Source of the DNA: Candidatus Gilichinskyi gelida
Lineage (GTDB): Bacteria > Acidobacteriota > Thermoanaerobaculia > Gp7-AA8
DNA length: 64,000 nt
Reading direction: 5' to 3'
Assembly (NCBI GenBank): GCA_038040385.1
Contig: JBBPII010000005.1
Coordinates: 288,858 to 352,857 of the forward strand
The position numbers were made by a program, and so were the translations under genes. Below the pieces are notes generated by a model. That model was given only the letters and a program-made list of their open reading frames with translations. It did not search any database and was not told where the DNA came from. Positions 1 to 64,000 of the stretch are shown piece after piece (positions within the stretch are counted from its first letter, which is position 1; each line of letters opens with the position of its first letter).

Positions 1-161
1 TCGTATTCGAGTGCCAACTCAATCCTCGTAGGGCCAGGCGGTGCTTTCGCTGCCTCACTCCGCTACTTCTGGTCAGCACGTTCGAAGCTCTTCCCCACAC
101 CGCCTCCCCCCGCCTCCCCCAAACACCTTTCGCTCGCAGAACTCGATTCCTTCACACCCTC

Positions 162-1139
162 TCAGGATGACGCGGAGCCCCGGTAGATCTCGCGCACCCA
201 GGCCGCGTCGGACTCGCTCAACGCCTCTCCGCACGACGCCGCGGCGTCCACCTGCCGGCGGTTGCGCTGCCCGAGGAGCACACACGCCGTGGGGTTGCCG
301 GCGAGGAGCGCGCCGGTGAGCGCGCAGATCACCGGCTCGGGCGTTCCGGCGAAGCGCTTCGTCACCGCCTCGCGCGCGCGCTGCATCCGGGCGATGACCT
401 CGGCATCGTCGAACCCGGCGACGCCGCTGCGGAAGTCGCCCTCGGGAAATGTCTGCGGCGCGTCGTACTTGCCGAGCAGCAAGCCATGTTTGAGCGGTGA
501 GAAGAAGGCGACGCCGAGGTCGTGGTCGTCGACGGTTTTCTTCAGACCGCTGGCCTCGTAGTCGTCGTCGATCACGTTGCGATAGGGCTGCACGACATCG
601 GGATCGACGCGCTCGATGAACTTCATGATCTTGCGCGCGTTCCAGTCGGAGAGGCCGACGAAGCGTACCTTCCCCTCCTCGCGCAGCTTCCGCATCGTGG
701 CCAGCGCGTCGTCGAAATAGACGTCGTTCGGGCCGAAGTCGCAGTGATGGAAGTAGTAGAGATCGATGACGTCGGTGCGCAGGTTGCGCAGCGACTGCTC
801 GCATTGCGCGCGCATGAATCCCGCGTCGTAGACGTGATCGTGCGGGCCTTTGACCCAGCCGAACTTCGTGGCCAGGAAGATGTCCTCGCGCGGCAAACCC
901 TCGGCGAACACCTCGCCGATGAGCGTCTCGGCGTGGCCGGCGCCGTAGGCGTCTGCCGTGTCCCAATGGCGGATGCCGGCGCGATGCGCTTCGACCAGCG
1001 CCTCTTTCGCCTGCCGGTCGTCGTGGCCGCTCCAGCCGACGGAGACGCCGTTGTTGACGTTCGGCCCGCCGTGGCCCCAAGTGCCGAGACTGATGGCGGA
1101 GACGTCGACGTTGGTGCGTCCGAAGCGGACCATGCGCAT
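162..1139 (-). CDS. aldo/keto reductase family oxidoreductase
   Basis: 325-aa ORF with AKR hallmarks (DTADAYG, IGEVF, FLATKFG, LYYFHHCD motifs); TIM-barrel reductase family. Confidence 0.85.
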   Translation of the reverse strand: MRMVRFGRTNVDVSAISLGTWGHGGPNVNNGVSVGWSGHDDRQAKEALVEAHRAGIRHWDTADAYGAGHAETLIGEVFAEGLPREDIFLATKFGWVKGPHDHVYDAGFMRAQCEQSLRNLRTDVIDLYYFHHCDFGPNDVYFDDALATMRKLREEGKVRFVGLSDWNARKIMKFIERVDPDVVQPYRNVIDDDYEASGLKKTVDDHDLGVAFFSPLKHGLLLGKYDAPQTFPEGDFRSGVAGFDDAEVIARMQRAREAVTKRFAGTPEPVICALTGALLAGNPTACVLLGQRNRRQVDAAASCGEALSESDAAWVREIYRGSASS

Positions 1140-1171
1140 GGCGGGCGGATGCTACACTGCCCGACCGTCCG

Positions 1172-2923
1172 ATGCGCGTCCTCCTGGCTCACTTGAAGCC
1201 TTACAAAGTGGCGGTCGCGGTGACGCTGCTCCTGGCGACCGTCAATCAGATCCTGCTGCTGATCGAGCCGCAGATCCTCCGCGTGATGGTCGACCGATAC
1301 GTCATGCGCGCCGCGTCATTGACGCCGCAGCAGTTCTTCCGGGGCGTGGCCGGACTGGTCCTCGCCGCGGTGATCATCGCGCTCGTGGCGCGCGTGGTGC
1401 GCAGCTTCCAGGAGTTCTCGATTCAGGCGGTGGCCCATCGGGTCGGCGCGGCCCTCTACTCCGACGTCCTGGCGCACGCCCTCCTCCTGCCGTATCGCGT
1501 GCTGGAAGACCAGCGCTCGGGCGAACTGCTGGAGCGGATGGAGCGCGCGCGCGCCGATTCACGCGGGGCGGTAGTGCAAATCGTCCAGATCTATCTCGCC
1601 GCGCTGGCGTTGGTCGCGGTCACGCTGTACGCGTTCCACGTCCACTGGGGGCTCGGGACGCTGTTCCTGATCATCGTTCCGCTTCTGGGGGTGATCACTC
1701 TGGGCATCACCGCGCCGATCAAGCGCCAACAGCGCATTCTCGCCGCGGAGGAGTCGTCGCTGGCCGGCGCGGCGACCGAGACGATGCGCAACATCGAGCT
1801 GGTCAAGAGCCTCGGCCTCGAGCGGCAGGAGATCGCGCGCTTGCGCGAGGTGAACGACCGGATCATCGGCCTGGAAAAGCGCAAGTTGAAACTCGTTCGG
1901 CTGTTCACGTTCGGCGAGGGAACGGCGATCAACGTCGCGCGCGCCGCGCTCCTGCTGACGATGCTTTGGCTCGTCTACCAGCGGGCCATCACCACCGGCG
2001 AGTTTCTGACGCTGTTCCTCTACTCGCAGAGCGTCTTCAACCCGCTCGCCGACCTCGGCCTCATCGTGGCGCGGCAGCAGGAGGTGCGGGCCACGATGGA
2101 GACGGTCGGGGAGATGCTCGACCTGCCGGCGGAGGCGCGGGCGGCGGCGACGGAGCGCGTCGCGCCGCTGTCGGAGATCACGTTCGAGAACGTCACGCTG
2201 CGCCACGGCGAGCGCATCACGGCGCTCGACGGAATCGATCTGCAACTGCGCAGCGGCGAGACGGTGGGGTTCGTCGGACCGTCGGGCGCCGGGAAATCGT
2301 CGATCGTCAAGTTACTGGTAGGACTGTACTTGCCGACGGACGGACGGCTGCGCTGGAACGGCGTCGACATGCGCCAGCTCGACCTCGCCGACCTGCGCCA
2401 GCGCGTCGGCGTCGTCACCCACGACACCTACCTCTTCGCCGGAACCGTGCGCGACAACCTCCGCTTCGTCAGCCCCTCCGCCACCGACGAGGAATGCCTC
2501 GAGGCGCTCGCCTGCGCCGCGGCGCTGCCGATCATCGAGGCGGGCGGCGGCGGCCTCGACACGCGCATCGGCGAAGGGGGGATGAAGCTCTCCGGCGGCG
2601 AGCGGCAGCGCATCGCCATCGCCCGCGCGCTGCTGCGCAAGCCGGAGCTGATCGTCTTCGACGAGGCCACGAGCAATCTCGACTCGACCACCGAGCGCGC
2701 CATCACCTCGACCATGCGCGACGTCGGGAGGACTGCGCGGATGACCATCATCGTCGCGCACCGGCTGTCGACGGTCGTGCACGCCGACCGCATCGTGGTC
2801 CTCGAGCGCGGCCGCATCATCGAGTCGGGCTCGCACGACTCTCTCATCGCTTCGGGCGGCCTTTACGCGGCGATGTGGCGGGAGCAGAGCGAACGCCCAG
2901 CACACGCCATGCAGGGCGTTTGA
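1172..2923 (+). CDS. ABC transporter, fused permease/ATP-binding subunit (MsbA-like exporter)
   Basis: 583 aa; N-terminal 6-TM exporter domain; Walker A GPSGAGKSS, ABC signature LSGGERQR, Walker B LIVFDEAT, H-loop. Confidence 0.85.
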   Translation: MRVLLAHLKPYKVAVAVTLLLATVNQILLLIEPQILRVMVDRYVMRAASLTPQQFFRGVAGLVLAAVIIALVARVVRSFQEFSIQAVAHRVGAALYSDVLAHALLLPYRVLEDQRSGELLERMERARADSRGAVVQIVQIYLAALALVAVTLYAFHVHWGLGTLFLIIVPLLGVITLGITAPIKRQQRILAAEESSLAGAATETMRNIELVKSLGLERQEIARLREVNDRIIGLEKRKLKLVRLFTFGEGTAINVARAALLLTMLWLVYQRAITTGEFLTLFLYSQSVFNPLADLGLIVARQQEVRATMETVGEMLDLPAEARAAATERVAPLSEITFENVTLRHGERITALDGIDLQLRSGETVGFVGPSGAGKSSIVKLLVGLYLPTDGRLRWNGVDMRQLDLADLRQRVGVVTHDTYLFAGTVRDNLRFVSPSATDEECLEALACAAALPIIEAGGGGLDTRIGEGGMKLSGGERQRIAIARALLRKPELIVFDEATSNLDSTTERAITSTMRDVGRTARMTIIVAHRLSTVVHADRIVVLERGRIIESGSHDSLIASGGLYAAMWREQSERPAHAMQGV

Positions 2924-2930
2924 GCGCGTC

Positions 2931-3463
2931 TCAGCGGAATATCACCCATCCGTCGGCAGTCACGCGCCAGCCGAGCCGCGCCTGATGCGGCTCCAGTCTC
3001 TGCATCACCCGGACTGTGAAGCCGTTCCGGCCGGTTCCCACTCGGGCCCTGTCGATGCCTGGAAGGGCGGAAGCATAGGCGACGAAATCCATAATCATGA
3101 TCGGTGAGTAGCCGTGACCACCGGCCCACTCGGCGACCGCCGTCGAGAAGGCGTGCAACGCGGTTCCGCGACGCTGAAAAAAAGATGGCCCATCACCGTT
3201 CCTTCGGTGACGTAGAGAAGGCCGTCATATCCGAGCGTCAGCAGAAGATGAAAGAGCAGCGGAGGAGGGAGTTTCCGTAGCCATCGCGTCTTCGCCGCAA
3301 AGGTGCCCGCGGGATCGGGGTTGCGGATCCACCACGTGACGTACTCTCGAACGGCCGCCGGCCGATGCGCACGCAGAAGCACGGGCGCCGGCACGCTCGC
3401 CGTCAAAGCGCCTTCGGGCAGCACCTCGGTCGCGAGCCATCGCAGGCCGCTCAGGTCGTTCAT
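2931..3463 (-). pseudogene. GNAT family N-acetyltransferase, frameshifted at an A7/T7 homopolymer
   Basis: ORFs 3095..3463(-) and 2931..3158(-) are two frames of one gene. Adding one T in the T7 run (plus-strand A-run 3177..3183) gives ...GHLFFQRRGTALHAFSTAVAEWAGGHGYS..., a canonical GNAT motif A (Q/R-x-x-G-x-G/A). The ATG overlaps the upstream PIG-L stop as ATGA. Confidence 0.55.
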
Positions 3464-4236
3464 TGCCCGGGACGCGCCACGGCCTCGAGCGCAGAGAGAA
3501 CCGGCAGGACGTGCTGCCGGTAGCGAATGACCTCGCGATAACGCCCCTCGCCGACACGCATCTCGCCGTACTCCTCGTACCGCGGCGGGGTGACGGCGAA
3601 TTCGCTCATCTTCTTTTGCAGGGAACTAGGACGCAGATGCTCCGAGGCAAACGCGGCGGCGCCGGCGCGAGCCAGCGCCGCCTCGACCTCGTCGCGCATT
3701 TCCGGATACTCCCGTGCCGCGGCGATCTTCCGTTCGAGAGCCGGCGGGTCGAGATCGACCACCAACGCGCCGTCTCCCGAATCCTCCCCGGTGACTCCGT
3801 CGTGAAGAGAGAACTCATAGTTGCGCAAGACTCGGCCCCGGCGCGTCGCGATCAGCCCGACCGCCGCGTCGATCAATGCACGGCAGACGTCGTGAACGGG
3901 ATTGAAGCCTTCCATCGCGTCTCCTGCCACGCAGGTGACATCGGCGCCGGCCAGGTGTTCCGCCAGCTCGTGCAGCAGCGCGAGGAACACGTCCGCACGC
4001 CCGTCGAGGAGAAGCCGGTAGGCCTCCTTGTCGGAGAAGCGGCCATGAATCCGGCCGGGTGCCGCGCCGACCCGCTGAAGGAGGCGGTCGGTCGACTCGA
4101 TGCGTGCGCTTCCCGCGCCGCCCGATCCCTCGGTCAGACAGAAATAAAGGGGGCGATGAAGCTCCATCCAACGGTGAACCACGAGCTCATGCCCGGGATG
4201 GGCAACGACCAACGCCATCTTTTCGCCATCGGCCAT
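3460..4236 (-). CDS. PIG-L/LmbE family N-acetylglucosaminyl deacetylase
   Basis: 258 aa; N-terminal LVVAHPGHELV matches the PIG-L/LmbE AHPDDE motif region; has the zinc-ligand His/Asp pattern. Confidence 0.6.
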   Translation of the reverse strand: MADGEKMALVVAHPGHELVVHRWMELHRPLYFCLTEGSGGAGSARIESTDRLLQRVGAAPGRIHGRFSDKEAYRLLLDGRADVFLALLHELAEHLAGADVTCVAGDAMEGFNPVHDVCRALIDAAVGLIATRRGRVLRNYEFSLHDGVTGEDSGDGALVVDLDPPALERKIAAAREYPEMRDEVEAALARAGAAAFASEHLRPSSLQKKMSEFAVTPPRYEEYGEMRVGEGRYREVIRYRQHVLPVLSALEAVARPGQ

Positions 4237-4265
4237 GTGCGGGAGCGGATGTTACGCTACCGGCG

Positions 4266-5393
4266 ATGATCGCTCCTCCCGAAGCGCGGCGCGTGCTGAT
4301 CGCCACCATCGGTCTGATGGGCCGCGGCGGCACCGACGTCTACACGCGCGACCTGGCGCTCGCGCTCCTGCGCCGCGGATGGCTTCCGATCATCTATACG
4401 ACCATCGCCGGCCCGTTCGCGGAGGAGCTTCGCGCGGCGACTGTGCCGATCGTCAACAGTATCGACGCGGTCGGCGCGCCGCCGGATGTCATTCACGGCC
4501 ACCACCACGTCGAGACGCTGGTGGCGATGGCACGTTTTCCCGGCGTGCCGGCGCTCTTCGTGAGCCACGACGCGATCACCTGGCACTCCGTTCCGCCCCG
4601 GTCGCCGCGGATCGGCGCGTACGTGGCGGTGGACCGCAACTGCCGCGATCGAATGATCTTCGAGCATGGGATCGCCGAGCAGCGAATCCGAGTGATGGGC
4701 AACGCCGTTGACTTGCGGCGATTCACGCCGAGGCCGCCGCTGCCGACCCGGCCGGCGCGTGCCCTGGCGTTCAGCAACGCTGTCACTGCGAACAACTGGG
4801 GAGCGACCCTGCGCTCGGCGTGCCGGCAGCGCGGCATCACCCTCGATCTGGCCGGCTCCGCCGCGGATTCCTTCGTCGATCGCCCGGAGGAGCTCCTTCC
4901 GCGGTACGACCTCGTCTTCGGCAAGGCGCGCTGCGCGCTGGAAGCGATGGCCTCCGGCGCCGCGGTCATCGTCTGCGACGAGCGCGGCCTGTCGGGGATG
5001 GTGACCAGCGGCGACTTGCCGGCCGCACGGCAGCTCAATTTCGGCGCGCGCACGCTGCAGCGGCCCATCACCGTTGAAAACATCCTGCGCGAAATCGATC
5101 GCTATGATCCCGCCGACGCCGCGCGCGTTTCCGCTCACATTCGGGCCTCCGCGGACGTCGATCTCCTCGCCGGCGAGTTCATCGAGTTGTACGAGGAGCT
5201 GATCGCCGCCAAGCTCTCCCTGCCGCCGGAGGACGAGTTGCGCGCCATGGCCGCCTCGCTCGAGCGTCTTCTACCGCTGCTTCATGGACGCCCCACTCCG
5301 CCCGGACGCCTACGGTGGCGTCTCGCCAATTCCAGGATGCTCGCCTACCCCGCGAGGCTTCTGCATCAACTGAAGCGCCGGCTCGGAGTCTGA
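4266..5393 (+). CDS. glycosyltransferase family 4 (GT-B, retaining)
   Basis: Start taken as ATG at 4266 (MIAPPEARRVLIATIGLMGRGGTDVYTRDLALAL...); C-terminal ...FGKARCALEAMASGAAVIVCDERG... is the GT4 E-x7-E region. Confidence 0.7.
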   Translation: MIAPPEARRVLIATIGLMGRGGTDVYTRDLALALLRRGWLPIIYTTIAGPFAEELRAATVPIVNSIDAVGAPPDVIHGHHHVETLVAMARFPGVPALFVSHDAITWHSVPPRSPRIGAYVAVDRNCRDRMIFEHGIAEQRIRVMGNAVDLRRFTPRPPLPTRPARALAFSNAVTANNWGATLRSACRQRGITLDLAGSAADSFVDRPEELLPRYDLVFGKARCALEAMASGAAVIVCDERGLSGMVTSGDLPAARQLNFGARTLQRPITVENILREIDRYDPADAARVSAHIRASADVDLLAGEFIELYEELIAAKLSLPPEDELRAMAASLERLLPLLHGRPTPPGRLRWRLANSRMLAYPARLLHQLKRRLGV

Positions 5394-5791
5394 TGACCTG
5401 CGTCTTCTGCACCGACGTCCGCAACGCCGGCGAGGTCGTCGCCGAAGACGACAAGCTGTGGATCGTGCTGCACCATGACTGGGCCGTGCGCGGGCACGCC
5501 ATGGTGGTGTGGAAGAAGCACGTGGAGAACGTTGCCGACCTGACCCTCGACGAATACGTGCACTTCGCCGCCGCCCATCACCGCGCCGAGCGCGCGCTGC
5601 TGGCGGCGACCGGCGCGGAGCGGGCAATCATCATCAAGCTGGGCATCGCCACGCCGCACCTGCACATCCACATCTATCCCGTTGCGGCGGCGCTCGACCG
5701 CGCGGCGGTGATGGAGATCATCGAGGCGCGTGTGCGCCAGCCGGTCGACGAGACCTTCATCGCGGAGCTGCGGGAGCGGCTCGCCCCTTGA
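5394..5791 (+). CDS. HIT family hydrolase
   Basis: Histidine-triad motif HLHIHIYP; ATG at 5394 follows the GT4 stop directly (TGATG), so the two are likely co-transcribed. Confidence 0.75.
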
Positions 5792-5823
5792 CATCGCGGC
5801 TAGACTGAATGAGCATTCATTCA
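5788..5823 (+). promoter_or_regulatory. putative tetR promoter/operator: -35 TTGACA (5788..5793) and perfect 7-bp inverted repeat TGAATGA-gcat-TCATTCA (5806..5823)
   Basis: The palindrome sits immediately upstream of, or overlapping, the TetR start codons (ATG 5809 or 5827). TetR regulators typically bind such operators in their own promoter. Confidence 0.4.
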
Positions 5824-6435
5824 CCCATGGCCAAGCAGTCCGTCGCTCCTCCCGAAATCGCCCGTGGCACCACGAAACGCGAGCGCATCCTCCGCGCCGC
5901 GATCGACGTCTTCGCCCAGAACGGCTACTTCAACGCCAAGGTCTCCGATGTCGCCAAGGCCGCCGGCGTCGCCGACGGCACGATCTACCTGTACTTCGAC
6001 GGCAAGGAAGACCTGCTCGTCAACATCTTCCGCGACCACGCGCGCAACTATCTGCAGTCGCTGGAGCGCGAGCTGGCGCACGTCCGCCACGCCGAGGACC
6101 GCATCCGCATCGCCATCCGGCACCATCTGGAGACCCTGGGCCGCGACCGCGCGCTGGCCATCGTCGCCCAGGTGGAGCTGCGGCACAGCCTGAAGTTCAT
6201 GAGCCTCCTCTCGCAGCAGGAAGTGGCCGACTACCTGAACATGCTGCGCAAGATCGTCGAGCATGGGCAGTCCGATGGGAGCTTCCGCCGCAACCTCCAC
6301 CCCCAGCTCGTGGCCAAGGCCATCTTCGGCGTGCTCGATGAGATGGTGACGTCGTGGATGCTCTCGGAGAAGGACTACAACCTCGGCGACAGCTCGGAGC
6401 AGGTGTCGGAGCTGCTGTTGACAGGGCTGCTGTAG
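5809..6435 (+). CDS. TetR/AcrR family transcriptional regulator
   Basis: N-terminal HTH RERILRAAIDVFAQNGYFNAKVSDVAKAAGVADGTIYLYF. The alternative start ATG 5827 (MAKQSV...) would leave the palindrome fully upstream. Confidence 0.85.
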   Translation: MSIHSPMAKQSVAPPEIARGTTKRERILRAAIDVFAQNGYFNAKVSDVAKAAGVADGTIYLYFDGKEDLLVNIFRDHARNYLQSLERELAHVRHAEDRIRIAIRHHLETLGRDRALAIVAQVELRHSLKFMSLLSQQEVADYLNMLRKIVEHGQSDGSFRRNLHPQLVAKAIFGVLDEMVTSWMLSEKDYNLGDSSEQVSELLLTGLL

Positions 6436-6504
6436 CTAGCCACGAGGGCGATTCGACAATAGATTGTTCACGTGCACAGCCAGTTGAATCCAAACGGCGG
6501 AGGG

Positions 6505-6915
6505 ATGATGCGACAAAAACGAGCCATCGTGCTGTTGGCGCTAGCGTTAGCTTCCTGCACGTCCGCGCAGGACATGATGGACGCAGCGCGAGCGGCTAAC
6601 CGATCAAAGCTCATTCAACTTCAGCCAGGAATGGACCGCGAAACCGTCCTGCGAACGATGGGAACCACTCCGATGAAGATACGTGACCTCGGCTCTGTCG
6701 TGGCCACGATCAACAATCCGTTCCGGACGGAAATGTATCAGGCAAACGGGCACCGGTTCGAAATCCTGTACTACTACACGGACCTGAAAAGCGGCGATGG
6801 CGGAATCACAGATGACGAACTCACCCCGCTCCTCATCAAAGACGGCGTTCTCGATGGATGGGGATGGTCATACCTCAAAGACGTCAGCGCGAAGTATGAG
6901 ATTCGGATTCGATGA
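6505..6915 (+). CDS. lipoprotein, DUF3192-like
   Basis: Signal peptide plus lipobox (LALASC); C-terminal ...ILYYYTDLKSGDGGITDDELTPLLIKDGVLDGWGW...; SD GGAGGG upstream; lies in a lower-GC segment. Confidence 0.5.
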   Translation: MMRQKRAIVLLALALASCTSAQDMMDAARAANRSKLIQLQPGMDRETVLRTMGTTPMKIRDLGSVVATINNPFRTEMYQANGHRFEILYYYTDLKSGDGGITDDELTPLLIKDGVLDGWGWSYLKDVSAKYEIRIR

Positions 6916-6994
6916 CCGATGAGTCGATGACAACCGCCTCCCACCTGTTACAGCTTCACAATCCGAACTAGGGGAGACATATACTTGACTCATC

Positions 6995-7939
6995 GTGCGG
7001 GAGGCGCTCAGCACGAGCGGGGATTTCTACCACAACTTCTTGCGGATTCTTCATCCGAATACCGACGTGCCGGGGGTAAAGCCTGTGGCTTTTTTGGAGC
7101 TGTACTTCGATGAAAGCGGCCATTCCGCCGATAAGGCATACATTGTCATGGCCGGATACATTGCACCGGCAGAGCGATGGTTGGGTTTCGCGGATGAATG
7201 GAATGCTGCCCTTGTGGTGGCTGGCGTTTGCCGCACGGATGGAACCGCTGGCGAATTTCACATGACCGACTTCGAGGCCAAACGCGGGGCGTTTAGCGGA
7301 TGGACGGAAGAGCCGCGTAGGTCTCTTTTGGGCAACCTTATGGGCATTATTGATAACCATCAGCTGCACGCAACTGGATTCGTCGTTTCAACCGCATGGT
7401 GGAAAACGATTAGCTGGAAGGACGAGCATCCCAATCACAAACCCCTAGAAGATCCCTATCACCACGTGATGCAAAACGCCATTGCTACCGCCTTGACTAT
7501 GACGAATCATCAGGACGTGGCGCCTGACTTGTTTTCACCGGATGGTGTGGCGTGCGTGTTCGCACCGCAAGAAGAATTCGAGCCTAAGGCTGCTCAATAT
7601 ATGGCGGCCATGGCCCACTTCCTCACCGTGTTAGCCGCGCCCACCGTCACGAGTATTACATTTGCCTTGACGAACATGCCGCAACTGCAAGCTGCCGATA
7701 TCGTGGCATTCGAGCTACGCTGGCGACTTACCTGCCCGAATATTGACAGGTGGCCAATGCGTCAGATTCTCAAAAGTGGGCGTGGCAAGTTTGCTGGACT
7801 GCCGACCGGCATTCTTGCGAATGCGAACCTCGGGAGGGTAGAGCCAATCGAATTCCCAACTCAGGTGCTACAGGCTAGCGATTCGTTGGCGAAGAAATTG
7901 ATTCCGAAGCGCCAACGGAAGCGAAAGCAAGGAATCTAA
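6995..7939 (+). CDS. DUF3800-like protein (conserved N-terminal F-D-E-S-G motif)
   Basis: ...LELYFDESGHSADKAYIVMAGYIA... matches the DUF3800 N-terminal DE motif. The true start may be GTG near 7084 (VAFLELYFDESG); lower-GC region; no other recognisable domain. Confidence 0.45.
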   Translation: MREALSTSGDFYHNFLRILHPNTDVPGVKPVAFLELYFDESGHSADKAYIVMAGYIAPAERWLGFADEWNAALVVAGVCRTDGTAGEFHMTDFEAKRGAFSGWTEEPRRSLLGNLMGIIDNHQLHATGFVVSTAWWKTISWKDEHPNHKPLEDPYHHVMQNAIATALTMTNHQDVAPDLFSPDGVACVFAPQEEFEPKAAQYMAAMAHFLTVLAAPTVTSITFALTNMPQLQAADIVAFELRWRLTCPNIDRWPMRQILKSGRGKFAGLPTGILANANLGRVEPIEFPTQVLQASDSLAKKLIPKRQRKRKQGI

Positions 7940-8085
7940 GCAGTTCGTCCCATCAACCGGGCCCGTTGGAGTTCTTGACGTGCGGCGTTCCGAGCCTTCG
8001 TGCGATTGATTCGCCACCAGGTTTCCCCCCGTCGAATGTGCTGCGCCGCGAGATCGCTGATTTCGATCGGAAGCCCATCGGTCAT
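7936..8085 (-). CDS. small ORF, possibly a truncated toxin-like gene
   Basis: 49 aa, MTDGLPIEISDLAAQHIRRGETWW...; 4-bp overlap with the upstream small gene; too short for a full RelE/ParE toxin. Confidence 0.2.
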   Translation of the reverse strand: MTDGLPIEISDLAAQHIRRGETWWRINRTKARNAARQELQRARLMGRTA

Positions 8086-8303
8086 TCGCGGCTTTGCATC
8101 TCTCGGATGAGGTCCTCGGCAGAAATGGTCTCGCCGCGCTCGCACTGAGCGATCGACTGAAGGAGAACTCTCTTCAGCTCATCGGTGACCTCGAACGTCT
8201 CCTCGTGATCCTCCGCGAGCAGCGTAACCTCAGCGCCCTCAGGAAGTTCGCCTTCGTAGACAATCTGGCCGTGAACGACTTTCCCCGACGCGATTCGCAT
8301 TTC
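8082..8303 (-). CDS. small antitoxin-like protein (swapped-hairpin/DUF104-like N-terminus)
   Basis: 73 aa, MRIASGKVVHGQIVYEGELPEGAEVTLLAEDHEE...; its stop overlaps the downstream ORF start by ATGA. Confidence 0.3.
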   Translation of the reverse strand, partial: EMRIASGKVVHGQIVYEGELPEGAEVTLLAEDHEETFEVTDELKRVLLQSIAQCERGETISAEDLIREMQSRE

Positions 8304-8340
8304 CGTTGATTCTAGCCTGAATCGGCCACATCGCTGTCCA

Positions 8341-8402
8341 GGACCGCCGCCCCTCAACGCAGGCGGGACGCCTGCGGGCCAGCCGGCGAGGACGCCGGCG
8401 TT
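8341..8402. repeat. repeat family B (GC-rich palindromic element), short copy B1
   Basis: ...GCAGGCGGGACGCCTGCGGGCCAGCCGGCGAGGACGCCGGCGTTCC... matches the right half of the family B consensus; lies 3' of the desaturase gene. Confidence 0.55.
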
Positions 8403-8405
8403 CCC

Positions 8406-9389
8406 CTACTCCGCTGCGAGCTGCGAGCCGCGCGCGGCGAGCTCCTCCCACTTCGTGTGCGGCTTGCGGTTCAGCACGACGTACTGCCAGACCAGTTCGC
8501 CGTAGCCGTGCGCGGCGATGCCGCGCTTTTCGTAGAAGGGCATCAGCAGCTTCTGCAGGCGCGGGAGGTTGTAGAACGGCACGCCGGGGAAGTAGTGGTG
8601 CTCGAGGTGGTAATTCGAGAAGAGGTAGGCGGCGTCCCAGAACCAGGAGCCCTTCATCAGCGTCGACCAGTTCGCGGGATCGGCGGGGTCGATGTCGTAG
8701 TGCTGCCCGATACGGTTGACGGCGAAGGCGACCGGGAAGATGAAGAAGACCGGGACGATGTAGAGCTTCCAGGCCAGGAACCAGCCGCCGGCGTACGCGA
8801 TGGCGGCCAGGATGACGAGCTGGATGACGATGGTCGCCCAGCGCTCGAACGCGATGCGGCGCTGCAGCTCCGGCTCGTACGTCGACGTCTCCCGTTTCGC
8901 CGCGCGGAAGTAGATGGGGAACAGCGCGGGCGTGAAATAGAGCGCCTTGAACCAGCGTGCGTTGCGCTTGGGGGAGAGGTGGTGGCGCTTCGGATCGTCT
9001 TCGTACGATCCGAGATTGGCGTGATGGTCGAGGTGCCAGCGGGTGAACTGCGACGCCGCCATCCCGCTCGGCGTGGCGTAGAGCAGTCCGAGGATGCGGT
9101 AGGCGCGCTCGCTGGACTGCGTCAGCACCGCGCGGTGCACGACTTCGTGCAGCAGCACGCTGAAGTTGAATACCGCAAACCCCGCGACGACCGCGAACGG
9201 CAGCCAGAGGTACCAGTGGTCGAAGTGCGCGATGGCGACGCCCGACAGCACCAACGCCGCGACGTTCGCAAACGCCACCAGCGCATGCAGCAGCGGCCGC
9301 TTCTCGTGCAGACGGCGCAGCTCATCTGTTGGGATCTCGGCGGCAAGATCCCGCTTGAGCTGGCGTGCGTGGTCGTCGTAAAAAGCCAT
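8406..9389 (-). CDS. membrane fatty acid desaturase
   Basis: Three His boxes (HEVVHR, HLDHH, HLEHH) and multiple TM segments. Confidence 0.85.
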   Translation of the reverse strand: MAFYDDHARQLKRDLAAEIPTDELRRLHEKRPLLHALVAFANVAALVLSGVAIAHFDHWYLWLPFAVVAGFAVFNFSVLLHEVVHRAVLTQSSERAYRILGLLYATPSGMAASQFTRWHLDHHANLGSYEDDPKRHHLSPKRNARWFKALYFTPALFPIYFRAAKRETSTYEPELQRRIAFERWATIVIQLVILAAIAYAGGWFLAWKLYIVPVFFIFPVAFAVNRIGQHYDIDPADPANWSTLMKGSWFWDAAYLFSNYHLEHHYFPGVPFYNLPRLQKLLMPFYEKRGIAAHGYGELVWQYVVLNRKPHTKWEELAARGSQLAAE

Positions 9390-9426
9390 CGGTCAACTTT
9401 CAACGGCCAACGGCGAACGATTATTC

Positions 9427-9954
9427 ATGCGCATCTACACTATCGGCCACTCCACCCGCCCTCTCGAAGAACTGATCGCCCTCCTCCGCGAGCACGGCAT
9501 CGCGCGGCTCGCGGACATCCGCCGCTATCCCGGCTCGCGCCGCTATCCGCACTTCTCGCGCGACGCGCTGGTGGTCTCGCTGCCAGAGCACAGCATCGAA
9601 TACGTCCATGTGCCTGAGCTCGGCGGGCGCCGCAAGCCGGCGGACCACTCGCCGAACACCGCCTTGCGCAACGAGCAGTTCCGCGCGTACGCCGACCACA
9701 TGGCCACCGATGAGTTCCGCGCCGCCGTCGACGCCCTGCTGGCCTTCGACGGTCGCGCCGCCGTCATGTGCGCCGAGGCCGTACCGTGGCGCTGTCACCG
9801 CAACCTCTTGTCGGATGAGCTCTTGCGACGCGGCGTGGACGTTCTGCACATCATCGGACGCGGCGAGGCAAAGCATCACGAGATGAGCCCGCTGGCGCGC
9901 GTCGAGGGCGATCACCTCGTCTACCCGGCCGGGCAGTCGGCGCTGCCGCTATAA
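9427..9954 (+). CDS. DUF488 domain protein
   Basis: MRIYTIGHSTRPLEELIALLREHGIARLADIRRYPGSRRYPHF... is the typical DUF488 N-terminus. Confidence 0.7.
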   Translation: MRIYTIGHSTRPLEELIALLREHGIARLADIRRYPGSRRYPHFSRDALVVSLPEHSIEYVHVPELGGRRKPADHSPNTALRNEQFRAYADHMATDEFRAAVDALLAFDGRAAVMCAEAVPWRCHRNLLSDELLRRGVDVLHIIGRGEAKHHEMSPLARVEGDHLVYPAGQSALPL

Positions 9955-9973
9955 TTATTTCTTCAGCCATCAA

Positions 9974-11956
9974 ATGACCGACCGAGACCTCGTCCTCGCC
10001 GTCGACGACAACGAGCACAACCTTCAACTCCTCGAGGAATACCTCGGCACATGGGGCTACGACGTCGTCTTCGCCCGCGACGGCGCCGAGGCGCTGCAGC
10101 TCTATCCGCGCGTGAACCCGTCGATCATCGTCCTCGACGTGATGATGCCGGTGATGGACGGCTACGACGCCTGCGCCCGCATCAAGGAGCAGCCGGGCGG
10201 GCGGGCCATCCCCATCCTCATGCTGACGGCGCTCACGGACGCGGAGGACAAGATCCGGGCGCTGGAGTGCGGCGCCGACGACTTCCTCAACAAGCCGATC
10301 AACAAAGATGAGCTGCGGACGCGCATCCGCTCGCTGATCAAGATCCGCAACCTGCGCAAGCAGCTCGACTCCAGCGAGAACATCATCCTCACCCTCAACT
10401 TTGCGCTGGAGAACAAGGACCCGCGGAGCGGCGGGCATGTGCAGCGCGTGGCGGCGTATGCGGCGCGGCTGTGCGACAAGCTCGGCATGACCGCCTCGGA
10501 AAAAGAGATCGTGGTCAAAGGGGCGCTGCTGCACGACGTCGGCATGATCGGCGTCCCCGATCACCTCCTCGGCAAACTGGGCCTGACGGACGACGAGCGC
10601 GCCCGCATGGCCGACCACGCGCGGATGGGCGCGTCGATCCTCGAGCCGATGAAGACCTTCCGACGCTTCGTGCCGATCGTCCGCTGGCACCACGAGCGGT
10701 ACGATGGGCGCGGTTTCCCCGACGGCCTGCGCGGCGACGCCATCCCGCTCGAAGCGCAGGTGGTGGCGCTCGCCAATCGCTTCGACGAGATCCGCCACGA
10801 CGAGAACCTTCTCGAGCAGGACGCCGTCGCCCGGTTGACCGAAGAGGCGAACGGCGGCGCATTCGACCGCGAGCTGCTCGAGCTGTTCGTCTCCTCGCTC
10901 GACGAGAACGCGCCCGCGGCGGTGACCGTCCGCCACATCGGGATCAAGGAGTCGCCAGCACCGAGCGTGCTCTGCGTCGACGACGTCGACCGCAATCGCG
11001 AGCTGATCGCTTCCATCCTGGCCATGGAAGGGTTCCACGTCACGCATGCCGCCAACGGCCGCGAGGCGATGGACGTCATCGGCCGCGACGGCATCGACAT
11101 CGTGCTGCTCGATCTGATGATGCCGGTGCAGAACGGCACGGAGACGTTGCGGCTCCTGCGCGGCGACCGGCGCTACGAGTTCCTGCCGGTGATCGTGCTG
11201 ACCTCCGAGCGCGGCGGCGCGCTGCGGCAGGAGGCGATCGTGGCCGGTGCGGACGACTTCATCGGCTATCCGGTGCACCGCGTCGAGCTGATCGCGCGCA
11301 TTCGCTCGCTGTTGCGCATCAAGGACTATCACGCCGATCTGGAACAGGAGCAGAACGTCATCTGCGCACTGGCATTGGCCCTCGAGGCGAAGGACCGCTA
11401 CACGCGCGGGCACTCGCAGCGCGTCGGCGATCTCGCGCGCACCTTCGCCCTTCACCTCGGATGCGACGCCGCGGCCGCCGACCGGATGCGCACCGCCGGC
11501 CTGCTGCACGACATCGGCAAGATCGCCGTGCCCGAGGCGTTGCTCAACAAACATGGACCGCTGACCAAGCAGGAGTTCCTGCGGGTGATCGATCATCCCG
11601 TGGTGGGCGAAGAGATGGTGCGCCCGCTGATGACGCTCGGCGGCGTGCTGGGCATGATCCGCCACCATCACGAGCGCTACGACGGCCGCGGCTACCCCGA
11701 CGGCCTGCGCGGCGACGCCATCCCGTTCGAAGTCCGCCTGCTGTCGATCGTCGACGCCTACGACGCCCTCACCTCCCACCGCGCCTACCGCCCCTCCCCC
11801 CTCACGCACACCGCCGCACTACAGACGCTCCGCCGCGAAGCCGCCGGCGGCAAGTGGGATCCGAACCTGGTCGAGCGATTCACGGCAATGCTCGGCGCGC
11901 ACGAGCCGGATTGGCGGGCGATCACCGTCCCCGTTCCGACGCTGTTCAGTGCGTAG
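9974..11956 (+). CDS. response regulator with two tandem REC/HD-GYP units (c-di-GMP phosphodiesterase class)
   Basis: REC1 (LAVDDNEHN...VLDVMMPVMDGY) then HD-GYP1 (HDVGMIGV...HHERYDGRGFPDGL); REC2 (VLCVDDVDRN...LLDLMMPVQNG) then HD-GYP2 (HDIGKIAV...HHERYDGRGYPDGL). Confidence 0.85.
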   Translation: MTDRDLVLAVDDNEHNLQLLEEYLGTWGYDVVFARDGAEALQLYPRVNPSIIVLDVMMPVMDGYDACARIKEQPGGRAIPILMLTALTDAEDKIRALECGADDFLNKPINKDELRTRIRSLIKIRNLRKQLDSSENIILTLNFALENKDPRSGGHVQRVAAYAARLCDKLGMTASEKEIVVKGALLHDVGMIGVPDHLLGKLGLTDDERARMADHARMGASILEPMKTFRRFVPIVRWHHERYDGRGFPDGLRGDAIPLEAQVVALANRFDEIRHDENLLEQDAVARLTEEANGGAFDRELLELFVSSLDENAPAAVTVRHIGIKESPAPSVLCVDDVDRNRELIASILAMEGFHVTHAANGREAMDVIGRDGIDIVLLDLMMPVQNGTETLRLLRGDRRYEFLPVIVLTSERGGALRQEAIVAGADDFIGYPVHRVELIARIRSLLRIKDYHADLEQEQNVICALALALEAKDRYTRGHSQRVGDLARTFALHLGCDAAAADRMRTAGLLHDIGKIAVPEALLNKHGPLTKQEFLRVIDHPVVGEEMVRPLMTLGGVLGMIRHHHERYDGRGYPDGLRGDAIPFEVRLLSIVDAYDALTSHRAYRPSPLTHTAALQTLRREAAGGKWDPNLVERFTAMLGAHEPDWRAITVPVPTLFSA

Positions 11957-11963
11957 GGGCGCC

Positions 11964-12069
11964 GTGTCATCCTGAGCCGGCGCAGCGCGGCGAAGGATCT
12001 CCCGCCTACGGAGCGATCCCCGCCCAGTTGCGGGGGATCCTTCGCCGTCTTCGCGGCTCAGGATGACAC
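11964..12069. repeat. repeat family A palindromic element (REP-like), copy A1
   Basis: GTGTCATCCTGAGCC...CGAAGGATC // GATCCTTCGCC...GGCTCAGGATGACAC, a long inverted repeat between the HD-GYP regulator and ribF. Confidence 0.7.
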
Positions 12070-12088
12070 AGGTTATATTCGCCCGCCG

Positions 12089-13042
12089 ATGCTGGTCCTG
12101 CACGATCCCCTGCGCCAGACCGACCTCCCGCGCGGCTGCGTGGCCACCATCGGCAACTTCGACGGCATGCACATCGGCCATCAGGCCATCGTGCGCGGCA
12201 TCGTCGAGCGTGCGCGCGAGCTGGGGCGGCCTTCGGCGGTGATTACCTTCGATCCGCACCCGCTGTCGGTCGTCGCGCCCGACCGCATCCCCAAACAGAT
12301 CCTCACCCTTTCCCAGAAAGAGGAGCTGCTGCGGGAGATGGCAGTCGACGCCTTGCTGGTCGTCCCCTTCACCCCCGAGTTCTCGCGATGGACGGCCGAT
12401 CGCTTCATCGACGAGTTCCTGGTCGGCGCGCTGCGGGTGGCGGAGGTGCGCATCGGCCGCGACTTCTGCTTCGGCGCCGGACGCGAAGGCAACCTCGCGC
12501 GCCTGGAGGCCGCAGGAAAGCGTTGCGGCTTCGAGGTCCGCGGCATCGACGACGTGCGTATCCGCGGCATCCGGGTCTCCAGCTCCATCGTCCGCGACGC
12601 CATCACCAAGGGCGCCATCCGCGCCGCGAACCTCGCGCTGGGGCGCACCTACTTCATCGACGGCCGCGTGGCCACCGGCCGCCGGCTCGGTCGGAAGATC
12701 GGCTTTCCCACCGTGAACGTCGATCCGTCGAACGAGCTCTTCCCCGGCGGCGGGGTCTACATCACCACCTCCCGCTTCGAGAGTTTCGAACGGTCGTTCG
12801 AGAGCGTGACCAACATCGGCGTTCGTCCCACGCTGTACGAGAACTACGCGACCACCATCGAGAGCCACATCCTCGACTTCGACTCGAACGTCTACGAGGA
12901 GACCGTGCGCGTCTATTTTCACGAGCTGTTGCGGCGCGAGCAGCAATTCCGGTCGGCGCTGGAGCTGACCAATCAGATCCGCACTGACATCGAGACGGCG
13001 CGAAAGTTCTTTCTGCGGAATCCAATCCGGTCGTCATCCTGA
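12089..13042 (+). CDS. ribF: bifunctional riboflavin kinase / FMN adenylyltransferase
   Basis: IGNFDGMHIGHQ nucleotidyltransferase motif plus a C-terminal riboflavin kinase domain; 317 aa. Confidence 0.9.
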   Translation: MLVLHDPLRQTDLPRGCVATIGNFDGMHIGHQAIVRGIVERARELGRPSAVITFDPHPLSVVAPDRIPKQILTLSQKEELLREMAVDALLVVPFTPEFSRWTADRFIDEFLVGALRVAEVRIGRDFCFGAGREGNLARLEAAGKRCGFEVRGIDDVRIRGIRVSSSIVRDAITKGAIRAANLALGRTYFIDGRVATGRRLGRKIGFPTVNVDPSNELFPGGGVYITTSRFESFERSFESVTNIGVRPTLYENYATTIESHILDFDSNVYEETVRVYFHELLRREQQFRSALELTNQIRTDIETARKFFLRNPIRSSS

Positions 13043-13130
13043 GCCGCGCAGACGGCGAAGGATCTCAGCGTGCGCGAGACGCGGCATTCTGAGATCCTTC
13101 CCCTTCGCTTCGCTCAGGGTCAGGATGACG
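13031..13130. repeat. repeat family A palindromic element, copy A2
   Basis: GTCGTCATCCTGAGCC...GAAGGATC // GATCCTTCCCCTTCGCTTCGCTCAGGGTCAGGATGAC. The ribF stop TGA lies in the left arm (TCATCCTGA). The ATG of the downstream gene (13125) lies in the right arm (CAGGATGAC). Confidence 0.7.
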
Positions 13131-13961
13131 GACATTCTCTACACACCGACCACCCTCCTCGCCTTCCTCGCCGTCCTGGCACTGGTCCACTTCTTCAAGA
13201 CCCTCGATGCCGACCTGTGGCACGCCTGGCGGAATCCCTTCGCCGCGGGCCTGGTGATCGGCATCGCCCTGCGGCTGCTGCACCTGCCGCATCCGATCGC
13301 CTTCGGCCTGCTGCTGACGTTCGCGGCGGTGTACGCGCGGCACACCGGCCGCGAAAGCGAGGCCATCGACGGGATGCTGATCGGCGCGGCGATGGGTGCC
13401 GCGGCGGCGCTGCCGTTCGCCGAGCCCCACATCGCCGCGATGGCCATCCTGGCGGGAGCGGTGGCGGGGTACGGCATCACCTTCGCCGCGTTCCACGTCG
13501 CAGAACGGCGGCGGCAGCTCGTGATCGACGCCGTCACCGCGATCGCCGCCGTCGGCGTCGCCTATTTGCCGCCGCTCGTGGGCGGGCGCCACCGCGTCGT
13601 GCTCATCGTCGTGGCCGCCGCCGTGCCGCTGTTCATCGTGGCCGCCGTCTTCAGCCAGTGGCCCGACGTGCGCGCCGAGCTGCGCCACGAGGCGTCGCTG
13701 GGCTTCATGACCGACGCCGACGTCCGCCCCACCGCCCACCCCCTTCTCCGCCTGGGCGGCGGCGGGTGGGCCGACAAGCGCGCCCACCGCGAATTCGTCC
13801 GCCTGGCGAACAAGATCGCCCTGCGCAAGCGCCAGCAGCGCGACCGCACCGACGAAATGGCGCGCCTCTACCAGCTCGAGATCATCAAACTGCGCATGCA
13901 GATCCAGGAGATGAGCAAGATCGACCGCGACGTGTCAGATACAATGACCGGCAAGACATGA
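13125..13961 (+). CDS. polytopic membrane protein, unknown function
   Basis: 278 aa, about 6 TM helices plus a charged C-terminal tail; its stop overlaps the lptD start (ATGA). Confidence 0.45.
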   Translation: MTDILYTPTTLLAFLAVLALVHFFKTLDADLWHAWRNPFAAGLVIGIALRLLHLPHPIAFGLLLTFAAVYARHTGRESEAIDGMLIGAAMGAAAALPFAEPHIAAMAILAGAVAGYGITFAAFHVAERRRQLVIDAVTAIAAVGVAYLPPLVGGRHRVVLIVVAAAVPLFIVAAVFSQWPDVRAELRHEASLGFMTDADVRPTAHPLLRLGGGGWADKRAHREFVRLANKIALRKRQQRDRTDEMARLYQLEIIKLRMQIQEMSKIDRDVSDTMTGKT

Positions 13962-16249
13962 CGAGGCCTCTTCTCGCCGGGTTTCTCCTCTCCCTCATCT
14001 CCACCACACTCTTTGCCCAAGGGAAGGACATGGGTCCGGCGGGGCAGTACTACGGCCAGCCGAAGAAGCTCGGCGCGAAGTTCCAATTCGCTCCCGGACC
14101 GAAAGAGGGCGGCTGCAAGGAAGTCGAATGGGGGACGGACCCGGCCGGCCGCACGGAATTCGTCCGCGACGAGTACGTAATCCTCGAGCGCGCCGTCTAC
14201 CTCAAGTGCCAGGACATCAAGCTCACCGCGGACAAGGCGACGTACAACTTCAAGACCCACGACGCCGTGGCCGAGGGGCACGTGGTGATCGATCAGGGAC
14301 CGGTGCGGCTCACCGGCGACCGCGCCGTCTTCAACCTCGACTCCAAGACCGGCACGCTCTTCAACGCCACCGGCGCCATGGCGCCGGACATGTACTTCAC
14401 CGGCGAGAAGATCGAGAAGACCGGCGACCAGAGCTACCGGCTGGTCAACGGAATCATGACCTCCTGCGACATCGACCGCCCGTCGTGGTCGTTCCACCTG
14501 GCCAGCGCCGACATCACCCTCGACGACTACGCGCACATGCGCGGCGTCAGCTTCCGCGCCCACGACATCCCGCTGCTCTACACCCCGCGGCTGGTGTGGC
14601 CGACCAAGCGCGACCGCTCGCGCGGCTTCCTGCTGCCACGCATCAACTTCAGCGACACCTTCGGCACCCGTCTGGAGACCGCCTACTTCATGCCATTCGG
14701 CGACTCAGTCGATGCCACCGCGTCCCTCGACTTGAGCGAGAAGAGCTATAACGGCGGCGGCGTCAACGTCCGTTACCGCCCGTCGGAGAACGTCACGCAG
14801 GGCGATTTCGACGCCTACACGGTCCACGACGTCGAAGCGGACGCGCAGCAGTGGAAGTACTCCTACCGCCACGCGCAGGACAACCTTCCGGGCGGCTTCC
14901 GCGCCGTCGTCGACATCGAAGACTTCTCCAACCTCGACTTCTTCCGCCGCTTCTCCCGCGACGCGCGCCTGCACACCCTGTCGCAGATCTACTCCTCGGC
15001 GTACTTGACCAAGAACCAGCCGACGTACTCGCTGAACATCCTCGCCGACCGCCGCGACATCGTCAGCTTCGCCTCCATCGATCCGAAGGAGCCGCCCGAC
15101 CGGCAGCGCTTCGAGCAGTTCCCGTCGCTGCAGTTCCGCACCTACCCGAACCGCATCGCCAACACTCCGCTCTACTTCTCGCTGGAGTCGTCGGCGTCGC
15201 ATCTGCGCACCAGCGGCCTGATCACCGGCCCCGAGGCGAATTACTACCGCGCCGACATCTTCCCCACCCTGTCGCTGCAGTTGCGCACGCCGTCGTGGCT
15301 GTCGATCCGGCCGCAGATCTCCGCCCGTCAGACGTACTACTCCGCGAGCCTCGACGAGGCCTCGGCGAACAACCCGTTCGGCTCGAACCTCGTCGCCGTC
15401 GACGAGGCGGTGCGCCGCTTCTACGCCCAGGGGCAGGTGGAAGTGGTCGGCCCGTCGTTCTCCAAGATCTTCAACCGCGCCGTGGGCGGCTTCGCCCGCT
15501 TCAAGCACGTGATCGAGCCGCGGGTCCGCTACCTCTACACCACCGAGGTCAACGATCAGAACCGCATCATCCGCTTCGACACCGTGGACACGCCGTTCCT
15601 GCCGATCGTCCGGCACTCGGTGGAGTACTCGCTGACGCAGCGCCTGATCGGCCGCGAGCAGGGGCCGAACGCCTCCGCGCGTGAGGTGCTCTCGTTCTCC
15701 GTCCGCCAGTCGGTGGCCCTCGGCAACGAATTCACCAACGCCACCGGCGGCAATCTGCCGGGCACCGTTCCGCCGGGGCAGGAGAACAAGTTCACGCCGC
15801 TGACGGCCAGCCTGCACGCCAACCCATACCAGTCGATCACCTTCGACGCCAGCGCGACGTACGGCAACGTGTCGCATCAGTTCGATCAAACCAGCATCTC
15901 CGCCAACCTCCTCGGCACCGGCAAGCGCGCCGACAAGTACCTCTCCTTCACCTACTTCGCGTCGTACAAGCAGCCCGGTCAGACCTTCGACGGCAGCTCC
16001 AGCCAGATCCGCCTCAACACCGGCTCGTCGCTGCTGCGCGACCGCATCCGCGCCGACGTGCAGCTCAACTACGACGCGAAGAAAGGGAAGTTCCTCGAGC
16101 AGCGCTACCTCGTCGGCGGCACCGCGTCGTGCTATGGCATCGCGTTCGAGTTCCGCCGCTACCTCGTCTTCATCCCCCAAGAGGATGTGGAAAACAGCTT
16201 CGGGATCTCGGTCTCGTTGAAGAACGTCGGCACCTTCGGCACGAACTGA
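13958..16249 (+). CDS. lptD: LPS-assembly protein LptD (OstA family)
   Basis: Signal peptide, then an OstA/LptA-like N-terminal domain (LTADKATYNFKTHDAVAEGHVVIDQGPVRLTGDRAVFNLDSKTG), then a long beta-barrel region that is aromatic-rich at its C-terminus. Confidence 0.7.
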   Translation: MTRPLLAGFLLSLISTTLFAQGKDMGPAGQYYGQPKKLGAKFQFAPGPKEGGCKEVEWGTDPAGRTEFVRDEYVILERAVYLKCQDIKLTADKATYNFKTHDAVAEGHVVIDQGPVRLTGDRAVFNLDSKTGTLFNATGAMAPDMYFTGEKIEKTGDQSYRLVNGIMTSCDIDRPSWSFHLASADITLDDYAHMRGVSFRAHDIPLLYTPRLVWPTKRDRSRGFLLPRINFSDTFGTRLETAYFMPFGDSVDATASLDLSEKSYNGGGVNVRYRPSENVTQGDFDAYTVHDVEADAQQWKYSYRHAQDNLPGGFRAVVDIEDFSNLDFFRRFSRDARLHTLSQIYSSAYLTKNQPTYSLNILADRRDIVSFASIDPKEPPDRQRFEQFPSLQFRTYPNRIANTPLYFSLESSASHLRTSGLITGPEANYYRADIFPTLSLQLRTPSWLSIRPQISARQTYYSASLDEASANNPFGSNLVAVDEAVRRFYAQGQVEVVGPSFSKIFNRAVGGFARFKHVIEPRVRYLYTTEVNDQNRIIRFDTVDTPFLPIVRHSVEYSLTQRLIGREQGPNASAREVLSFSVRQSVALGNEFTNATGGNLPGTVPPGQENKFTPLTASLHANPYQSITFDASATYGNVSHQFDQTSISANLLGTGKRADKYLSFTYFASYKQPGQTFDGSSSQIRLNTGSSLLRDRIRADVQLNYDAKKGKFLEQRYLVGGTASCYGIAFEFRRYLVFIPQEDVENSFGISVSLKNVGTFGTN

Positions 16250-16620
16250 TGCGACGTGCCGCGGCGCTCGCTCTCCTCCTCGTCCTCGCCTGCCGCGGCG
16301 AACACCACGATCATCGCAAGGCGCGCGAGGCGGCGCTGGCGCACAACCTCTTCGAAATGCGCAAGGCCATCGCCGATTTCCGCGCTGACAAGGGCCGCGG
16401 CCCGCACTCGCTCAGCGAATTGAAGACCGCCCACTACCTGCGCGACATCCCGGCAGACTCCATCACCGGCTCGCGCATCTGGCGCGTGACCACCGAGGAG
16501 GCGGTGCGCAACGACGACTTCGTCAGCGGCGCCGCGCCGAAGCCGGACCCGGAAGTGGTCGACGTTCACAGCCGGGCGGTGGGGAGGGATTCGGCGGGGA
16601 AGCTGTACGCTGACTATTGA
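16249..16620 (+). CDS. secreted/lipoprotein with a GspG-like pseudopilin C-terminal fold but no prepilin leader
   Basis: MRRAAALALLLVLAC... then ...AHNLFEMRKAIADFRADKGRGPHSLSEL...YLRDIPADSITG, which resembles the T2SS GspG / type IV pilin globular domain; start overlaps the lptD stop (TGATG). Confidence 0.35.
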   Translation: MRRAAALALLLVLACRGEHHDHRKAREAALAHNLFEMRKAIADFRADKGRGPHSLSELKTAHYLRDIPADSITGSRIWRVTTEEAVRNDDFVSGAAPKPDPEVVDVHSRAVGRDSAGKLYADY

Positions 16621-16624
16621 CCCC

Positions 16625-17314
16625 ATGTCGAACGTCTATACCTTCAAAGACTTCGAGGGCAGTTCCCATCGGATTCTGATCGATCTGATCGGCCGCTATT
16701 CGTCGCGCGGCGGAACGCTACTCGACCTCGGTGCGGCCGGTGGCGAGCTCGGGGAGGCCGTTCGCGGGCAGTTCGACCGCACCATCGGTTTCGAGTTCGA
16801 CGCCGAGCGCATCGGCGACCTGTACGGGAGGTTTGACAGCGTGGTCATCGCCGACCTGGAGACGGTGAAGACGCTGCCGTCGAACGTGCGCGCCGTCGTC
16901 CTCGCCGACATCGTCGAGCACCTGCGCGACTCGACCGGGCTGCTCCGCTGCGTGCACGACGTCCTCGCGGCAGATGGGAAGCTCTTCATCTCCGTACCGA
17001 ACATCGCCAACATCACCGTGCGCCTCGGCCTGCTGTTCGGCATCTTCGAGTACCGCGACCGCGGCATCCTCGACTACACGCACCTCCGCTTCTTCACCAT
17101 GCGCACCATCCGGCGGGAGATCGAGAACGCCGGTTTCCGTATCGTCGCCGTCCGCGGATCGTCGGTCCCCATCCGGCTGATCATCGGGCGCTGGATGCCC
17201 GGTCCGCTGCTCCGCCTCGGCGAGCGGATGCTGACCTGGATCACGCGCGTCTGGCGGTCGCTGTTCGCCTACCAGATCATCATCGTCGCTTCGCCTCGAG
17301 AATCGACGCGATGA
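16625..17314 (+). CDS. class I SAM-dependent methyltransferase
   Basis: Motif I LLDLGAAGGELGEAV; Rossmann-fold methyltransferase layout. Confidence 0.7.
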   Translation: MSNVYTFKDFEGSSHRILIDLIGRYSSRGGTLLDLGAAGGELGEAVRGQFDRTIGFEFDAERIGDLYGRFDSVVIADLETVKTLPSNVRAVVLADIVEHLRDSTGLLRCVHDVLAADGKLFISVPNIANITVRLGLLFGIFEYRDRGILDYTHLRFFTMRTIRREIENAGFRIVAVRGSSVPIRLIIGRWMPGPLLRLGERMLTWITRVWRSLFAYQIIIVASPRESTR

Positions 17315-19886
17315 TGAACACACTCAGCGCGAGTGCGGACCATATCCAAAGACCGCGACCGATGCGCCGAGAAAACACCACGCGATGATTCCCCGCCGGC
17401 ACCGCGACGCCGGCGAAGAGCGCGTTGATCTCCACCGGAGCGACCTCGCGGCCGTCGATGGTGACGCGCAGCTCGGGCGTGAGCTTCTCGGATGACGCGA
17501 GGAAGGCGTTGCCGGCGGCGCTGACGTCGATGACCTGCTCGTCCTCGGCGTAGCTGCGCAGCACGACGGTGGCGGGATGGAGCGCCGGCGTCCCCGCCGG
17601 CTGGCCTGGCGGCGTCCCGCCGCCAGCAGGCGAGACGCCTGCGGGCCAGCCGCCGGGACGGCGGCGCTCCGTCAAGACCGCCTCGGTCGCGAAATCGACG
17701 TTCTCCAGCCCGCCCGCGCGCAGCCGCGTCACCGCATGGAAGCGCGGGAGCTCGGCGAGATTGCGGAACAGCCGTCCGTCGGGCAGCTCACGCTCGAAGA
17801 TCACCGGCGTCATCACCCGCCCGTAGAAGATCGGCGCATCGCCGGCGACGTCGGTGGCACCGGTCAGCAGGCGCACCCGAAGGCCGGCCGCCTGCACGCG
17901 CAGGATGACCGACTCGCCGAGCCGCGCGTACGGCCGCAGCGGCACGTATATCCTCCCCATCACCTCGGTCTCCGCCGGCGTGAAGGCACGCGCATACACC
18001 ACGCGCGAGTCCCTGATGATGGAGACGATGACCTTCGCGCCGCTGCCGGCCACGCGGTCCACGCCGACCCCCAGCTCGATGGCGTAGAACGGCTCGGCGT
18101 CGACGCGCACGTGGCGCTGCGCCACCCCGCCCGGCGGCACGTACATCGCGGCGATCTCCTTCACCGCCGGCACCGTGGCCTTCAACGTCGTCCACTTGAT
18201 GATGTCGATGCCGCGATGCTCGATGTAGTAGCGGACGCCGAGCATGCCCACCAGCGGATCGTCGAAGTTGAACCGCAAGCTGTTGAGCAGCAACACGGTC
18301 GACTTCGTTTCCGTCGACGTCGGATCGATCCGCTGTAGTAATGAACGGTATAGTGCCTCGGACGAGAAATGGCTGCGGATGTCCTCCACCCGCGCGTACT
18401 CCGCGGTGTTCGGCCAGAGGTAGTCGAAGAACGGCGCAACGCGGAACGGCTTGGGCTGCGCTTGGAGGAATGAGACCATCGGCGTCGGCGGCGGCACCGC
18501 CACGCCCGGCTCGAGGAATGGGTAGAAGCGGCCGGCGAAGACGGCGAGATCTGCCGCCGCGAGGATGGCGAGCGTGATCGCGATGAAGTGCCGCCGTGCA
18601 ACGAAGGCCGCGCCCGCCGCGGCGAGGTACGCGACCGCGACCGGCAGCAAGAGCTGCAGGCGCGTCAGCGCCGAGTACTTGAAGCCCGGAAGCGCGGCGA
18701 CGACGCGCGCGACCGGCGTGAAGCCGAACATGCACGCCAGCATCAACGCCAGCGCCGCGAGCCAGAACCAACGCGCGCGCGCGCGGCGATTGGCGATGGC
18801 CATGAGCACCAGCGGGATCGCCAGCAGGCCGGCGTACACCGTCGCCTCGACGTAGTTGTTGAGGATCCCGAGGGCCCGGTCGCCGATCCAGTTGACGCGG
18901 TAGCCGTTGTTGCCGAGGCGGTCGGCTTTCATGAACAGCAGGAAGTGCCGCAGCGGGAAAAAGTGCTCCATCGCCGCCGCGGTGCGCGTGCCAAGGTAGC
19001 CGGTGCTGCGGACGAGGCGAACGAAGGGGACCAGGGAGGGGAGCGCCATGATCAAGGCGAGTGCGACTCCGGTTGCGGCCGTCGCGACGGCCCTCATCCG
19101 CCGCTTCGCGGCACCTTCTCCCGCACGCGGGAGAAGGACAACCTGGCCCCTCTCCCGCTTGCGGGAGAGGGTGGCCCGAAGGGCCGGGTGAGGGACCACG
19201 CGGAACAGAAAATACGCCGCCGCGAGGTACGCGCCGTACGCCATCGTCGCCGGGAATCCGGCGAGCGCGTACGCCAGCGCGATCAGGCCGATGGCCCAGA
19301 GCGGCGTCCGTTTCCCGCGCGCGGTGCGCAGGGCGATCCACAGCAGCGCCGGATAGAGCGTCGTCGCGTTCGTCGCCTGCCAGAACCACCGCACGGCGAG
19401 CGCCCCCGAGGCGGCGAAGAGGATCGCGCCGATCGCCGCGCCGCGCTTGCCGAGGCGCTCCTCGCGAAGCCAGAGGTAGGCGAAGAAGAACGCCGCGTTG
19501 AGCTTCAGGAAGATGATGCCGGTCCACACCCACGCCAGCGGAAGGGCCAGCGTCGGAAGGAGGATGAACGGCGACAGGATGGCGGCCGCGGACGACCCGA
19601 AGCCGGGGATGCCGGAGGCGACGTACGGATTCCAGTGGAACGCGCGCCAGTCGTTCTTGGCCAGCGACATCAGCGTGAAGTACGCCGTCGGCGGGTCGTT
19701 CAGCAGCGAGTTCTGCACCTCGGCCGGCCGCGCGCTGGCCCACGGCTCGAAGTTGGAGAAGACGTCGTTCGGCGACGGCACCCGGTGCATGAACAGCGTC
19801 GGGAAGAAGAAGACGAAGTGATAAACGGCCAGCGCGATCAGCGCGGTGCGGTGTTTGCGGATCCGACGACGCAAGGCGGATGACAC
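17280..19886 (-). CDS. large polytopic membrane protein, YfhO-like
   Basis: 868 aa; more than 10 TM helices N-terminally; large C-terminal extracytoplasmic domain; carries in-frame copies of repeat families B and C. Confidence 0.5.
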   Translation of the reverse strand: MSSALRRRIRKHRTALIALAVYHFVFFFPTLFMHRVPSPNDVFSNFEPWASARPAEVQNSLLNDPPTAYFTLMSLAKNDWRAFHWNPYVASGIPGFGSSAAAILSPFILLPTLALPLAWVWTGIIFLKLNAAFFFAYLWLREERLGKRGAAIGAILFAASGALAVRWFWQATNATTLYPALLWIALRTARGKRTPLWAIGLIALAYALAGFPATMAYGAYLAAAYFLFRVVPHPALRATLSRKRERGQVVLLPRAGEGAAKRRMRAVATAATGVALALIMALPSLVPFVRLVRSTGYLGTRTAAAMEHFFPLRHFLLFMKADRLGNNGYRVNWIGDRALGILNNYVEATVYAGLLAIPLVLMAIANRRARARWFWLAALALMLACMFGFTPVARVVAALPGFKYSALTRLQLLLPVAVAYLAAAGAAFVARRHFIAITLAILAAADLAVFAGRFYPFLEPGVAVPPPTPMVSFLQAQPKPFRVAPFFDYLWPNTAEYARVEDIRSHFSSEALYRSLLQRIDPTSTETKSTVLLLNSLRFNFDDPLVGMLGVRYYIEHRGIDIIKWTTLKATVPAVKEIAAMYVPPGGVAQRHVRVDAEPFYAIELGVGVDRVAGSGAKVIVSIIRDSRVVYARAFTPAETEVMGRIYVPLRPYARLGESVILRVQAAGLRVRLLTGATDVAGDAPIFYGRVMTPVIFERELPDGRLFRNLAELPRFHAVTRLRAGGLENVDFATEAVLTERRRPGGWPAGVSPAGGGTPPGQPAGTPALHPATVVLRSYAEDEQVIDVSAAGNAFLASSEKLTPELRVTIDGREVAPVEINALFAGVAVPAGNHRVVFSRRIGRGLWIWSALALSVFIIASILEAKRR
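17581..17675. repeat. repeat family B, copy B2 (inside a CDS)
   Basis: GGAGCGCCGGCGTCCCCGCCGGCTGG...GCCAGCCGCCGGGACGGCGGCGCTCC; translated in frame as ...GGWPAGVSPAGGGTPPGQPAGTP... Confidence 0.6.
19091..19195. repeat. repeat family C, copy C1 (inside a CDS)
   Basis: CCCTCATCCGCCGCTTCGCGGCACCTTCTCCCGCACGCGGGAGAAGG...CCCTCTCCCGCTTGCGGGAGAGGGTGGCCCGAAGGGCCGGGTGAGGG; encodes ...SRKRERGQVVLLPRAGEGAAKRR... in a loop. Confidence 0.65.
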
Positions 19887-20821
19887 AATACCGCATGCCC
19901 AAACGCCTCCTGATCGCGGCCGACGTCGATCGCGCGCTGGTCGCCCGCGCCGCCGCCGACGAGCGCTTCGAGATCGTCGATCACCCGGTGCGCACCGAGG
20001 AGGAGTTGGCGGCGATCGTCGGCGACTGCCAGGTCCTGGTCACCCGCTCGTACAACCGCGTGACCCGGCGCGTCATCGACGCCGCCCCGCGGCTGCAGCT
20101 GATCGCGCAGGGCACCAGCGGCACCGACAACATCGATGCGGACGCCGCCGCGGCGCGCGGCATCGCCGTCCTCAACCTCCCCGGCGCGAACGCGAACGCC
20201 GTCGCCGAGATGGTGATCGGTCACATCATCGCCCTCACCCGCACCGTGCCGGCGTACACCGCGGAGATGCGGCGCGGCGTCTGGAAGCGCGACGACTCCG
20301 CCACGCGCCACGAGCTGCGCCACTACCGCCTCGGCATCGTCGGGCTAGGCGAAGTCGGCCGCCGCGTGGCGCGCCTCGCCGCCGCGTTCGGGATGCACGT
20401 CGCCGCGTTCGACCCATATATCGGCGAGGCCGACTTCGACGAGCGCGGCGCGGTGCGCATCCGCCTCCTCGACGAGCTCCTCCGCGCCAGCGACGTCGTC
20501 ACCCTGCACGTCCCGCTCAGCGGCGAGACGCGCGGCATGATCGCCGCGGTGGAGATCGCCGTGATGCCGCGCGGCGCGATCCTCATCAACGCCGCGCGCG
20601 GCGAAGTCCTCGACACCGACGCCGCCCTCGGCGCGCTGGCGGGCAATCAGCTTGGCGGCCTGGCGCTCGACGTCTTCGATCCCGAGCCGCCGCAGCGCGC
20701 GTGGCCGGTCGACCCCCGCCTCATCCTCACCCCGCATGTCGCCGGCGGCACGCACGAGGCGCGGGCGAGCATCGGGGAGATGCTGTGGGAAAAGATCGTG
20801 GCCCACGTGTCATCGGGATGA
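19880..20821 (+). CDS. D-isomer-specific 2-hydroxyacid dehydrogenase
   Basis: NAD-binding GLGEVGRRVARLAAAFGMHV and the catalytic R/E/H arrangement. Confidence 0.85.
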   Translation: MTQYRMPKRLLIAADVDRALVARAAADERFEIVDHPVRTEEELAAIVGDCQVLVTRSYNRVTRRVIDAAPRLQLIAQGTSGTDNIDADAAAARGIAVLNLPGANANAVAEMVIGHIIALTRTVPAYTAEMRRGVWKRDDSATRHELRHYRLGIVGLGEVGRRVARLAAAFGMHVAAFDPYIGEADFDERGAVRIRLLDELLRASDVVTLHVPLSGETRGMIAAVEIAVMPRGAILINAARGEVLDTDAALGALAGNQLGGLALDVFDPEPPQRAWPVDPRLILTPHVAGGTHEARASIGEMLWEKIVAHVSSG

Positions 20822-22042
20822 CACCAGGCAGCCGTCGCGAAAAACCTCCCGCACCAGATTCACCCCAAAGTGATACACGAGGTGCAGGTAATTCGGCGCG
20901 TCGAGCAGCACCAGATCGGCGCGCTTGCCCACTTCGATCGAGCCGATCTCCTGGGCCAGCCGAACAGAAAAAGCGCCGTTGAGGGTGGCGGCGGTGAGTG
21001 ACTCCTCGACGGTCATCTTCATCTGCAGCGTGGCGAGCTGGATGGCCATCGGCATCGACTCCGTCATCGACGACCCGGGGTTGCAATCGGTCGATAGCGA
21101 GACGATCGCGCCGGCGTCGATCAGCTTGCGCGCGGGGGCGTAGCGGTCGGACATCAGGAAGAAGCTCGTTCCCGGCAGGAGATTGGCGACCGTGTCCGAG
21201 GCGGCGAGGGCCGCGATGCCGCGGTCGGAGATGTACATCAGATGATCGGCGGACGCGGCGCCCAGCGACGCGGCGAGTGCGGCGCCGTCGGTGTCGGAGA
21301 ACTCGTCGGCGTGGAGGCGCGGCACGAGGCCGAGCGCGGCGCCGGCGCGGAGGACACGCTCCCCCTGCTCGCGCGTGAGGGCGCCCCGCTCCACGAAGGC
21401 GTCGCAGAACACCGCCAGCTTCGCCTCGGCGACGGCGGGGAGGATGCGCTCGATGATCTCCTCGACGTACGTCGCATCGCCGCGCCGCTCCGGCGGGAAG
21501 TCGTGCGCGGCGAGGCATGTCGGAACAAGACGCACCGGCGAATCAGCGGAGCGAATCGCGCGGAGCTGCTTCAACTCGTCGTCGAGATTGAGGCCGTAGC
21601 CGCTCTTCGCCTCCGCGGTGGTCGTGCCATAGCCCGCCATCGTGCGCGCGCGCGCCTCCACGTTCGCCGTCAGCTCCGCCTCGCTCGCTCGCCGGGTGGC
21701 GTGGACGGTGGATGCGATGCCGCCGCCCGACGCGGCGACCTGCTCGTACGACTCGCCGCGCAGGCGGCGGTTGAACTCCGACTCGCGGAAGCCGGCGAAG
21801 GGGAGGTGCGTGTGCGTGTCGACAAAGCCGGGGATGGCCGTCGCGCCGCGGGCGTCGAAGTCGTCGTCGATGAGGATCTCCGCCGGCTTGTCACGCTCGG
21901 GGCCGACGTAGACGAACCGCCCGCCGTCGACGACGATCACCGCGTCGTGATGCACGCTCAGCTCGCGCATGGCCGCCCCACGCACCGGACCGCGGCCGCT
22001 TGGCGTCGCGATCTGGGAGAGATTGCGGATGAGGAGAGGCAC
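20810..22042 (-). CDS. hutI: imidazolonepropionase-like amidohydrolase
   Basis: 410 aa metal-dependent amidohydrolase with HutI-like motifs (DTHTH, HADE); no other hut genes are adjacent. Confidence 0.7.
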   Translation of the reverse strand: MPLLIRNLSQIATPSGRGPVRGAAMRELSVHHDAVIVVDGGRFVYVGPERDKPAEILIDDDFDARGATAIPGFVDTHTHLPFAGFRESEFNRRLRGESYEQVAASGGGIASTVHATRRASEAELTANVEARARTMAGYGTTTAEAKSGYGLNLDDELKQLRAIRSADSPVRLVPTCLAAHDFPPERRGDATYVEEIIERILPAVAEAKLAVFCDAFVERGALTREQGERVLRAGAALGLVPRLHADEFSDTDGAALAASLGAASADHLMYISDRGIAALAASDTVANLLPGTSFFLMSDRYAPARKLIDAGAIVSLSTDCNPGSSMTESMPMAIQLATLQMKMTVEESLTAATLNGAFSVRLAQEIGSIEVGKRADLVLLDAPNYLHLVYHFGVNLVREVFRDGCLVSSR

Positions 22043-22542
22043 TACTCGTTGCGCGCCCGGAACATCGACGTGATCGGCATCTCGTTGGCCTCCTGCTCGA
22101 CGTCGAGCATGAGGAGTTGCTGGATGGTGTCGATGGTGGTCTGCAGCTTGTTGCGCGCCATCTTCCGCTCCATCTTCAGGTCCTGGATGGTGCGCTCCAG
22201 GTCCGCCAGGCGCGACATGGCCTGCGCGGTGAGGCGCTCGGAGAGAAGCTCGGCGTCCTTGACGATCAGTTCCCCTTCCTTCTGCGCGTTGGCCTTCACG
22301 TCCTCGGAGACCTTCTGCGCGGAGAGCAGCGTGTCCTTCAGGATCCGCTCCCGCGCGTTGTGCTCCTGGAGCTCGTCGCGCAGCATGGCGTTCTCGCGCG
22401 AGGCGCGATCGAGGTCCCTGACCAGGCGCTCGATCTCCTCGGCCATGAGCTGCAGGTAGGCGCGGACTTCCTCGGTGTTGTATCCCTTGAGCGCCCGCGA
22501 AAAGGACTGCTTCTGAATGTCGAGTGGGGTGAGGTTGTGCAT
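22042..22542 (-). CDS. divIVA: DivIVA domain cell-division protein
   Basis: N-terminal LTPLDIQKQSFSRALKGYNTEEVRAYL and coiled-coil. Confidence 0.8.
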   Translation of the reverse strand: MHNLTPLDIQKQSFSRALKGYNTEEVRAYLQLMAEEIERLVRDLDRASRENAMLRDELQEHNARERILKDTLLSAQKVSEDVKANAQKEGELIVKDAELLSERLTAQAMSRLADLERTIQDLKMERKMARNKLQTTIDTIQQLLMLDVEQEANEMPITSMFRARNE

Positions 22543-22569
22543 CGGTTCCCTCCCGTCACGCCTCCGTAA

Positions 22570-22905
22570 CTACATGAGTATACGGGCGAACAGGACGCCG
22601 AGCATTTGCCGCACGAAGAAGATGATCACCAGCAGGACCAGCGGCGACCAGTCGATGCCCGCCGTGTTGAAGCGCCGCAGCAAGCGCCGGATCGGCCGGA
22701 GGAACGGCAGCGCCATGCGCCCGAAGATGTCGTTGAGCGTCTCCAGGAAGCGGTAGCCGCCGGGATGGCGCCGGCGGAACGAGGTGTGCGACGCGGCGAA
22801 GAGGATCCAGGAGAGCACCACCCAGACGATCACCGTCCACTCGATGATGGTGAGGATGAGCATGATGACGCTGAAGAACGGCGCGAGAAAGGATGCGTTC
22901 CCCAT
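22570..22905 (-). CDS. YggT family membrane protein
   Basis: 111-aa 2-TM protein in the conserved position between yggS and divIVA. Confidence 0.7.
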   Translation of the reverse strand: MGNASFLAPFFSVIMLILTIIEWTVIVWVVLSWILFAASHTSFRRRHPGGYRFLETLNDIFGRMALPFLRPIRRLLRRFNTAGIDWSPLVLLVIIFFVRQMLGVLFARILM

Positions 22906-22908
22906 GCG

Positions 22909-23568
22909 TCAGCCTCGCTCCCCGAAGATGGCGCGGCCGACGCGGACGATCGTCGCCCCCTCCTCGATCGCCACCTCGAAATCGTCGGTCATGCCCATGG
23001 ACAGCTCCGCGAGCCCCAGCGTATCGCGCATCGCGCGCAGCTCGCGAAACCATCGGCGCGTCTCCTCGGGCTGGCCGGCGGGCGGGATGGCCATCAGACC
23101 GCGGAGGCGCAGCGCGTCGAGCGCGGCCACGCCTTTCGCCAGGGCGGCGACGTCCGCGGGGATCGCGCCGCTCTTCTGCGGCTCGTTGCCGATGTTCACC
23201 TCGAGCAGGACGTCCTGCACCTTTCCGGCCGAGGAGGCAGCGCGGGCGATTTTGTCGGCGAGCGAGACGCTGTCGACGGTCTGGATCACGTCGAAGAGCC
23301 GCACTGCGTCCTTCGCCTTGTTTGTTTGGAGATGTCCGATGAGGTGCCACCGCGCGCTCCCGCCTATCAGCGGCTGCTTGTCGCGCGCTTCTTGCACCCG
23401 GTTCTCGCCTACGTCGGTCACGCCGGCGGCAACGGCTTCGCCGATCATCTCCGCCGGCTTTGTCTTCGACACGGCGACGAGCGTAACTTCTTCCCGCTTC
23501 CGGCCGGCGCGAACACAGGCGCCGATGATGCGCCGCTCAACGGCGACGAGGTTGTCACGAATCGACAC
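22909..23568 (-). CDS. yggS: YggS family PLP homeostasis protein
   Basis: Alanine-racemase N-terminal-fold PLP-binding protein (AVSKTKP lysine motif). Confidence 0.85.
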   Translation of the reverse strand: MSIRDNLVAVERRIIGACVRAGRKREEVTLVAVSKTKPAEMIGEAVAAGVTDVGENRVQEARDKQPLIGGSARWHLIGHLQTNKAKDAVRLFDVIQTVDSVSLADKIARAASSAGKVQDVLLEVNIGNEPQKSGAIPADVAALAKGVAALDALRLRGLMAIPPAGQPEETRRWFRELRAMRDTLGLAELSMGMTDDFEVAIEEGATIVRVGRAIFGERG

Positions 23569-23986
23569 GGCGTCTCTCGACCAGCCGGCCGTCCGCGCGA
23601 TCGACCGCGAGGTTCGCCAGACGGTCGGCCTCCTTGTTCCCCGCGCGAAGCGTATGGCGGATCGAGAAGCGGCGGAATTTGCGCGCCATCTGCACCGCCC
23701 TGGTGTGCAGAGGGAGAAGGTTCGGATGCTTGACGCGGTACTTGCCGAGCATCTGCTGGACCAGAAGAAGCGAGTCGGATATCACTTCCAGCTCCGTCGC
23801 TCCCTCGGTGGCCGCCACCGCGAGGGCCTCGAGGAGACCGGCGTACTCGGCGACGTTGTTGGTGGTCGTGCCGAGGTAACCGCAGATCTCGATGATCTCG
23901 CCGTCGTCTCGTGTCATGAAGACGCCGAAGCCGGCGGGGCCTGGGTTGCCGCGGGAAGCGCCGTCGACGAAGGCGGTGATTTTCAT
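23555..23986 (-). CDS. rnhA: ribonuclease HI
   Basis: MKITAFVDGASRGNPGPAGFGV..., canonical RNase H DEDD residues. Confidence 0.85.
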   Translation of the reverse strand: MKITAFVDGASRGNPGPAGFGVFMTRDDGEIIEICGYLGTTTNNVAEYAGLLEALAVAATEGATELEVISDSLLLVQQMLGKYRVKHPNLLPLHTRAVQMARKFRRFSIRHTLRAGNKEADRLANLAVDRADGRLVERRRVDS

Positions 23987-23990
23987 GACT

Positions 23991-24060
23991 CTGGAGCGCC
24001 GGCGTCCTCGCCTGCGGCGGCGGGACGCCGCCGAGCCAGCCGCCGGGACGGCGGCGTTCC
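23991..24060. repeat. repeat family B, copy B3
   Basis: GGAGCGCCGGCGTCCTCGCCTGCGGCGGCGGGACGCCGCCGAGCCAGCCGCCGGGACGGCGGCGTTCC between two minus-strand genes. Confidence 0.6.
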
Positions 24061-24062
24061 GG

Positions 24063-24770
24063 TCACTGCGTGGGCTCCAGGTAGAGAATCCGCCCGCATC
24101 CCTCGCAGAACACGAGATCGCCGCGCTTGAGTTGCTGGTAGAGCGCGGGACGGATTCGCGACCGGCACGCGCTGCACGTATCGTTGGTCACCTTCGCCAC
24201 CGCCAGCCCCTGGCGCTGCTTGAAGATGCGCTGGAACTCCCGCCGCAGCCGCTCGGGCAGCGCCGCCTCGATCTTCTTCGCGCGCGTGCCGAGCGTCGCC
24301 ACCTCGGCGCGAAGGTCGCCGAGCGAGTGCTGCCACGTGGCGTGCTCGCTGTCCCACCGCTCCTTGACCGAGGTGGAGCCGGCGCCGCGATCGTCGAGGT
24401 CCTTCTGCAGCGTCTCGATGTCGGTCATCAGCTTCAGCTCGGAGTCTTCCAGCTCCTTGACGTGCTTTCGCGCAGCGTCGATCTCTTTCCACGCGGCGGC
24501 GTACTGCTGCTGGTTCTTCACCTGCATCAGCTGTCCCTGATACTTCTTGAGCAGCTCCTGCTGATCGGTCAGCTCACCGTCGACGCGGCGGCGTTCCTTC
24601 CCCAGCACCTCGATCTGCTGCCGGAGCTTCTCCATCTCCGAGTTGGCGCCCTCCCACTCGCGGTCGACCGCGGCGAAGGACTCCGGCTTGCTGTTCAGTT
24701 GTTTCTCGCGCTCGGCCAGCGCGGACAGGACGCTTTGCAGTTCCCACAGTTTCTCAACGTCCTGATTCAA
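24063..24770 (-). CDS. zinc-ribbon plus coiled-coil protein (COG1579-like)
   Basis: Long coiled-coil with C-terminal CSACRSR...CEGCGRILY zinc ribbon. Confidence 0.7.
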   Translation of the reverse strand: MNQDVEKLWELQSVLSALAEREKQLNSKPESFAAVDREWEGANSEMEKLRQQIEVLGKERRRVDGELTDQQELLKKYQGQLMQVKNQQQYAAAWKEIDAARKHVKELEDSELKLMTDIETLQKDLDDRGAGSTSVKERWDSEHATWQHSLGDLRAEVATLGTRAKKIEAALPERLRREFQRIFKQRQGLAVAKVTNDTCSACRSRIRPALYQQLKRGDLVFCEGCGRILYLEPTQ

Positions 24771-24873
24771 CCGCGCCCTCCAGAGACGGAAAAGGCGTTC
24801 CTGTCGCGGAACGCCTGTGCTGAGCCGGTTTGGGTTTGGTTGGGATCGTGAATCATCTCGCGCATCGCACCTC

Positions 24874-24949
24874 TGGTGGGTCCACCAGGATTCGAACCTG
24901 GGACCTGCCGGTTATGAGCCGGTAGCTCTAACCGCTGAGCTATGGACCC
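24874..24949 (-). tRNA. tRNA-Met (anticodon CAT), elongator type, CCA encoded
   Basis: Minus-strand cloverleaf GGGTCCA-TA-GCTC-AGCGGTTA-GAGC-T-ACCGG-CTCATAA-CCGGC-AGGTC-CCAGG-TTCGAAT-CCTGG-TGGACCC-A-CCA. G1:C72 is paired, so it is not an initiator; tRNA-Ile(lysidine) cannot be excluded. Confidence 0.85.
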
Positions 24950-24964
24950 TGCCGGCGCGCGATT

Positions 24965-26188
24965 CTAGCGTATTTCGACGCGGTCGCCGACGCGCATCGA
25001 ATAGCGCATGGCGACGATCTTCCCCGTGGCCGTCTTCGCCTCGGTGGTCAGGATGCCGATCTCGCCCAGAACCTGACGGTCTTCTCCCGGTTGCGGATTG
25101 TCGCGGTAGACGGTGAGGAAGTCGCCCGGCTGGATGGCGTCCTCGCGCCCGAGGTTGACCTGCACCAGGATTCCCTCGCCGAGCGCGAGCTCCCATCCGC
25201 CCTGCGCGTGCACGATCGTCCCGGCCCGCTTGCCGCTCGACGGATCGCAGAACGCCGGGATGTTGGGGATCTTGGCCAGCGGGATGGGAATCTGCGGAAG
25301 CGGCTTCAGGCGGGCGCCGACTAGGATGTCCATGCACGACTGCGTGACGATTCCGCGTGAGCGGCGCTCGTCGGCACAGAGAATGCGGATCTGGCCGCGG
25401 AACTCGTACGCGCGGCCCACGATTGTCTTATCGGTCGGGTTTCGGACCAGCTCATTCGCCTGAATGACCAGATAGGTCTCGCCGGCGTTAAGACCGGTAG
25501 CCGTGCCGCCGTCGATGAATACCAGATTGCCGGTCGCGCCCCCGAGGTCCTGCATCTGCGCGCCGAATTGGTGGAAGGACTCGTAGTCTTCGTAGGCCAT
25601 GAGGCGGTTCGGCATCGGCTCGTTCGGATCGCCGATGTAGCCATAGCAGTAGATGTCGTTCTCCGTGGCCAGGGCCACCGGCGACGCCGTGCCGCCGAGC
25701 GGATCAGCAGCGTTGGTCATCTCCGTCGCGCCCGTTGCGCCGAGGGTCTCGAAGCCGGTGCGTTCCGATGAAGTGCTTGTGTCGGCAGAGGCAGCGCGCG
25801 ACGCCGTCGTTCCGCCGCTCACCGCCGTCTCGGTTCCGGTTCCCGTCGTCGCCTCGGCCTGCCGCGCCGCCTCGCCCTCGATGAGGAGGACGTCGCCGGG
25901 ATAGATCCAGTGGGCGTCGGTGATCCAGGTGTTCGACTCCCACAACTGCGGCCAGAGGTACGCGTTGCCGAGCTGCTGCTGCGCCAGCGCCCAGAGCGTG
26001 TCGCCGCGTTTGATGGTGTAGGTCTTGGCGCCCGGAGGATAGGACGCCGAGTCGGGGGAGTTGTAGGCCGTCCAGTGATCGCCGACCTGATGGAGATCGC
26101 GCGGCGGACGCGAGGCCTTCTCGGCGCCGACCAGCGGCAGCGCGAGCACTAGCAGGAGAATGGGAGCCACCCTACGCACACTGACCAT
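24965..26188 (-). CDS. LysM domain-containing secreted protein
   Basis: Signal peptide; LysM YTIKRGDTLWALAQQQLGNAYLWPQLWESN; long C-terminal domain of unknown function. Confidence 0.65.
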   Translation of the reverse strand: MVSVRRVAPILLLVLALPLVGAEKASRPPRDLHQVGDHWTAYNSPDSASYPPGAKTYTIKRGDTLWALAQQQLGNAYLWPQLWESNTWITDAHWIYPGDVLLIEGEAARQAEATTGTGTETAVSGGTTASRAASADTSTSSERTGFETLGATGATEMTNAADPLGGTASPVALATENDIYCYGYIGDPNEPMPNRLMAYEDYESFHQFGAQMQDLGGATGNLVFIDGGTATGLNAGETYLVIQANELVRNPTDKTIVGRAYEFRGQIRILCADERRSRGIVTQSCMDILVGARLKPLPQIPIPLAKIPNIPAFCDPSSGKRAGTIVHAQGGWELALGEGILVQVNLGREDAIQPGDFLTVYRDNPQPGEDRQVLGEIGILTTEAKTATGKIVAMRYSMRVGDRVEIR

Positions 26189-26291
26189 CTGTCCCCTCCC
26201 AAGGTTGTCGACAGTTGGCGGAAAGGTTATCGCGAGGGGGGTGTTGGGGTCAAGTTGATGGTGGGCCGGGCTTTAGCCCGGCGGCGTACCA

Positions 26292-27152
26292 TCACCGCAG
26301 CGTGACCTCTTCGCCAGCCGCGCCGGCGTGCTCGTCCTTGTAGTTCTTGAGCTCCTTCTTTCGCTGCTCGTAGCGGCTCATCACCTTCTTCACGTACGAG
26401 CGCGTCTCGCGAAACGGCGGGACGCCCTTGTAGCGGCGGACGTTACCCTCACCGGCGTTGTAGGCGGCCAGGGTCTGCTTCAGGTTGCCGTCGAAGCGCT
26501 GGTTGAGGTAGCTGAGGTATTTCGTTCCCGCCTCGACGTTCTGCTCCGGGTCGTACAGGTTGTCCGCCCCCATCCAGCGGCCGGTGCGCGGCATGAGCTG
26601 CATCAGCCCCTTCGCCCCCACCTGCGACCGCGCGCGGCTCTTGAACCGCGACTCGGTCTCCATCACCGCCGCGACCAGCGCGGGGTCGACGTCGTACTTC
26701 TGCGCCTTCTCGTGAATGAGGTCGCCGAATGGGATGGCGTTGGCGAAGAAGTCGCGGCGGATCGCGCTGTTGATCCGCGACATCTCGTCATGAAACAGGT
26801 TGTGCGTCGTCTGCGGCGCCTCGGGCGACAAGTCGTCGATCGCCGCCGGAAGCCAGGCGCTGTCGAACAGCGCGAGTTTGTGCGAGACGAGTTTGTCGGG
26901 GAGGACTCGCGAGAGCTTGAAGAACGAGTCGGCGGCGAAGCCGTCCTGCATCTTTGCCACGGTCCTGGTTCCCGCGCCGTTCTGCTTGACCACGCGGACG
27001 GCGTCGAGGTCCTTGAGAACCACGAAATGGACGTCCTGCAGCGCGTCGGAGAGACCGCCGATGGAGAGGGTGGCGCCGAGGGCCAGGGTGGCGATGCCAC
27101 GAGGGCCGATCCAGCGGAGTGCGCGGCGGGTCAAGGTGTTCTTCGTTCTCAT
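26292..27152 (-). CDS. lytic transglycosylase (SLT domain)
   Basis: ES...GAKGLMQLMP...AYNAG SLT catalytic motifs; signal peptide. Confidence 0.8.
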   Translation of the reverse strand: MRTKNTLTRRALRWIGPRGIATLALGATLSIGGLSDALQDVHFVVLKDLDAVRVVKQNGAGTRTVAKMQDGFAADSFFKLSRVLPDKLVSHKLALFDSAWLPAAIDDLSPEAPQTTHNLFHDEMSRINSAIRRDFFANAIPFGDLIHEKAQKYDVDPALVAAVMETESRFKSRARSQVGAKGLMQLMPRTGRWMGADNLYDPEQNVEAGTKYLSYLNQRFDGNLKQTLAAYNAGEGNVRRYKGVPPFRETRSYVKKVMSRYEQRKKELKNYKDEHAGAAGEEVTLR

Positions 27153-27290
27153 GATCCTCCGAGTTATTACGCTGAAAATAAAACTACGTGCTTGGACGCG
27201 GGAGGGTAAACGCCCCCCCTCCGGACCTTATGCCGCGGTGGGTATTCCATTGCTGGGGGTATTGCTACTAAGTTCTGGTAGTGGAGGCTG

Positions 27291-27836
27291 TTACTCGCCG
27301 AAAACTTCCGCAGAAAACTTCTCGATCACCGTGGCGGGGTCGCGCCAGAGGCCCGGTCTGAGGCCTGCTTTGACGCAGGTCTGATCGAGGAAGGTTTGGC
27401 AGTCCCAGCCGTACTCGGTCGCCACCTGGGGAAGGAGCAGGCCGGCGGAGCGTCCGCGACTGACGATCAGGCCATCGCGGCCGATCACGACGTCGTCGGC
27501 GCGAGTCACGCGCTCGATGGGACCCATCACCGAGATCTCGATGTGCAGGTGGCTGAGCTCCTCGCGCTCCACGGGAGGAAAGCGGGGATCGCGAAACGCC
27601 GCGCTGAGGGCTCCGGAGACGACGGCGCGGTACAACGCCTCGCGCGGATGGATGGAGCCGATGCAGCCACGGAGGTCGCCGTCGCGGGTGCGAAGGGTGA
27701 CGAACGCGCCGGCCGGACGGTCGAGGGCCTCGTCGACCTGAGCTGGCTCGGGAACGTCGAAGCAGCCGTCGAAGGCGGATTCGATGGTGGTACGGGCCAG
27801 GCTGAGGAGCTGCCTACGGTGACCGTCGTTGAGCAT
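27291..27836 (-). CDS. AMMECR1 domain protein
   Basis: RGCIGS motif typical of AMMECR1. Confidence 0.8.
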   Translation of the reverse strand: MLNDGHRRQLLSLARTTIESAFDGCFDVPEPAQVDEALDRPAGAFVTLRTRDGDLRGCIGSIHPREALYRAVVSGALSAAFRDPRFPPVEREELSHLHIEISVMGPIERVTRADDVVIGRDGLIVSRGRSAGLLLPQVATEYGWDCQTFLDQTCVKAGLRPGLWRDPATVIEKFSAEVFGE

Positions 27837-28095
27837 GGATGAGCATGAGGTTGCGGATGTAGACGATGAGGCCCGACATCTGGCCGACGACGAACACTGG
27901 GTCGCGGCGGTGAATCGCGTACGCGGCCATGATCGCGCCGCCGAAGAGCGACAGATACCAGAACTGAATCGGGATGTGGCTCTCGCGCTTCCGCTCGGAG
28001 GAGATCCACTGCACGATGAATCGCGCGGCGAAGAGGAACTGGCCGAGGAAGCCGATCAGAACCCAGAGGTCCCAGTGGCGCGGGTCGAGGCTCAT
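27814..28095 (-). CDS. lipid-A-disaccharide synthase N-terminal domain-like small membrane protein
   Basis: 93 aa, LIGFLGQFLFAARFIVQWISSER motif; typically partnered with GtrA/ArnC-type GT2 genes, and one is adjacent here. Confidence 0.6.
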   Translation of the reverse strand: MSLDPRHWDLWVLIGFLGQFLFAARFIVQWISSERKRESHIPIQFWYLSLFGGAIMAAYAIHRRDPVFVVGQMSGLIVYIRNLMLIHAQRRSP

Positions 28096-28112
28096 GGTGT
28101 TTCTTTTTTAGT

Positions 28113-28916
28113 TTATCCCGCTGCGCCAGCAGCGGGATCATCGGAACCACCGCGCGATCGTTCCGCTGATCCCGCTGCTGGCGCAGCGGGATAAACTTCA
28201 GAAACTGAAACTTCAGAAGCCGTGTACTTCAACATCCTGCTCCCCATCCACCGCACCGCCAGGCAGTCGGCCAGTCCGCGGAAGGCGCGGTTCATCGCCC
28301 CGTACTTCGACACGCCGAACCGGCGGGGGCGGTGGTTGACGGGCATCTCCGCGACTTTGTAGCCCTGCATCCGGACCAGGGTCGGGAGGAAGCGGTGCAT
28401 CCCGGTGTAGAGGCGGACGCCTTCCACCGCCTCGCGGCGCACGAGCTTGAGCGAGCAGCCGGTGTCGGTGATCCGGTCGCGGGTGATCCAGTTGCGGACG
28501 CTGTTGCCGATCTTCGACTGCATCCTGCGCGACCAGGTGTCGTGGCGGTTCACGCGTACGCCGATGACCATGTCGACGCCGAGCTCCTCGAGCCTGCGCA
28601 TCATCTTTGGGATGTCGGCCGGATCGTTCTGCAGATCGGCGTCGAGGGAGACGACGAACTTGCCGCGCGCCGCCCGCCACCCCGCGTCGAGCGCCGCGGT
28701 CTGTCCGCTGTTCTTCTCCAGGGAGATGATCCGCAGATTGGGATGCCTGGCGCGCGCGGCGCGAAGTGCATCGAGGCTGCGGTCGCGCGAGCCGTCATCG
28801 ACGGCGATGATCTCGTACGACCACGGCTGCCCGTGGAGCGCCTTGGCGATCTCGTCGAGCAGGATGGGGACGTTCTCCTCCTCGTTGAAGACGGGAAAGA
28901 CCACCGACAGGTCCAC
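28113..28916 (-). CDS. glycosyltransferase family 2 (polyprenyl-phosphate glycosyltransferase, ArnC/DPM1-like)
   Basis: VVFPVFNEEENV...IIAVDDGSRDRS...DADLQNDP GT-A motifs; GTG start. Confidence 0.85.
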   Translation of the reverse strand: MDLSVVFPVFNEEENVPILLDEIAKALHGQPWSYEIIAVDDGSRDRSLDALRAARARHPNLRIISLEKNSGQTAALDAGWRAARGKFVVSLDADLQNDPADIPKMMRRLEELGVDMVIGVRVNRHDTWSRRMQSKIGNSVRNWITRDRITDTGCSLKLVRREAVEGVRLYTGMHRFLPTLVRMQGYKVAEMPVNHRPRRFGVSKYGAMNRAFRGLADCLAVRWMGSRMLKYTASEVSVSEVYPAAPAAGSAERSRGGSDDPAAGAAG

Positions 28917-28920
28917 TCTT

Positions 28921-29010
28921 GAAGTCTATCCTGAGCGAAGCGAAGGATCTTCGGCTCGATCAGCGCCGCCCGAGCCGAAGATCCTTCGCTTCGCTCAGGA
29001 TTGAATCTTC
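28921..29010. repeat. repeat family A, copy A3
   Basis: TATCCTGAGCGAAGCGAAGGATCTTCGGCTCGA...TCGAGCCGAAGATCCTTCGCTTCGCTCAGGATTGA; the right arm contains the tatD stop codon. Confidence 0.7.
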
Positions 29011-29750
29011 ACCCGAAACAACGCCTCGAAATTTGCGGTGGTCCGCGCGGCGATGTCATCGAGCGTCATCCCCCACAACGACGCGAGCATCTCCGCGATC
29101 TTCACCACGTATGCCGGCTCGTTGTCGCGTCCGCGGAAGGGCACCGGCGCAAGGTACGGCGTGTCGGTCTCGATCAGCACGCGGTCGTGCGGCAGGTTCT
29201 TCGCGCAGGCGCGCAGCGCGTCGGCGCTGCGAAAAGTGAGGATGCCCGACAACGAGATGTAGAAACCGCGATCGATGAGCCGCTTCGCCACCTCTTCGCC
29301 TTCGGTGAACGAGTGCAGCACGCCGCGCGCGCCGCTCCGCTCGAGGATGTCCACCATGTCCTCGGTCGACTCGCGGTTGTGGATGATGATCGGCTTCCCG
29401 ATGCGCTTCGCCAGATCGATGTGGCGCTCCAGCACGGCGATCTGCGTCTCGCGCGGCGAGTGCATGTAGTGGTAGTCGAGCCCGCACTCGCCGATGGCCA
29501 CCACCCGCTCCTCCTCCGCCGCCCGCTCCACCGCGGCGAACGCCGCGTCATCGCAGTCCTTCGCTTCGTGCGGATGAAAGCCCACCGCCGCCCAGACATC
29601 GTCGTGCTGCTGGGCCAGCGCCACCGCGTCGGCGATGTCGTCGCCCTTCGTGGCCGGAACGACGAAGCCCCGCACACCCTGCTCGCGCGCGCGGGTCAAC
29701 GCCGCGTCGGCGTCGGCCATGGTGAGGTGGCAATGCGAGTCGGTCAGCAA
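28995..29750 (-). CDS. tatD: TatD family metal-dependent hydrolase
   Basis: MLTDSHCHL... and conserved His/Glu/Asp metal ligands. Confidence 0.85.
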   Translation of the reverse strand: MLTDSHCHLTMADADAALTRAREQGVRGFVVPATKGDDIADAVALAQQHDDVWAAVGFHPHEAKDCDDAAFAAVERAAEEERVVAIGECGLDYHYMHSPRETQIAVLERHIDLAKRIGKPIIIHNRESTEDMVDILERSGARGVLHSFTEGEEVAKRLIDRGFYISLSGILTFRSADALRACAKNLPHDRVLIETDTPYLAPVPFRGRDNEPAYVVKIAEMLASLWGMTLDDIAARTTANFEALFRVKIQS

Positions 29751-30741
29751 CCCAGCAACCCAGCAACCACCTTCGTATACGTTCCCACCGCCTCAACCAG
29801 CTCCCTCTTCGAAATCCTCTCCCCCGGCCCGTGCGCGTCGAGGATCGACCCCGGTCCGAAGAGCAGCGGCTTGCCGAGCGCGCCGAGGTGCGGGATGTCG
29901 CTGTTGAAGGCGACCACGGCGGACGGCGCGCCCTCCGGCACCACCATGAACTGCGGCGCGTTGCCGCGCGCGAGGGTGATGCGGCCGCCGTGCTCGGCCA
30001 GCATGAGGGCGAGGCGCTCGCGCACTTGCTCGATGCCGGTGACGGTGCGGAAGATCATCTCGCACTCCGCCGACGCGGGGATGACGTTGGGCTTCTCGCC
30101 GCCGCGCACCACGCCGACGTTCACCGTCGCCTTGCCGAGCACCTCGTGCGAGCCCCACTCGGTGATGTTGATCTCGGCGATGGCCGCCACCATCTTGTTG
30201 ATCGCCGACTCGCCGCGCTCGGGATACGCCGAGTGCCCGGCGATGCCTTCGAAGCGGACGAAGCAGGTCAGCGCCCCCTTCGATGCTCGCGCGAATTTCG
30301 ATTCCGTCGGCTCGCCGACCAGCACGTACTCCGATCCGAGGTCGCGGAACGCGGCGTTCGCGCTCTTCGCGCCGATGGAGTCGGTCTCCTCGCCGACCAC
30401 GAAGAGGTAGGCAAAGTCGCGCACGCCGTCCGCGCGCAAGCGCTCGCCCGCCGCGAGCATCGCGGCGATCACCCCCTTCGTGTCGCACGCGCCGCGGCCG
30501 TAGACGTACTCCTCATCCTCCGACGACTCGAACCATGGCGGCACGGTGTCGATGTGCGAGTTGAGCACCACCCGCGCCCGCCCCCCCGCCCCGGCGAAGA
30601 CGTTGAAGCGCGAGCCGGTGACGGGCTGCATCTGGCAGTCGTACCCGAGCCGCGTCAGCTCGTCGAAGAGAAACGAGGCGGCGGTGTACTCGTGCTCCGT
30701 CGGCGAGGGGATGTCGATGAGGCGCCGGGCGAAGGCGATGG
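29744..30741 (-). CDS. M20 family metallopeptidase (ArgE/DapE-like deacylase)
   Basis: HIDTVP, GACDTKG, GEETDS and the dimerisation-domain pattern. Start chosen at 30741 (MFAPIAF...) so it does not collide with the divergent VWA gene. Confidence 0.7.
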
Positions 30742-30793
30742 GGGCGAACATGCGGCGCGGATTGTATTGCGTAGCGATCCGGTTCCAATTTTC

Positions 30794-31792
30794 GTGCATT
30801 CGACCCTCCTCGCCGCCGCCATCACCTTCCTCGCGCCGCAGAGCGGCGGGCAGGCGATCGGCCCGCAGGCGATCGAGATCACCACCACGATCGCCGCGGT
30901 CGACCGCGTCGAGTTCTCCGTCGACGGCGTGCTGGCCGGCGTCGCGCGCAAGCCGCCGTACCGCATCGCCCACGACTTCGGGACCTCGCTCGCCGCGCAC
31001 GAGATCGAGGCGAAGGTCTACTCGAACGGCTACCGCACCACGGCCTCGGCGAAGGTGGTGACGGCCGCGCTGACCGCGAGCGACACGATGAACGTCGACC
31101 TGGTCGAGGTGCCGATGCGCGTCCGCGCGTCGCGTAGGGTCACGCCGGCCGACCTGCGCGTGACGGAGAACAAGGTGGAACAGACCATCCGCGAAATCCG
31201 CGCCGATCGCGGCGCGGCGCGGTTCGTCTTCGTCGTCGACCGCTCGCTCTCCATGGGCGACGGGAAGCTCGACGCGGCGCTGCGGGCCATCGATGCGGAA
31301 TCGAAACTGCTTCGTCCCGACGACCGGAAGGAGATCGTGCTTTTCAACCACAGCGTGACGAAGGGGCCGATCGTCGGCACCGTCACTCCGTCCGGCGGCA
31401 CGTCATTGCGCGACGCAGTCAGCTCGATCGCCAGCCGCGAACGGACCTACGCGATCGTGATCACCGACGGCGGCGACCGCAACAGCATGACGTCGGAGGA
31501 TGTCGCGCTGAAGCGGATCAGCAACACCAAGACGATCGTCGACGTCATCGTCCTCGGCGACGGCAGCCGCTTCCTCGACAAGGCCGCGCGCAACACCGGC
31601 GGGACGGTGGTCGAGGCGAGCGCGTCGACGCTGCAGCGCGAGCTGCATCGGATGCTCGTCGACATCAACAGCCGCTACACGCTCGTCTATCAGAGCCACG
31701 GGAACGCCGGCGGATGGCGGACGATCACGATCGATCCGCGGAAGCGAGGCGTGGAGGTGGTGAACGCCAGGAAGGGGTACTGGGCCGAATGA
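30794..31792 (+). CDS. secreted von Willebrand factor A domain protein
   Basis: GTG start; signal peptide; VWA region FVFVVDRSLSMGDGKLDAALRAIDAE... including a MIDAS D-x-S-x-S motif. Confidence 0.6.
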   Translation: MHSTLLAAAITFLAPQSGGQAIGPQAIEITTTIAAVDRVEFSVDGVLAGVARKPPYRIAHDFGTSLAAHEIEAKVYSNGYRTTASAKVVTAALTASDTMNVDLVEVPMRVRASRRVTPADLRVTENKVEQTIREIRADRGAARFVFVVDRSLSMGDGKLDAALRAIDAESKLLRPDDRKEIVLFNHSVTKGPIVGTVTPSGGTSLRDAVSSIASRERTYAIVITDGGDRNSMTSEDVALKRISNTKTIVDVIVLGDGSRFLDKAARNTGGTVVEASASTLQRELHRMLVDINSRYTLVYQSHGNAGGWRTITIDPRKRGVEVVNARKGYWAE

Positions 31793-33207
31793 GTAGGCAG
31801 CTTGCAGCTCGCAGCTTGCAGCTCGCGGCGGCTCTCCTGCTAGCTGCTAGCTGTCCGCTGCTCGCCCAACAACGCATCGCCTCCGACTTCGAGCTGCAAC
31901 AGATGCAGCGCCAGGTGGAGCGCTCGAGGGACTTCCTCTCACAGGTTTCCGGCCGTCTGAATCTCGGCGACGTGCGGATGGCGCGCAACGAGACATCGCT
32001 GGCGCGCGCGGAGTACCGGAAGGCGCTCGACGCGACGGCGAAGGAGCGCCTCGAGGCGCGAACGGCGTCGAGCCTGACGCGCTACGCGACGGCGACGTCG
32101 TACGCCGCGCTGGCGGCGGCGAAGCTCGGCGACGACGCGCGCGCGTTCGAGCTCTCGGAGGAGGCGCTGCGCTACGACAGCGGCTCGGCCAAGACCTGGA
32201 ACCTCTACGCCAGCGCCATGTCGCTGGTCGGCAAACCGGCGAAGGCGGCGAGTGCGGCGCGCAATGCCGTGGCGCTGGAAACCGACCGTTTGGACCTGGC
32301 GATTTATCGCTACGCGCTGGCATCGTCTCTGATCGAACTGAAGCAGAACGCGGAAGCGGAGCGCTTGCTCGCCGGCGTGGTCGGCACGCTCCGCTCCAGC
32401 GAGTTCGCGTCGCTACGGAGCGGCGTCGCGCGGCGGGAGGCGTTCGAGATCTACTCCACCGCGCGCGGCGACGAATCCGCCTACATCTCGCTGCTCAACC
32501 GGTCGCAGCTCCGTCTCGGCGCGCTGTACGAAGCGCGCGGCGAGGCCGAGGCTGCGAGGCAGCAATACGAGCATGTGCTCGAGGCGCGGAGCGACGACCC
32601 GACCGCGCTCGCCGCCCTGGCGCGGCTGGCGCGGTCGGGTGAGGAGCGGGAGCGCTATTACGCCGAGGCCTTCGACGCCAATCCGTTCTCGCTCGCCCTC
32701 ATTCGCGAATATCGCTCCTCGGCTCTCCCGGAAGGCACATCCACCGGCGCGCAGATGCGCCGCCTCCTCGCCGCCATGAATCGCGGCGAATTGCAGTCCG
32801 CGCGGACACAGCTCGACGCGCTGACAAAGCAGTTCCCCGACAACGACACGCTGCGCGAGCTGCGCCGCGACATCGACAAGCGCGCCAGCGGCGGCATCGA
32901 CTTTCTGCGCACAAAAACCTCGCCGACTGCGTCGGAGCTGCGGTCGCTCATCGCCCGATTCAACGACGACCGCCTGACGGCCGAGGAGCGCGCCGCGCTC
33001 GACGCGCTGACGCTGACCAGCGTCGCCACGTTCGACGCCGCGATGCCCTTCGAGACCGGCGTGATCGACGGCGTGCGGTTCAAATTCAGCGAGCCGATGA
33101 TCTTCAACGGCACGTTCGCAGCCCACACGCCGCTGCGCCTGACGTATCGAATCCTCGGCGCCAGCGGCGACGCGCTGCTGTTGGAGCCTGTGAGGCTGGA
33201 GCCATGA
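31789..33207 (+). CDS. secreted TPR-repeat protein
   Basis: Signal peptide and multiple TPR-like helical repeats; start overlaps the VWA stop (ATGA). Confidence 0.55.
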   Translation: MSRQLAARSLQLAAALLLAASCPLLAQQRIASDFELQQMQRQVERSRDFLSQVSGRLNLGDVRMARNETSLARAEYRKALDATAKERLEARTASSLTRYATATSYAALAAAKLGDDARAFELSEEALRYDSGSAKTWNLYASAMSLVGKPAKAASAARNAVALETDRLDLAIYRYALASSLIELKQNAEAERLLAGVVGTLRSSEFASLRSGVARREAFEIYSTARGDESAYISLLNRSQLRLGALYEARGEAEAARQQYEHVLEARSDDPTALAALARLARSGEERERYYAEAFDANPFSLALIREYRSSALPEGTSTGAQMRRLLAAMNRGELQSARTQLDALTKQFPDNDTLRELRRDIDKRASGGIDFLRTKTSPTASELRSLIARFNDDRLTAEERAALDALTLTSVATFDAAMPFETGVIDGVRFKFSEPMIFNGTFAAHTPLRLTYRILGASGDALLLEPVRLEP

Positions 33208-34325
33208 GCCCTCATCCGCCGCTTCGCGGCACCTTCTCCCGCAAGCGGGAGAAGGACGACTTAGCCCCTCTCCCGCGTGCGGGAGAGGGTGGCGCGAAGC
33301 GCCGGGTGAGGGCCGCCGCCGTCGCGCTGCTCTTCCTGGCGTCCGCGGCGAGCGCCCAAGTCGTGGCATCCACGCCAAAAGGCATCGTCGTCGCCCACCA
33401 CCGCGTCGTCGAACTGTACGACGGCGTCAATCGCATCTGGTCCGCGCCCGGCCTGCAAACGCCGGAGGTGGTCGTGTCGTCAAAGGACCAGATCGCGGTT
33501 CTCGACCCTTTGAACAACGAAGCGCGCATCGTCGAGCTGGCGACCGGTCGCGGCAGAACGGTGCAAACGGGAGAGACGCCAATCGCCGGCGTCTTCATCG
33601 GAAGCGCGCTTTATCTCCTCGAGCGAGACGCTCGAGCTCTCGAACGGATCGGCGCGGACGGCACGAGAGCGTCCATCTCCACCCTCGCCGATCCGGCATT
33701 TCTTCGCGAGCGCAACGGCGTGCTTTACGTCTACTCCCGCGCCGAGGGGATCGTGCAGGAGATCGCGACGTCACCGTTCGCCGCGCGACGGAGCGCGAAG
33801 ACGGCGGCCTTCGGCTCCGACTTCGAAGTCGACGGCCGCAACGCGTACGTCGTGCAGCCGCGCGCGGGGAAGATCGCCGTGGTGTCGCTGGCGACGATGA
33901 AGGCGACGGGAACGATCGACGCCGGCGCGGTGCCGGTCGACCTCGAGCTCACCTCCGGCGGCACGGCACTCACCGCCCGCACGCTGGCCATCGCCGACCC
34001 GTCGGCGAAGAAAGTGTGGCTGCTGGAAGGCGCGCAGTCGACCAGCCAGGCCTTCCTCCGCGGCTTCTTCCGCGGCCTCCTCGGCCTCGGCCTGTTTGGT
34101 GGCCGCGCCTCGCAGTTTCCCACCGGCGTCGACCGCGTCGTGGCGCGCGGCGGGCGGTGGTACGCGTACGACTCGAGCAGCGGCACGCTCTACCGTTTCA
34201 CCAAGCGGGCGAGCGCGACCGTGGCAAAAAATGTTGCTCCCCAACGGTTTGCGATTACGGCAGCCGGCGTTTTCGTCTGGAACGACGCGGTACGCCGGTT
34301 GCAGAAACTGGACAGCAATGGCTAA
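33204..34325 (+). CDS. secreted beta-propeller-like (YVTN-type repeat) protein
   Basis: Signal peptide AAAVALLFLASAASA; repeated ...YVV..RAGKIAVVSLATMKATGTIDAGAVPVDLEL... units. Confidence 0.4.
   Translation: MSPHPPLRGTFSRKREKDDLAPLPRAGEGGAKRRVRAAAVALLFLASAASAQVVASTPKGIVVAHHRVVELYDGVNRIWSAPGLQTPEVVVSSKDQIAVLDPLNNEARIVELATGRGRTVQTGETPIAGVFIGSALYLLERDARALERIGADGTRASISTLADPAFLRERNGVLYVYSRAEGIVQEIATSPFAARRSAKTAAFGSDFEVDGRNAYVVQPRAGKIAVVSLATMKATGTIDAGAVPVDLELTSGGTALTARTLAIADPSAKKVWLLEGAQSTSQAFLRGFFRGLLGLGLFGGRASQFPTGVDRVVARGGRWYAYDSSSGTLYRFTKRASATVAKNVAPQRFAITAAGVFVWNDAVRRLQKLDSNG
33208..33312. repeat. repeat family C, copy C2
   Basis: CCCTCATCCGCCGCTTCGCGGCACCTTCTCCCGCAAGCGGGAGAAGG...CCCTCTCCCGCGTGCGGGAGAGGGTGGCGCGAAGCGCCGGGTGAGGG at the 5' end of the 33204 ORF. 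It is in frame if ATG 33204 is used; alternatively it lies upstream of a GTG start near 33305. Confidence 0.65.
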
Positions 34326-35133
34326 TCGAACGACGTGCATCAATTGTGGGCGCAACATCGACGAGTTCGCCCGGGCGTGTCCTTACTGCAGTTGGTGGCA
34401 GTCCGAGCCGGTCCCGGCACAGGCGCAAGCGGGGCCCGCGGTCGACTACACCCCGCCGCCCGACAACCGGGCGCGGAACAAAGTCCTCGGCATCCTGACG
34501 TTCGGCTTTCTGATGATGGTGGCGTTCATCGTCGGCGCGTTCTTCCATGGCTCGGATGAGGCGAGCGCGGCGCAGCCGAAGGAGGTCCCGACCGCCGCAG
34601 CGCAGCCCTCGCCGCGCGCGACGGTGACGCTGGTCCCGATGACGGACGGCGCGCCGCCGCCGGTCATCGAGTCGCCGATCACCAGCGTCACGCCGAACGG
34701 CGCGACGACCACCGGTGGACCGAGCGACGCCACCGCGCTGCCGTCCGATCAGTACACCGCCGCCGCGGCGCGCATGCGTGCGGCGCAACAGCAGGCGACG
34801 GGAAGCGTCGTCGATCCGCGCAGCATCACCGGCAGCCCGTACGCACTTCCGCCGCCCCGCCCCGCGCGTCCCCGGCAGATGGCGGTGCAGACGCAGCCGG
34901 TGCCGGTGTTCCAGCCGGTGCCGCACGTGCGGATCGACCGGGAGCAGACCGCGCAGCTCTATCTCACCGTCGGGACCGACGGACGGGTGCACGACATCGA
35001 CGTCCAGCGCGCCGCTCCCAACGTCATGGGGCCGCTGGTGAGCGCGGTGCAGCAATGGCGCTTCCGCCCGGCGACGCAAAACGGTGAGCCGGTTTCCTCG
35101 CGCTTCTCGGTCGCGGTAACCTTCAAGCCGTGA
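34318..35133 (+). CDS. zinc-ribbon / TM / TonB C-terminal domain protein
   Basis: N-terminal CINCGRNIDEFARACPYCSW zinc ribbon; one TM; Pro/Ala-rich linker; TonB_C-like end (...LYLTVGTDGRVHDIDVQRAAPNVMGPLVSAVQQWRFRPATQNGEPV...). Confidence 0.5.
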   Translation: MANRTTCINCGRNIDEFARACPYCSWWQSEPVPAQAQAGPAVDYTPPPDNRARNKVLGILTFGFLMMVAFIVGAFFHGSDEASAAQPKEVPTAAAQPSPRATVTLVPMTDGAPPPVIESPITSVTPNGATTTGGPSDATALPSDQYTAAAARMRAAQQQATGSVVDPRSITGSPYALPPPRPARPRQMAVQTQPVPVFQPVPHVRIDREQTAQLYLTVGTDGRVHDIDVQRAAPNVMGPLVSAVQQWRFRPATQNGEPVSSRFSVAVTFKP

Positions 35134-35603
35134 GCGTGACCTGCGTTTCCTGCCACCACGACATCGACGACGCTGCGAAGCTTTGTCCGTACTGCGGCGC
35201 CGATCCGCGCAGCGGCGAGAAGATCGACACGCAGGCCATCCTGCAGGAAGTCTTCAAGCCGAAGAACACCAGCCGCTCGGCCTCGGTGATCGATTTCGCG
35301 CGGCAGCGGCAGGGCGCCGTGGTCGCCATTGCGGTGGTAGTCGGATTCCTCATCCTCGCGGGCCTCTATCAGTACGCCGTGCACCGCAACGACACCGCGG
35401 CGCTGGCCGGCAACGGCGTGCCGATCACCGAGGTCACCGACATCAGCGATCGCGGCGAGGAAACCAAGCCGCTGCCGATGCCGCCGCTGCAGTTCGCGTA
35501 CGACGGCCGTCCGCAGACGATGCGGACGTACATCGTCGAGCCGGGCGCGGCGCCGGCGCCGGCGGCGTCAACCGCCCCACCCGCTCCGCCCACCGCGCGC
35601 TAG
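35130..35603 (+). CDS. zinc-ribbon membrane protein (paralogous N-terminus to the upstream gene)
   Basis: CVSCHHDIDDAAKLCPYCGA zinc ribbon plus one TM; GTG start overlapping the upstream stop. Confidence 0.45.
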   Translation: MSVTCVSCHHDIDDAAKLCPYCGADPRSGEKIDTQAILQEVFKPKNTSRSASVIDFARQRQGAVVAIAVVVGFLILAGLYQYAVHRNDTAALAGNGVPITEVTDISDRGEETKPLPMPPLQFAYDGRPQTMRTYIVEPGAAPAPAASTAPPAPPTAR

Positions 35604-35695
35604 GAACGCCGCCGTCTCGGCGGCTGGCGCGGCGGCGTCCCGCCGCCGCAGGCGAGGCGCCTGCGGTCCAGCCGGCGAGACGCCGGCGCTCCGGT
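35604..35695. repeat. repeat family B, copy B4
   Basis: GGAACGCCGCCGTCTCGGCGGCTGGCGCGGCGGCGTCCCGCCGCCGCAGGCGAGGCGCCTGCGGTCCAGCCGGCGAGACGCCGGCGCTCC. Confidence 0.6.
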
Positions 35696-35706
35696 AGACT
35701 CTCCTC

Positions 35707-36294
35707 GTGTGGGAGCTCGCAGCGGTCGTCGTCTTCGTCACGCTCGTCGCGTGGCTGGTCGGCTACATGGTGTCGCAGAAGCCGGCGACGTCGGCGCAGC
35801 AACTGATCCATCAGCATCGCTACGCGGAGGCCGTCGCCGCCGCCGGCGCCGACGCGCTCCATCGCGCCGAGGCGCTCAAGCTGCTCGGCCGCTTCGACGA
35901 GGCCATCGCGTCGTACCAGCGCTCGGACGATCCCGCCGCGCGCGAGGGCATCGCCCTCTCGCTCGCGCATCTCGGAACGGATCTCGATCGCGCGAAGCAA
36001 TTGATGGAGGAGACCATCGCCCTCCATCCGCAGATCCAGGAGTTCCAGGCGCTGGCGCTCGCGTACATCCTCCTCCGCCGCGGCGAGCGCGACGCCGCGC
36101 TGCGCATCTACGCCGACAATCTCGAGCTGCTGGAGACCCGCTTCCACGACGACTACACCGACCCCGACCCGCTGCTGGCCGAGACGCTCTGGATGTTCGC
36201 CGCGCTGGCGGAAGCGTCCGGCGACCCCGCGCGCGCCGCGGTCCTGCGCGGGCGGGCGGCGGGGTGGGCGCCGGGCAGCGTGTGGGCGCGCTAA
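35707..36294 (+). CDS. membrane-anchored TPR-like protein
   Basis: N-terminal TM plus helical-repeat region; GTG start. Confidence 0.4.
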   Translation: MWELAAVVVFVTLVAWLVGYMVSQKPATSAQQLIHQHRYAEAVAAAGADALHRAEALKLLGRFDEAIASYQRSDDPAAREGIALSLAHLGTDLDRAKQLMEETIALHPQIQEFQALALAYILLRRGERDAALRIYADNLELLETRFHDDYTDPDPLLAETLWMFAALAEASGDPARAAVLRGRAAGWAPGSVWAR

Positions 36295-36302
36295 AGGCGT
36301 CG

Positions 36303-36385
36303 TCCCGAGCGTAGCGAGGGACCTGGGGGACGGGTGGCGCGCCGCACACCGCCCAGGTTCCTCGCTACGCTCGGAATGACGGTGG
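36303..36385. terminator. bidirectional terminator-like long inverted repeat between convergent genes
   Basis: GTCCCGAGCGTAGCGAGGGACCTGGG ... CCCAGGTTCCTCGCTACGCTCGGAATGAC, arms of about 25 bp. Confidence 0.45.
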
Positions 36386-37387
36386 GAGTGCCAGCCGGTG
36401 GAACTCGCCCCGGATCTGCTGGATGGGCACCGGCGCGGCGCAAGGATGCACGCGGTTCGTCAGCAGGACCATGATGCGGTCGCGGTCGATCCATAGCGAT
36501 GTACCGGTGAAGCCGGTGTGGCCGAACGCGCGTGGGGAGAGCATCGACGTCGCCGCGCTGCCGGTCGGAAGCTGCCAACCGAAGCCGCGGGCGTCGTCGA
36601 GGCCCTCGGTATGGTTGCGCGTCGCCTCCGCGACTACGTCGGGCGGCAGCAGCTCGCCGTTCACCCAGGCCTGCGCGAGGCGGAACACCGCGCGCGCGGT
36701 GGCGAACAGGCCCGCGTTTCCCGCCGTGCCGCCGGCGTGAAAGGAGTTGCCGTCATGCGTCTCGCCCCAGATCAAGCCTTCGCGGGGCGGGAGGTCGGTG
36801 CGGTTCGCCAGCTTGGCCTCGAAGCGCTGCCCCCACTCCGTGGCCGCGATGCGCGGCCGCAGCGCCGGCGGGGGGTTGAACATCGCATCGCCGAGGCCGA
36901 GCGGCTCGAAGATCCGCTCGCGGGCTTTGGATACGTAGTCTTTGACCGCCGTCCAGAGAAGGATGAAGTTCAGATCGGAGTAGACCACGCGGGTGCCGCG
37001 CTCGTACTCTGGACCGTGCGCCAGCAGCGCCGCGATCGGATCGTCGTACGCGTAGAGCGGCATCCAGGCGCGCAGGCCGCTGGTGTGCGTCAGAAGCTCG
37101 CGAACGGTGTAGCCGTGAACCCGCTGATCGAGCTCGAGCTCCTGCAGCACCAACGCCGTGGTGATCAGCGGCTTGGTCAGCGACGCGCAGTCGTAGATGG
37201 TGTCGACCGCGGCCGGAATCCGCAGCGGCACCGCGACGGCGTGGCCGAGGACGCCTTCCTGCTCGATGCCGGAGAACGAGCCGATGGCGTAGCTGGCGCT
37301 GGGGAAGCTGCCGACGTCGATTTCGCGGCGCAGGAAGTCATCGATCACGTCAACTGCACTAGAACGATTGCGCCGCGGTCCTGTCAA
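36365..37387 (-). CDS. serine hydrolase (beta-lactamase / PBP4-like family)
   Basis: S-x-x-K active-site motif in ...DCASLTKPLITT...; class C beta-lactamase-fold esterase. Confidence 0.8.
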   Translation of the reverse strand: MTGPRRNRSSAVDVIDDFLRREIDVGSFPSASYAIGSFSGIEQEGVLGHAVAVPLRIPAAVDTIYDCASLTKPLITTALVLQELELDQRVHGYTVRELLTHTSGLRAWMPLYAYDDPIAALLAHGPEYERGTRVVYSDLNFILLWTAVKDYVSKARERIFEPLGLGDAMFNPPPALRPRIAATEWGQRFEAKLANRTDLPPREGLIWGETHDGNSFHAGGTAGNAGLFATARAVFRLAQAWVNGELLPPDVVAEATRNHTEGLDDARGFGWQLPTGSAATSMLSPRAFGHTGFTGTSLWIDRDRIMVLLTNRVHPCAAPVPIQQIRGEFHRLALPPSFRA

Positions 37388-37433
37388 CCCATTGCAGCAT
37401 CCGCAAATGACCCCTATGATCGATTTCGCCTAA

Positions 37434-40400
37434 ATGCTTCGAATCGAAAAGCTGGAAATCAACGGCTTCAAATCGTTCTACGATCCCGCACAACTCACCT
37501 TCCCCGCGGCCCTGACCGCTGTCGTCGGCCCCAACGGCTGCGGGAAGTCGAACATCTGCGACGCGCTGATCTGGGTTCTGGGAGAGAACCGCGCCTCGCA
37601 CATCCGCGGCGAGACGATGGACGACGTCATCTTCCAGGGCTCGGCACGCCGCCGCGCGCTGTCGATGGGCGAAGTCACCCTCACCCTCGCCGCCACGAAC
37701 GGGGACAGCAACAACCCCGCCGCCGACGACGGCCGCATCACCATCAACCGCCGCGTCTTCCGCACCGGCGAGTCGGAGTTCCGCCTCAATGGGAAGCGCG
37801 TCCGCCTCAAGGACATCTCCGACATCCTGATGGACACCGGCCTCGGTATCCGCAACTACTCGGTGATGGAGCAGGGGAAGATCGATCTGATCCTCTCCAA
37901 CAAGCCGCAGGACCGCCGAAAGCTGATCGAGGAAGCGGCCGGCATCACGAAGTACAAGACCAAGCGGCGGGGCGCGGAGCTGAAGCTCGAGGAGACGCAG
38001 CAGAATCTGCTGCGCATCGACGACACCCTCGGCGAAGTGACGCGCAACCTCAACTCGCTGAAGCGGCAGGCCGGCAAGGCGCGCCGCCACAAGGAACTGA
38101 TCGAGGAGCTGTCGACGGCGAAGCGCGCGCTGTACAAAGGGCGCATCGTCGCCGCCGAGGCGGAGCAGAGCGCGGCTGACGAAGGCGTCGCCGCGGCGCA
38201 CGGCGGCGAGAGCGAGCTGGCCGCGCAACTGGCGAACGACGAAGCGGGCCTCGCGGAGAACCGCACCGCGCTGGCCGGCGCTGCGTCGCGCGCATCGCAC
38301 GTGCGAGAGCAGATGGCGTCGCTCACCGGAGAGGTCGAGCGGCTCCGCTCGTTTCTGCAACAGTCGGAGCTCAACCTCGGCGATCTGACGCAGCGCATCG
38401 CCGTCGGCCGGTCGCAGGTCGGGTCGCTGGAAGCGGAAGCGACGGAACAACAGACGCTGCTCGAAGAAAAAACGCGCTCCCTCGACGCCGCGCGCGCCGA
38501 GCGCAATCGCCTCCGCGAGATCGCCGAGCAGCTCGAGCACGACCGGCAGGAGCGATCGGACAAAGTGCGGACGCACGAGAAGTCGCTCGCCGACGCGCGC
38601 GAGTCGCTGATGCGCACCATTGCCAGGATCTCCGAGGCGCGCAATCAGGTGCATCAGATCGAAGTCGCCGTGGAGAAGTGCGAGTTCTACCTCGGCAAGT
38701 TGAGCGAACAGGCGCGCAAGGCCTCGGAGAATCGCGACGACGCGCAGGCCACGGTGGTCGATTGGGACCAGCGCGTGCGCGACGCCGAAGAGTTCCTGGC
38801 CCACGCGCAGCGCACCGCGCGCGAGGCCATCGCGCACCGCGACGACCTCACCGCCCGACGTGACGGTCTGCGCGAGACGCTGGCCGGCGCACGAGACCGG
38901 GTGTCGCAGACGACGTACAAGATCGACTCGCTGCGCACGCTGCTGACGTCGCTCGAGTCGCAGGACGAGGATGTCCGCCGCGCCACGCTGGAGCTGATCC
39001 CCAACGCCACGCCGGCGGCCGAATCGGTGCGCGCCACCGAGGGCTTCGAGGCAGCGCTCGACACGCTGCTGCGCGACGTGTCGAAGGCCATCGTGGTCGA
39101 CGACGCGCAAACCGCGGCGACCGCCATCGCGCGGCTGCGCGAGCGCGGCGCGGGTCGCGGGGCGTTCCTCGCGCTCGACTACGAACCAGCCCCTCACCCC
39201 CAGCCCCTCTCCCCGCGCGGCGGGGAGAGGGTGGCCGAAGGCCGGGTGAGGGGCTCCCGTCGCGGCAACGCCGCGTTTGCCGTCGCCGGCGACGGCGACG
39301 TCGCGGACGCCGTTCGCGCGGCCATGCCCGAGGCCTACATTGTCGGTACCCTCGGCGAGGCGATCGACCGGGCCAAGGAACGCCCGCACGCCACGTTCGT
39401 CACCCTCGACGGCGACATCGTCCGCGGTCCGCTGCTCATCGGCGGCAAGACCGAAGGCGCCACGCCGGGCGTCTTCTCCCTCAAGCGCCAGCTCACCGAT
39501 CTCGAGTCGCTTCACGGATTCGAGGAGACGCGCGCCGGCGGCATCGCGGTCGATTTGAACGCCCTCGAAGAGGAGCTGCGCGTCGCCGACGACGACCGCA
39601 TGCTGGCCGACGAGCGCGCGCGCTCCGCGGAGCAGGAGCTTCGCGAGCGGCGCAGCCAGCGCGAGCGCGCCGCGGTGGAGCTCGACCGCTTCCAGCGCGA
39701 CCTCGCCGTCGCCTCCGAGGAGCAGACGCTGTACGCCGAGGAAAAGGATCAGCTCCTGGCGCGCAAGCACGCGGCGATCGAAGAGTTGCGGCGCCTCGAG
39801 GAATCGGAGCGCAAATGCCAGGAGGAGATCCGCGCGAACGAGGAGCAGCTCGCCGCGCTGCGCGCCACGTTCGAAGAGGTGACGGAGATCGCGTCGAAGT
39901 CGCGCGTCGACGTCGAGACCGCCGCCGGCAACGTCAACGCCATCCAGCGGGAGCAGGAGAACGTCTCGCGCGTGGTCGTCTCGCTCGCGACGCGCGTGAC
40001 GCAACTGCAGCACGAGATCGATTCACTTCTCCACAAACAACACGAGACCGAGAGCGCCGTGGAGAACGCGCGCGGCGGACTCGATCGGTCGCTCCGCAAC
40101 CTGCACGAGCTGAGCGAGGTTCGCATAGCCGCCGAGGCCGAAGCGGCGGATCTCGAGACCCGCGTGCAGGAGATGGAAACCCGCGCGGTAACCTCGCGCG
40201 AGATCTGGAACACCGCGAAGGACGCGTTGTTCGAGGCCGAGCGGCGGCGCGATCGCGCGCGCGCGGCCTTCGAGCTGCTGCGCGAACAGATCTCGATGGA
40301 CTTGCACGCCGGTATCGACGCGCTCGCGGAGATCGAGCCCCCCTCGGACCAGGAAGCGCGCACCTCGCTGGAGGCGGAGGTCGCCCGGCTCACCGACCAC

Positions 40401-41015
40401 ATCGAGAAGATTGGGCCGGTGAACGTGCTGGCCATCGAAGAGCATCAGGAGCTCGAGCAGCGCGAGTCGTTCCTCCGCACGCAGCGCGACGATCTGGTGC
40501 AGGCCATCGAGTCGCTGCGCGGCACGATCCGCAAGATCAACCTCACCTCGCGCGAGCTGTTCCGCGAGGCGTTCAACGCCGTCAACATCTACTTCGGCGA
40601 GATCTTCACCTCGCTGTTCGGCGGCGGCACGGCGAAGATGCAACTGCTCGACGAAGAGGACGTGCTCGAGAGCGGCATCGAGCTGGCGGCGCAGCCGCCG
40701 GGGAAGAGGAATCAGTCCATCGCGCTGCTCTCGGGCGGCGAGCGCGCCCTCACCGCGCTGGCGCTGCTCTTCGCTATTTTCCGCTACAAACCGTCGCCGT
40801 TCTGCATCCTCGACGAGGTCGACGCGCCGCTCGACGAAGTGAACAACGAGCGCTTCGTCCGCCTGGTGCGCGACATGTCGCGCGACACGCAGTTCATCGT
40901 GATCACGCACTCCCGCCGCACCATGGAAGCGGCGGACATTCTCTACGGCGTGACGATGGAAGAGGCGGGATGTTCGCGGTTGGTGTCGGTCAACTTCGCG
41001 GAAGTGGAGGGGTAG
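37434..41015 (+). CDS. smc: chromosome segregation protein SMC
   Basis: 1193 aa; Walker A GPNGCGKSN; long coiled-coils; hinge; signature LSGGERALTALALLFAI; Walker B FCILDEVDAPLD. Confidence 0.92.
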   Translation: MLRIEKLEINGFKSFYDPAQLTFPAALTAVVGPNGCGKSNICDALIWVLGENRASHIRGETMDDVIFQGSARRRALSMGEVTLTLAATNGDSNNPAADDGRITINRRVFRTGESEFRLNGKRVRLKDISDILMDTGLGIRNYSVMEQGKIDLILSNKPQDRRKLIEEAAGITKYKTKRRGAELKLEETQQNLLRIDDTLGEVTRNLNSLKRQAGKARRHKELIEELSTAKRALYKGRIVAAEAEQSAADEGVAAAHGGESELAAQLANDEAGLAENRTALAGAASRASHVREQMASLTGEVERLRSFLQQSELNLGDLTQRIAVGRSQVGSLEAEATEQQTLLEEKTRSLDAARAERNRLREIAEQLEHDRQERSDKVRTHEKSLADARESLMRTIARISEARNQVHQIEVAVEKCEFYLGKLSEQARKASENRDDAQATVVDWDQRVRDAEEFLAHAQRTAREAIAHRDDLTARRDGLRETLAGARDRVSQTTYKIDSLRTLLTSLESQDEDVRRATLELIPNATPAAESVRATEGFEAALDTLLRDVSKAIVVDDAQTAATAIARLRERGAGRGAFLALDYEPAPHPQPLSPRGGERVAEGRVRGSRRGNAAFAVAGDGDVADAVRAAMPEAYIVGTLGEAIDRAKERPHATFVTLDGDIVRGPLLIGGKTEGATPGVFSLKRQLTDLESLHGFEETRAGGIAVDLNALEEELRVADDDRMLADERARSAEQELRERRSQRERAAVELDRFQRDLAVASEEQTLYAEEKDQLLARKHAAIEELRRLEESERKCQEEIRANEEQLAALRATFEEVTEIASKSRVDVETAAGNVNAIQREQENVSRVVVSLATRVTQLQHEIDSLLHKQHETESAVENARGGLDRSLRNLHELSEVRIAAEAEAADLETRVQEMETRAVTSREIWNTAKDALFEAERRRDRARAAFELLREQISMDLHAGIDALAEIEPPSDQEARTSLEAEVARLTDHIEKIGPVNVLAIEEHQELEQRESFLRTQRDDLVQAIESLRGTIRKINLTSRELFREAFNAVNIYFGEIFTSLFGGGTAKMQLLDEEDVLESGIELAAQPPGKRNQSIALLSGGERALTALALLFAIFRYKPSPFCILDEVDAPLDEVNNERFVRLVRDMSRDTQFIVITHSRRTMEAADILYGVTMEEAGCSRLVSVNFAEVEG
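39190..39254. repeat. repeat family C, short copy C3, in frame inside the smc hinge region
   Basis: CCCCTCACCCCCAGCCCCTCTCCCCGCGCGGCGGGGAGAGGGTGGCCGAAGGCCGGGTGAGGGG, encoding ...PAPHPQPLSPRGGERVAEGRVRG... Confidence 0.6.
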
Positions 41016-41110
41016 GGGGCGCGCAGCAGCGCGCCCGGCTTTGCCGGAGTACCGGGCGCACTGCTGTGCGCCCCTACCGAATCACGGGCACCACCAGCAT
41101 CTCCCCGTCC
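40867..41110. repeat. direct repeat copy 1 (smc 3' end plus downstream), about 85% identical to 43387..43620
   Basis: The 141-nt smc 3' end coding [46 protein letters not shown] recurs at 43390..43539 with 8 differences, all synonymous. The downstream CCCCTACCGAATCA... also recurs. Confidence 0.8.
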
Positions 41111-41117
41111 GGCCGCG

Positions 41118-42443
41118 TTACCAGTCGCTCCCCTTCACGGCTCGTGGCGGTGAAATCAATCGGGAGAGCGAGGTGACAACGGGCTGGGTGCCCACTTCGC
41201 CGCTCGCGTTGACACCCGTCGACAGAAAAACGTCATAGATCTTGGCATTGTGATACTTGCCTTTGCGATCGCGCACCATGGCCTTGGCGCGGAACCGGAA
41301 CGTGTTGCCGTTCTCGTCGGTGTAGTTCAAGCGGACGTAGTGGAAATCGATCGACCTGACACCGGCCACCGACAGAGCGATCAACTCGCTCGGCTGTGAA
41401 ATGCCGTCGTGATCCGAGTCGAGCCAAAGAAGCAGCGTTCCCCAAAGCCGGTCGCGATCATCCAACTGCCCGTCGCCATTGCCGCCCAGCGCCGCGGTGT
41501 CGAATTCTCCAAGGGCGACGAAGCCATTCGGAGCCTTGTGCCCATTCGCGAGCGGTGTCGCATTGCCAAACAGCTCGCGGCCGTCGCCGATACGCCCGTC
41601 GCCATTGCGATCGCGGCAGAGGAAGGCATCGCCGCCGGCTGCGCTGGTCCAGCCGATACGCTCCGCCCGACGATCGGCGTTCAGATCGAACGAGACACCA
41701 TTCTCCGCATTCGTCAGAGTGAAGCCATCGTCGTCCAGATCGATGATGATCGGCGATTCACCAGGCGGGCAGTAATAGCTGTTCCCCGTGTACTCGCATT
41801 GCCTGAGGCACGACGAGTTGCACGTCTGGAGGTCGGCCTGCTGCTGATCGACCTGTTCCTCGATAGGCGTATACCACTGCTCGTCTATATGGTTGCAGTC
41901 CTCGATGTCGAGCCCGCTATAGCCTGTGGCATAGGCATGATTCCCCATCACATGGCCAAAACACGCACCGCCGACTTCTCCGTTGGATGGATGGCCGAGG
42001 CCGAGAACGTGACCGAACTCGTGCTCCAGTGAATTCACCCACTCTTGCGAGCATGCACGGCCAAGAATATCGCTCTCGTAAACGGTGATCGTGCCGCCGG
42101 TGGTCTGTCCCGATTGATTATCCTGGTAAGCCGCGCAGCCGCCGGTCAGCGTCTGCGATACACCGCTCACGTAATTGACGGTGACCTGGAGGCATCCAGA
42201 GCCGGAACACGTTCCGGAGCCGATGGAGGGATAGTCATAGCTGCTGCCGCCGCCGCAGCCCGAATTCCAATAGCCGGCGGCGGCGGAGATGGCGGTGTCG
42301 TCAGGAAAGTTGGACGTCGTTACCCTGACTTGCGTGATGTAAAACGTAGTATCGCGGTAGCCGAGCAGCGTCGAGCATGCGGACGCCGGCACCGCCGCGA
42401 GCAGAAGGAGAGAGCCGAGGACGAGAAGATAAGGCGTTCTCAT
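41118..42443 (-). CDS. secreted zinc metalloprotease (metzincin HExxHxxGxxH) with C-terminal Ca-binding EF-hand/dockerin-like repeats
   Basis: Signal peptide; HEFGHVLGLGH; three D-x-[DN]-G-D-G-x-[IL] style loops (DRNGDGRIGDGRE, GGNGDGQLDDRD, DSDHDGISQPSE). Confidence 0.65.
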   Translation of the reverse strand: MRTPYLLVLGSLLLLAAVPASACSTLLGYRDTTFYITQVRVTTSNFPDDTAISAAAGYWNSGCGGGSSYDYPSIGSGTCSGSGCLQVTVNYVSGVSQTLTGGCAAYQDNQSGQTTGGTITVYESDILGRACSQEWVNSLEHEFGHVLGLGHPSNGEVGGACFGHVMGNHAYATGYSGLDIEDCNHIDEQWYTPIEEQVDQQQADLQTCNSSCLRQCEYTGNSYYCPPGESPIIIDLDDDGFTLTNAENGVSFDLNADRRAERIGWTSAAGGDAFLCRDRNGDGRIGDGRELFGNATPLANGHKAPNGFVALGEFDTAALGGNGDGQLDDRDRLWGTLLLWLDSDHDGISQPSELIALSVAGVRSIDFHYVRLNYTDENGNTFRFRAKAMVRDRKGKYHNAKIYDVFLSTGVNASGEVGTQPVVTSLSRLISPPRAVKGSDW

Positions 42444-42456
42444 GGTTGGCCACCCG

Positions 42457-43389
42457 TCACCGTGTCACGCGATCGGGCCGAGCGAGCATCTCGCGTACCT
42501 GTGGCAAGCTGGCGCCCTGCATTCCCCACGCGCGCAGACGAGGAACGACGACGAGGGCACCGCCATGCCAGACGAAGAGGTGCTCGGCAGGAAGGCGGAA
42601 GAGCGTTCCGTCAGGATTCGCAGGCAACCCGGCGACGAAGAGAACCGTATCGCCATTCGCCGGCACCTCGCTGTAACGAGGATCCGAGGTGCAGAGCGCG
42701 ACTCCCTCCACCGTCAGAGTCCCCTTGGGAATGAGGAGATAAGCGGTATCGCCACCGCGTGATTTGCTCGTACGCGTGACGCGTATCTGTACGACCGTGA
42801 ATGGCGTCCCGGCATAAAGTCCGACGTCGGAACCGACCACCGTGCCCTCCACGAGCGGCTGTGTGGACGCGTAGCGGCGCACATCGTCCAGGGTCGCGGC
42901 GGATGGCATCGGCGCGTCGTCCAAAAGCGCGCCAAAGGTGACATCGCATTTGCCGCTCGAGACCGTGGCACCGGCCGCCGAGCTTCGGCGCCCCTCCATT
43001 TGACGGAGATGATTTCGCAGCTGCGCAGCCTCGTGCTCCGCGAGCGCGCCCGAACGAAGAGTCTCGTGGTCGAGCGCCGCGCGTGCCGAAATCCACAATG
43101 GAGCGGTGCGGTAGGGGTTCGTGCTCCAGAACTTGTCGGGAATCTCTGCGCCACCTTGTGCGGCGGTCGTGGTCAACATCAGTGCGAGCGCGGTAAGGAT
43201 TATGTGGGTCACTCGAAACCTCCTGCAGTTTGGGTAGTCATTCCGTTTCTCCGCAATAACACGGAGCGGGGATTCTTGCTTCCGCGCGCGAATGGTGTCA
43301 AACGCGACAGCGCGGAGCGTCTCACCGGCAGGCGAGCATGAGCAGCGATCGGGTTGGGGCCGCGGGTAGTCCCCCCTTGGCACTGGCAA
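42457..43389 (-). CDS. hypothetical secreted protein
   Basis: Probable GTG start at 43212 giving signal peptide [20 protein letters not shown]; no recognisable domain. Confidence 0.35.
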
Positions 43390-43539
43390 CTACCGAACAT
43401 GTCGCGCGACACGCAGTTCATCGTCATCACCCACTCCCGCCGCACGATGGAGGCGGCGGACATCCTCTACGGCGTGACGATGGAAGAGGCGGGGTGTTCG
43501 CGGCTGGTGTCGGTGAACTTCGCGGAAGTGGAGGGGTAG
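43390..43539 (+). pseudogene. displaced duplicate of the smc 3' end (last 46 codons)
   Basis: Has no upstream smc context (preceded by ...GGCAACTACCGAAC); same frame and stop as the smc end; synonymous-only divergence. Confidence 0.7.
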
Positions 43540-43551
43540 GGCGCGCAGCCC

Positions 43552-43782
43552 CTACCGAATCATCGGCACGATCACCATCTCGCCATCCGCGTTCGTCACC
43601 AGCCGCATGATCGACGTATCGCTGGTGTCGGTCAGCTTGCCGTCGCCGCCGCAGTGGCGGCATTGGCCGGTGGCGGGGGCGGCGGCGCCGATGGGGACGA
43701 AGTGGAAGCGCTCGTTGCGGCAGCGCTCGCAAAGCTCGCGCACCACGTCGTAATGAAATAACGAAAGACGGCTGTGGCTCAT
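43552..43782 (-). CDS. small zinc-ribbon protein
   Basis: 76 aa, CERCRNER...CRHCGGDG. Its C-terminal coding sequence (LVTNADGEMVIVPMIR*) lies in repeat copy 2. A decayed out-of-frame copy (LVTRPDGEMLVVPVIR*) is in repeat copy 1. Confidence 0.4.
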   Translation of the reverse strand: MSHSRLSLFHYDVVRELCERCRNERFHFVPIGAAAPATGQCRHCGGDGKLTDTSDTSIMRLVTNADGEMVIVPMIR

Positions 43783-43794
43783 GGCGCGCGGATT

Positions 43795-44670
43795 CTAGGC
43801 GGCGGGCGGGGCGTCGCTTGTGAGCTGGCTCACGCCGCGGGTCACGATCCAGGCAACGAGCAGTCCTGCGGCAGCGGACGCCAGGACGTCGGACGGCCAG
43901 TGCCGGAAGGCGAGGATGCGCGAGAGGCCGACGACGGCGGCGAGCAGGAAGGCGATGGCGCGCATCGCGCGCGACGGCGACGCGAACATCAGCACGCCGG
44001 CCAGCGCGAACGCGCCGACGGTGTGCCCGCTGGGGAACGAGCTCGCTGCTGCACGTGCGTGGTGAAACGGCCCGAGCCACAGCTCGGGACGGCTGCGGCC
44101 GACGATCAGCTTCACGAGCTGGCCGAGGAGACCCGCCGCCAGGCCGGCGACGGTCATCGCCACGGCGTACCCGATCCAACGGCGATGGCGGAACGCCACG
44201 CCGGCGAGAACGAAGAAGCCCACCACCATCGCCGGGTTCATCCCGCCGCCGAAGCGGTTGGCGATGCGGATGAAGTCTTCGACGGCGTCGGACTGCACGC
44301 GCTCGGCCCAGGCGATCACCGGCCCATCGGCGAAGAGCCAGACCAGCGCCACGGCGACGGCCGCGGCGCCGAGCGCGATCGCGTCGGCCGCGCGCAGGCG
44401 TATGCGCAGCGCGCGCAGGACGCGCCATGGCTCGCGGTAGTCGGCCGAGAGATCGATCAGCGACAGTGCGAACAAGCCGGCGATGAACCAGAAGGCGACG
44501 TCCCACGCCGCCGCCTCGCGGCCGAGGAACGAGAGCTCGTCGACGCCGATGGCCGCGTTGCAGCAGAGGCGGTTGACGGAGACGAACGGCGACGGCCAGA
44601 ACACCGACAGCGCCAGCAGGGCGATGAATCCCGCGGCGGCCAGCCGGCGCTTAGCGTCGATAGACATCAA
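43795..44670 (-). CDS. PAP2 family phosphatase
   Basis: KLIVGRSRPE, PSGHT, SRILAFRHWPSDV (PAP2 motifs 1-3); 6 TM. Confidence 0.8.
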   Translation of the reverse strand: MMSIDAKRRLAAAGFIALLALSVFWPSPFVSVNRLCCNAAIGVDELSFLGREAAAWDVAFWFIAGLFALSLIDLSADYREPWRVLRALRIRLRAADAIALGAAAVAVALVWLFADGPVIAWAERVQSDAVEDFIRIANRFGGGMNPAMVVGFFVLAGVAFRHRRWIGYAVAMTVAGLAAGLLGQLVKLIVGRSRPELWLGPFHHARAAASSFPSGHTVGAFALAGVLMFASPSRAMRAIAFLLAAVVGLSRILAFRHWPSDVLASAAAGLLVAWIVTRGVSQLTSDAPPAA

Positions 44671-46216
44671 ACCATTTTCCGATCATCCGCACCTCGTCGA
44701 CCTTGCGGTAGCCGGTCAGCGCCGGCGCGATCTCCTTCGCGTGGCGGCGACTGGTCACGATCAGGTTGGGCTTCCTCCGCAGCAGCGTCTCGGGATCGGC
44801 GTAGACCACGCGCTCCAGCGAGCGCGGGAGATCGCGCGTCCAGAGGTACGGCGTGGAGTAAAGCGCGATCTCCTCCGGCGGAACGCGCTGCCGCTCGAGG
44901 ACCGTGACCAGCGCCTGCGTGGAGCCGAACCCGTTCACGAACGGCAGCAGATACGCCGCCACGAATACCAGGACCGCGACCGTCACCGCGCCGGCGGCGA
45001 TGGTCGACGTCTCCAGCGACGCGCGCGCGGCGATGACGAAGGCGACGACCGACACCACTAGCGTGAAGGCGATCAGTCCGTTCACGCCCGCCACCGAATC
45101 GAATTCGCGCGGCATCTTGACGCCGCCCACGATCGCGCCGATGAAGACGATGGCGATGGCGATCAGGTTCGCCGCCCTCGCCCACCGCACGCCCGCCCGC
45201 ACCCCCTCGGCGACCAGCAGCGCCACCGCGGGGATCATGGCCATCATGTAGACGTCGAGTTTGCTGCTCATGAGCGAGTACGGCAGCAGAACGGCGATGA
45301 TCCAGTTGATGAGAAAGCGGTGCGTGCGCCACAGCGCGATGGCCGAGGCGAGCGCGAGGAAGAACCAGGGAAAGAGCGACAGCGGCAGGCGCTCGAGGTA
45401 ATACCACGGCGGCGCCTTGTGCACCCACGAGGCAATCGCCCGGCCAACCGTCTGCTTGACCATCACGTCACGCGCGTAGTCGCCGCCGCCCACCAGCACG
45501 GCGGGCACGAACCAGAGCAGCGGGATGACGATCATGACCAGAAGAGCGAGCCCCTCATCCGCCCTTCGGGCACCTTCTCCCCGCACGCGGGGAGAAGGAG
45601 GCTGTGGGCCCTCTCCCGCCCGCGGGAGAGGGTGGCGCGAAGCGCCGGGTGAGGGTCGGCGGCGCAGCGACTCCAGAAGGAAGAGGACGAGACCGATCAC
45701 GATGGCCATCGGCCCTTTGACCAGCGTGGCCACGCCGAGCGCGACGCCGCACCACAGCAGCGCGCGGCGGTCGTCGCGCTCGAAGAACGTCTCCATCTGG
45801 AGCAGGCCGAGGGCGATGAGCGCGGTGAAGGCGACGTCCATCCGCGCCGTCTGCGCCGAGCCCCAGATCAAGAGCGAGGTCCCGCAGACATACGCCGCCA
45901 GCGGCCCGCCGCGCCGCCACATCAGCCACAGCAGAAAAGCGAACGCGGCGATGGATGGCAGCACGAACGCCCAGGTCGAGTAGATGCCGAGGGGAAACGT
46001 CAGCAGATCGATGGCCCAGAAGTGCAGCGGCGGCTTGTGCGTGAACGGCGCGCCGTTGAGCGTGGGGAGAAAAAATGCGCCGGTGGTGCGCATCTCGCGG
46101 ACCACCTGCCCGTACTTCGTCTCGTCGCCGACGAAGAGGTCGCGGTTCGCGGGCGAGATCAGGACGGAAAAAAACAGGAGGAAGACGGCGACGGGCAGAA
46201 GGCGCTGGCGAGGCAT
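44651..46216 (-). CDS. GT39/GT83-type (ArnT/PMT-like) membrane glycosyltransferase
   Basis: N-terminal FVGDETKYGQVVREM (the DE motif of the ArnT/PMT family); more than 10 TM helices; has an in-frame family C repeat in a loop. Confidence 0.65.
   Translation of the reverse strand: MPRQRLLPVAVFLLFFSVLISPANRDLFVGDETKYGQVVREMRTTGAFFLPTLNGAPFTHKPPLHFWAIDLLTFPLGIYSTWAFVLPSIAAFAFLLWLMWRRGGPLAAYVCGTSLLIWGSAQTARMDVAFTALIALGLLQMETFFERDDRRALLWCGVALGVATLVKGPMAIVIGLVLFLLESLRRRPSPGASRHPLPRAGEGPQPPSPRVRGEGARRADEGLALLVMIVIPLLWFVPAVLVGGGDYARDVMVKQTVGRAIASWVHKAPPWYYLERLPLSLFPWFFLALASAIALWRTHRFLINWIIAVLLPYSLMSSKLDVYMMAMIPAVALLVAEGVRAGVRWARAANLIAIAIVFIGAIVGGVKMPREFDSVAGVNGLIAFTLVVSVVAFVIAARASLETSTIAAGAVTVAVLVFVAAYLLPFVNGFGSTQALVTVLERQRVPPEEIALYSTPYLWTRDLPRSLERVVYADPETLLRRKPNLIVTSRRHAKEIAPALTGYRKVDEVRMIGKWFDVYRR
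45551..45655. repeat. repeat family C, copy C4 (inside a CDS)
   Basis: CCCTCATCCGCCCTTCGGGCACCTTCTCCCCGCACGCGGGGAGAAGG...CCCTCTCCCGCCCGCGGGAGAGGGTGGCGCGAAGCGCCGGGTGAGGG; encodes ...RRPSPGASRHPLPRAGEGPQPPSPRVRGEG... Confidence 0.65.
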
Positions 46217-46338
46217 GCGCCGCCGATTCTATAAGCGGCCTCAACCCTTTGCAATTCAGTAACTTAGCGGGGCGTTTTCGCCGCTGCGCGGAATGCTACA
46301 ATCGGCGCTGACGCGGTACTTCGAAGGAGGACGAGAGG

Positions 46339-46578
46339 ATGTCGAATCGCTTCGCTGACATTCAACGGATTCTCAGCACCGAAGATGATCAGTTCCGCAC
46401 CTGGCTCGAAGAGCATCACGAGTGCGAGTCGAGACTCGGCGAGCTCGCCGGCAAGAGCCAGGTGACAACCGACGAAGAGATCGAAGAGAAGACGTTGAAG
46501 AAGCGCAAACTCCATTTGAAGGACCAGATGGCCGCCAGGATCCGCACCTACGAAGCCACGCACGCCATGGCATCGTAA
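46339..46578 (+). CDS. DUF465 (YdcH-like) small protein
   Basis: 79 aa, ...LKKRKLHLKDQMA...; strong [10 protein letters not shown] 7 bp upstream of the ATG. Confidence 0.65.
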   Translation: MSNRFADIQRILSTEDDQFRTWLEEHHECESRLGELAGKSQVTTDEEIEEKTLKKRKLHLKDQMAARIRTYEATHAMAS

Positions 46579-46606
46579 CGGGACACCGACGACGAACTGA
46601 TCGGAA

Positions 46607-46630
46607 GGGCCTCGGCGACGAGGCCCTTTT
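46607..46630 (+). terminator. rho-independent terminator
   Basis: GGGCCTCG-gcga-CGAGGCCC followed by TTTT, 30 bp after the DUF465 stop. Confidence 0.7.
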
Positions 46631-46732
46631 CGTTGACCACCGATCGCCCTCCGCGTCTCCGCGTGAACCGTTTCTCACGCGGAGGCGCGGAGAAGGATGC
46701 CTCGACCCATTCTTTGCATTAGCATGCCCCCG

Positions 46733-47377
46733 ATGCGCCGCCTGCCATTCGCCCCCGAGGGTTGGCTCTTCCTGATCCCGGCGATCATCCTCTTCGCCGC
46801 GGCGCTGCTCATCCAGTGGACCGTCGCGGCAATCGTCTTCGGGCTGCTCGCACTCTTTCTCATCAACTTCTTCCGCGATCCGCAGCGCGTGGGCTCCGGA
46901 CACCACGTCGACGTCCTCTCCCCCGCCGACGGCACCGTCGTGCAGGTCAAGGACATTCCGGACGGCGAGGTGTGGCCCGGGCTGACCAGGCAGATGAGTA
47001 TCTTCATGTCGGTGTTCGACGTGCACGTGAACCGCGCGCCGATCAGCGGCCGCATCGTCCACTACCGCTACAACGCCGGGAAACGGCTCGCCGCGTTCGC
47101 GGAGAAGTCGTCCGTCGAGAACGAGCAAAACCTCATCGTCATCGAGGACAGCCGCGGCGCGAAGCTGGCCCTCAAGCAGATCGCGGGCCTCCTGGCGCGA
47201 CGCATCGTCTTCGACAAGAAGGAAGGCGACGACGTGGTGCGCGGCGAGCGGATCGGCATGATCAAGTTCGGCTCGCGGGTGGACATGTTCCTGCCGCCCG
47301 GCGCGTCGATCAAGGTCGCCATGCGCGAGAAAGTGAAAGTCGCTTTGACCGTCGTCGCGGAGCTGGGAGCGAAGTGA
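46733..47377 (+). CDS. psd: phosphatidylserine decarboxylase proenzyme (short form)
   Basis: ...FMSVFDVHVNRAPISGRIV... and the GSRVD self-cleavage region (G-S motif); alternative start 46697. Confidence 0.8.
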   Translation: MRRLPFAPEGWLFLIPAIILFAAALLIQWTVAAIVFGLLALFLINFFRDPQRVGSGHHVDVLSPADGTVVQVKDIPDGEVWPGLTRQMSIFMSVFDVHVNRAPISGRIVHYRYNAGKRLAAFAEKSSVENEQNLIVIEDSRGAKLALKQIAGLLARRIVFDKKEGDDVVRGERIGMIKFGSRVDMFLPPGASIKVAMREKVKVALTVVAELGAK

Positions 47378-48186
47378 TGCGCCGCCCCGACATGCGCAAG
47401 AACGTTCGCCGCGGCGTGTACATCGTCCCCACCCTGTTCACCGTCTTCAACCTCTTCTTCGGCTTCCGCTCCATCGTCAACAGCACGCGCGGGATCTCCG
47501 CCATCGCCGACCACCGCCCCGATCTCGCGGTGCAGTTCTTCGAGGTGGCTTGCCTCTCGCTGTTGATCGCCGCCATCTTCGACACCTTCGACGGCCTGGT
47601 GGCCCGCGCTCTCGGCGCCACGAGCGAGTTCGGCAAGGAGTACGACTCGCTCGCCGACGTGGTCACGTTCGGCTGCGCTCCGGCCGTCCTGGTCTACGCC
47701 TGGGGCCTGCACGTCCTCGGCAACCTCGGCGGCGGCATCGCCTTCGTCTTCCTGGTGGCCGGATCGCTTCGTCTGGCGCGCTTCAACGTGATGACCGGGA
47801 AAACCGACTACCGCTACTTCGTCGGCCTGCCGATTCCCGCGGGCGCGCTGACGATGGCGGCGATCATCTTCTACGCGCCGGCGCCGGTGACCGACAAGCG
47901 CTTCGCCCTCGTGATGCTGGTGGTCACCGCGGCGGTGGCGTTCGCTATGGTCTCGCCGATCCGCTACCGCAGCCAGAAGGGACTCAACCTAAACAAAGAG
48001 CGCTCTCTGATGTACTTCGTGGCCCTGGCGGTGATTCTGGGCATCTTCGTCTACTGGCCGCGGGAGTTTCTGTTCGGCGGCGCGATCGCGTATCTCTCCT
48101 CCGGCCCGCTGATGCGGCTCTGGTCCATCGCCTTCCCGTCGCGCAAGCCGCCCGAGGACGCACCGCAAGCGGTGGAAGCGCATTGA
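47377..48186 (+). CDS. pssA: CDP-diacylglycerol--serine O-phosphatidyltransferase (CDP-alcohol phosphatidyltransferase family)
   Basis: DTFDGLVAR...G...D..AD motif; start overlaps the psd stop (TGATG). Confidence 0.85.
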   Translation: MRRPDMRKNVRRGVYIVPTLFTVFNLFFGFRSIVNSTRGISAIADHRPDLAVQFFEVACLSLLIAAIFDTFDGLVARALGATSEFGKEYDSLADVVTFGCAPAVLVYAWGLHVLGNLGGGIAFVFLVAGSLRLARFNVMTGKTDYRYFVGLPIPAGALTMAAIIFYAPAPVTDKRFALVMLVVTAAVAFAMVSPIRYRSQKGLNLNKERSLMYFVALAVILGIFVYWPREFLFGGAIAYLSSGPLMRLWSIAFPSRKPPEDAPQAVEAH

Positions 48187-49211
48187 AACACGCGAACGGC
48201 CATTGGCTGGGCATCGTCAATCCGCTGACGCTGGTCGGCAATGAGGTCAAGAGCATCCTGCGCGAGCGCTCCTTTCCCGCCGAGCGCGTGGTGCTGCTCG
48301 ACTCCACCGGCGCCGCCGCCGGCGCGCTGACGGAGATCGGCGACGAGCCGGCCGTGGTCACCGCCGTCTCCGACGATGAGCTGGAGGATCTCGACCTCGT
48401 CTTCTTCTGCGGTCCGGCGGAGAAGAATCGCGAGTGGCTGAATCGCGCGGACGACGACGCGTTCTACGCCGTCGATCTGTCGCAGCCGTCGACGGTGGAG
48501 GAGGGGAAGCTCGCCGTAGCCGGGGTGAACCTCGACGAGATGAGCGAAAACGATCGCGTGCTGATCTCGCCGCATCCGGTGGCCATCCCCCTCGCGCTGG
48601 TGCTGCATCAGATCGAGCAAGCCGGCTGGGTGGAGATCTGCACCGCCACCGTGGTGCAGCCGGCGTCGGAGTTCGAGCAGGCCGGCATCGAGGAGCTGGC
48701 GCAGCAGACCCTCGGCGTGCTGAATATCCAGGGCGTGCCGAAGGACGTCTTCCACCGCCAGCTCGCGTTCAACCTCTACCCCGCGGCCGAGCACAATGAG
48801 GACTACATCGTAGGGCAGGTCCGCGCGCTGACCGACCCGCGGACGCAGATCGCGCTGCTGGTCACGCAGGGGACGATCTTCCACAGCCACACCTTCTCGC
48901 TGTTCCTGAAGAGCGAGGGCGAGGTGGACGTGGAGGCCATCAAGAGCGCGTTGCGCGCGAACGCCGCCATCGCCGTCGCCGAGCCGGACGAGCAGCTCGG
49001 CACCATCGACGCGGCCGGCCGCGATCAGGTCCTGATCGCCGAAAGTGCGGCCCGATCCATCGATCCGCGGCGGATTCTGGGTCTGGGCGGTCTGCGACAA
49101 TCTGCGCCGCAGCTCCGCGCTCAATGCGGTGCTGGTGGCGGAGAAGGTTCTGGTTGGGATGGCGGTCAATTAATCCTGAGCGAAGCGAAGGATCTTCGGC
49201 TCGATCGGTAG
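48183..49211 (+). CDS. aspartate-semialdehyde dehydrogenase-like protein (atypical)
   Basis: Asd/ArgC-like layout with Cys in ...VEICTATVVQPASEF...; N-terminal GIVNPLTLVGNEV replaces GxxGxxG; probable TTG start overlapping the pssA stop; the C-terminus runs into repeat A4. Confidence 0.5.
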   Translation: MKHANGHWLGIVNPLTLVGNEVKSILRERSFPAERVVLLDSTGAAAGALTEIGDEPAVVTAVSDDELEDLDLVFFCGPAEKNREWLNRADDDAFYAVDLSQPSTVEEGKLAVAGVNLDEMSENDRVLISPHPVAIPLALVLHQIEQAGWVEICTATVVQPASEFEQAGIEELAQQTLGVLNIQGVPKDVFHRQLAFNLYPAAEHNEDYIVGQVRALTDPRTQIALLVTQGTIFHSHTFSLFLKSEGEVDVEAIKSALRANAAIAVAEPDEQLGTIDAAGRDQVLIAESAARSIDPRRILGLGGLRQSAPQLRAQCGAGGGEGSGWDGGQLILSEAKDLRLDR

Positions 49212-49270
49212 CGCCTGTGGTCTTGTGCGCTGCTGGTCGAGCCGAAGATCCTTCGCTTCGCTCAGGATAG
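49168..49270. repeat. repeat family A, copy A4
   Basis: TAATCCTGAGCGAAGCGAAGGATCTTCGGCTCGATCGG...CGAGCCGAAGATCCTTCGCTTCGCTCAGGATAGAC. Confidence 0.7.
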
Positions 49271-49280
49271 ACTTCAGCCC

Positions 49281-49757
49281 ATGCAGGACTACTACGAACC
49301 GAAAGTCGGCGATATGGCGGGCGACTTCAAGCTGCCGTCGACGCGCGGGAAGGACATCACCCTCAAAGAGCACCGCGGCAAGGACGTCATCCTCTACTTC
49401 TACCCGAAGGACGACACGCCGGGTTGCACGGCCGAGGCGTGCTCGTTCCGCGATCACGAAAGCGATCTCTCCAAGGCGCACGCTGTTGTCCTCGGCGTGT
49501 CGACCGACTCCATCGAGAGCCACGAGAAGTTCCGCGACAAGTACAAGATCAACTTTCCGCTCCTCTCCGACCAGACCGCCGACGTGGCGAAGATGTTCGG
49601 CGTCTGGAAGGAGAAGAACATGTACGGGAAGCGGTATTGGGGCGTGGCGCGCACGACGTTCTGGATCGGCCCCGACGGGCGGGTCAAAAAGATCTGGAAG
49701 AAGGTCGATACGGCGAAGCACGCCGAGGAAGTGCTCGCGGCGATGCAGGAGAAGTAA
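49281..49757 (+). CDS. bcp: thioredoxin-dependent peroxiredoxin Bcp
   Basis: PKDDTPGCTAEACSFRD peroxidatic Cys motif. Confidence 0.9.
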   Translation: MQDYYEPKVGDMAGDFKLPSTRGKDITLKEHRGKDVILYFYPKDDTPGCTAEACSFRDHESDLSKAHAVVLGVSTDSIESHEKFRDKYKINFPLLSDQTADVAKMFGVWKEKNMYGKRYWGVARTTFWIGPDGRVKKIWKKVDTAKHAEEVLAAMQEK

Positions 49758-49758
49758 A

Positions 49759-49860
49759 GGAGCGCCGGCGTCCTCGCCGGCTGGCTCGCAGGCGTCCCGC
49801 CTGCGCCCCGTACGGCGGCGGGACGCCGCCGGGCCAGCCGCCGGGACGGCGGCGTTCCGT
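49759..49860. repeat. repeat family B, copy B5
   Basis: GGAGCGCCGGCGTCCTCGCCGGCTGGCTCGCAGGCGTCCCGCCTGCG...GCGGGACGCCGCCGGGCCAGCCGCCGGGACGGCGGCGTTCC between convergent genes. Confidence 0.65.
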
Positions 49861-49911
49861 CAGAAGCCGATCAGATCGAGAGCGGATAGAGGGCGATCGC
49901 GGCGCGCCGCA

Positions 49912-51072
49912 TCAGGCCCGGACGGCGCGAAATTCGCGGATCCGCCGGCACGCCTCTTCCAGCGCGTCGAAGTCTTTCGCGTAGCAGAAGCGCAGCATTC
50001 GCTTCCCCACCTCCGACTCGAAGAACGCCGTGCCCGGCACCGAGGCCACCCGCGCCTGCTCGAGCAGCGCCTGCGCCGCCTCGGCGGAGTCGCGGAACTC
50101 GTCGGGGATCTCCGCCAGCATGTAGTACGCACCTTGCGGCACCGACGGACGGAAGCCGGCGTCGGTGAGCGCGGCGGCCAGCACGTCGCGTTTCTTCTGA
50201 TAGTCGGCGGCGAGATTGCGGTAGTAGTCGTCGCCGACCTCCAGCGCGCGGGCGATGCCCCACTGCAGCGGCGTCGGCGCGCAGATGGAGAAGAGATCGT
50301 TCATCAACCCGATCGGCCCCGCCACCCGAGCGTCCGCGACGACATAGCCGACGCGCCAGCCGGTGATGGAAAACGTCTTGGAGAAGCCGCTGATGGTGAT
50401 GGTGATGTCGCGGCACGACGGCAGCGAGGCGATCGAGACGTGCTTGCGGCCGTCGCAGACGATGTACTCGTAGATCTCGTCGGTGATGACCCAGACGCCG
50501 TGCTCGCGGCAGAGCGCGCCGATGCGTTCCAGCTCTTCGCGGGTGAACATCTTGCCGGACGGATTGGACGGCGTGCAGACGACGATGGCCTTCGTTTTCG
50601 GCGTGAAGGCGGCGCGCAAGGCGTCCCAGTCGATGGTCCAGTCGGGCGCCAGCAGCGGCACGAACCTCGTCTTGAATCCGAGGACGTTGAGGGTGTTGAG
50701 GTGATAGCCGTAGTAGGGCTCGAAGAGGATCACTTCGTCGCCGGCATTGAGCGTGGCCATCGCCGCGGCGGCGAATCCGCCGCTGGAGCCGACGGTGACC
50801 ACCACTTCCTTCGCCGGATCGCACTCGACGCCGTTGTAGCGCGCCATCTTGCGGGCGATCCGCTCGCGCAGCAGGTCGATGCCTTCGAATTTCGAGTAGG
50901 TGGCCTTGCAGGAGCGGATGGCCTCGATCGCGCCGTCGACCAGCTCGGGGATGGTCGGAAGGTCGCAGATGCCCTGGCCGAGGTTGATGCCGCCAACGCG
51001 CTCGCACTCGCGCGACATGCGGCGGATGTCCGACTGTACCAGCCCGCGCAGACGATCGCTGATCTGAGTCAT
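49912..51072 (-). CDS. PLP-dependent aminotransferase (class I, aspartate/aromatic aminotransferase-like)
   Basis: SGFSKTFSITGWRVGY (PLP Lys) and fold-type I motifs. Confidence 0.85.
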   Translation of the reverse strand: MTQISDRLRGLVQSDIRRMSRECERVGGINLGQGICDLPTIPELVDGAIEAIRSCKATYSKFEGIDLLRERIARKMARYNGVECDPAKEVVVTVGSSGGFAAAAMATLNAGDEVILFEPYYGYHLNTLNVLGFKTRFVPLLAPDWTIDWDALRAAFTPKTKAIVVCTPSNPSGKMFTREELERIGALCREHGVWVITDEIYEYIVCDGRKHVSIASLPSCRDITITISGFSKTFSITGWRVGYVVADARVAGPIGLMNDLFSICAPTPLQWGIARALEVGDDYYRNLAADYQKKRDVLAAALTDAGFRPSVPQGAYYMLAEIPDEFRDSAEAAQALLEQARVASVPGTAFFESEVGKRMLRFCYAKDFDALEEACRRIREFRAVRA

Positions 51073-51128
51073 TGCGGAAGTTTACATTGCGGCTCCGGTG
51101 ATGGTGTGCTTAGATCCGCCCGGTCCAA

Positions 51129-54038
51129 ATGCCCTCCCGCACCTCGATTGCTATTTTCATCGCGCTCGCCTTAGGCGCGCTCCCCGCCTTCGCGCAGACG
51201 TTCGTCTTCCACCTGCGCGGCGACCAGGAAGTCCCCCCGGTGCCGAGCGTCGCCACCGGCGGCTGCATGATGGAGCTCAATCAGCCGATGGCGCAGACGA
51301 CCATCACCTGCGTTCACAACGTGGTCGGCGCGACGGTCATGCACATCCACCGCGGCGCGCCCGGCGTCAACGGCCCCATCGTCTTCGACCTCGGCGATCC
51401 CGCCAGCCCGGTCACCGCGACCTGGATCGGGATGACGCCTGCCGACATCGCCGACATGCTGGCCGGCAACTTCTACATCAACATCCACACGGCCGGCCGG
51501 CCGGCCGGCGAGATCCGCGGTCAAATTCTGACGCGCACCGTCGACCTGGTGGCCTTCACCGCGAACGGCGCGCAGGTGGTGCCGCCGAACGCGTCGGCGG
51601 CCACGGCGAACTGCACCGCGGACCTCGACAACCCCGCCACCTCGCTCGCGGTGAACTGCACGCACAATTTCGCCTCGCCGCAGAGCGCGCACATTCACGA
51701 GGCGCCCGCCGGCCAGAACGGGCCGATCGTTTTCACCTTCGCCAGCCCGAATTCGCCGCTGTCGGCGAACGTGCCGACGACGCCGCAGCTCGTCGCCGAC
51801 TTCGCCGCCACCTTCCTCTATCTCGACATCCACGGCGCCGGCGGCACCGAGGCGATACCGGCGGATGAGATCCGCGGCCAGATCGGAACGCCGCCCGCAC
51901 CGCCGAGCACCGGAACGATCGAGATCGTCAAGACGACGCAGCCGGCCGGCGGCACCGGTTTCACCTTTACGGACAATGTTCCCGGCTCGCCGGGAACCTT
52001 CGCGCTCAACGACGGCCAGACGCGCACGTTTTCCGCGGTTCCCGCCGGCACGTACACCGTCAGCGAGAACGACCCGACCGTGACGCCCGGCGGCTACACG
52101 CTCGGCGACCTCTCGTGCACCGACGCCGACAGCACCGGCGACACGGCCGCCCGCACGGCGACGGTCCGCCTCGCCGCGGGCGAGACGGTGCGCTGCACGT
52201 TCCGAAACCTGCGCACCGCGGCCACCGACACGCTGTTCGTCTTTCATCTGTCCGGCGACCAGGAGGCGCCGCCGGTCTCCACCACGGAGCGCGGCGGCTG
52301 CATGGGCCGCTTCAACAGCGGCGCCAGCGAGCTCACGCTCATCTGTACTCATGATGTTGCGTCGCCGACGGTCATGCACATCCATCGCGGCGCTCCCGGA
52401 GTCAACGGCCCGATCGTCTTCGACCTCGGCAGTCCCGTCAGCCCGGTGACCGCCACCTGGAGCGGGATGACGCCGGCGGACGTGGCCGATCTCCTCGCCG
52501 GCAACCTGTACATCAACATCCACACCGCGGGCCGGCCGGCGGGAGCGATTCGCGGCCAGATCCTGCCGCGGACCGTCGACGTCGTAAACTTCACGCTCGA
52601 CAGCAGCCAGGTGGTGCCGCCGGGAACCAGCACCGCAACCGGAAACTGCACCGCCGACCTCGACAACCCCGCGACGGCGCTCGCCGTCCAGTGCACGCAC
52701 AACCTGCCGTCGCCCAACCAGGCGCACGTCCACCAGGCGCCCTTCGGCGCGAATGGGCCGATCGTCTTCACCTTCCCCACGCCCGCCAGCCCGTTCTCGG
52801 CGAACGTGCCGATGACGCCGCGGCTGGTCGCCGATTTCGCCGCGTACTTCCTCTACGTCGACGTCCACGGCGTCGCCGGCTCGGAGAGCACGCCCGCTGA
52901 CGAGATCCGCGGCCAGATCGGCGCGCAGGCAGCCCCACCGGCCACCGGCACGATCCGCATCGTCAAATCGACGGCGCCCGCGGGCGGCAGCGGCTTCGGC
53001 TTCACCGACAACGTTCCCGGCTCGAGCGGCAGCTTCACTCTCAGCGACGGCGGCGTGCGGACCTTCACCAGCGTCGCCGCCGGCACGTACACGATTACGG
53101 AGAACAATCCGGCCGCAAGCGGCTACTCGCCGACGGACGTCAACTGCGACGACGCGGACAGCGCCGGCGACCCGTTCGCGCGTACGGCGTCCGTTCATCT
53201 GCAGGCCGGCGAAACGGTCACCTGCACGTTCCACAATCTGCAGTCGCAGGCCGCATCGTCGCTGTTCGTCTTCCACCTCTCCGGCGACCAGGAAGTGCCG
53301 CCGGTGGCCACGGCGGCGACCGGCGGTTGCTTCATGCAATTCACCGCCACGTTGAGCCAGCTCTCCATGGTGTGCACGCACAACGTCGGCAGCCCGGTGC
53401 AGATGCACATCCACCGCGGCGCCCCCGGCGTCAACGGCCCGATCCTCTTCGACCTCGGCAACCCGAGCAGCCCCGTGGAGGCCGTTTGGACCGGCATGAC
53501 GCCCTCCGACGTCGCCGATCTCATGGCGGGAAACCTGTACATAAACATCCACGCCAGCGGCCGGCCGGCGGGGGAAATCCGAGGACAGATCCTTCCGCGG
53601 ACCATCGACCACTTCAGCTTCGTCCTGACCGGCAGCCAGATGGTGCCGCCGACCGATTCGACGGCCACCGGCAATTGCGCGGCGGACCTGTCGGACGATG
53701 CCGGGTCGCTGTCCATCCAGTGCCGCCTCAGCATCGCGAACCCGACCGCGATCCATCTGCACGACGGACCTCCAGGGGTGAACGGGCCGGTGGTCTTCGA
53801 CTTCCCCCCCAGCAGTTCGTTCGCGGGCGCCGCGCCGCTGACGCCGCGGCTGGTGGCGGATTTCGCCGCCGGCTTCCTCTACCTGGACATTCATTCGGCG
53901 AACGATCCCGACGGCGAGATCCGCGGACAGCTCACCGCTTCGTCGGCGTCCGCGGCGGCCATCCCGATGTTCGACGGATGGATGATGATGCTGCTCGCCG
54001 CGGCGCTGGTAAGTCTCGCGGTGTGGCGGATGCGTTAG
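51129..54038 (+). CDS. secreted 6x CHRD-domain repeat protein with C-terminal TM anchor
   Basis: Signal peptide. Six CHRD-like units (e.g. TFVFHLRGDQEVPPV...MHIHRGAPGVNGPIVFDLG; ...AHIHEAPAGQNGPIVFTF) interleaved with Ig-like GTIEIVKTTQPAGGTGFTFTDN... modules. C-terminal ...IPMFDGWMMMLLAAALVSLAVWRMR. Confidence 0.7.
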   Translation: MPSRTSIAIFIALALGALPAFAQTFVFHLRGDQEVPPVPSVATGGCMMELNQPMAQTTITCVHNVVGATVMHIHRGAPGVNGPIVFDLGDPASPVTATWIGMTPADIADMLAGNFYINIHTAGRPAGEIRGQILTRTVDLVAFTANGAQVVPPNASAATANCTADLDNPATSLAVNCTHNFASPQSAHIHEAPAGQNGPIVFTFASPNSPLSANVPTTPQLVADFAATFLYLDIHGAGGTEAIPADEIRGQIGTPPAPPSTGTIEIVKTTQPAGGTGFTFTDNVPGSPGTFALNDGQTRTFSAVPAGTYTVSENDPTVTPGGYTLGDLSCTDADSTGDTAARTATVRLAAGETVRCTFRNLRTAATDTLFVFHLSGDQEAPPVSTTERGGCMGRFNSGASELTLICTHDVASPTVMHIHRGAPGVNGPIVFDLGSPVSPVTATWSGMTPADVADLLAGNLYINIHTAGRPAGAIRGQILPRTVDVVNFTLDSSQVVPPGTSTATGNCTADLDNPATALAVQCTHNLPSPNQAHVHQAPFGANGPIVFTFPTPASPFSANVPMTPRLVADFAAYFLYVDVHGVAGSESTPADEIRGQIGAQAAPPATGTIRIVKSTAPAGGSGFGFTDNVPGSSGSFTLSDGGVRTFTSVAAGTYTITENNPAASGYSPTDVNCDDADSAGDPFARTASVHLQAGETVTCTFHNLQSQAASSLFVFHLSGDQEVPPVATAATGGCFMQFTATLSQLSMVCTHNVGSPVQMHIHRGAPGVNGPILFDLGNPSSPVEAVWTGMTPSDVADLMAGNLYINIHASGRPAGEIRGQILPRTIDHFSFVLTGSQMVPPTDSTATGNCAADLSDDAGSLSIQCRLSIANPTAIHLHDGPPGVNGPVVFDFPPSSSFAGAAPLTPRLVADFAAGFLYLDIHSANDPDGEIRGQLTASSASAAAIPMFDGWMMMLLAAALVSLAVWRMR
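51195..53990 (+). repeat. three tandem ~1.03-kb coding repeats (units start near 51195, 52230, 53260; the third lacks the Ig-like module)
   Basis: Protein-level super-repeats (2 CHRD + 1 Ig-like) with recognisable DNA-level similarity. Confidence 0.65.
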
Positions 54039-54844
54039 CGCCTGAACGCCCCCGCCCACCACTCCCCCTTCTCGCGCTCCGCCACCATCGGCAACGGACA
54101 GGCCGCGACGACCTCGGCGCGCTTGTCGAGAAGGATTCCGCTCAAGATCAACGTCCCGCCGACGTGCCTCACAACCTCATCGAGCAGCGGGAGGATGACC
54201 TCGGGAATGATGTTCATGGTCACCACGTCGAAGCGTCCGCCGCGCAGCGCTTCGACGCCGCCGATGAACAGCGGCATGCGCGACGGCTCGACGCCGTTGC
54301 GCGCGCGGTTGTCGCGCAGCGCGCCGTAGGCGTCGGTGTCGTTGTCGAAGGCGATGGCCTTCGCCGCGCCGAGGCGGAGCATGGCCAGGGCCAGGATGCC
54401 GCTGCCGGAGCCGACGTCGAGGCCGCGGCCCAGCGCGAGGTCGAGCGTCTCCAGCAACTCGATGCAGAGCGAGGTCGTCTCGTGCGAGCCGGTGCCGAAG
54501 GCCTGCTCCTGCGGGATCACCAGGGCGTGGCGGCGCGTGTCGGGCGGAATGAGCTTGGCGTCGGGAGCGACGACGAACGATTCGCCGATGACGATCGGCT
54601 GTAGTAACTGTTGATATAGCTGAAGCCAGTCCACCGGCGCGCGCTCGGAGGCGCGGATCTCGACGTCGGCGAAGAACGCCGCCGCTTCGTCGCGGTCCTC
54701 CGCCGACTCGAAGTAGGCGGTGATGAGCGTCGCGGCGTCGACGTCATCGGAGGTGCTGCCGGTGGAGCGGGTGAGGAAAAGGCGGGCGATCATCTCCTCT
54801 TCGCGCTTCGGATCGCAGGAGATCTCGAGGAGGAAGTCGTTCAT
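54035..54844 (-). CDS. prmA: ribosomal protein L11 methyltransferase
   Basis: LDVGSGSGILALAML SAM motif and PrmA layout. Confidence 0.8.
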   Translation of the reverse strand: MNDFLLEISCDPKREEEMIARLFLTRSTGSTSDDVDAATLITAYFESAEDRDEAAAFFADVEIRASERAPVDWLQLYQQLLQPIVIGESFVVAPDAKLIPPDTRRHALVIPQEQAFGTGSHETTSLCIELLETLDLALGRGLDVGSGSGILALAMLRLGAAKAIAFDNDTDAYGALRDNRARNGVEPSRMPLFIGGVEALRGGRFDVVTMNIIPEVILPLLDEVVRHVGGTLILSGILLDKRAEVVAACPLPMVAEREKGEWWAGAFRR

Positions 54845-54895
54845 GCGCCGGCGATCGTAGCAGCCGGCGCATGAACAGCTCGGGCGTCAGCGGGG

Positions 54896-55996
54896 TTATT
54901 TCGCTCCCTCGTTGCCGCTCTTTTCCTTTGGTTTGACCGTGGAGCGGACGACGATGATCTTGTTGAGAATGTCGAACCAGAACGGCGCTCCGAGCGTCAC
55001 GGCCGCGGCGGTGATGAGGATGCCGAGAATCTTGGAGAGCCAGTCCAAGCCGGTTGCGGGTCGGCTATGGTTCTTCCACCCGATCGGGAGGCCGAAAGAC
55101 TCCATCTTGTCCAAGCTCCCGGTCAATCGTTTGAGGGTCGCATCGATCGCCTCGTGATCCGCCTTTGTCTTCGCTTCCCCCTTCGCCTCCACCTGCCCCT
55201 TCGCCTCCACCTGCCCCTTCGCCTCCACCTGCCCCTTCGCCTCCGCCGCCTTCGCCTCTGCTGCCGCCTTCGCCTTCGCCTCCGCCGCCGCCTCCTCACG
55301 CAGCTTCTGGGTCACCTCGGTCGTCGCCGCGTTTACGACCGCCGCGCGCAGCGCCTTGTCGGTCGCCAGTTTCTTGGCCACCGCGATACTGTCGACGTTC
55401 AGCGCGCCTGCGGCCGCTAGTCCAACCAAGGCGAGAATCCAGTGCGTCCGCCGCTTGTACCAACCGGAGACGCGGTCCATGCTGGAGTTGAACCACTCCT
55501 CAACGTTCTCCCGCGCCTTCGCGGCATTGTTCGCGGCGGCGGTGATCAGCCGCCCAACCGCCTGATCCACGCCGCCGATGGCGCCCGCGAGCGGGTTAGC
55601 GATCGGCGCGACGGCCGCGGGCGCCGGATCAACCGTGCCCGCAGCCGGTGGCGCGGCCGCGGTGGCACCGGCGAGCGGCACGTTCAGTACGTCCATGAGG
55701 GCCAATGCAAAGTTGCGGGCGGGGATGTAGGACGGCAGCTTGCGCTTGGCCCACATGCCCGCTGTGGTGACGTTCGGAAAGTTGCCGCGGTAAAGGCTGG
55801 CGATGAGTGGGTGGTCATAGACCTGCGCGACGATCGCCGGGTTGTTTATCAGCTCGCCGATTCCCTCCAGCAGATCGCGCCCGCGGTATTGCAACAGCGT
55901 CTCGATGATCTCGATCACCGCCGAGGCGATGAGACTCATCATCAGGTACAAGAAAACCACGCCGATGGCCACGTCGAGCATTTCGAGACCGAACAT
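54896..55996 (-). CDS. uncharacterised membrane protein, paralog A (family with 59525..60535)
   Basis: N-terminal TM MFGLEMLDVAIGVVFLYLMMSLIASAVIE; conserved ...PSYIPARNFALALMD..., ...AKARENVEEWFNSSMDRVSGWYKRR... and C-terminal TM ...LGAPFWFDILNKIIVVRSTVKPKEKSG; contains a GQVEAK tandem repeat. Confidence 0.5.
   Translation of the reverse strand: MFGLEMLDVAIGVVFLYLMMSLIASAVIEIIETLLQYRGRDLLEGIGELINNPAIVAQVYDHPLIASLYRGNFPNVTTAGMWAKRKLPSYIPARNFALALMDVLNVPLAGATAAAPPAAGTVDPAPAAVAPIANPLAGAIGGVDQAVGRLITAAANNAAKARENVEEWFNSSMDRVSGWYKRRTHWILALVGLAAAGALNVDSIAVAKKLATDKALRAAVVNAATTEVTQKLREEAAAEAKAKAAAEAKAAEAKGQVEAKGQVEAKGQVEAKGEAKTKADHEAIDATLKRLTGSLDKMESFGLPIGWKNHSRPATGLDWLSKILGILITAAAVTLGAPFWFDILNKIIVVRSTVKPKEKSGNEGAK
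55175..55290. repeat. 18-bp tandem coding repeat (GQVEAK)x3 within an Ala/Lys-rich low-complexity tract
   Basis: CCCCTTCGCCTCCACCTG repeated on the plus strand (coding on minus). Confidence 0.6.
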
Positions 55997-56027
55997 TCCG
56001 TCCTCCCTCGTCGGGGATTGACGGACA

Positions 56028-56633
56028 TCAGCCGGGATTTCCGCCGAACGCGTCGCGATAGTCCGCCATCGCCGCCTCGATCACCGCGGCCGCGTGCGCG
56101 TAACCGTAGGTCCGCGCGATGCGGACGCGCGGCGGCTCGCCGGGAACGAGCTTGTAGGTGGTGAAGTAGTGCTGGAGGCGCTCGATGAGCACGGCGGGGA
56201 TGTCGTCGATCTCGCCGGCCTCCCCCCACACGTAGTCTCCCTGCAGGACGGCGATGATCTTGTCGTCGGCCTCATCGCGATCGATCATCTGCAGGCCGCC
56301 GACGACCCGGGCGGGGATGACGATCTCCGACTTGGTGATCGGCCGCTCGCTGAGGACGCAGATGTCGAGCGGATCGCCGTCGCCGCGCGGCGCCGACGCC
56401 AACTCCGCCACCTTCGCCGCGCAGTAGGTCTGCGGGATGAAGCCGTACAGCGCCGGCGGCTGCGACGACGTCCGCTGCGGCCGGTCGACCCGCAAGTAGC
56501 CGCTGGCCTTGTCCACCTCGTACTTCACCAAATCGAACGGCGTGATCTCGATGTACGCATTGACCACGCGCGGTGCGTCCGCGCCGGGCTCGAGACCGTG
56601 CCAAGGGTGGGGGCGGAAGCGCGAAAAGGCCAC
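56028..56633 (-). CDS. ppa: inorganic pyrophosphatase (family I)
   Basis: ...[10 protein letters not shown]... and the conserved Asp cluster; 201 aa. Confidence 0.9.
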
Positions 56634-56642
56634 GCGCGGAGT

Positions 56643-56924
56643 CTATCCCGCGCTCCGTACCGGGACGCGCACGCCAGCAGCAGGGACACCCCGAAGGATG
56701 CCTTGGACAGACAGGTCTTCGTCAATTTCCGGCCAATGAATGCCAAAGCCAGCGCCTGCTATCTGCCACTCGTTACGCTGGGTCGCCGTTGCGTGTAGCA
56801 AGCGTGGATACCAGACGAGTGGCACGCTGACCGTGCGGCCGTCTGCGAGGTCGACCACGAGCGTGTCCTCGGTGACGTGAACGCCTACGATGCGCTCGCC
56901 GGGTTTAGGTTCCGAAGTATTCAT
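56643..56924 (-). CDS. DUF2442 domain protein
   Basis: ...[50 protein letters not shown]... Confidence 0.7.
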
Positions 56925-57180
56925 TCCAAGCCTGCATCAGCTTCAGCTGGTTCTCACTGATCATCGTTTCGATCGTGCGCAACTCACGTGCCGGAAAGCC
57001 AAAGTTGACCACGAGAGCCACGGGTTGGAGCCAGAACTTGGCCGACGACTCGTCTCGATCTACGTGCACATGGGGCGGCTCGCCTGGCTCGTGGCTGTAA
57101 AAGTACACCCGGTAGGGACCGTTGCGCAAAACCGTTGGCACGCGCCGAAAGTGTAGCGCGGCAGGCCGGGAGCGATGCAC
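56905..57180 (-). CDS. DUF4160 domain protein
   Basis: ...YRVYFYSHEPGEPPHVHVDRDESSAKFWLQP...FGFPARELRTIETMISENQ...; likely GTG start near 57138; overlaps DUF2442 by 20 bp. Confidence 0.7.
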   Translation of the reverse strand: MHRSRPAALHFRRVPTVLRNGPYRVYFYSHEPGEPPHVHVDRDESSAKFWLQPVALVVNFGFPARELRTIETMISENQLKLMQAWNEYFGT

Positions 57181-57344
57181 GGCGTGAGAGAGTTCACTGT
57201 TTCCCGAGGCGCGACAGCAAGCGACCGTCCACTCCGGGTAGAACCGATCCAGCGTGCAAACCCACCCCGTCGGAAGGCCTCCATCACGTGCGGATGCGGC
57301 CGACCCGGGAGCAACTCCGTTGTCAGGATTATTGCGAGTGCCTT

Positions 57345-57854
57345 CTAAGGTGATACCAATTCCAAAGCCACATCTCTGAAAAGTTCAATGTAGGCCTCGA
57401 AGAGATCGTTGGCGGATCGAGGCTTCACGCCTGAAGGCGCAACGTTCTCGAGCAGCAGATCACCAACCGAGTAACCCTGCCTAAGTTTACGCCTCCGCAG
57501 CCTTCGTGCGACCTCGGTGAATGCTGTTCGCGATTTTCTCGAGGTGTGCGCGACGCGGTTTCGGATGACCGCCGCGTCGTCTAAAGCAGTCTTGACTGGT
57601 CCGAGCTGTTTGGCATACGGATTTGCCTTTGTGAAGAATAGTTCAGCTCGACGCAAGGTATCTTCCACGGTCCAGTTTAGGTAGTGTTTCTCGGGGTCGA
57701 AACCGGGTTTCCCGGCGATAACCGCGTAGGCATCTTTGATTGAGGTTGCAGGGCCGAACCTCAACTTCGGAACTTCGGCGTACTGTGATTTCGCCCCCGC
57801 TAGATATCGCACAAACGAGTGTTCGAGAAATTGCTCGAAAGCACTTAGGCGGTG
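57345..57854 (-). pseudogene. C-terminal fragment of an IS-interrupted gene (possible HEPN-like, R-x4-H motif)
   Basis: The ORF is open from the IS boundary (HRLSAFEQFLEHSFVRYLAGAKSQ...) and contains ...AAVIRNRVAHTSRKS...; the N-terminal fragment lies at 59140..59496. Confidence 0.35.
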
Positions 57855-59139
57855 TCAAACATTAACATTTACAGATCGGCGCGTGGCCGAATGATGTAGT
57901 TCCATTCACCGTGAAACGAATCAGGGGCGAGGTTGACTGTGGCGATCTCTTTGTCACTCACCTTGCGGCCAACAGGGTACCGACGTCTGTCCAATCGGCA
58001 CGTTACCTTCAGCCCCTTGGCAGTGGTTGTCTTGGCGATTAGACGCACGATGGTTTCGTAGTCGCGCAGGGGCTCGCCACGCCAGTTCGACGAGATGAAT
58101 GAGAACAAGCGATGCTCGACCTTGTTCCATTTGCTTGTTCCTGGAGGGAAGTGGCACACCACGATGGAGAGGCCAGCCCAGTCCGCTAGTCCCTGCAGCC
58201 CGATCTTCCATTGCCGAAGGCGGTAGCCATTGCTGCCGCCGGCGTCCGCGGTAATCAGGAGAGTGTTGGCTTTCGGATAAAGGCGCCGTCCTTCAGCGCG
58301 CCACACCCTCGAATGGATGCTACCGCAAACGCACCGGTGTCATGATCGGTCCCCACGTTCACGAACCCGGTATTGCGACCCAAGTCGTAGATGCCGTATG
58401 GGTACGCTCGCGGCACCGATGGATCGGGGAAGTCGTGAACGTTCACTCTCTGAGGAGTTTTCGTCTTCAGCCATTGCCGACCCTCGTTCTGGTAATTGCC
58501 AAGGATCTCTTTCTTCTTCGTATCGACAGAGATGACTGGTCGCTTCCGAGCGAGGGCCTCGCGGACTTTTTCATTAATGTATTGAAACTGCGCGTCGCGG
58601 TCCGGGTGATCGCTGCCCTCGTCGGTCTTGCGGTTCCCCTGTAGGCTGTAGTCCATCTGTCGCAGCAACTGTGCGACCTTCTCGTGGCTCACCGAGTGGT
58701 CCTGGGCGGCCAGTTCAGCCGAGAGAGCGCGCGTACTCTTGCTTGTCCATCTCAGCGGCGAGTCCGGGTCCCCACGCGTGAGCGGTTCGACCAGCGCTCC
58801 AGTTTGCTCGGTAGGTCGGGATCGAGCGCGACCAGGGACGGCCGTCCCCCACCCCAGCGCCGAACGCGTCCCGGCGGCAGCGGCGGATCTTCCAATTCTT
58901 GCAATCCCTTCGTGATCGTGACTCGAGACAATCCGCAGGCCTTGCTGACGGTCGTCACGCCTCCGTGGCCGAGTTCACGAGCCTCGCTCGCGGCAAACAA
59001 CCGCCGCGCCCGCTCGTCCAGATGAGGCCAAAGGAGAGCCACCTTCTGCTGAAGCGCACGCACGGTCGTCATGCTCAAGGAGCTTAACCTGAAGGTCTCT
59101 GAATGTAAACGTTATTACTTGACGACGCCTTACCGCAGC
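57855..59139 (-). mobile_element. IS630-family insertion sequence with fragmented transposase
   Basis: Imperfect terminal inverted repeats GTCAAACATTAACATTTACAG (57855..) and CTGAATGTAAACGTTATTACTTGAC (..59139). Transposase in 3 frames: HTH part 58752..59078, middle 58255..58692, DDE part 57869..58306. Confidence 0.65.
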
Positions 59140-59496
59140 AAGAAAGGAGAGCGAGATGACTTTTCTTGCTTGCGCTGGATGCAAGGCGTTGATGTTAACT
59201 GCATCATAAGTCCACTCGCAAAACGGGCGAACTGCCGCGTAAAGGTTGCTTGCCGAGTCGAGCGCTCGATCAAGCTCCCAGACGGTGGACGTCAGCGCCA
59301 TTGGCTTTGGCATCGCAAAATCGGAGCGCCATGATATCTCCGTCGCGCAGTGGTGTGCTTGGCGATAGAGACCCTTGCGAAGGCCTAACTTTGTAGTAGT
59401 GCAGGATATCCAGCGCCGCTTTGCGGCGTAGCACGTTGCGTTGACGGTATTTTCGCGCAACTCACTGATATTGCTCGCGTGTGCTGCAAACGACAT
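59140..59496 (-). pseudogene. N-terminal fragment of the IS-interrupted gene
   Basis: MSFAAHASNISELRENTVNATCYAAKRRW...LSFLAAVRR ends exactly at the IS right inverted repeat. Confidence 0.35.
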
Positions 59497-59524
59497 CGCG
59501 TTTATGCAGCGGTATATGCGCTGC

Positions 59525-60535
59525 TCACTGGCTGGGCGGCGGCGCCTGCGGCTCTTTCGGCCCCTCCGTCCCGCTCTTCTCCCGCGGCTTCACTGTCGAG
59601 CGGACCACCATGAACTTGTTCAGGAGGTCGAACCAGAACGGCGCGCCGAGGCAGACGGCGAAGGCGGTGAGCAGCCAGCCGACCAGGGTCAGGCCGCCTG
59701 CGGCGCTGAGGTTTTGCTTCCAGCAGCTCTGCCAGCAGGGATCAAGGATCTTCACCGTTTGCCGGTCGCATTTCCGGCACGACGGCCAGCCGAGCGGGAG
59801 TCCCAGCCGCCCGAGCTCTGTACTGACCGAGTCGAACTCCTTCGTGATGTCGCCGGCGGGCTGCTTGGCGTAATTCGTGGCGATGGCCACGATGGCCTCG
59901 CGCTTCGCCTTGTTGGTCATCAGCTCGCGGAGGATGCGCACGGTGTCGATGTTCAGCCCGACGGCGACGATCAATCCGATGACGAACAGCGCGCGCTGCG
60001 CGCGCCGCTTGTACCCGCCGGAGACCCTGTCCATCGCCGTGTCGAACCAGAACTCGATGTTCTCGCGCGCCTTCTGTGCATCGCCGGCGGCGGCGTTGAC
60101 CAGCGTGAGCACCGCGTGGCGCGCCTGATCGGCGAGCGGATCGCCGGTCATCCCGCCCACCAGCGCCGCGGTGCTGACGCCCGCCCCCGTCCCCGGTCCC
60201 GCCGCACCCGCCACGCCCTTGTGCTGCGAGGGGTCGGGGCTGATCAGCAGATCCATGATGGCCAGCGCGAAGCTGCGCGACGGGATGTACGACGGCAGGT
60301 CGCGCATGCCCGGCTTGTAAGTGCCCTTGAACAGACCGTTGATCAGCGGATGGTTGTAAAACCGGGCCACCAGGTTCGGGTCGCGGAGCAGCTCGCCGAT
60401 GCCGCGCTCCAGGTCCGACGATCGCCGCTTGAGCACCGCCTCGGCGCTTTCGACGATCGCCGAGCAGAGGAGGCTGACCAGGAGATAGACGAATGCGATT
60501 CCGATCGCCACGTCGAGCATATCCAGTCCGAACAT
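59525..60535 (-). CDS. uncharacterised membrane protein, paralog B
   Basis: Collinear with paralog A (MFGLDMLDVAIGIAFVYLLVSLLCSAIVE..., ...PSYIPSRSFALAIMD..., ...QKARENIEFWFDTAMDRVSGGYKRR..., ...LGAPFWFDLLNKFMVVRSTVKPREKSG...); has 4 extra Cys (CRKCD...CWQSCW). Confidence 0.5.
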   Translation of the reverse strand: MFGLDMLDVAIGIAFVYLLVSLLCSAIVESAEAVLKRRSSDLERGIGELLRDPNLVARFYNHPLINGLFKGTYKPGMRDLPSYIPSRSFALAIMDLLISPDPSQHKGVAGAAGPGTGAGVSTAALVGGMTGDPLADQARHAVLTLVNAAAGDAQKARENIEFWFDTAMDRVSGGYKRRAQRALFVIGLIVAVGLNIDTVRILRELMTNKAKREAIVAIATNYAKQPAGDITKEFDSVSTELGRLGLPLGWPSCRKCDRQTVKILDPCWQSCWKQNLSAAGGLTLVGWLLTAFAVCLGAPFWFDLLNKFMVVRSTVKPREKSGTEGPKEPQAPPPSQ

Positions 60536-60544
60536 GGGAAGCCC

Positions 60545-60922
60545 TCAGTCCGCGGAGTCGTCTTCGAGCATCGCCCGCCGCGACGCGAAGTAGAGGGTGA
60601 AGGGAACGAGTCCGAATCCCACCGCCCACCACGCCACGCCGAACGCGGCGAAGCGCTCGCTGGCGGTAGTGTTCACCAGGACGGCGATGGAGAAGCAGAT
60701 CAGTCCCGCGGTGCGGAAGCGCGCCACGTTCTCATTGAGCGCCGCCCACTCCTCCAGCCGCGGCGGGCGGTTCGAGGCCAACAGCGGCAGGCACAGCAGC
60801 GCGGCGGGGGCGAAGAGCACCGCGGCGATCGGCCGCTGCGCGCGGACGAGGACGTAACAGGCGGCCGCGAAAATCGCGATCGCGGCGACGGCGGCCGCAA
60901 GGCGAAGGCGAAAACTGATCAT
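60545..60922 (-). CDS. small polytopic membrane protein
   Basis: 125 aa, 3-4 TM; ends 10 bp upstream of paralog B, so the two are likely co-transcribed. Confidence 0.4.
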   Translation of the reverse strand: MISFRLRLAAAVAAIAIFAAACYVLVRAQRPIAAVLFAPAALLCLPLLASNRPPRLEEWAALNENVARFRTAGLICFSIAVLVNTTASERFAAFGVAWWAVGFGLVPFTLYFASRRAMLEDDSAD

Positions 60923-60950
60923 CGGACCGGGCGAAATAGTAGCAGAAGGG

Positions 60951-61052
60951 CGGAGCGCCGGCGTCCCGCCGGCTGGACGGGCGCCGTCCCGGCGCCCCGA
61001 TGCACGCGGCGGCGAGACGCCGCCGGGCCAGCCGCCGAGGACGGCGGCGCTC
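60951..61052. repeat. repeat family B, copy B6
   Basis: GGAGCGCCGGCGTCCCGCCGGCTGGACGGGCGCCGTCCCGGCGCC...GGCGAGACGCCGCCGGGCCAGCCGCCGAGGACGGCGGCGCTCC, 3' of dnaJ. Confidence 0.65.
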
Positions 61053-61055
61053 CGG

Positions 61056-62180
61056 TCAGCCGGTGAAGAGGTTCTTCACCTTGTCGACGAAGCCGCGCGG
61101 CTCGGGCGGGGTCTCCCCCTCGCTCTCCGCGTAGCGCTCCAGCAGCTCGCGCTGCGCGTCGTCGAGCGCGGTGGGGATGGTCACGCCGACGTGCACGTAG
61201 TGGTCGCCGCGCCCCGCGCCCTGCAGGAACTGCACGCCTTTTCCGCGCAGGCGGAAGATCTGGCTCGGCTGCGTGCCGGGGGGGATGCGCAGCGACTCGG
61301 TGCCGTCGATGGTCTCGGTCTCCACCTCGGCGCCGAGCGCCGCCTGCGTGAACGAGATGTTCTGCTCCGAATGGATGTCGTATTCGCGCCGCGTGAACCG
61401 CGGATGTTCCTGGACGCTGATGAAGACATAGAGATCGCCGGCCGGGCCGCCGTTGAATCCGCCCTCCCCTTCGCCCTGCACGCGGAGGCGCGAGCCGTCG
61501 TCGACGCCCGCGGGAACCTTGACCGAGATCGTCTTCGACTCCCGCACCCGCCCCGCGCCGTTGCAGTCCTGGCAGGGATCCTTGATGACCTTCCCAGCGC
61601 CGCCGCATTGCGGGCAGGTGCGCTGCACGGTGAGGAAGCCGCCCTGCGTGAAGCGGATCTGCCCCTTCCCGCCGCACCCGCTGCAGGTGACCGGCTGCGT
61701 GCCCGGCTTGGCGCCGTTGCCGTGGCAGGTGGCGCAGGTGGCGATGCGGGGCACGTCGATGGAGACGTCCTTGCCGAACACCGCCTCCTCGAACTCGAGC
61801 ATGAGGTCGTAGCGGACGTCGTTGCCGCGGGCGGGGCGGGTGGCGCGGCGGCGGCCGGTGCCGAAGAAGTCGCCGAAGCCGAAGAGATCGCCGAGGATGT
61901 CGGTGAAGTCGGAGAAGTGGCTGGGATCGAAGCCGCCGCCCATCCCGCTGGTCGCGGCGTGGCCGTAGCGATCGTAGCGCGCGCGCTTCTCCTGGTCGGC
62001 GAGCACCTCGTACGCCTCGGCCGCCTCCTTGAATCTCTCCTCGGCCGTGGAATCGTCCGGGTTCTTGTCAGGGTGGTACTTCACCGCCAGGCGGCGAAAG
62101 GCCTTCTTGATGTCGTCGACGCTCGCCTCGCGGACGACGCCGAGCACTTCGTAGTAATCGCGTTTTTCAGTGGTGGCCAT
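61056..62180 (-). CDS. dnaJ: molecular chaperone DnaJ
   Basis: J-domain HPD ([17 protein letters not shown]); four CxxCxGxG zinc-finger repeats; C-terminal domains. Confidence 0.92.
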
Positions 62181-62185
62181 AGGAG

Positions 62186-64000
62186 CTAAGTCGAACTATC
62201 GGGCGCTCCCATCTTCATCGGGTTGTAGAGCATGACGCTGGTGAGGATGCGCGATGCTCCCTGCAGCTCGAAGATGGCGTCGGCCAGCCGCTGTTTCTCT
62301 TCGGCTGCGATGGCCTCCTTCGCGCGGCTGATGATGGCCTGCACTTTGTCGCGGTCGTCGTCGTTGAGCAGCTTTCCGAACTCCCTGAAGACCTTCTCGT
62401 TGGTGTAAATCATTCCCTCGAGCTTGTTTTGCAGCATGCGGATCTCGCGGCGCTGGGCGTCGGCGCGGGAGTGCTCGGCCGCTTCGTTGACCAGGCGCTC
62501 AATCTCGTCCTTCGACAGCCCGCCGGCGGGATTGATCTGCACGCCGGTGGACTGGCCGGTGGCCTGGTCGCGGGCGGTGACGTTGACGATGCCGTTGGAG
62601 TCGATGGCGAAGATGACCTCGATCTGCGGCACGCCGCGCGGCGCGGGAGGGATGCCGACCAGGTCGAATTTGCCGAGCGATTTGTTTTCGCGGGCGAACT
62701 CGCGCTCGCCCTGCAGAACGTGCACCTGCACCTTGCTCTGGTTGTCGGCCACAGTGGTGAAGATCAACGAGTTCTTGGTGGGGATTGTGGAGTTTCGCTC
62801 GATGAGCTTGGTGAACAGGCCGCCGTGGGTCTCGATGCCGAGCGACAGCGGCGTGACGTCGAGCAGCACCATGTCCTTGATGTCGCCGCGCAGGATGCCG
62901 CCCTGAACGGCCGCGCCGACGGCGACCACTTCGTCCGGATTGATGTTGCGGTTCGCCGACTTACCGAAGACCTTTTCCACCGCCTCGATGACTTTCGGCA
63001 TGCGCGTCTGGCCGCCGACCAGCACCACTTCGTCGATCTGCCGGTTGACCACGTTCGCCTGCCGCATGGCGTCGTTGACCGGATCGATGGTCCGCTGGAT
63101 GAGGTCCTCGACCATCCGCTCGAACTCGTGGCGCGCCAGGACGCTGTTCAAATGTTTGGGACCGGAGGCGTCGGCGGAGATGAACGGCAGGGTGATGCGC
63201 GTCTCCGGATTGACCGAGAGCTCGTGCTTGGCCCGCTCCGCGGCTTCCTTCAGCCGCTGGAGGGCCATGCGGTCCTGGCGGAGATCGATGCCGCTGTCAC
63301 GGTGGAAGCCCTCGATCAGCCAGTCCATGATCCGCTTGTCGAAGTCCTCGCCGCCGAGGTAGGTGTCGCCGGAGGTGGAGAGCACTTCGAAGAGGCCGTC
63401 CTCGAGCTTGAGGATGGAGATGTCGAACGTCCCGCCGCCGAGGTCGTAGACGGCGATGATCTGGTTTTCCTTGTTGTCGAGGCCGTATGCCAGCGCCGCG
63501 GCGGTCGGCTCGTTGATGATGCGGAGGACGTCGAGGCCGGCGATCTTGCCCGCGTCGCGCGTCGCCTGGCGCTGCGAGTCGTTGAAATACGCCGGGACGG
63601 TGATGATCGCCTCGGAGACGCTCTCGCCGAGGAACTCCTCGGCGAAGGCCTTGATCTCCATCAGCACGAATGCGGAGATCTCCTCGGGTGAGTACTCGCG
63701 GTCGCGGATCTTGACCTTGATGTCGCCATTGGAGGCGGAGACGATCTGATACGGCAGCACCTGTTTGGCGCGGCCTACTTCGTCCGACTCGTACTTGCGG
63801 CCGATCAGCCGCTTGATGGCGAAGACGGTGTTGAACGGATTGGTGATGGCCTGCCGCTTGGCGATCTGCCCCACCAGCCGCTCGCTGTCCTCGGTGAATC
63901 CCACTACCGAGGGGGTGGTGCGGCTCCCCTCCCGATTGGGAATCACCTGCGGCGTCGTGACATCCACGACCGCGACGCAGGAATTGGTCGTCCCGAGGTC
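62186..64000 (-). CDS. dnaK: molecular chaperone DnaK (Hsp70), 5' end truncated by the window edge
   Basis: Hsp70 signatures ([19 protein letters not shown]...); the reading frame continues to position 64000 (...[12 protein letters not shown] would lie beyond). Confidence 0.95.

What the first reader, a model, noticed from the sequence alone, without database searches (positions are those of the whole stretch)
54896..60535. Two paralogous uncharacterised membrane-protein genes, one flanking the 56.6-59.5-kb low-GC island (bounded on its other side by ppa); paralog B co-transcribed with a small membrane protein
The products of 54896..55996 and 59525..60535 are collinear (N-terminal TM MFGL[ED]MLDVAIG..., PSYIP[AS]R[NS]FALA[LI]MD, [AQ]KAREN[VI]E[EF]WF[ND][ST][SA]MDRVSG.YKRR, C-terminal TM LGAPFWFD[IL]LNK[IF][IM]VVRSTVKP[KR]EKSG). 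Both have a long variable Ala-rich/coiled-coil middle. Paralog B gained four Cys residues and is preceded by a 125-aa polytopic membrane protein. Nothing in the sequences matches a family I can name. The N- and C-terminal TM segments have some flavour of MotA/TolQ/ExbB-type channel subunits, but this is speculative. The duplicated, diverging pair of novel membrane proteins, with an accessory island next to paralog B, is the most system-like unexplained feature of the window.
Basis: inference. Interest (0 to 1): 0.55.

Follow-up and report, generated by a model that had tools for sequence, protein, structure and literature searches.

The report
Unnamed holin-like membrane protein pair
The two genes belong to a very large, unnamed family of three-helix bacterial inner-membrane proteins. 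In many other bacteria this family sits directly in front of signal-less cell-wall-cutting enzymes, so it probably lets such enzymes through the membrane, but the two copies here have no enzyme partner and lie inside the heat-shock chaperone operon.

Summary
54896-55996(-) and 59525-60535(-) encode collinear paralogs (40% identity, E 2e-78), and a 125-aa membrane protein gene lies 9 nt upstream of B.

Neither paralog matches any Pfam, NCBIfam, PADLOC, PHROGs or PDB entry. The family is nevertheless huge: 16,131 clusters at 50% identity, in at least eight phyla. It is essentially absent from phages.

New evidence on function:
- In 33 of 80 species-level loci the next gene on the same strand is a peptidoglycan hydrolase or PG-binding protein.
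- These partners come from at least four unrelated catalytic families.
- Of the 28 amidase and M15 partners, most start within a few nt of X's stop; all 28 lack a signal peptide.
- Occasional partners are phospholipases, a caspase and a trypsin fusion.
- Charge bias indicates an N-out/C-in three-TM topology with a basic cytoplasmic tail.

Best reading: a non-phage, holin-like gate for leaderless lytic enzymes.

The window's copies are orphans. They sit in a conserved acidobacterial dnaK-dnaJ-(small TM)-X-ppa-(X)-prmA operon, which carries a CIRCE site in a relative.

The low-GC island is an unrelated IS/toxin-antitoxin insertion. The MotA/ExbB idea is not supported.

The parts
59525..60535 (-). 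Paralog B (336 aa), a member of the unnamed three-TM family called X here. It is 100% identical to NCBI MAG protein AABO58_10760 (Acidobacteriota).
   Evidence: ORF; exact database match and more than 5,400 homologs; AF2 model all-helical, mean pLDDT 80.
54896..55996 (-). Paralog A (366 aa), same family. It is 40% identical to B, and its closest relative is P0171 at 63%.
60446..60514 (-). B TM1 (about residues 8-30), with family-conserved G12, S21 and E29. The N-terminus is predicted to be periplasmic.
   Evidence: Hydropathy, K+R flank counts and conservation over 82 sequences.
59999..60445 (-). B conserved cytoplasmic region (about residues 31-179). It carries the HPL, LPSYIP and ARENIExWF..MDRVSGxYKRR motifs and a disordered Ala/Gly/Pro-rich insert.
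59936..59998 (-). B TM2 (about residues 180-200), with conserved N195.
59696..59935 (-). B variable loop 2 (about residues 201-280), predicted periplasmic. It contains the GLPxGW motif and the four Cys of B.
   Evidence: Loop length varies from 57 to 140 aa across the family, and Cys occur mostly in even numbers; alignment.
59528..59695 (-). B TM3 (about residues 281-301, motif G..T..A...GAPFWFD) plus the basic cytoplasmic tail LNKxxVVRSTVKPxEKS.
55178..55275 (-). 18-bp tandem repeat (5.6 copies) that encodes the (G)QVEAK repeats in loop 2 of paralog A.
60545..60922 (-). 125-aa membrane protein gene 9 nt upstream of B. By eye it has about four hydrophobic segments. It is lineage-restricted (61 homologs only) and some relatives show a weak DUF2178 hit.
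56028..56633 (-). ppa (inorganic pyrophosphatase), lying between the two paralogs.
54035..54844 (-). prmA (L11 methyltransferase), the last gene of the array.
61056..63967 (-). dnaJ (61056-62180) and dnaK (62186-63967, which runs to the window edge) upstream on the same strand.
   Evidence: ORFs; orthologous loci annotated HSP70/DnaJ; tblastn.
56643..59500 (-). Inserted low-GC island, judged not part of the X unit. It holds DUF2442 (56643-56924), DUF4160 (56905-57180), an unassigned 155-aa ORF (57345-57812), ISAzo13-family transposase split over 57869-58306, 58255-58692 and probably 58752-59078, and an unassigned ORF at 58975-59496.
   Evidence: the island is absent from L081, L083 and L089.

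Best explanation
A and B are two anciently diverged copies of a very widespread, non-phage bacterial inner-membrane protein, called X here.

X has three TM helices with a predicted N-out/C-in topology. It also has:
- a conserved cytoplasmic region of about 150 aa between TM1 and TM2;
- a length-variable periplasmic loop between TM2 and TM3;
- a strongly conserved basic cytoplasmic tail.

Across bacteria the X gene is repeatedly followed, often with overlapping or nearly abutting stop and start codons, by a leaderless peptidoglycan hydrolase. The hydrolases belong to several unrelated folds. Occasionally the partner is a leaderless phospholipase or protease instead.

The most likely mechanism is that X acts like a holin. 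It would accumulate in the cytoplasmic membrane and, when triggered, open or organise a passage that gives folded, signal-less lytic enzymes access to the cell envelope. This could serve autolysis, cell-wall remodelling or type-10-like secretion.

The two window copies have no adjacent enzyme. They are resident genes of the dnaK-dnaJ-(small TM)-X-ppa-(X)-prmA operon of this acidobacterial lineage. They are therefore probably expressed with the chaperones and must be non-lethal until gated.

Status of each step:
- Shown: paralogy, family size, absence from phages, gene coupling, lack of leaders on partners, and synteny.
- Predicted from sequence: topology.
- Inferred: pore or gate activity, the trigger, and the role of the orphan copies.
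For: Paralogy: 40% identity, E 2e-78.

Family size and spread:
- 16,131 representative clusters at E<=1e-3, of which 7,419 are at E<=1e-30.
- At least 574 GTDB species. The 80 listed loci include Acidobacteriota, Bacteroidota, Pseudomonadota, Gemmatimonadota, Planctomycetota, Verrucomicrobiota, Nitrospirota, Deinococcota, Chlorobiota and Thermodesulfobacteriota.

Conserved neighbours:
- The only widely conserved neighbours are two clusters directly downstream on the same strand.
- One is Amidase_2 plus PG_binding_1, in 16 loci. The other is Peptidase_M15_4/VanY, in 12 loci.
- Pfam confirms these two.
- Pfam also finds GH19 in 2 loci, PF11860 Muramidase plus PG_binding_1 in 2, and PG_binding_1 in 1.
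- That totals 33 of 80 loci.
- Further cases lie nearby: Amidase_3 140 nt upstream, GH25 nearby, and GH19 plus PG_binding_1 about 3.6 kb downstream.
- RefSeq annotation independently shows a hypothetical protein followed 1 nt later by N-acetylmuramoyl-L-alanine amidase.

Coupling and lack of leaders:
- Among the 28 amidase and M15 partners, 15 have an annotated start overlapping X's stop by 4 nt or lying 0-5 nt after it. The other 13 ORFs run back into X, so their starts are ambiguous, but the catalytic domain begins right at X's stop.
- In all 28 the catalytic domain starts at the N-terminus with no hydrophobic leader.
- The amidase partner is homologous to phage endolysins and LysA proteins, with 1,057 phage records matched.

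Other partners are lytic or cell-death-type enzymes:
- Tle1-like phospholipase, PLC-type phosphoesterase and a caspase with a 4-nt overlap.
- Patatin.
- A C-terminal trypsin fusion.

Topology:
- K+R counts in the flanks are 0.0 (N-terminus), then 3.0 and 3.6 (loop 1), then 2.3 and 0.4 (loop 2), then 3.0 (tail).
- Cys in loop 2 occur mostly in even numbers.

Window context:
- hrcA-grpE-dnaK-dnaJ-small-X-ppa-prmA in L081 and L083.
- Both X positions occupied in L089.
- X in the alternative position in L037 and L001.
- A CIRCE operator and a sigma-70-like promoter lie upstream of hrcA in L081. No convincing internal terminator was found.
Against: - No experiment exists, and there is no sequence or fold similarity to any known holin.
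- X is two to four times larger than canonical holins and has a large conserved cytoplasmic region that holins lack.
- 47 of 80 loci have no adjacent PG hydrolase. That includes both window copies and most of their clade. No homolog of the partner enzymes was found in the 64-kb window.
- Apparent co-transcription with dnaK/dnaJ/ppa/prmA argues against a simple lethal hole-former.
- The phylogenetic non-independence of the 80 loci inflates the raw 33/80 count. The diversity of hydrolase folds argues for repeated independent recruitment, which offsets this concern.
Confidence: 0.45

Rival explanations
1. X is a membrane-anchored regulator or scaffold rather than a passage. Its cytoplasmic region and tail would bind, sequester or activate the partner enzyme. 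Alternatively X would sense envelope or proteotoxic stress and control cell-wall remodelling, with export occurring by another route.
For: - X has a large conserved cytoplasmic region and an invariant tail.
- Many family members are orphans embedded among housekeeping genes.
- In the window lineage X lies in the CIRCE-controlled chaperone operon, which fits a non-lethal, stress-linked role.
Against: - The partners have no signal peptide and often carry PG-binding domains. They must therefore cross the membrane, and no other export component is conserved nearby.
- One X family pairs with many unrelated enzyme folds. That is easier to explain by a generic passage than by specific binding.
Confidence: 0.2
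2. X is the membrane-disrupting effector of a conflict, abortive-infection or programmed-cell-death module. The linked hydrolases, phospholipases and proteases would be co-effectors or activators.
For: - Partners include caspase, trypsin, patatin and Tle1-like domains, which are typical of bacterial cell-death systems.
- Some loci lie in variable regions with transposases or trypsin-MAP3K_TRAF_bd proteins.
Against: - There is no PADLOC hit.
- No sensor NTPase or nuclease is conserved next to X.
- Most contexts are housekeeping.
- The window copies are vertically conserved in a core operon.
Confidence: 0.12
3. X is an ion-conducting channel subunit of the MotA/TolQ/ExbB type or a mechanosensitive channel (the JGI label on one member).
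For: - X has three TM helices with conserved polar residues (E29, N195, D303) in or at the ends of the helices.
- One JGI record names P0066 a 'large-conductance mechanosensitive channel'.
Against: - No MotA_ExbB or MscL Pfam hit appears, even at E<=1, in 31 members.
- No Foldseek match to any PDB chain at E<=0.001.
- No ExbD/TolR/MotB-like partner is present. The small upstream protein is lineage-specific.
Confidence: 0.04
4. The orphan copies have a housekeeping role in protein or membrane quality control linked to DnaK/DnaJ, unrelated to cell-wall hydrolases. On this reading the hydrolase linkage elsewhere would be a secondary recruitment.
For: - X is stably placed between dnaJ, ppa and prmA in several acidobacterial genera, with tight spacing and a CIRCE site upstream.
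Against: - The synteny is confined to one lineage. Elsewhere the upstream and downstream genes are unrelated.
- The core residues are conserved at 90% or more across both the hydrolase-linked and the orphan clades. This suggests a single molecular activity.
Confidence: 0.1

Closest known systems
Class I phage holins (lambda S105 type) and holin-endolysin lysis cassettes
   Same: - Three TM helices with predicted N-out/C-in topology and a charged cytoplasmic C-terminal tail (the holin definition is from established knowledge).
- In 33 of 80 loci the gene lies immediately upstream of a leaderless PG hydrolase or PG-binding protein that is homologous to phage endolysins, often with overlapping or nearly abutting stop and start codons.
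- One membrane partner is combined with many unrelated hydrolase folds.
   Different: - No sequence or fold similarity to any Pfam or PHROGs holin family.
- 300-450 aa instead of about 70-150 aa.
- A conserved cytoplasmic region of about 150 aa and a periplasmic loop of 57-140 aa.
- Essentially absent from phage genomes: 0 of 50,697 phage records and 1 of 2.9 million IMG/VR contigs.
- Often an orphan, and sometimes in housekeeping operons.
Type 10 secretion systems (holin plus leaderless endolysin used for non-lytic secretion, e.g. Serratia ChiWX and Salmonella TtsA)
   Same: - A chromosomal, non-prophage pairing of a membrane protein with a signal-less M15 peptidase or muramidase. The concept is described in PMC9527704.
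   Different: - T10SS holins are recognisably phage-derived small holins, and the loci carry a cargo gene (chitinase or toxin) and often spanins.
- Here no conserved cargo or spanin is seen, and X has no phage relatives.
RcGTA lysis pair rcc00555 (endolysin) / rcc00556 (holin; Pfam GTA_holin_3TM by my recollection)
   Same: - A cell-encoded, vertically inherited endolysin-holin locus conserved across a bacterial order (PMC5026251).
- Two X loci pair with PF11860 muramidases. By my recollection, not checked here, PF11860 is the family of rcc00555.
   Different: - X gives no hit to any Pfam model, GTA_holin_3TM included.
- Gene order is X first and then the enzyme.
- No GTA or phage structural genes are nearby.
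MotA/TolQ/ExbB stator-type channel subunits
   Same: - An inner-membrane protein with three hydrophobic helices and a sizeable cytoplasmic portion.
   Different: - No profile or fold match.
- No ExbD/TolR/MotB partner.
- A different conserved motif set.

Membership tests
Known holin families (Pfam Phage_holin_*, GTA_holin_3TM; PHROGs holins) | Significant match to a curated holin profile | tested here: not met
   A and B give 0 Pfam families at E<=0.1. The 31 family members give only scattered chance hits at E<=1. PHROGs gives nothing relevant.
Holin (functional class) | Small size (about 60-150 aa) | tested here: not met
   The window copies are 336 and 366 aa, and family members are mostly 300-450 aa.
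Holin (functional class) | At least one TM domain plus a hydrophilic, highly charged C-terminal tail; class I means three TM helices, N-out/C-in | tested here: met
   Three hydrophobic segments are present. K+R flank counts favour N-out/C-in, and the tail carries a mean of 5.8 K+R and 4.6 D+E. This is a prediction only, with no experimental topology.
Holin (functional class) | Encoded next to a leaderless endolysin | tested here: inconclusive
   Met for 33 of 80 family loci. Not met for either window copy, and no partner-type hydrolase was found in the window.
Holin (functional class) | Forms lethal or triggerable membrane lesions that release the endolysin | not testable with these tools
   This needs expression and permeabilisation assays.
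Holin (functional class) | Phage or prophage origin | tested here: not met
   No tblastn hit in 50,697 phage genomes. One weak locus in IMG/VR. No BFVD fold match. Neighbours are cellular genes.
MotA/TolQ/ExbB | PF01618 profile match, ExbB-like fold and an ExbD/TolR/MotB partner gene | tested here: not met
   No Pfam hit. No PDB Foldseek match. The upstream small protein has no ExbD/TolR hit and occurs only in one lineage.
MscL (a JGI label on P0066) | PF01741 profile match; protein of about 130-140 aa with two TM helices | tested here: not met
   The precomputed Pfam field is '-' for P0066. P0066 is one of the 31 scanned members, and MscL is not among the 25 of 29 families listed at E<=1. Size and topology also differ.
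Type 10 secretion system | Holin plus leaderless PG hydrolase plus a linked secreted cargo (with or without a spanin) | tested here: inconclusive
   The first two features are seen in many family loci. No conserved cargo or spanin cluster was found. None of the features is present in the window.
DUF2178 (small 125-aa partner) | PF09946 match above the gathering score | tested here: not met
   The window protein has no Pfam hit at E<=0.1. Only a weak precomputed PF09946 hit appears on a few orthologs.

The most novel reading that the evidence does not exclude
X defines a previously unrecognised, cell-encoded (non-phage) family of large holin-like gates.

- The family comprises thousands of sequence clusters across most Gram-negative phyla.
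- It would give leaderless peptidoglycan hydrolases, phospholipases and proteases access to the envelope.
- This would make it a general bacterial autolysis or type-10-like export device.
- In Thermoanaerobaculia-like Acidobacteriota, two diverged copies are wired into the HrcA/CIRCE heat-shock operon. That would link proteotoxic stress to controlled membrane opening.
Probability: 0.3. Interest if true: 0.78.

Novelty: new variant of a known kind. Interest (0 to 1): 0.6.

Why it matters
How signal-less cell-wall hydrolases leave the cytoplasm outside of phage lysis is an open question. It bears on autolysis, vesicle and eDNA release, and type 10 secretion.

This family has more than 16,000 sequence clusters and no name. 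It has no phage relatives. Its gene is repeatedly placed directly in front of leaderless hydrolases of at least four unrelated catalytic families. That gives a concrete and easily testable candidate for a native bacterial route.

If the model is confirmed, a very large family now annotated only as 'hypothetical protein' would gain a function, as would its orphan hydrolase partners. It would also raise the question of why some Acidobacteriota keep two copies inside the chaperone operon.

Tried and rejected
Negative searches for A and B:
- Pfam, NCBIfam, PADLOC and PHROGs scans gave nothing beyond low-complexity noise such as TolA or DndD coiled-coil hits.
- PDB sequence search with a single sequence and with the profile found nothing below E 0.5.
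- Foldseek of the AF2 model against PDB and BFVD found nothing below E 0.5.

Leads tested and set aside:
- Membership of the RcGTA holin rcc00556 family. I could not retrieve that sequence. X hits no Pfam model, and papers give only the locus description. This is rejected as membership and kept as an analogy.
- Phage origin. tblastn against phage genomes and an IMG/VR scan were negative.
- A hydrolase partner elsewhere in the window. tblastn with 39 partner sequences gave only alternative-frame artefacts over the 3' end of B.
- The island as part of a system. It is rejected because it is absent in relatives.
- Promoter and terminator scans of the window region were uninformative.
- No CIRCE site lies inside the window; by comparison with relatives, hrcA would lie beyond the window edge.

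Literature searches for a described equivalent found only phage-derived T10SS holins.

Full report
**1. What is in the window**

On the minus strand the gene order is:
- dnaK (62186-63967, running to the window edge)
- dnaJ (61056-62180)
- a 125-aa membrane protein (60545-60922)
- paralog B (59525-60535, 336 aa)
- a low-GC stretch (about 56.6-59.5 kb)
- ppa (56028-56633)
- paralog A (54896-55996, 366 aa)
- prmA (54035-54844)

A and B align end to end at 40% identity, E 2e-78. Both retain every one of the 54 columns that are invariant in a 31-sequence family alignment.

The middle of A contains an 18-bp tandem repeat (5.6 copies, 55178-55275) that encodes QVEAKG-type repeats.

The same arrangement is present in independent Logan assemblies.

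**2. The island is an insertion, and the pair is old**

The low-GC stretch carries:
- a DUF2442/DUF4160 pair;
- an ISAzo13-family transposase broken into overlapping ORFs;
- two ORFs with no match in four libraries.

Orthologous loci show the following gene orders:

| Locus | Gene order |
|---|---|
| L081, L083 | hrcA-grpE-dnaK-dnaJ-small TM-B-ppa-prmA; single X copy, no island |
| L089 (GCA_016853205.1) | small TM-B-ppa-A-prmA; both copies, no island |
| L002 | dnaK-dnaJ-X-ppa-prmA |
| L037 | dnaJ-ppa-X-prmA |
| L001 | X-prmA |

Both slots, dnaJ|ppa and ppa|prmA, are therefore used in this acidobacterial lineage.

A is no closer to B than to members from elsewhere. Its best hit is P0171 at 63% identity, and that protein lies on the same contig as a B ortholog. 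The simplest history is an ancient duplication within the operon followed by differential loss. The IS/toxin-antitoxin island was inserted later.

In L081 a near-perfect CIRCE operator with one mismatch lies at 2695-2721. It has zero matches in 200 shuffles. A 10/12 sigma-70-like promoter sits directly upstream of hrcA. Spacing through the operon is tight (47, 12 and 12 nt, then an overlap), and no convincing terminator was found. Co-transcription with the chaperone genes is plausible but not shown.

**3. The small partner**

The 125-aa protein has only 61 homologs, all at least 58% identical. At least 14 of them have the same longest-contig length as a B ortholog, which suggests shared contigs. 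Direct gene calls show the adjacent pair in L081, L082, L083 and L089.

It is a lineage-specific companion of B and not a family-wide component. It has only weak DUF2178 similarity in some orthologs.

**4. The family**

B retrieves more than 5,400 proteins, all annotated 'hypothetical' and none with a Pfam domain.

A profile search of 1.84 billion cluster representatives finds 16,131 clusters at E<=1e-3 and 7,419 at E<=1e-30.

In GTDB species representatives, at least 574 species carry it. The 80 listed loci span Acidobacteriota, Bacteroidota, Alpha-, Beta- and Gammaproteobacteria, Gemmatimonadota, Planctomycetota, Verrucomicrobiota, Nitrospirota, Deinococcota, Chlorobiota, Thermodesulfobacteriota and Myxococcota.

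The family is rare on plasmids, with 12 of 72,556 records, and is always annotated 'hypothetical protein' there.

It is essentially absent from viruses:
- no tblastn hit in 50,697 phage genomes;
- no PHROG;
- one weak locus among 2.9 million IMG/VR contigs;
- no BFVD fold match.

The AlphaFold2 model of B is all-helical with mean pLDDT 80. It has no Foldseek match in the PDB.

A Pfam scan of 31 members at E<=1 gives only scattered chance hits. No holin, MotA_ExbB or MscL family appears among them.

**5. Architecture**

Hydropathy gives three TM segments at about residues 8-30, 180-200 and 281-301 of B.

Mean K+R counts in the 15-residue flanks over 82 sequences are:

| Segment | Mean K+R |
|---|---|
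| N-terminus | 0.01 |
| After TM1 | 3.0 |
| Before TM2 | 3.55 |
| After TM2 | 2.3 |
| Before TM3 | 0.41 |
| After TM3 | 3.0 |

By the positive-inside rule this pattern gives N-out, loop 1 cytoplasmic, loop 2 periplasmic and C-in.

Loop 2 varies from 57 to 140 aa. When it contains Cys, they mostly come in twos or fours: 16 sequences have an even number against 4 with an odd number. This fits a periplasmic, disulfide-forming location.

Positions at least 90% conserved across both major clades include G12, S21 and E29 (TM1). They also include H62 and P81-Y83-I84-P85 in the cytoplasmic region. Near TM2 they are E161, W163, M168, R170, G173, Y175 and R177 (juxtamembrane helix) and N195 (TM2). In loop 2 they are P247, G249 and W250. 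The block G286..T290..A293..G297-A298-P299-F300-W301-F302-D303 lies in TM3. R312, K316 and P317 lie in the tail.

**6. The functional clue**

I clustered all ORFs within 5 kb of the X gene in the 80 loci. Only two widely shared neighbour clusters emerged, and both lie immediately downstream on the same strand.

| Partner directly downstream | Loci |
|---|---|
| Amidase_2 + PG_binding_1 | 16 |
| Peptidase_M15_4 / VanY | 12 |
| GH19 | 2 |
| PF11860 N-acetylmuramidase + PG_binding_1 | 2 |
| PG_binding_1 protein | 1 |
| **Total** | **33 of 80** |

One further locus has an SH3_3 protein downstream.

Other contexts add:
- Amidase_3 140 nt upstream;
- GH25 two genes away;
- GH19 plus PG_binding_1 about 3.6 kb downstream;
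- RefSeq-annotated 'N-acetylmuramoyl-L-alanine amidase' starting 1 nt after X's stop in Hymenobacter and Caballeronia;
- a 'cell wall hydrolase' ending 44 nt upstream in Rhizobium phaseoli.

Among the 28 amidase and M15 partners, 15 have an annotated start that overlaps X's stop by 4 nt or lies 0-5 nt after it. The other 13 ORFs run back into X, so their starts are ambiguous, but the conserved catalytic domain begins right at X's stop. In all 28 the protein starts directly with the catalytic domain and has no hydrophobic N-terminal segment. The Amidase_3, GH25, GH19 and PG-binding partners also lack such a segment.

The amidase partner is homologous to phage endolysins and LysA proteins, matching 1,057 phage records.

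Upstream neighbours are not conserved and are ordinary cellular genes. No phage structural genes appear among them.

A minority of partners are other lytic or cell-death-type enzymes:
- Tle1-like phospholipase, PLC-type phosphoesterase and a caspase-domain protein with a 4-nt overlap;
- patatin;
- a C-terminal trypsin-like fusion;
- on alphaproteobacterial plasmids, a leaderless vanadium haloperoxidase operon.

**7. Interpretation**

Four features together are the signature of a holin-endolysin cassette:
- one membrane protein combined with many non-homologous enzymes;
- the enzymes are leaderless and act on the envelope;
- the gene order is fixed, with X first;
- the genes abut or overlap, which suggests translational coupling.

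The predicted N-out/C-in three-TM topology with a charged C-terminal tail matches class I holins, by the established definition.

X nevertheless differs from known holins. It is not homologous to any of them. It is two to four times larger. It has a conserved cytoplasmic region and a periplasmic loop. It is a cellular family and not a phage one.

I therefore file it as working like a holin or type-10 gate, but not as a member of any holin family.

In an NJ tree the hydrolase-linked members dominate one half. The window copies fall in the other half, which is mostly orphan. That half still contains two amidase-linked acidobacterial loci, L011 and L015.

No homolog of the partner enzymes is found in the 64-kb window. 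For the window copies the inference is therefore a transfer by homology, and their placement in a chaperone operon means the activity must be gated or non-lethal.

**8. Alternatives**

The alternatives considered are:
- a scaffold or regulator rather than a passage;
- a conflict or cell-death effector;
- an ion channel;
- a proteostasis-linked housekeeping role.

Each is weighed in the rival-explanations section. None has direct support beyond context.

**9. Verdict**

The MotA/ExbB flavour and the link to the island are not supported.

The new content is that this is a very large unnamed family with a strong, repeated genomic link to leaderless cell-wall hydrolases. All mechanistic steps beyond gene linkage and predicted topology remain inference.

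Noticed in passing
window 57345-57812 (-): A 155-aa ORF in the island contains an R-x4-H motif (RNRVAH), which is reminiscent of HEPN nucleases. It has no hit in Pfam, NCBIfam, PADLOC or PHROGs.
   Followed up: partly
window 57869-59078 (-): An ISAzo13-family (PF07592) transposase is split into two overlapping 145-aa ORFs that cover profile positions 40-166 and 169-308. A further upstream 108-aa ORF has no Pfam hit. The split could be a frameshifted or decaying IS, or programmed frameshifting. The same split is seen in independent assemblies.
   Followed up: partly
window 56643-57180 (-); also L084 12808-13331: A DUF4160/DUF2442 gene pair (toxin-antitoxin-like) lies in the island. An unrelated X locus, L084, also has such a pair about 4.5 kb away. 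This is probably coincidence.
   Followed up: no
window 51129-54038 (+): A 969-aa protein has six CHRD domains (E 6e-140) interleaved with SpaA-type prealbumin-fold domains. By eye it has a signal peptide and a C-terminal hydrophobic anchor. The orthologous slot in L081 holds a 611-aa CHRD/SpaA protein.
   Followed up: partly
L081 2657-2721: A sigma-70-like promoter (TTGACA-16-TACATT) is followed by a CIRCE operator with one mismatch, directly upstream of hrcA. This is the operon that contains the B ortholog. The equivalent region lies outside the window.
   Followed up: yes
L096-L098 (Paracoccus, Rhizobium, Agrobacterium plasmids): A divergent X subgroup (28-30% identity) ends a conserved operon: three hypothetical proteins, a leaderless vanadium-dependent haloperoxidase, then X. 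This hints at non-hydrolase clients.
   Followed up: partly
L061 6966-8732; protein P0152: In L061, X is coupled by a 4-nt overlap to a 588-aa protein with a caspase (Peptidase_C14) domain. P0152 is a natural fusion of X to a C-terminal trypsin-like peptidase.
   Followed up: partly
window 54896-55996 (-): The exact sequence of paralog A was not returned from the 5.8-billion-protein collection, and its best hit was 63% identical. Paralog B and the small protein from the same MAG contig were found at 100%. The cause could be a different gene call or a word-index effect of the low-complexity repeat. I did not resolve this.
   Followed up: no
L100 (IMGVR_UViG_3300041411_000407) 8001-9110: This is the only IMG/VR locus with a relative of X, at 39% identity over residues 1-230 only. 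I did not examine whether the contig is truly viral.
   Followed up: no
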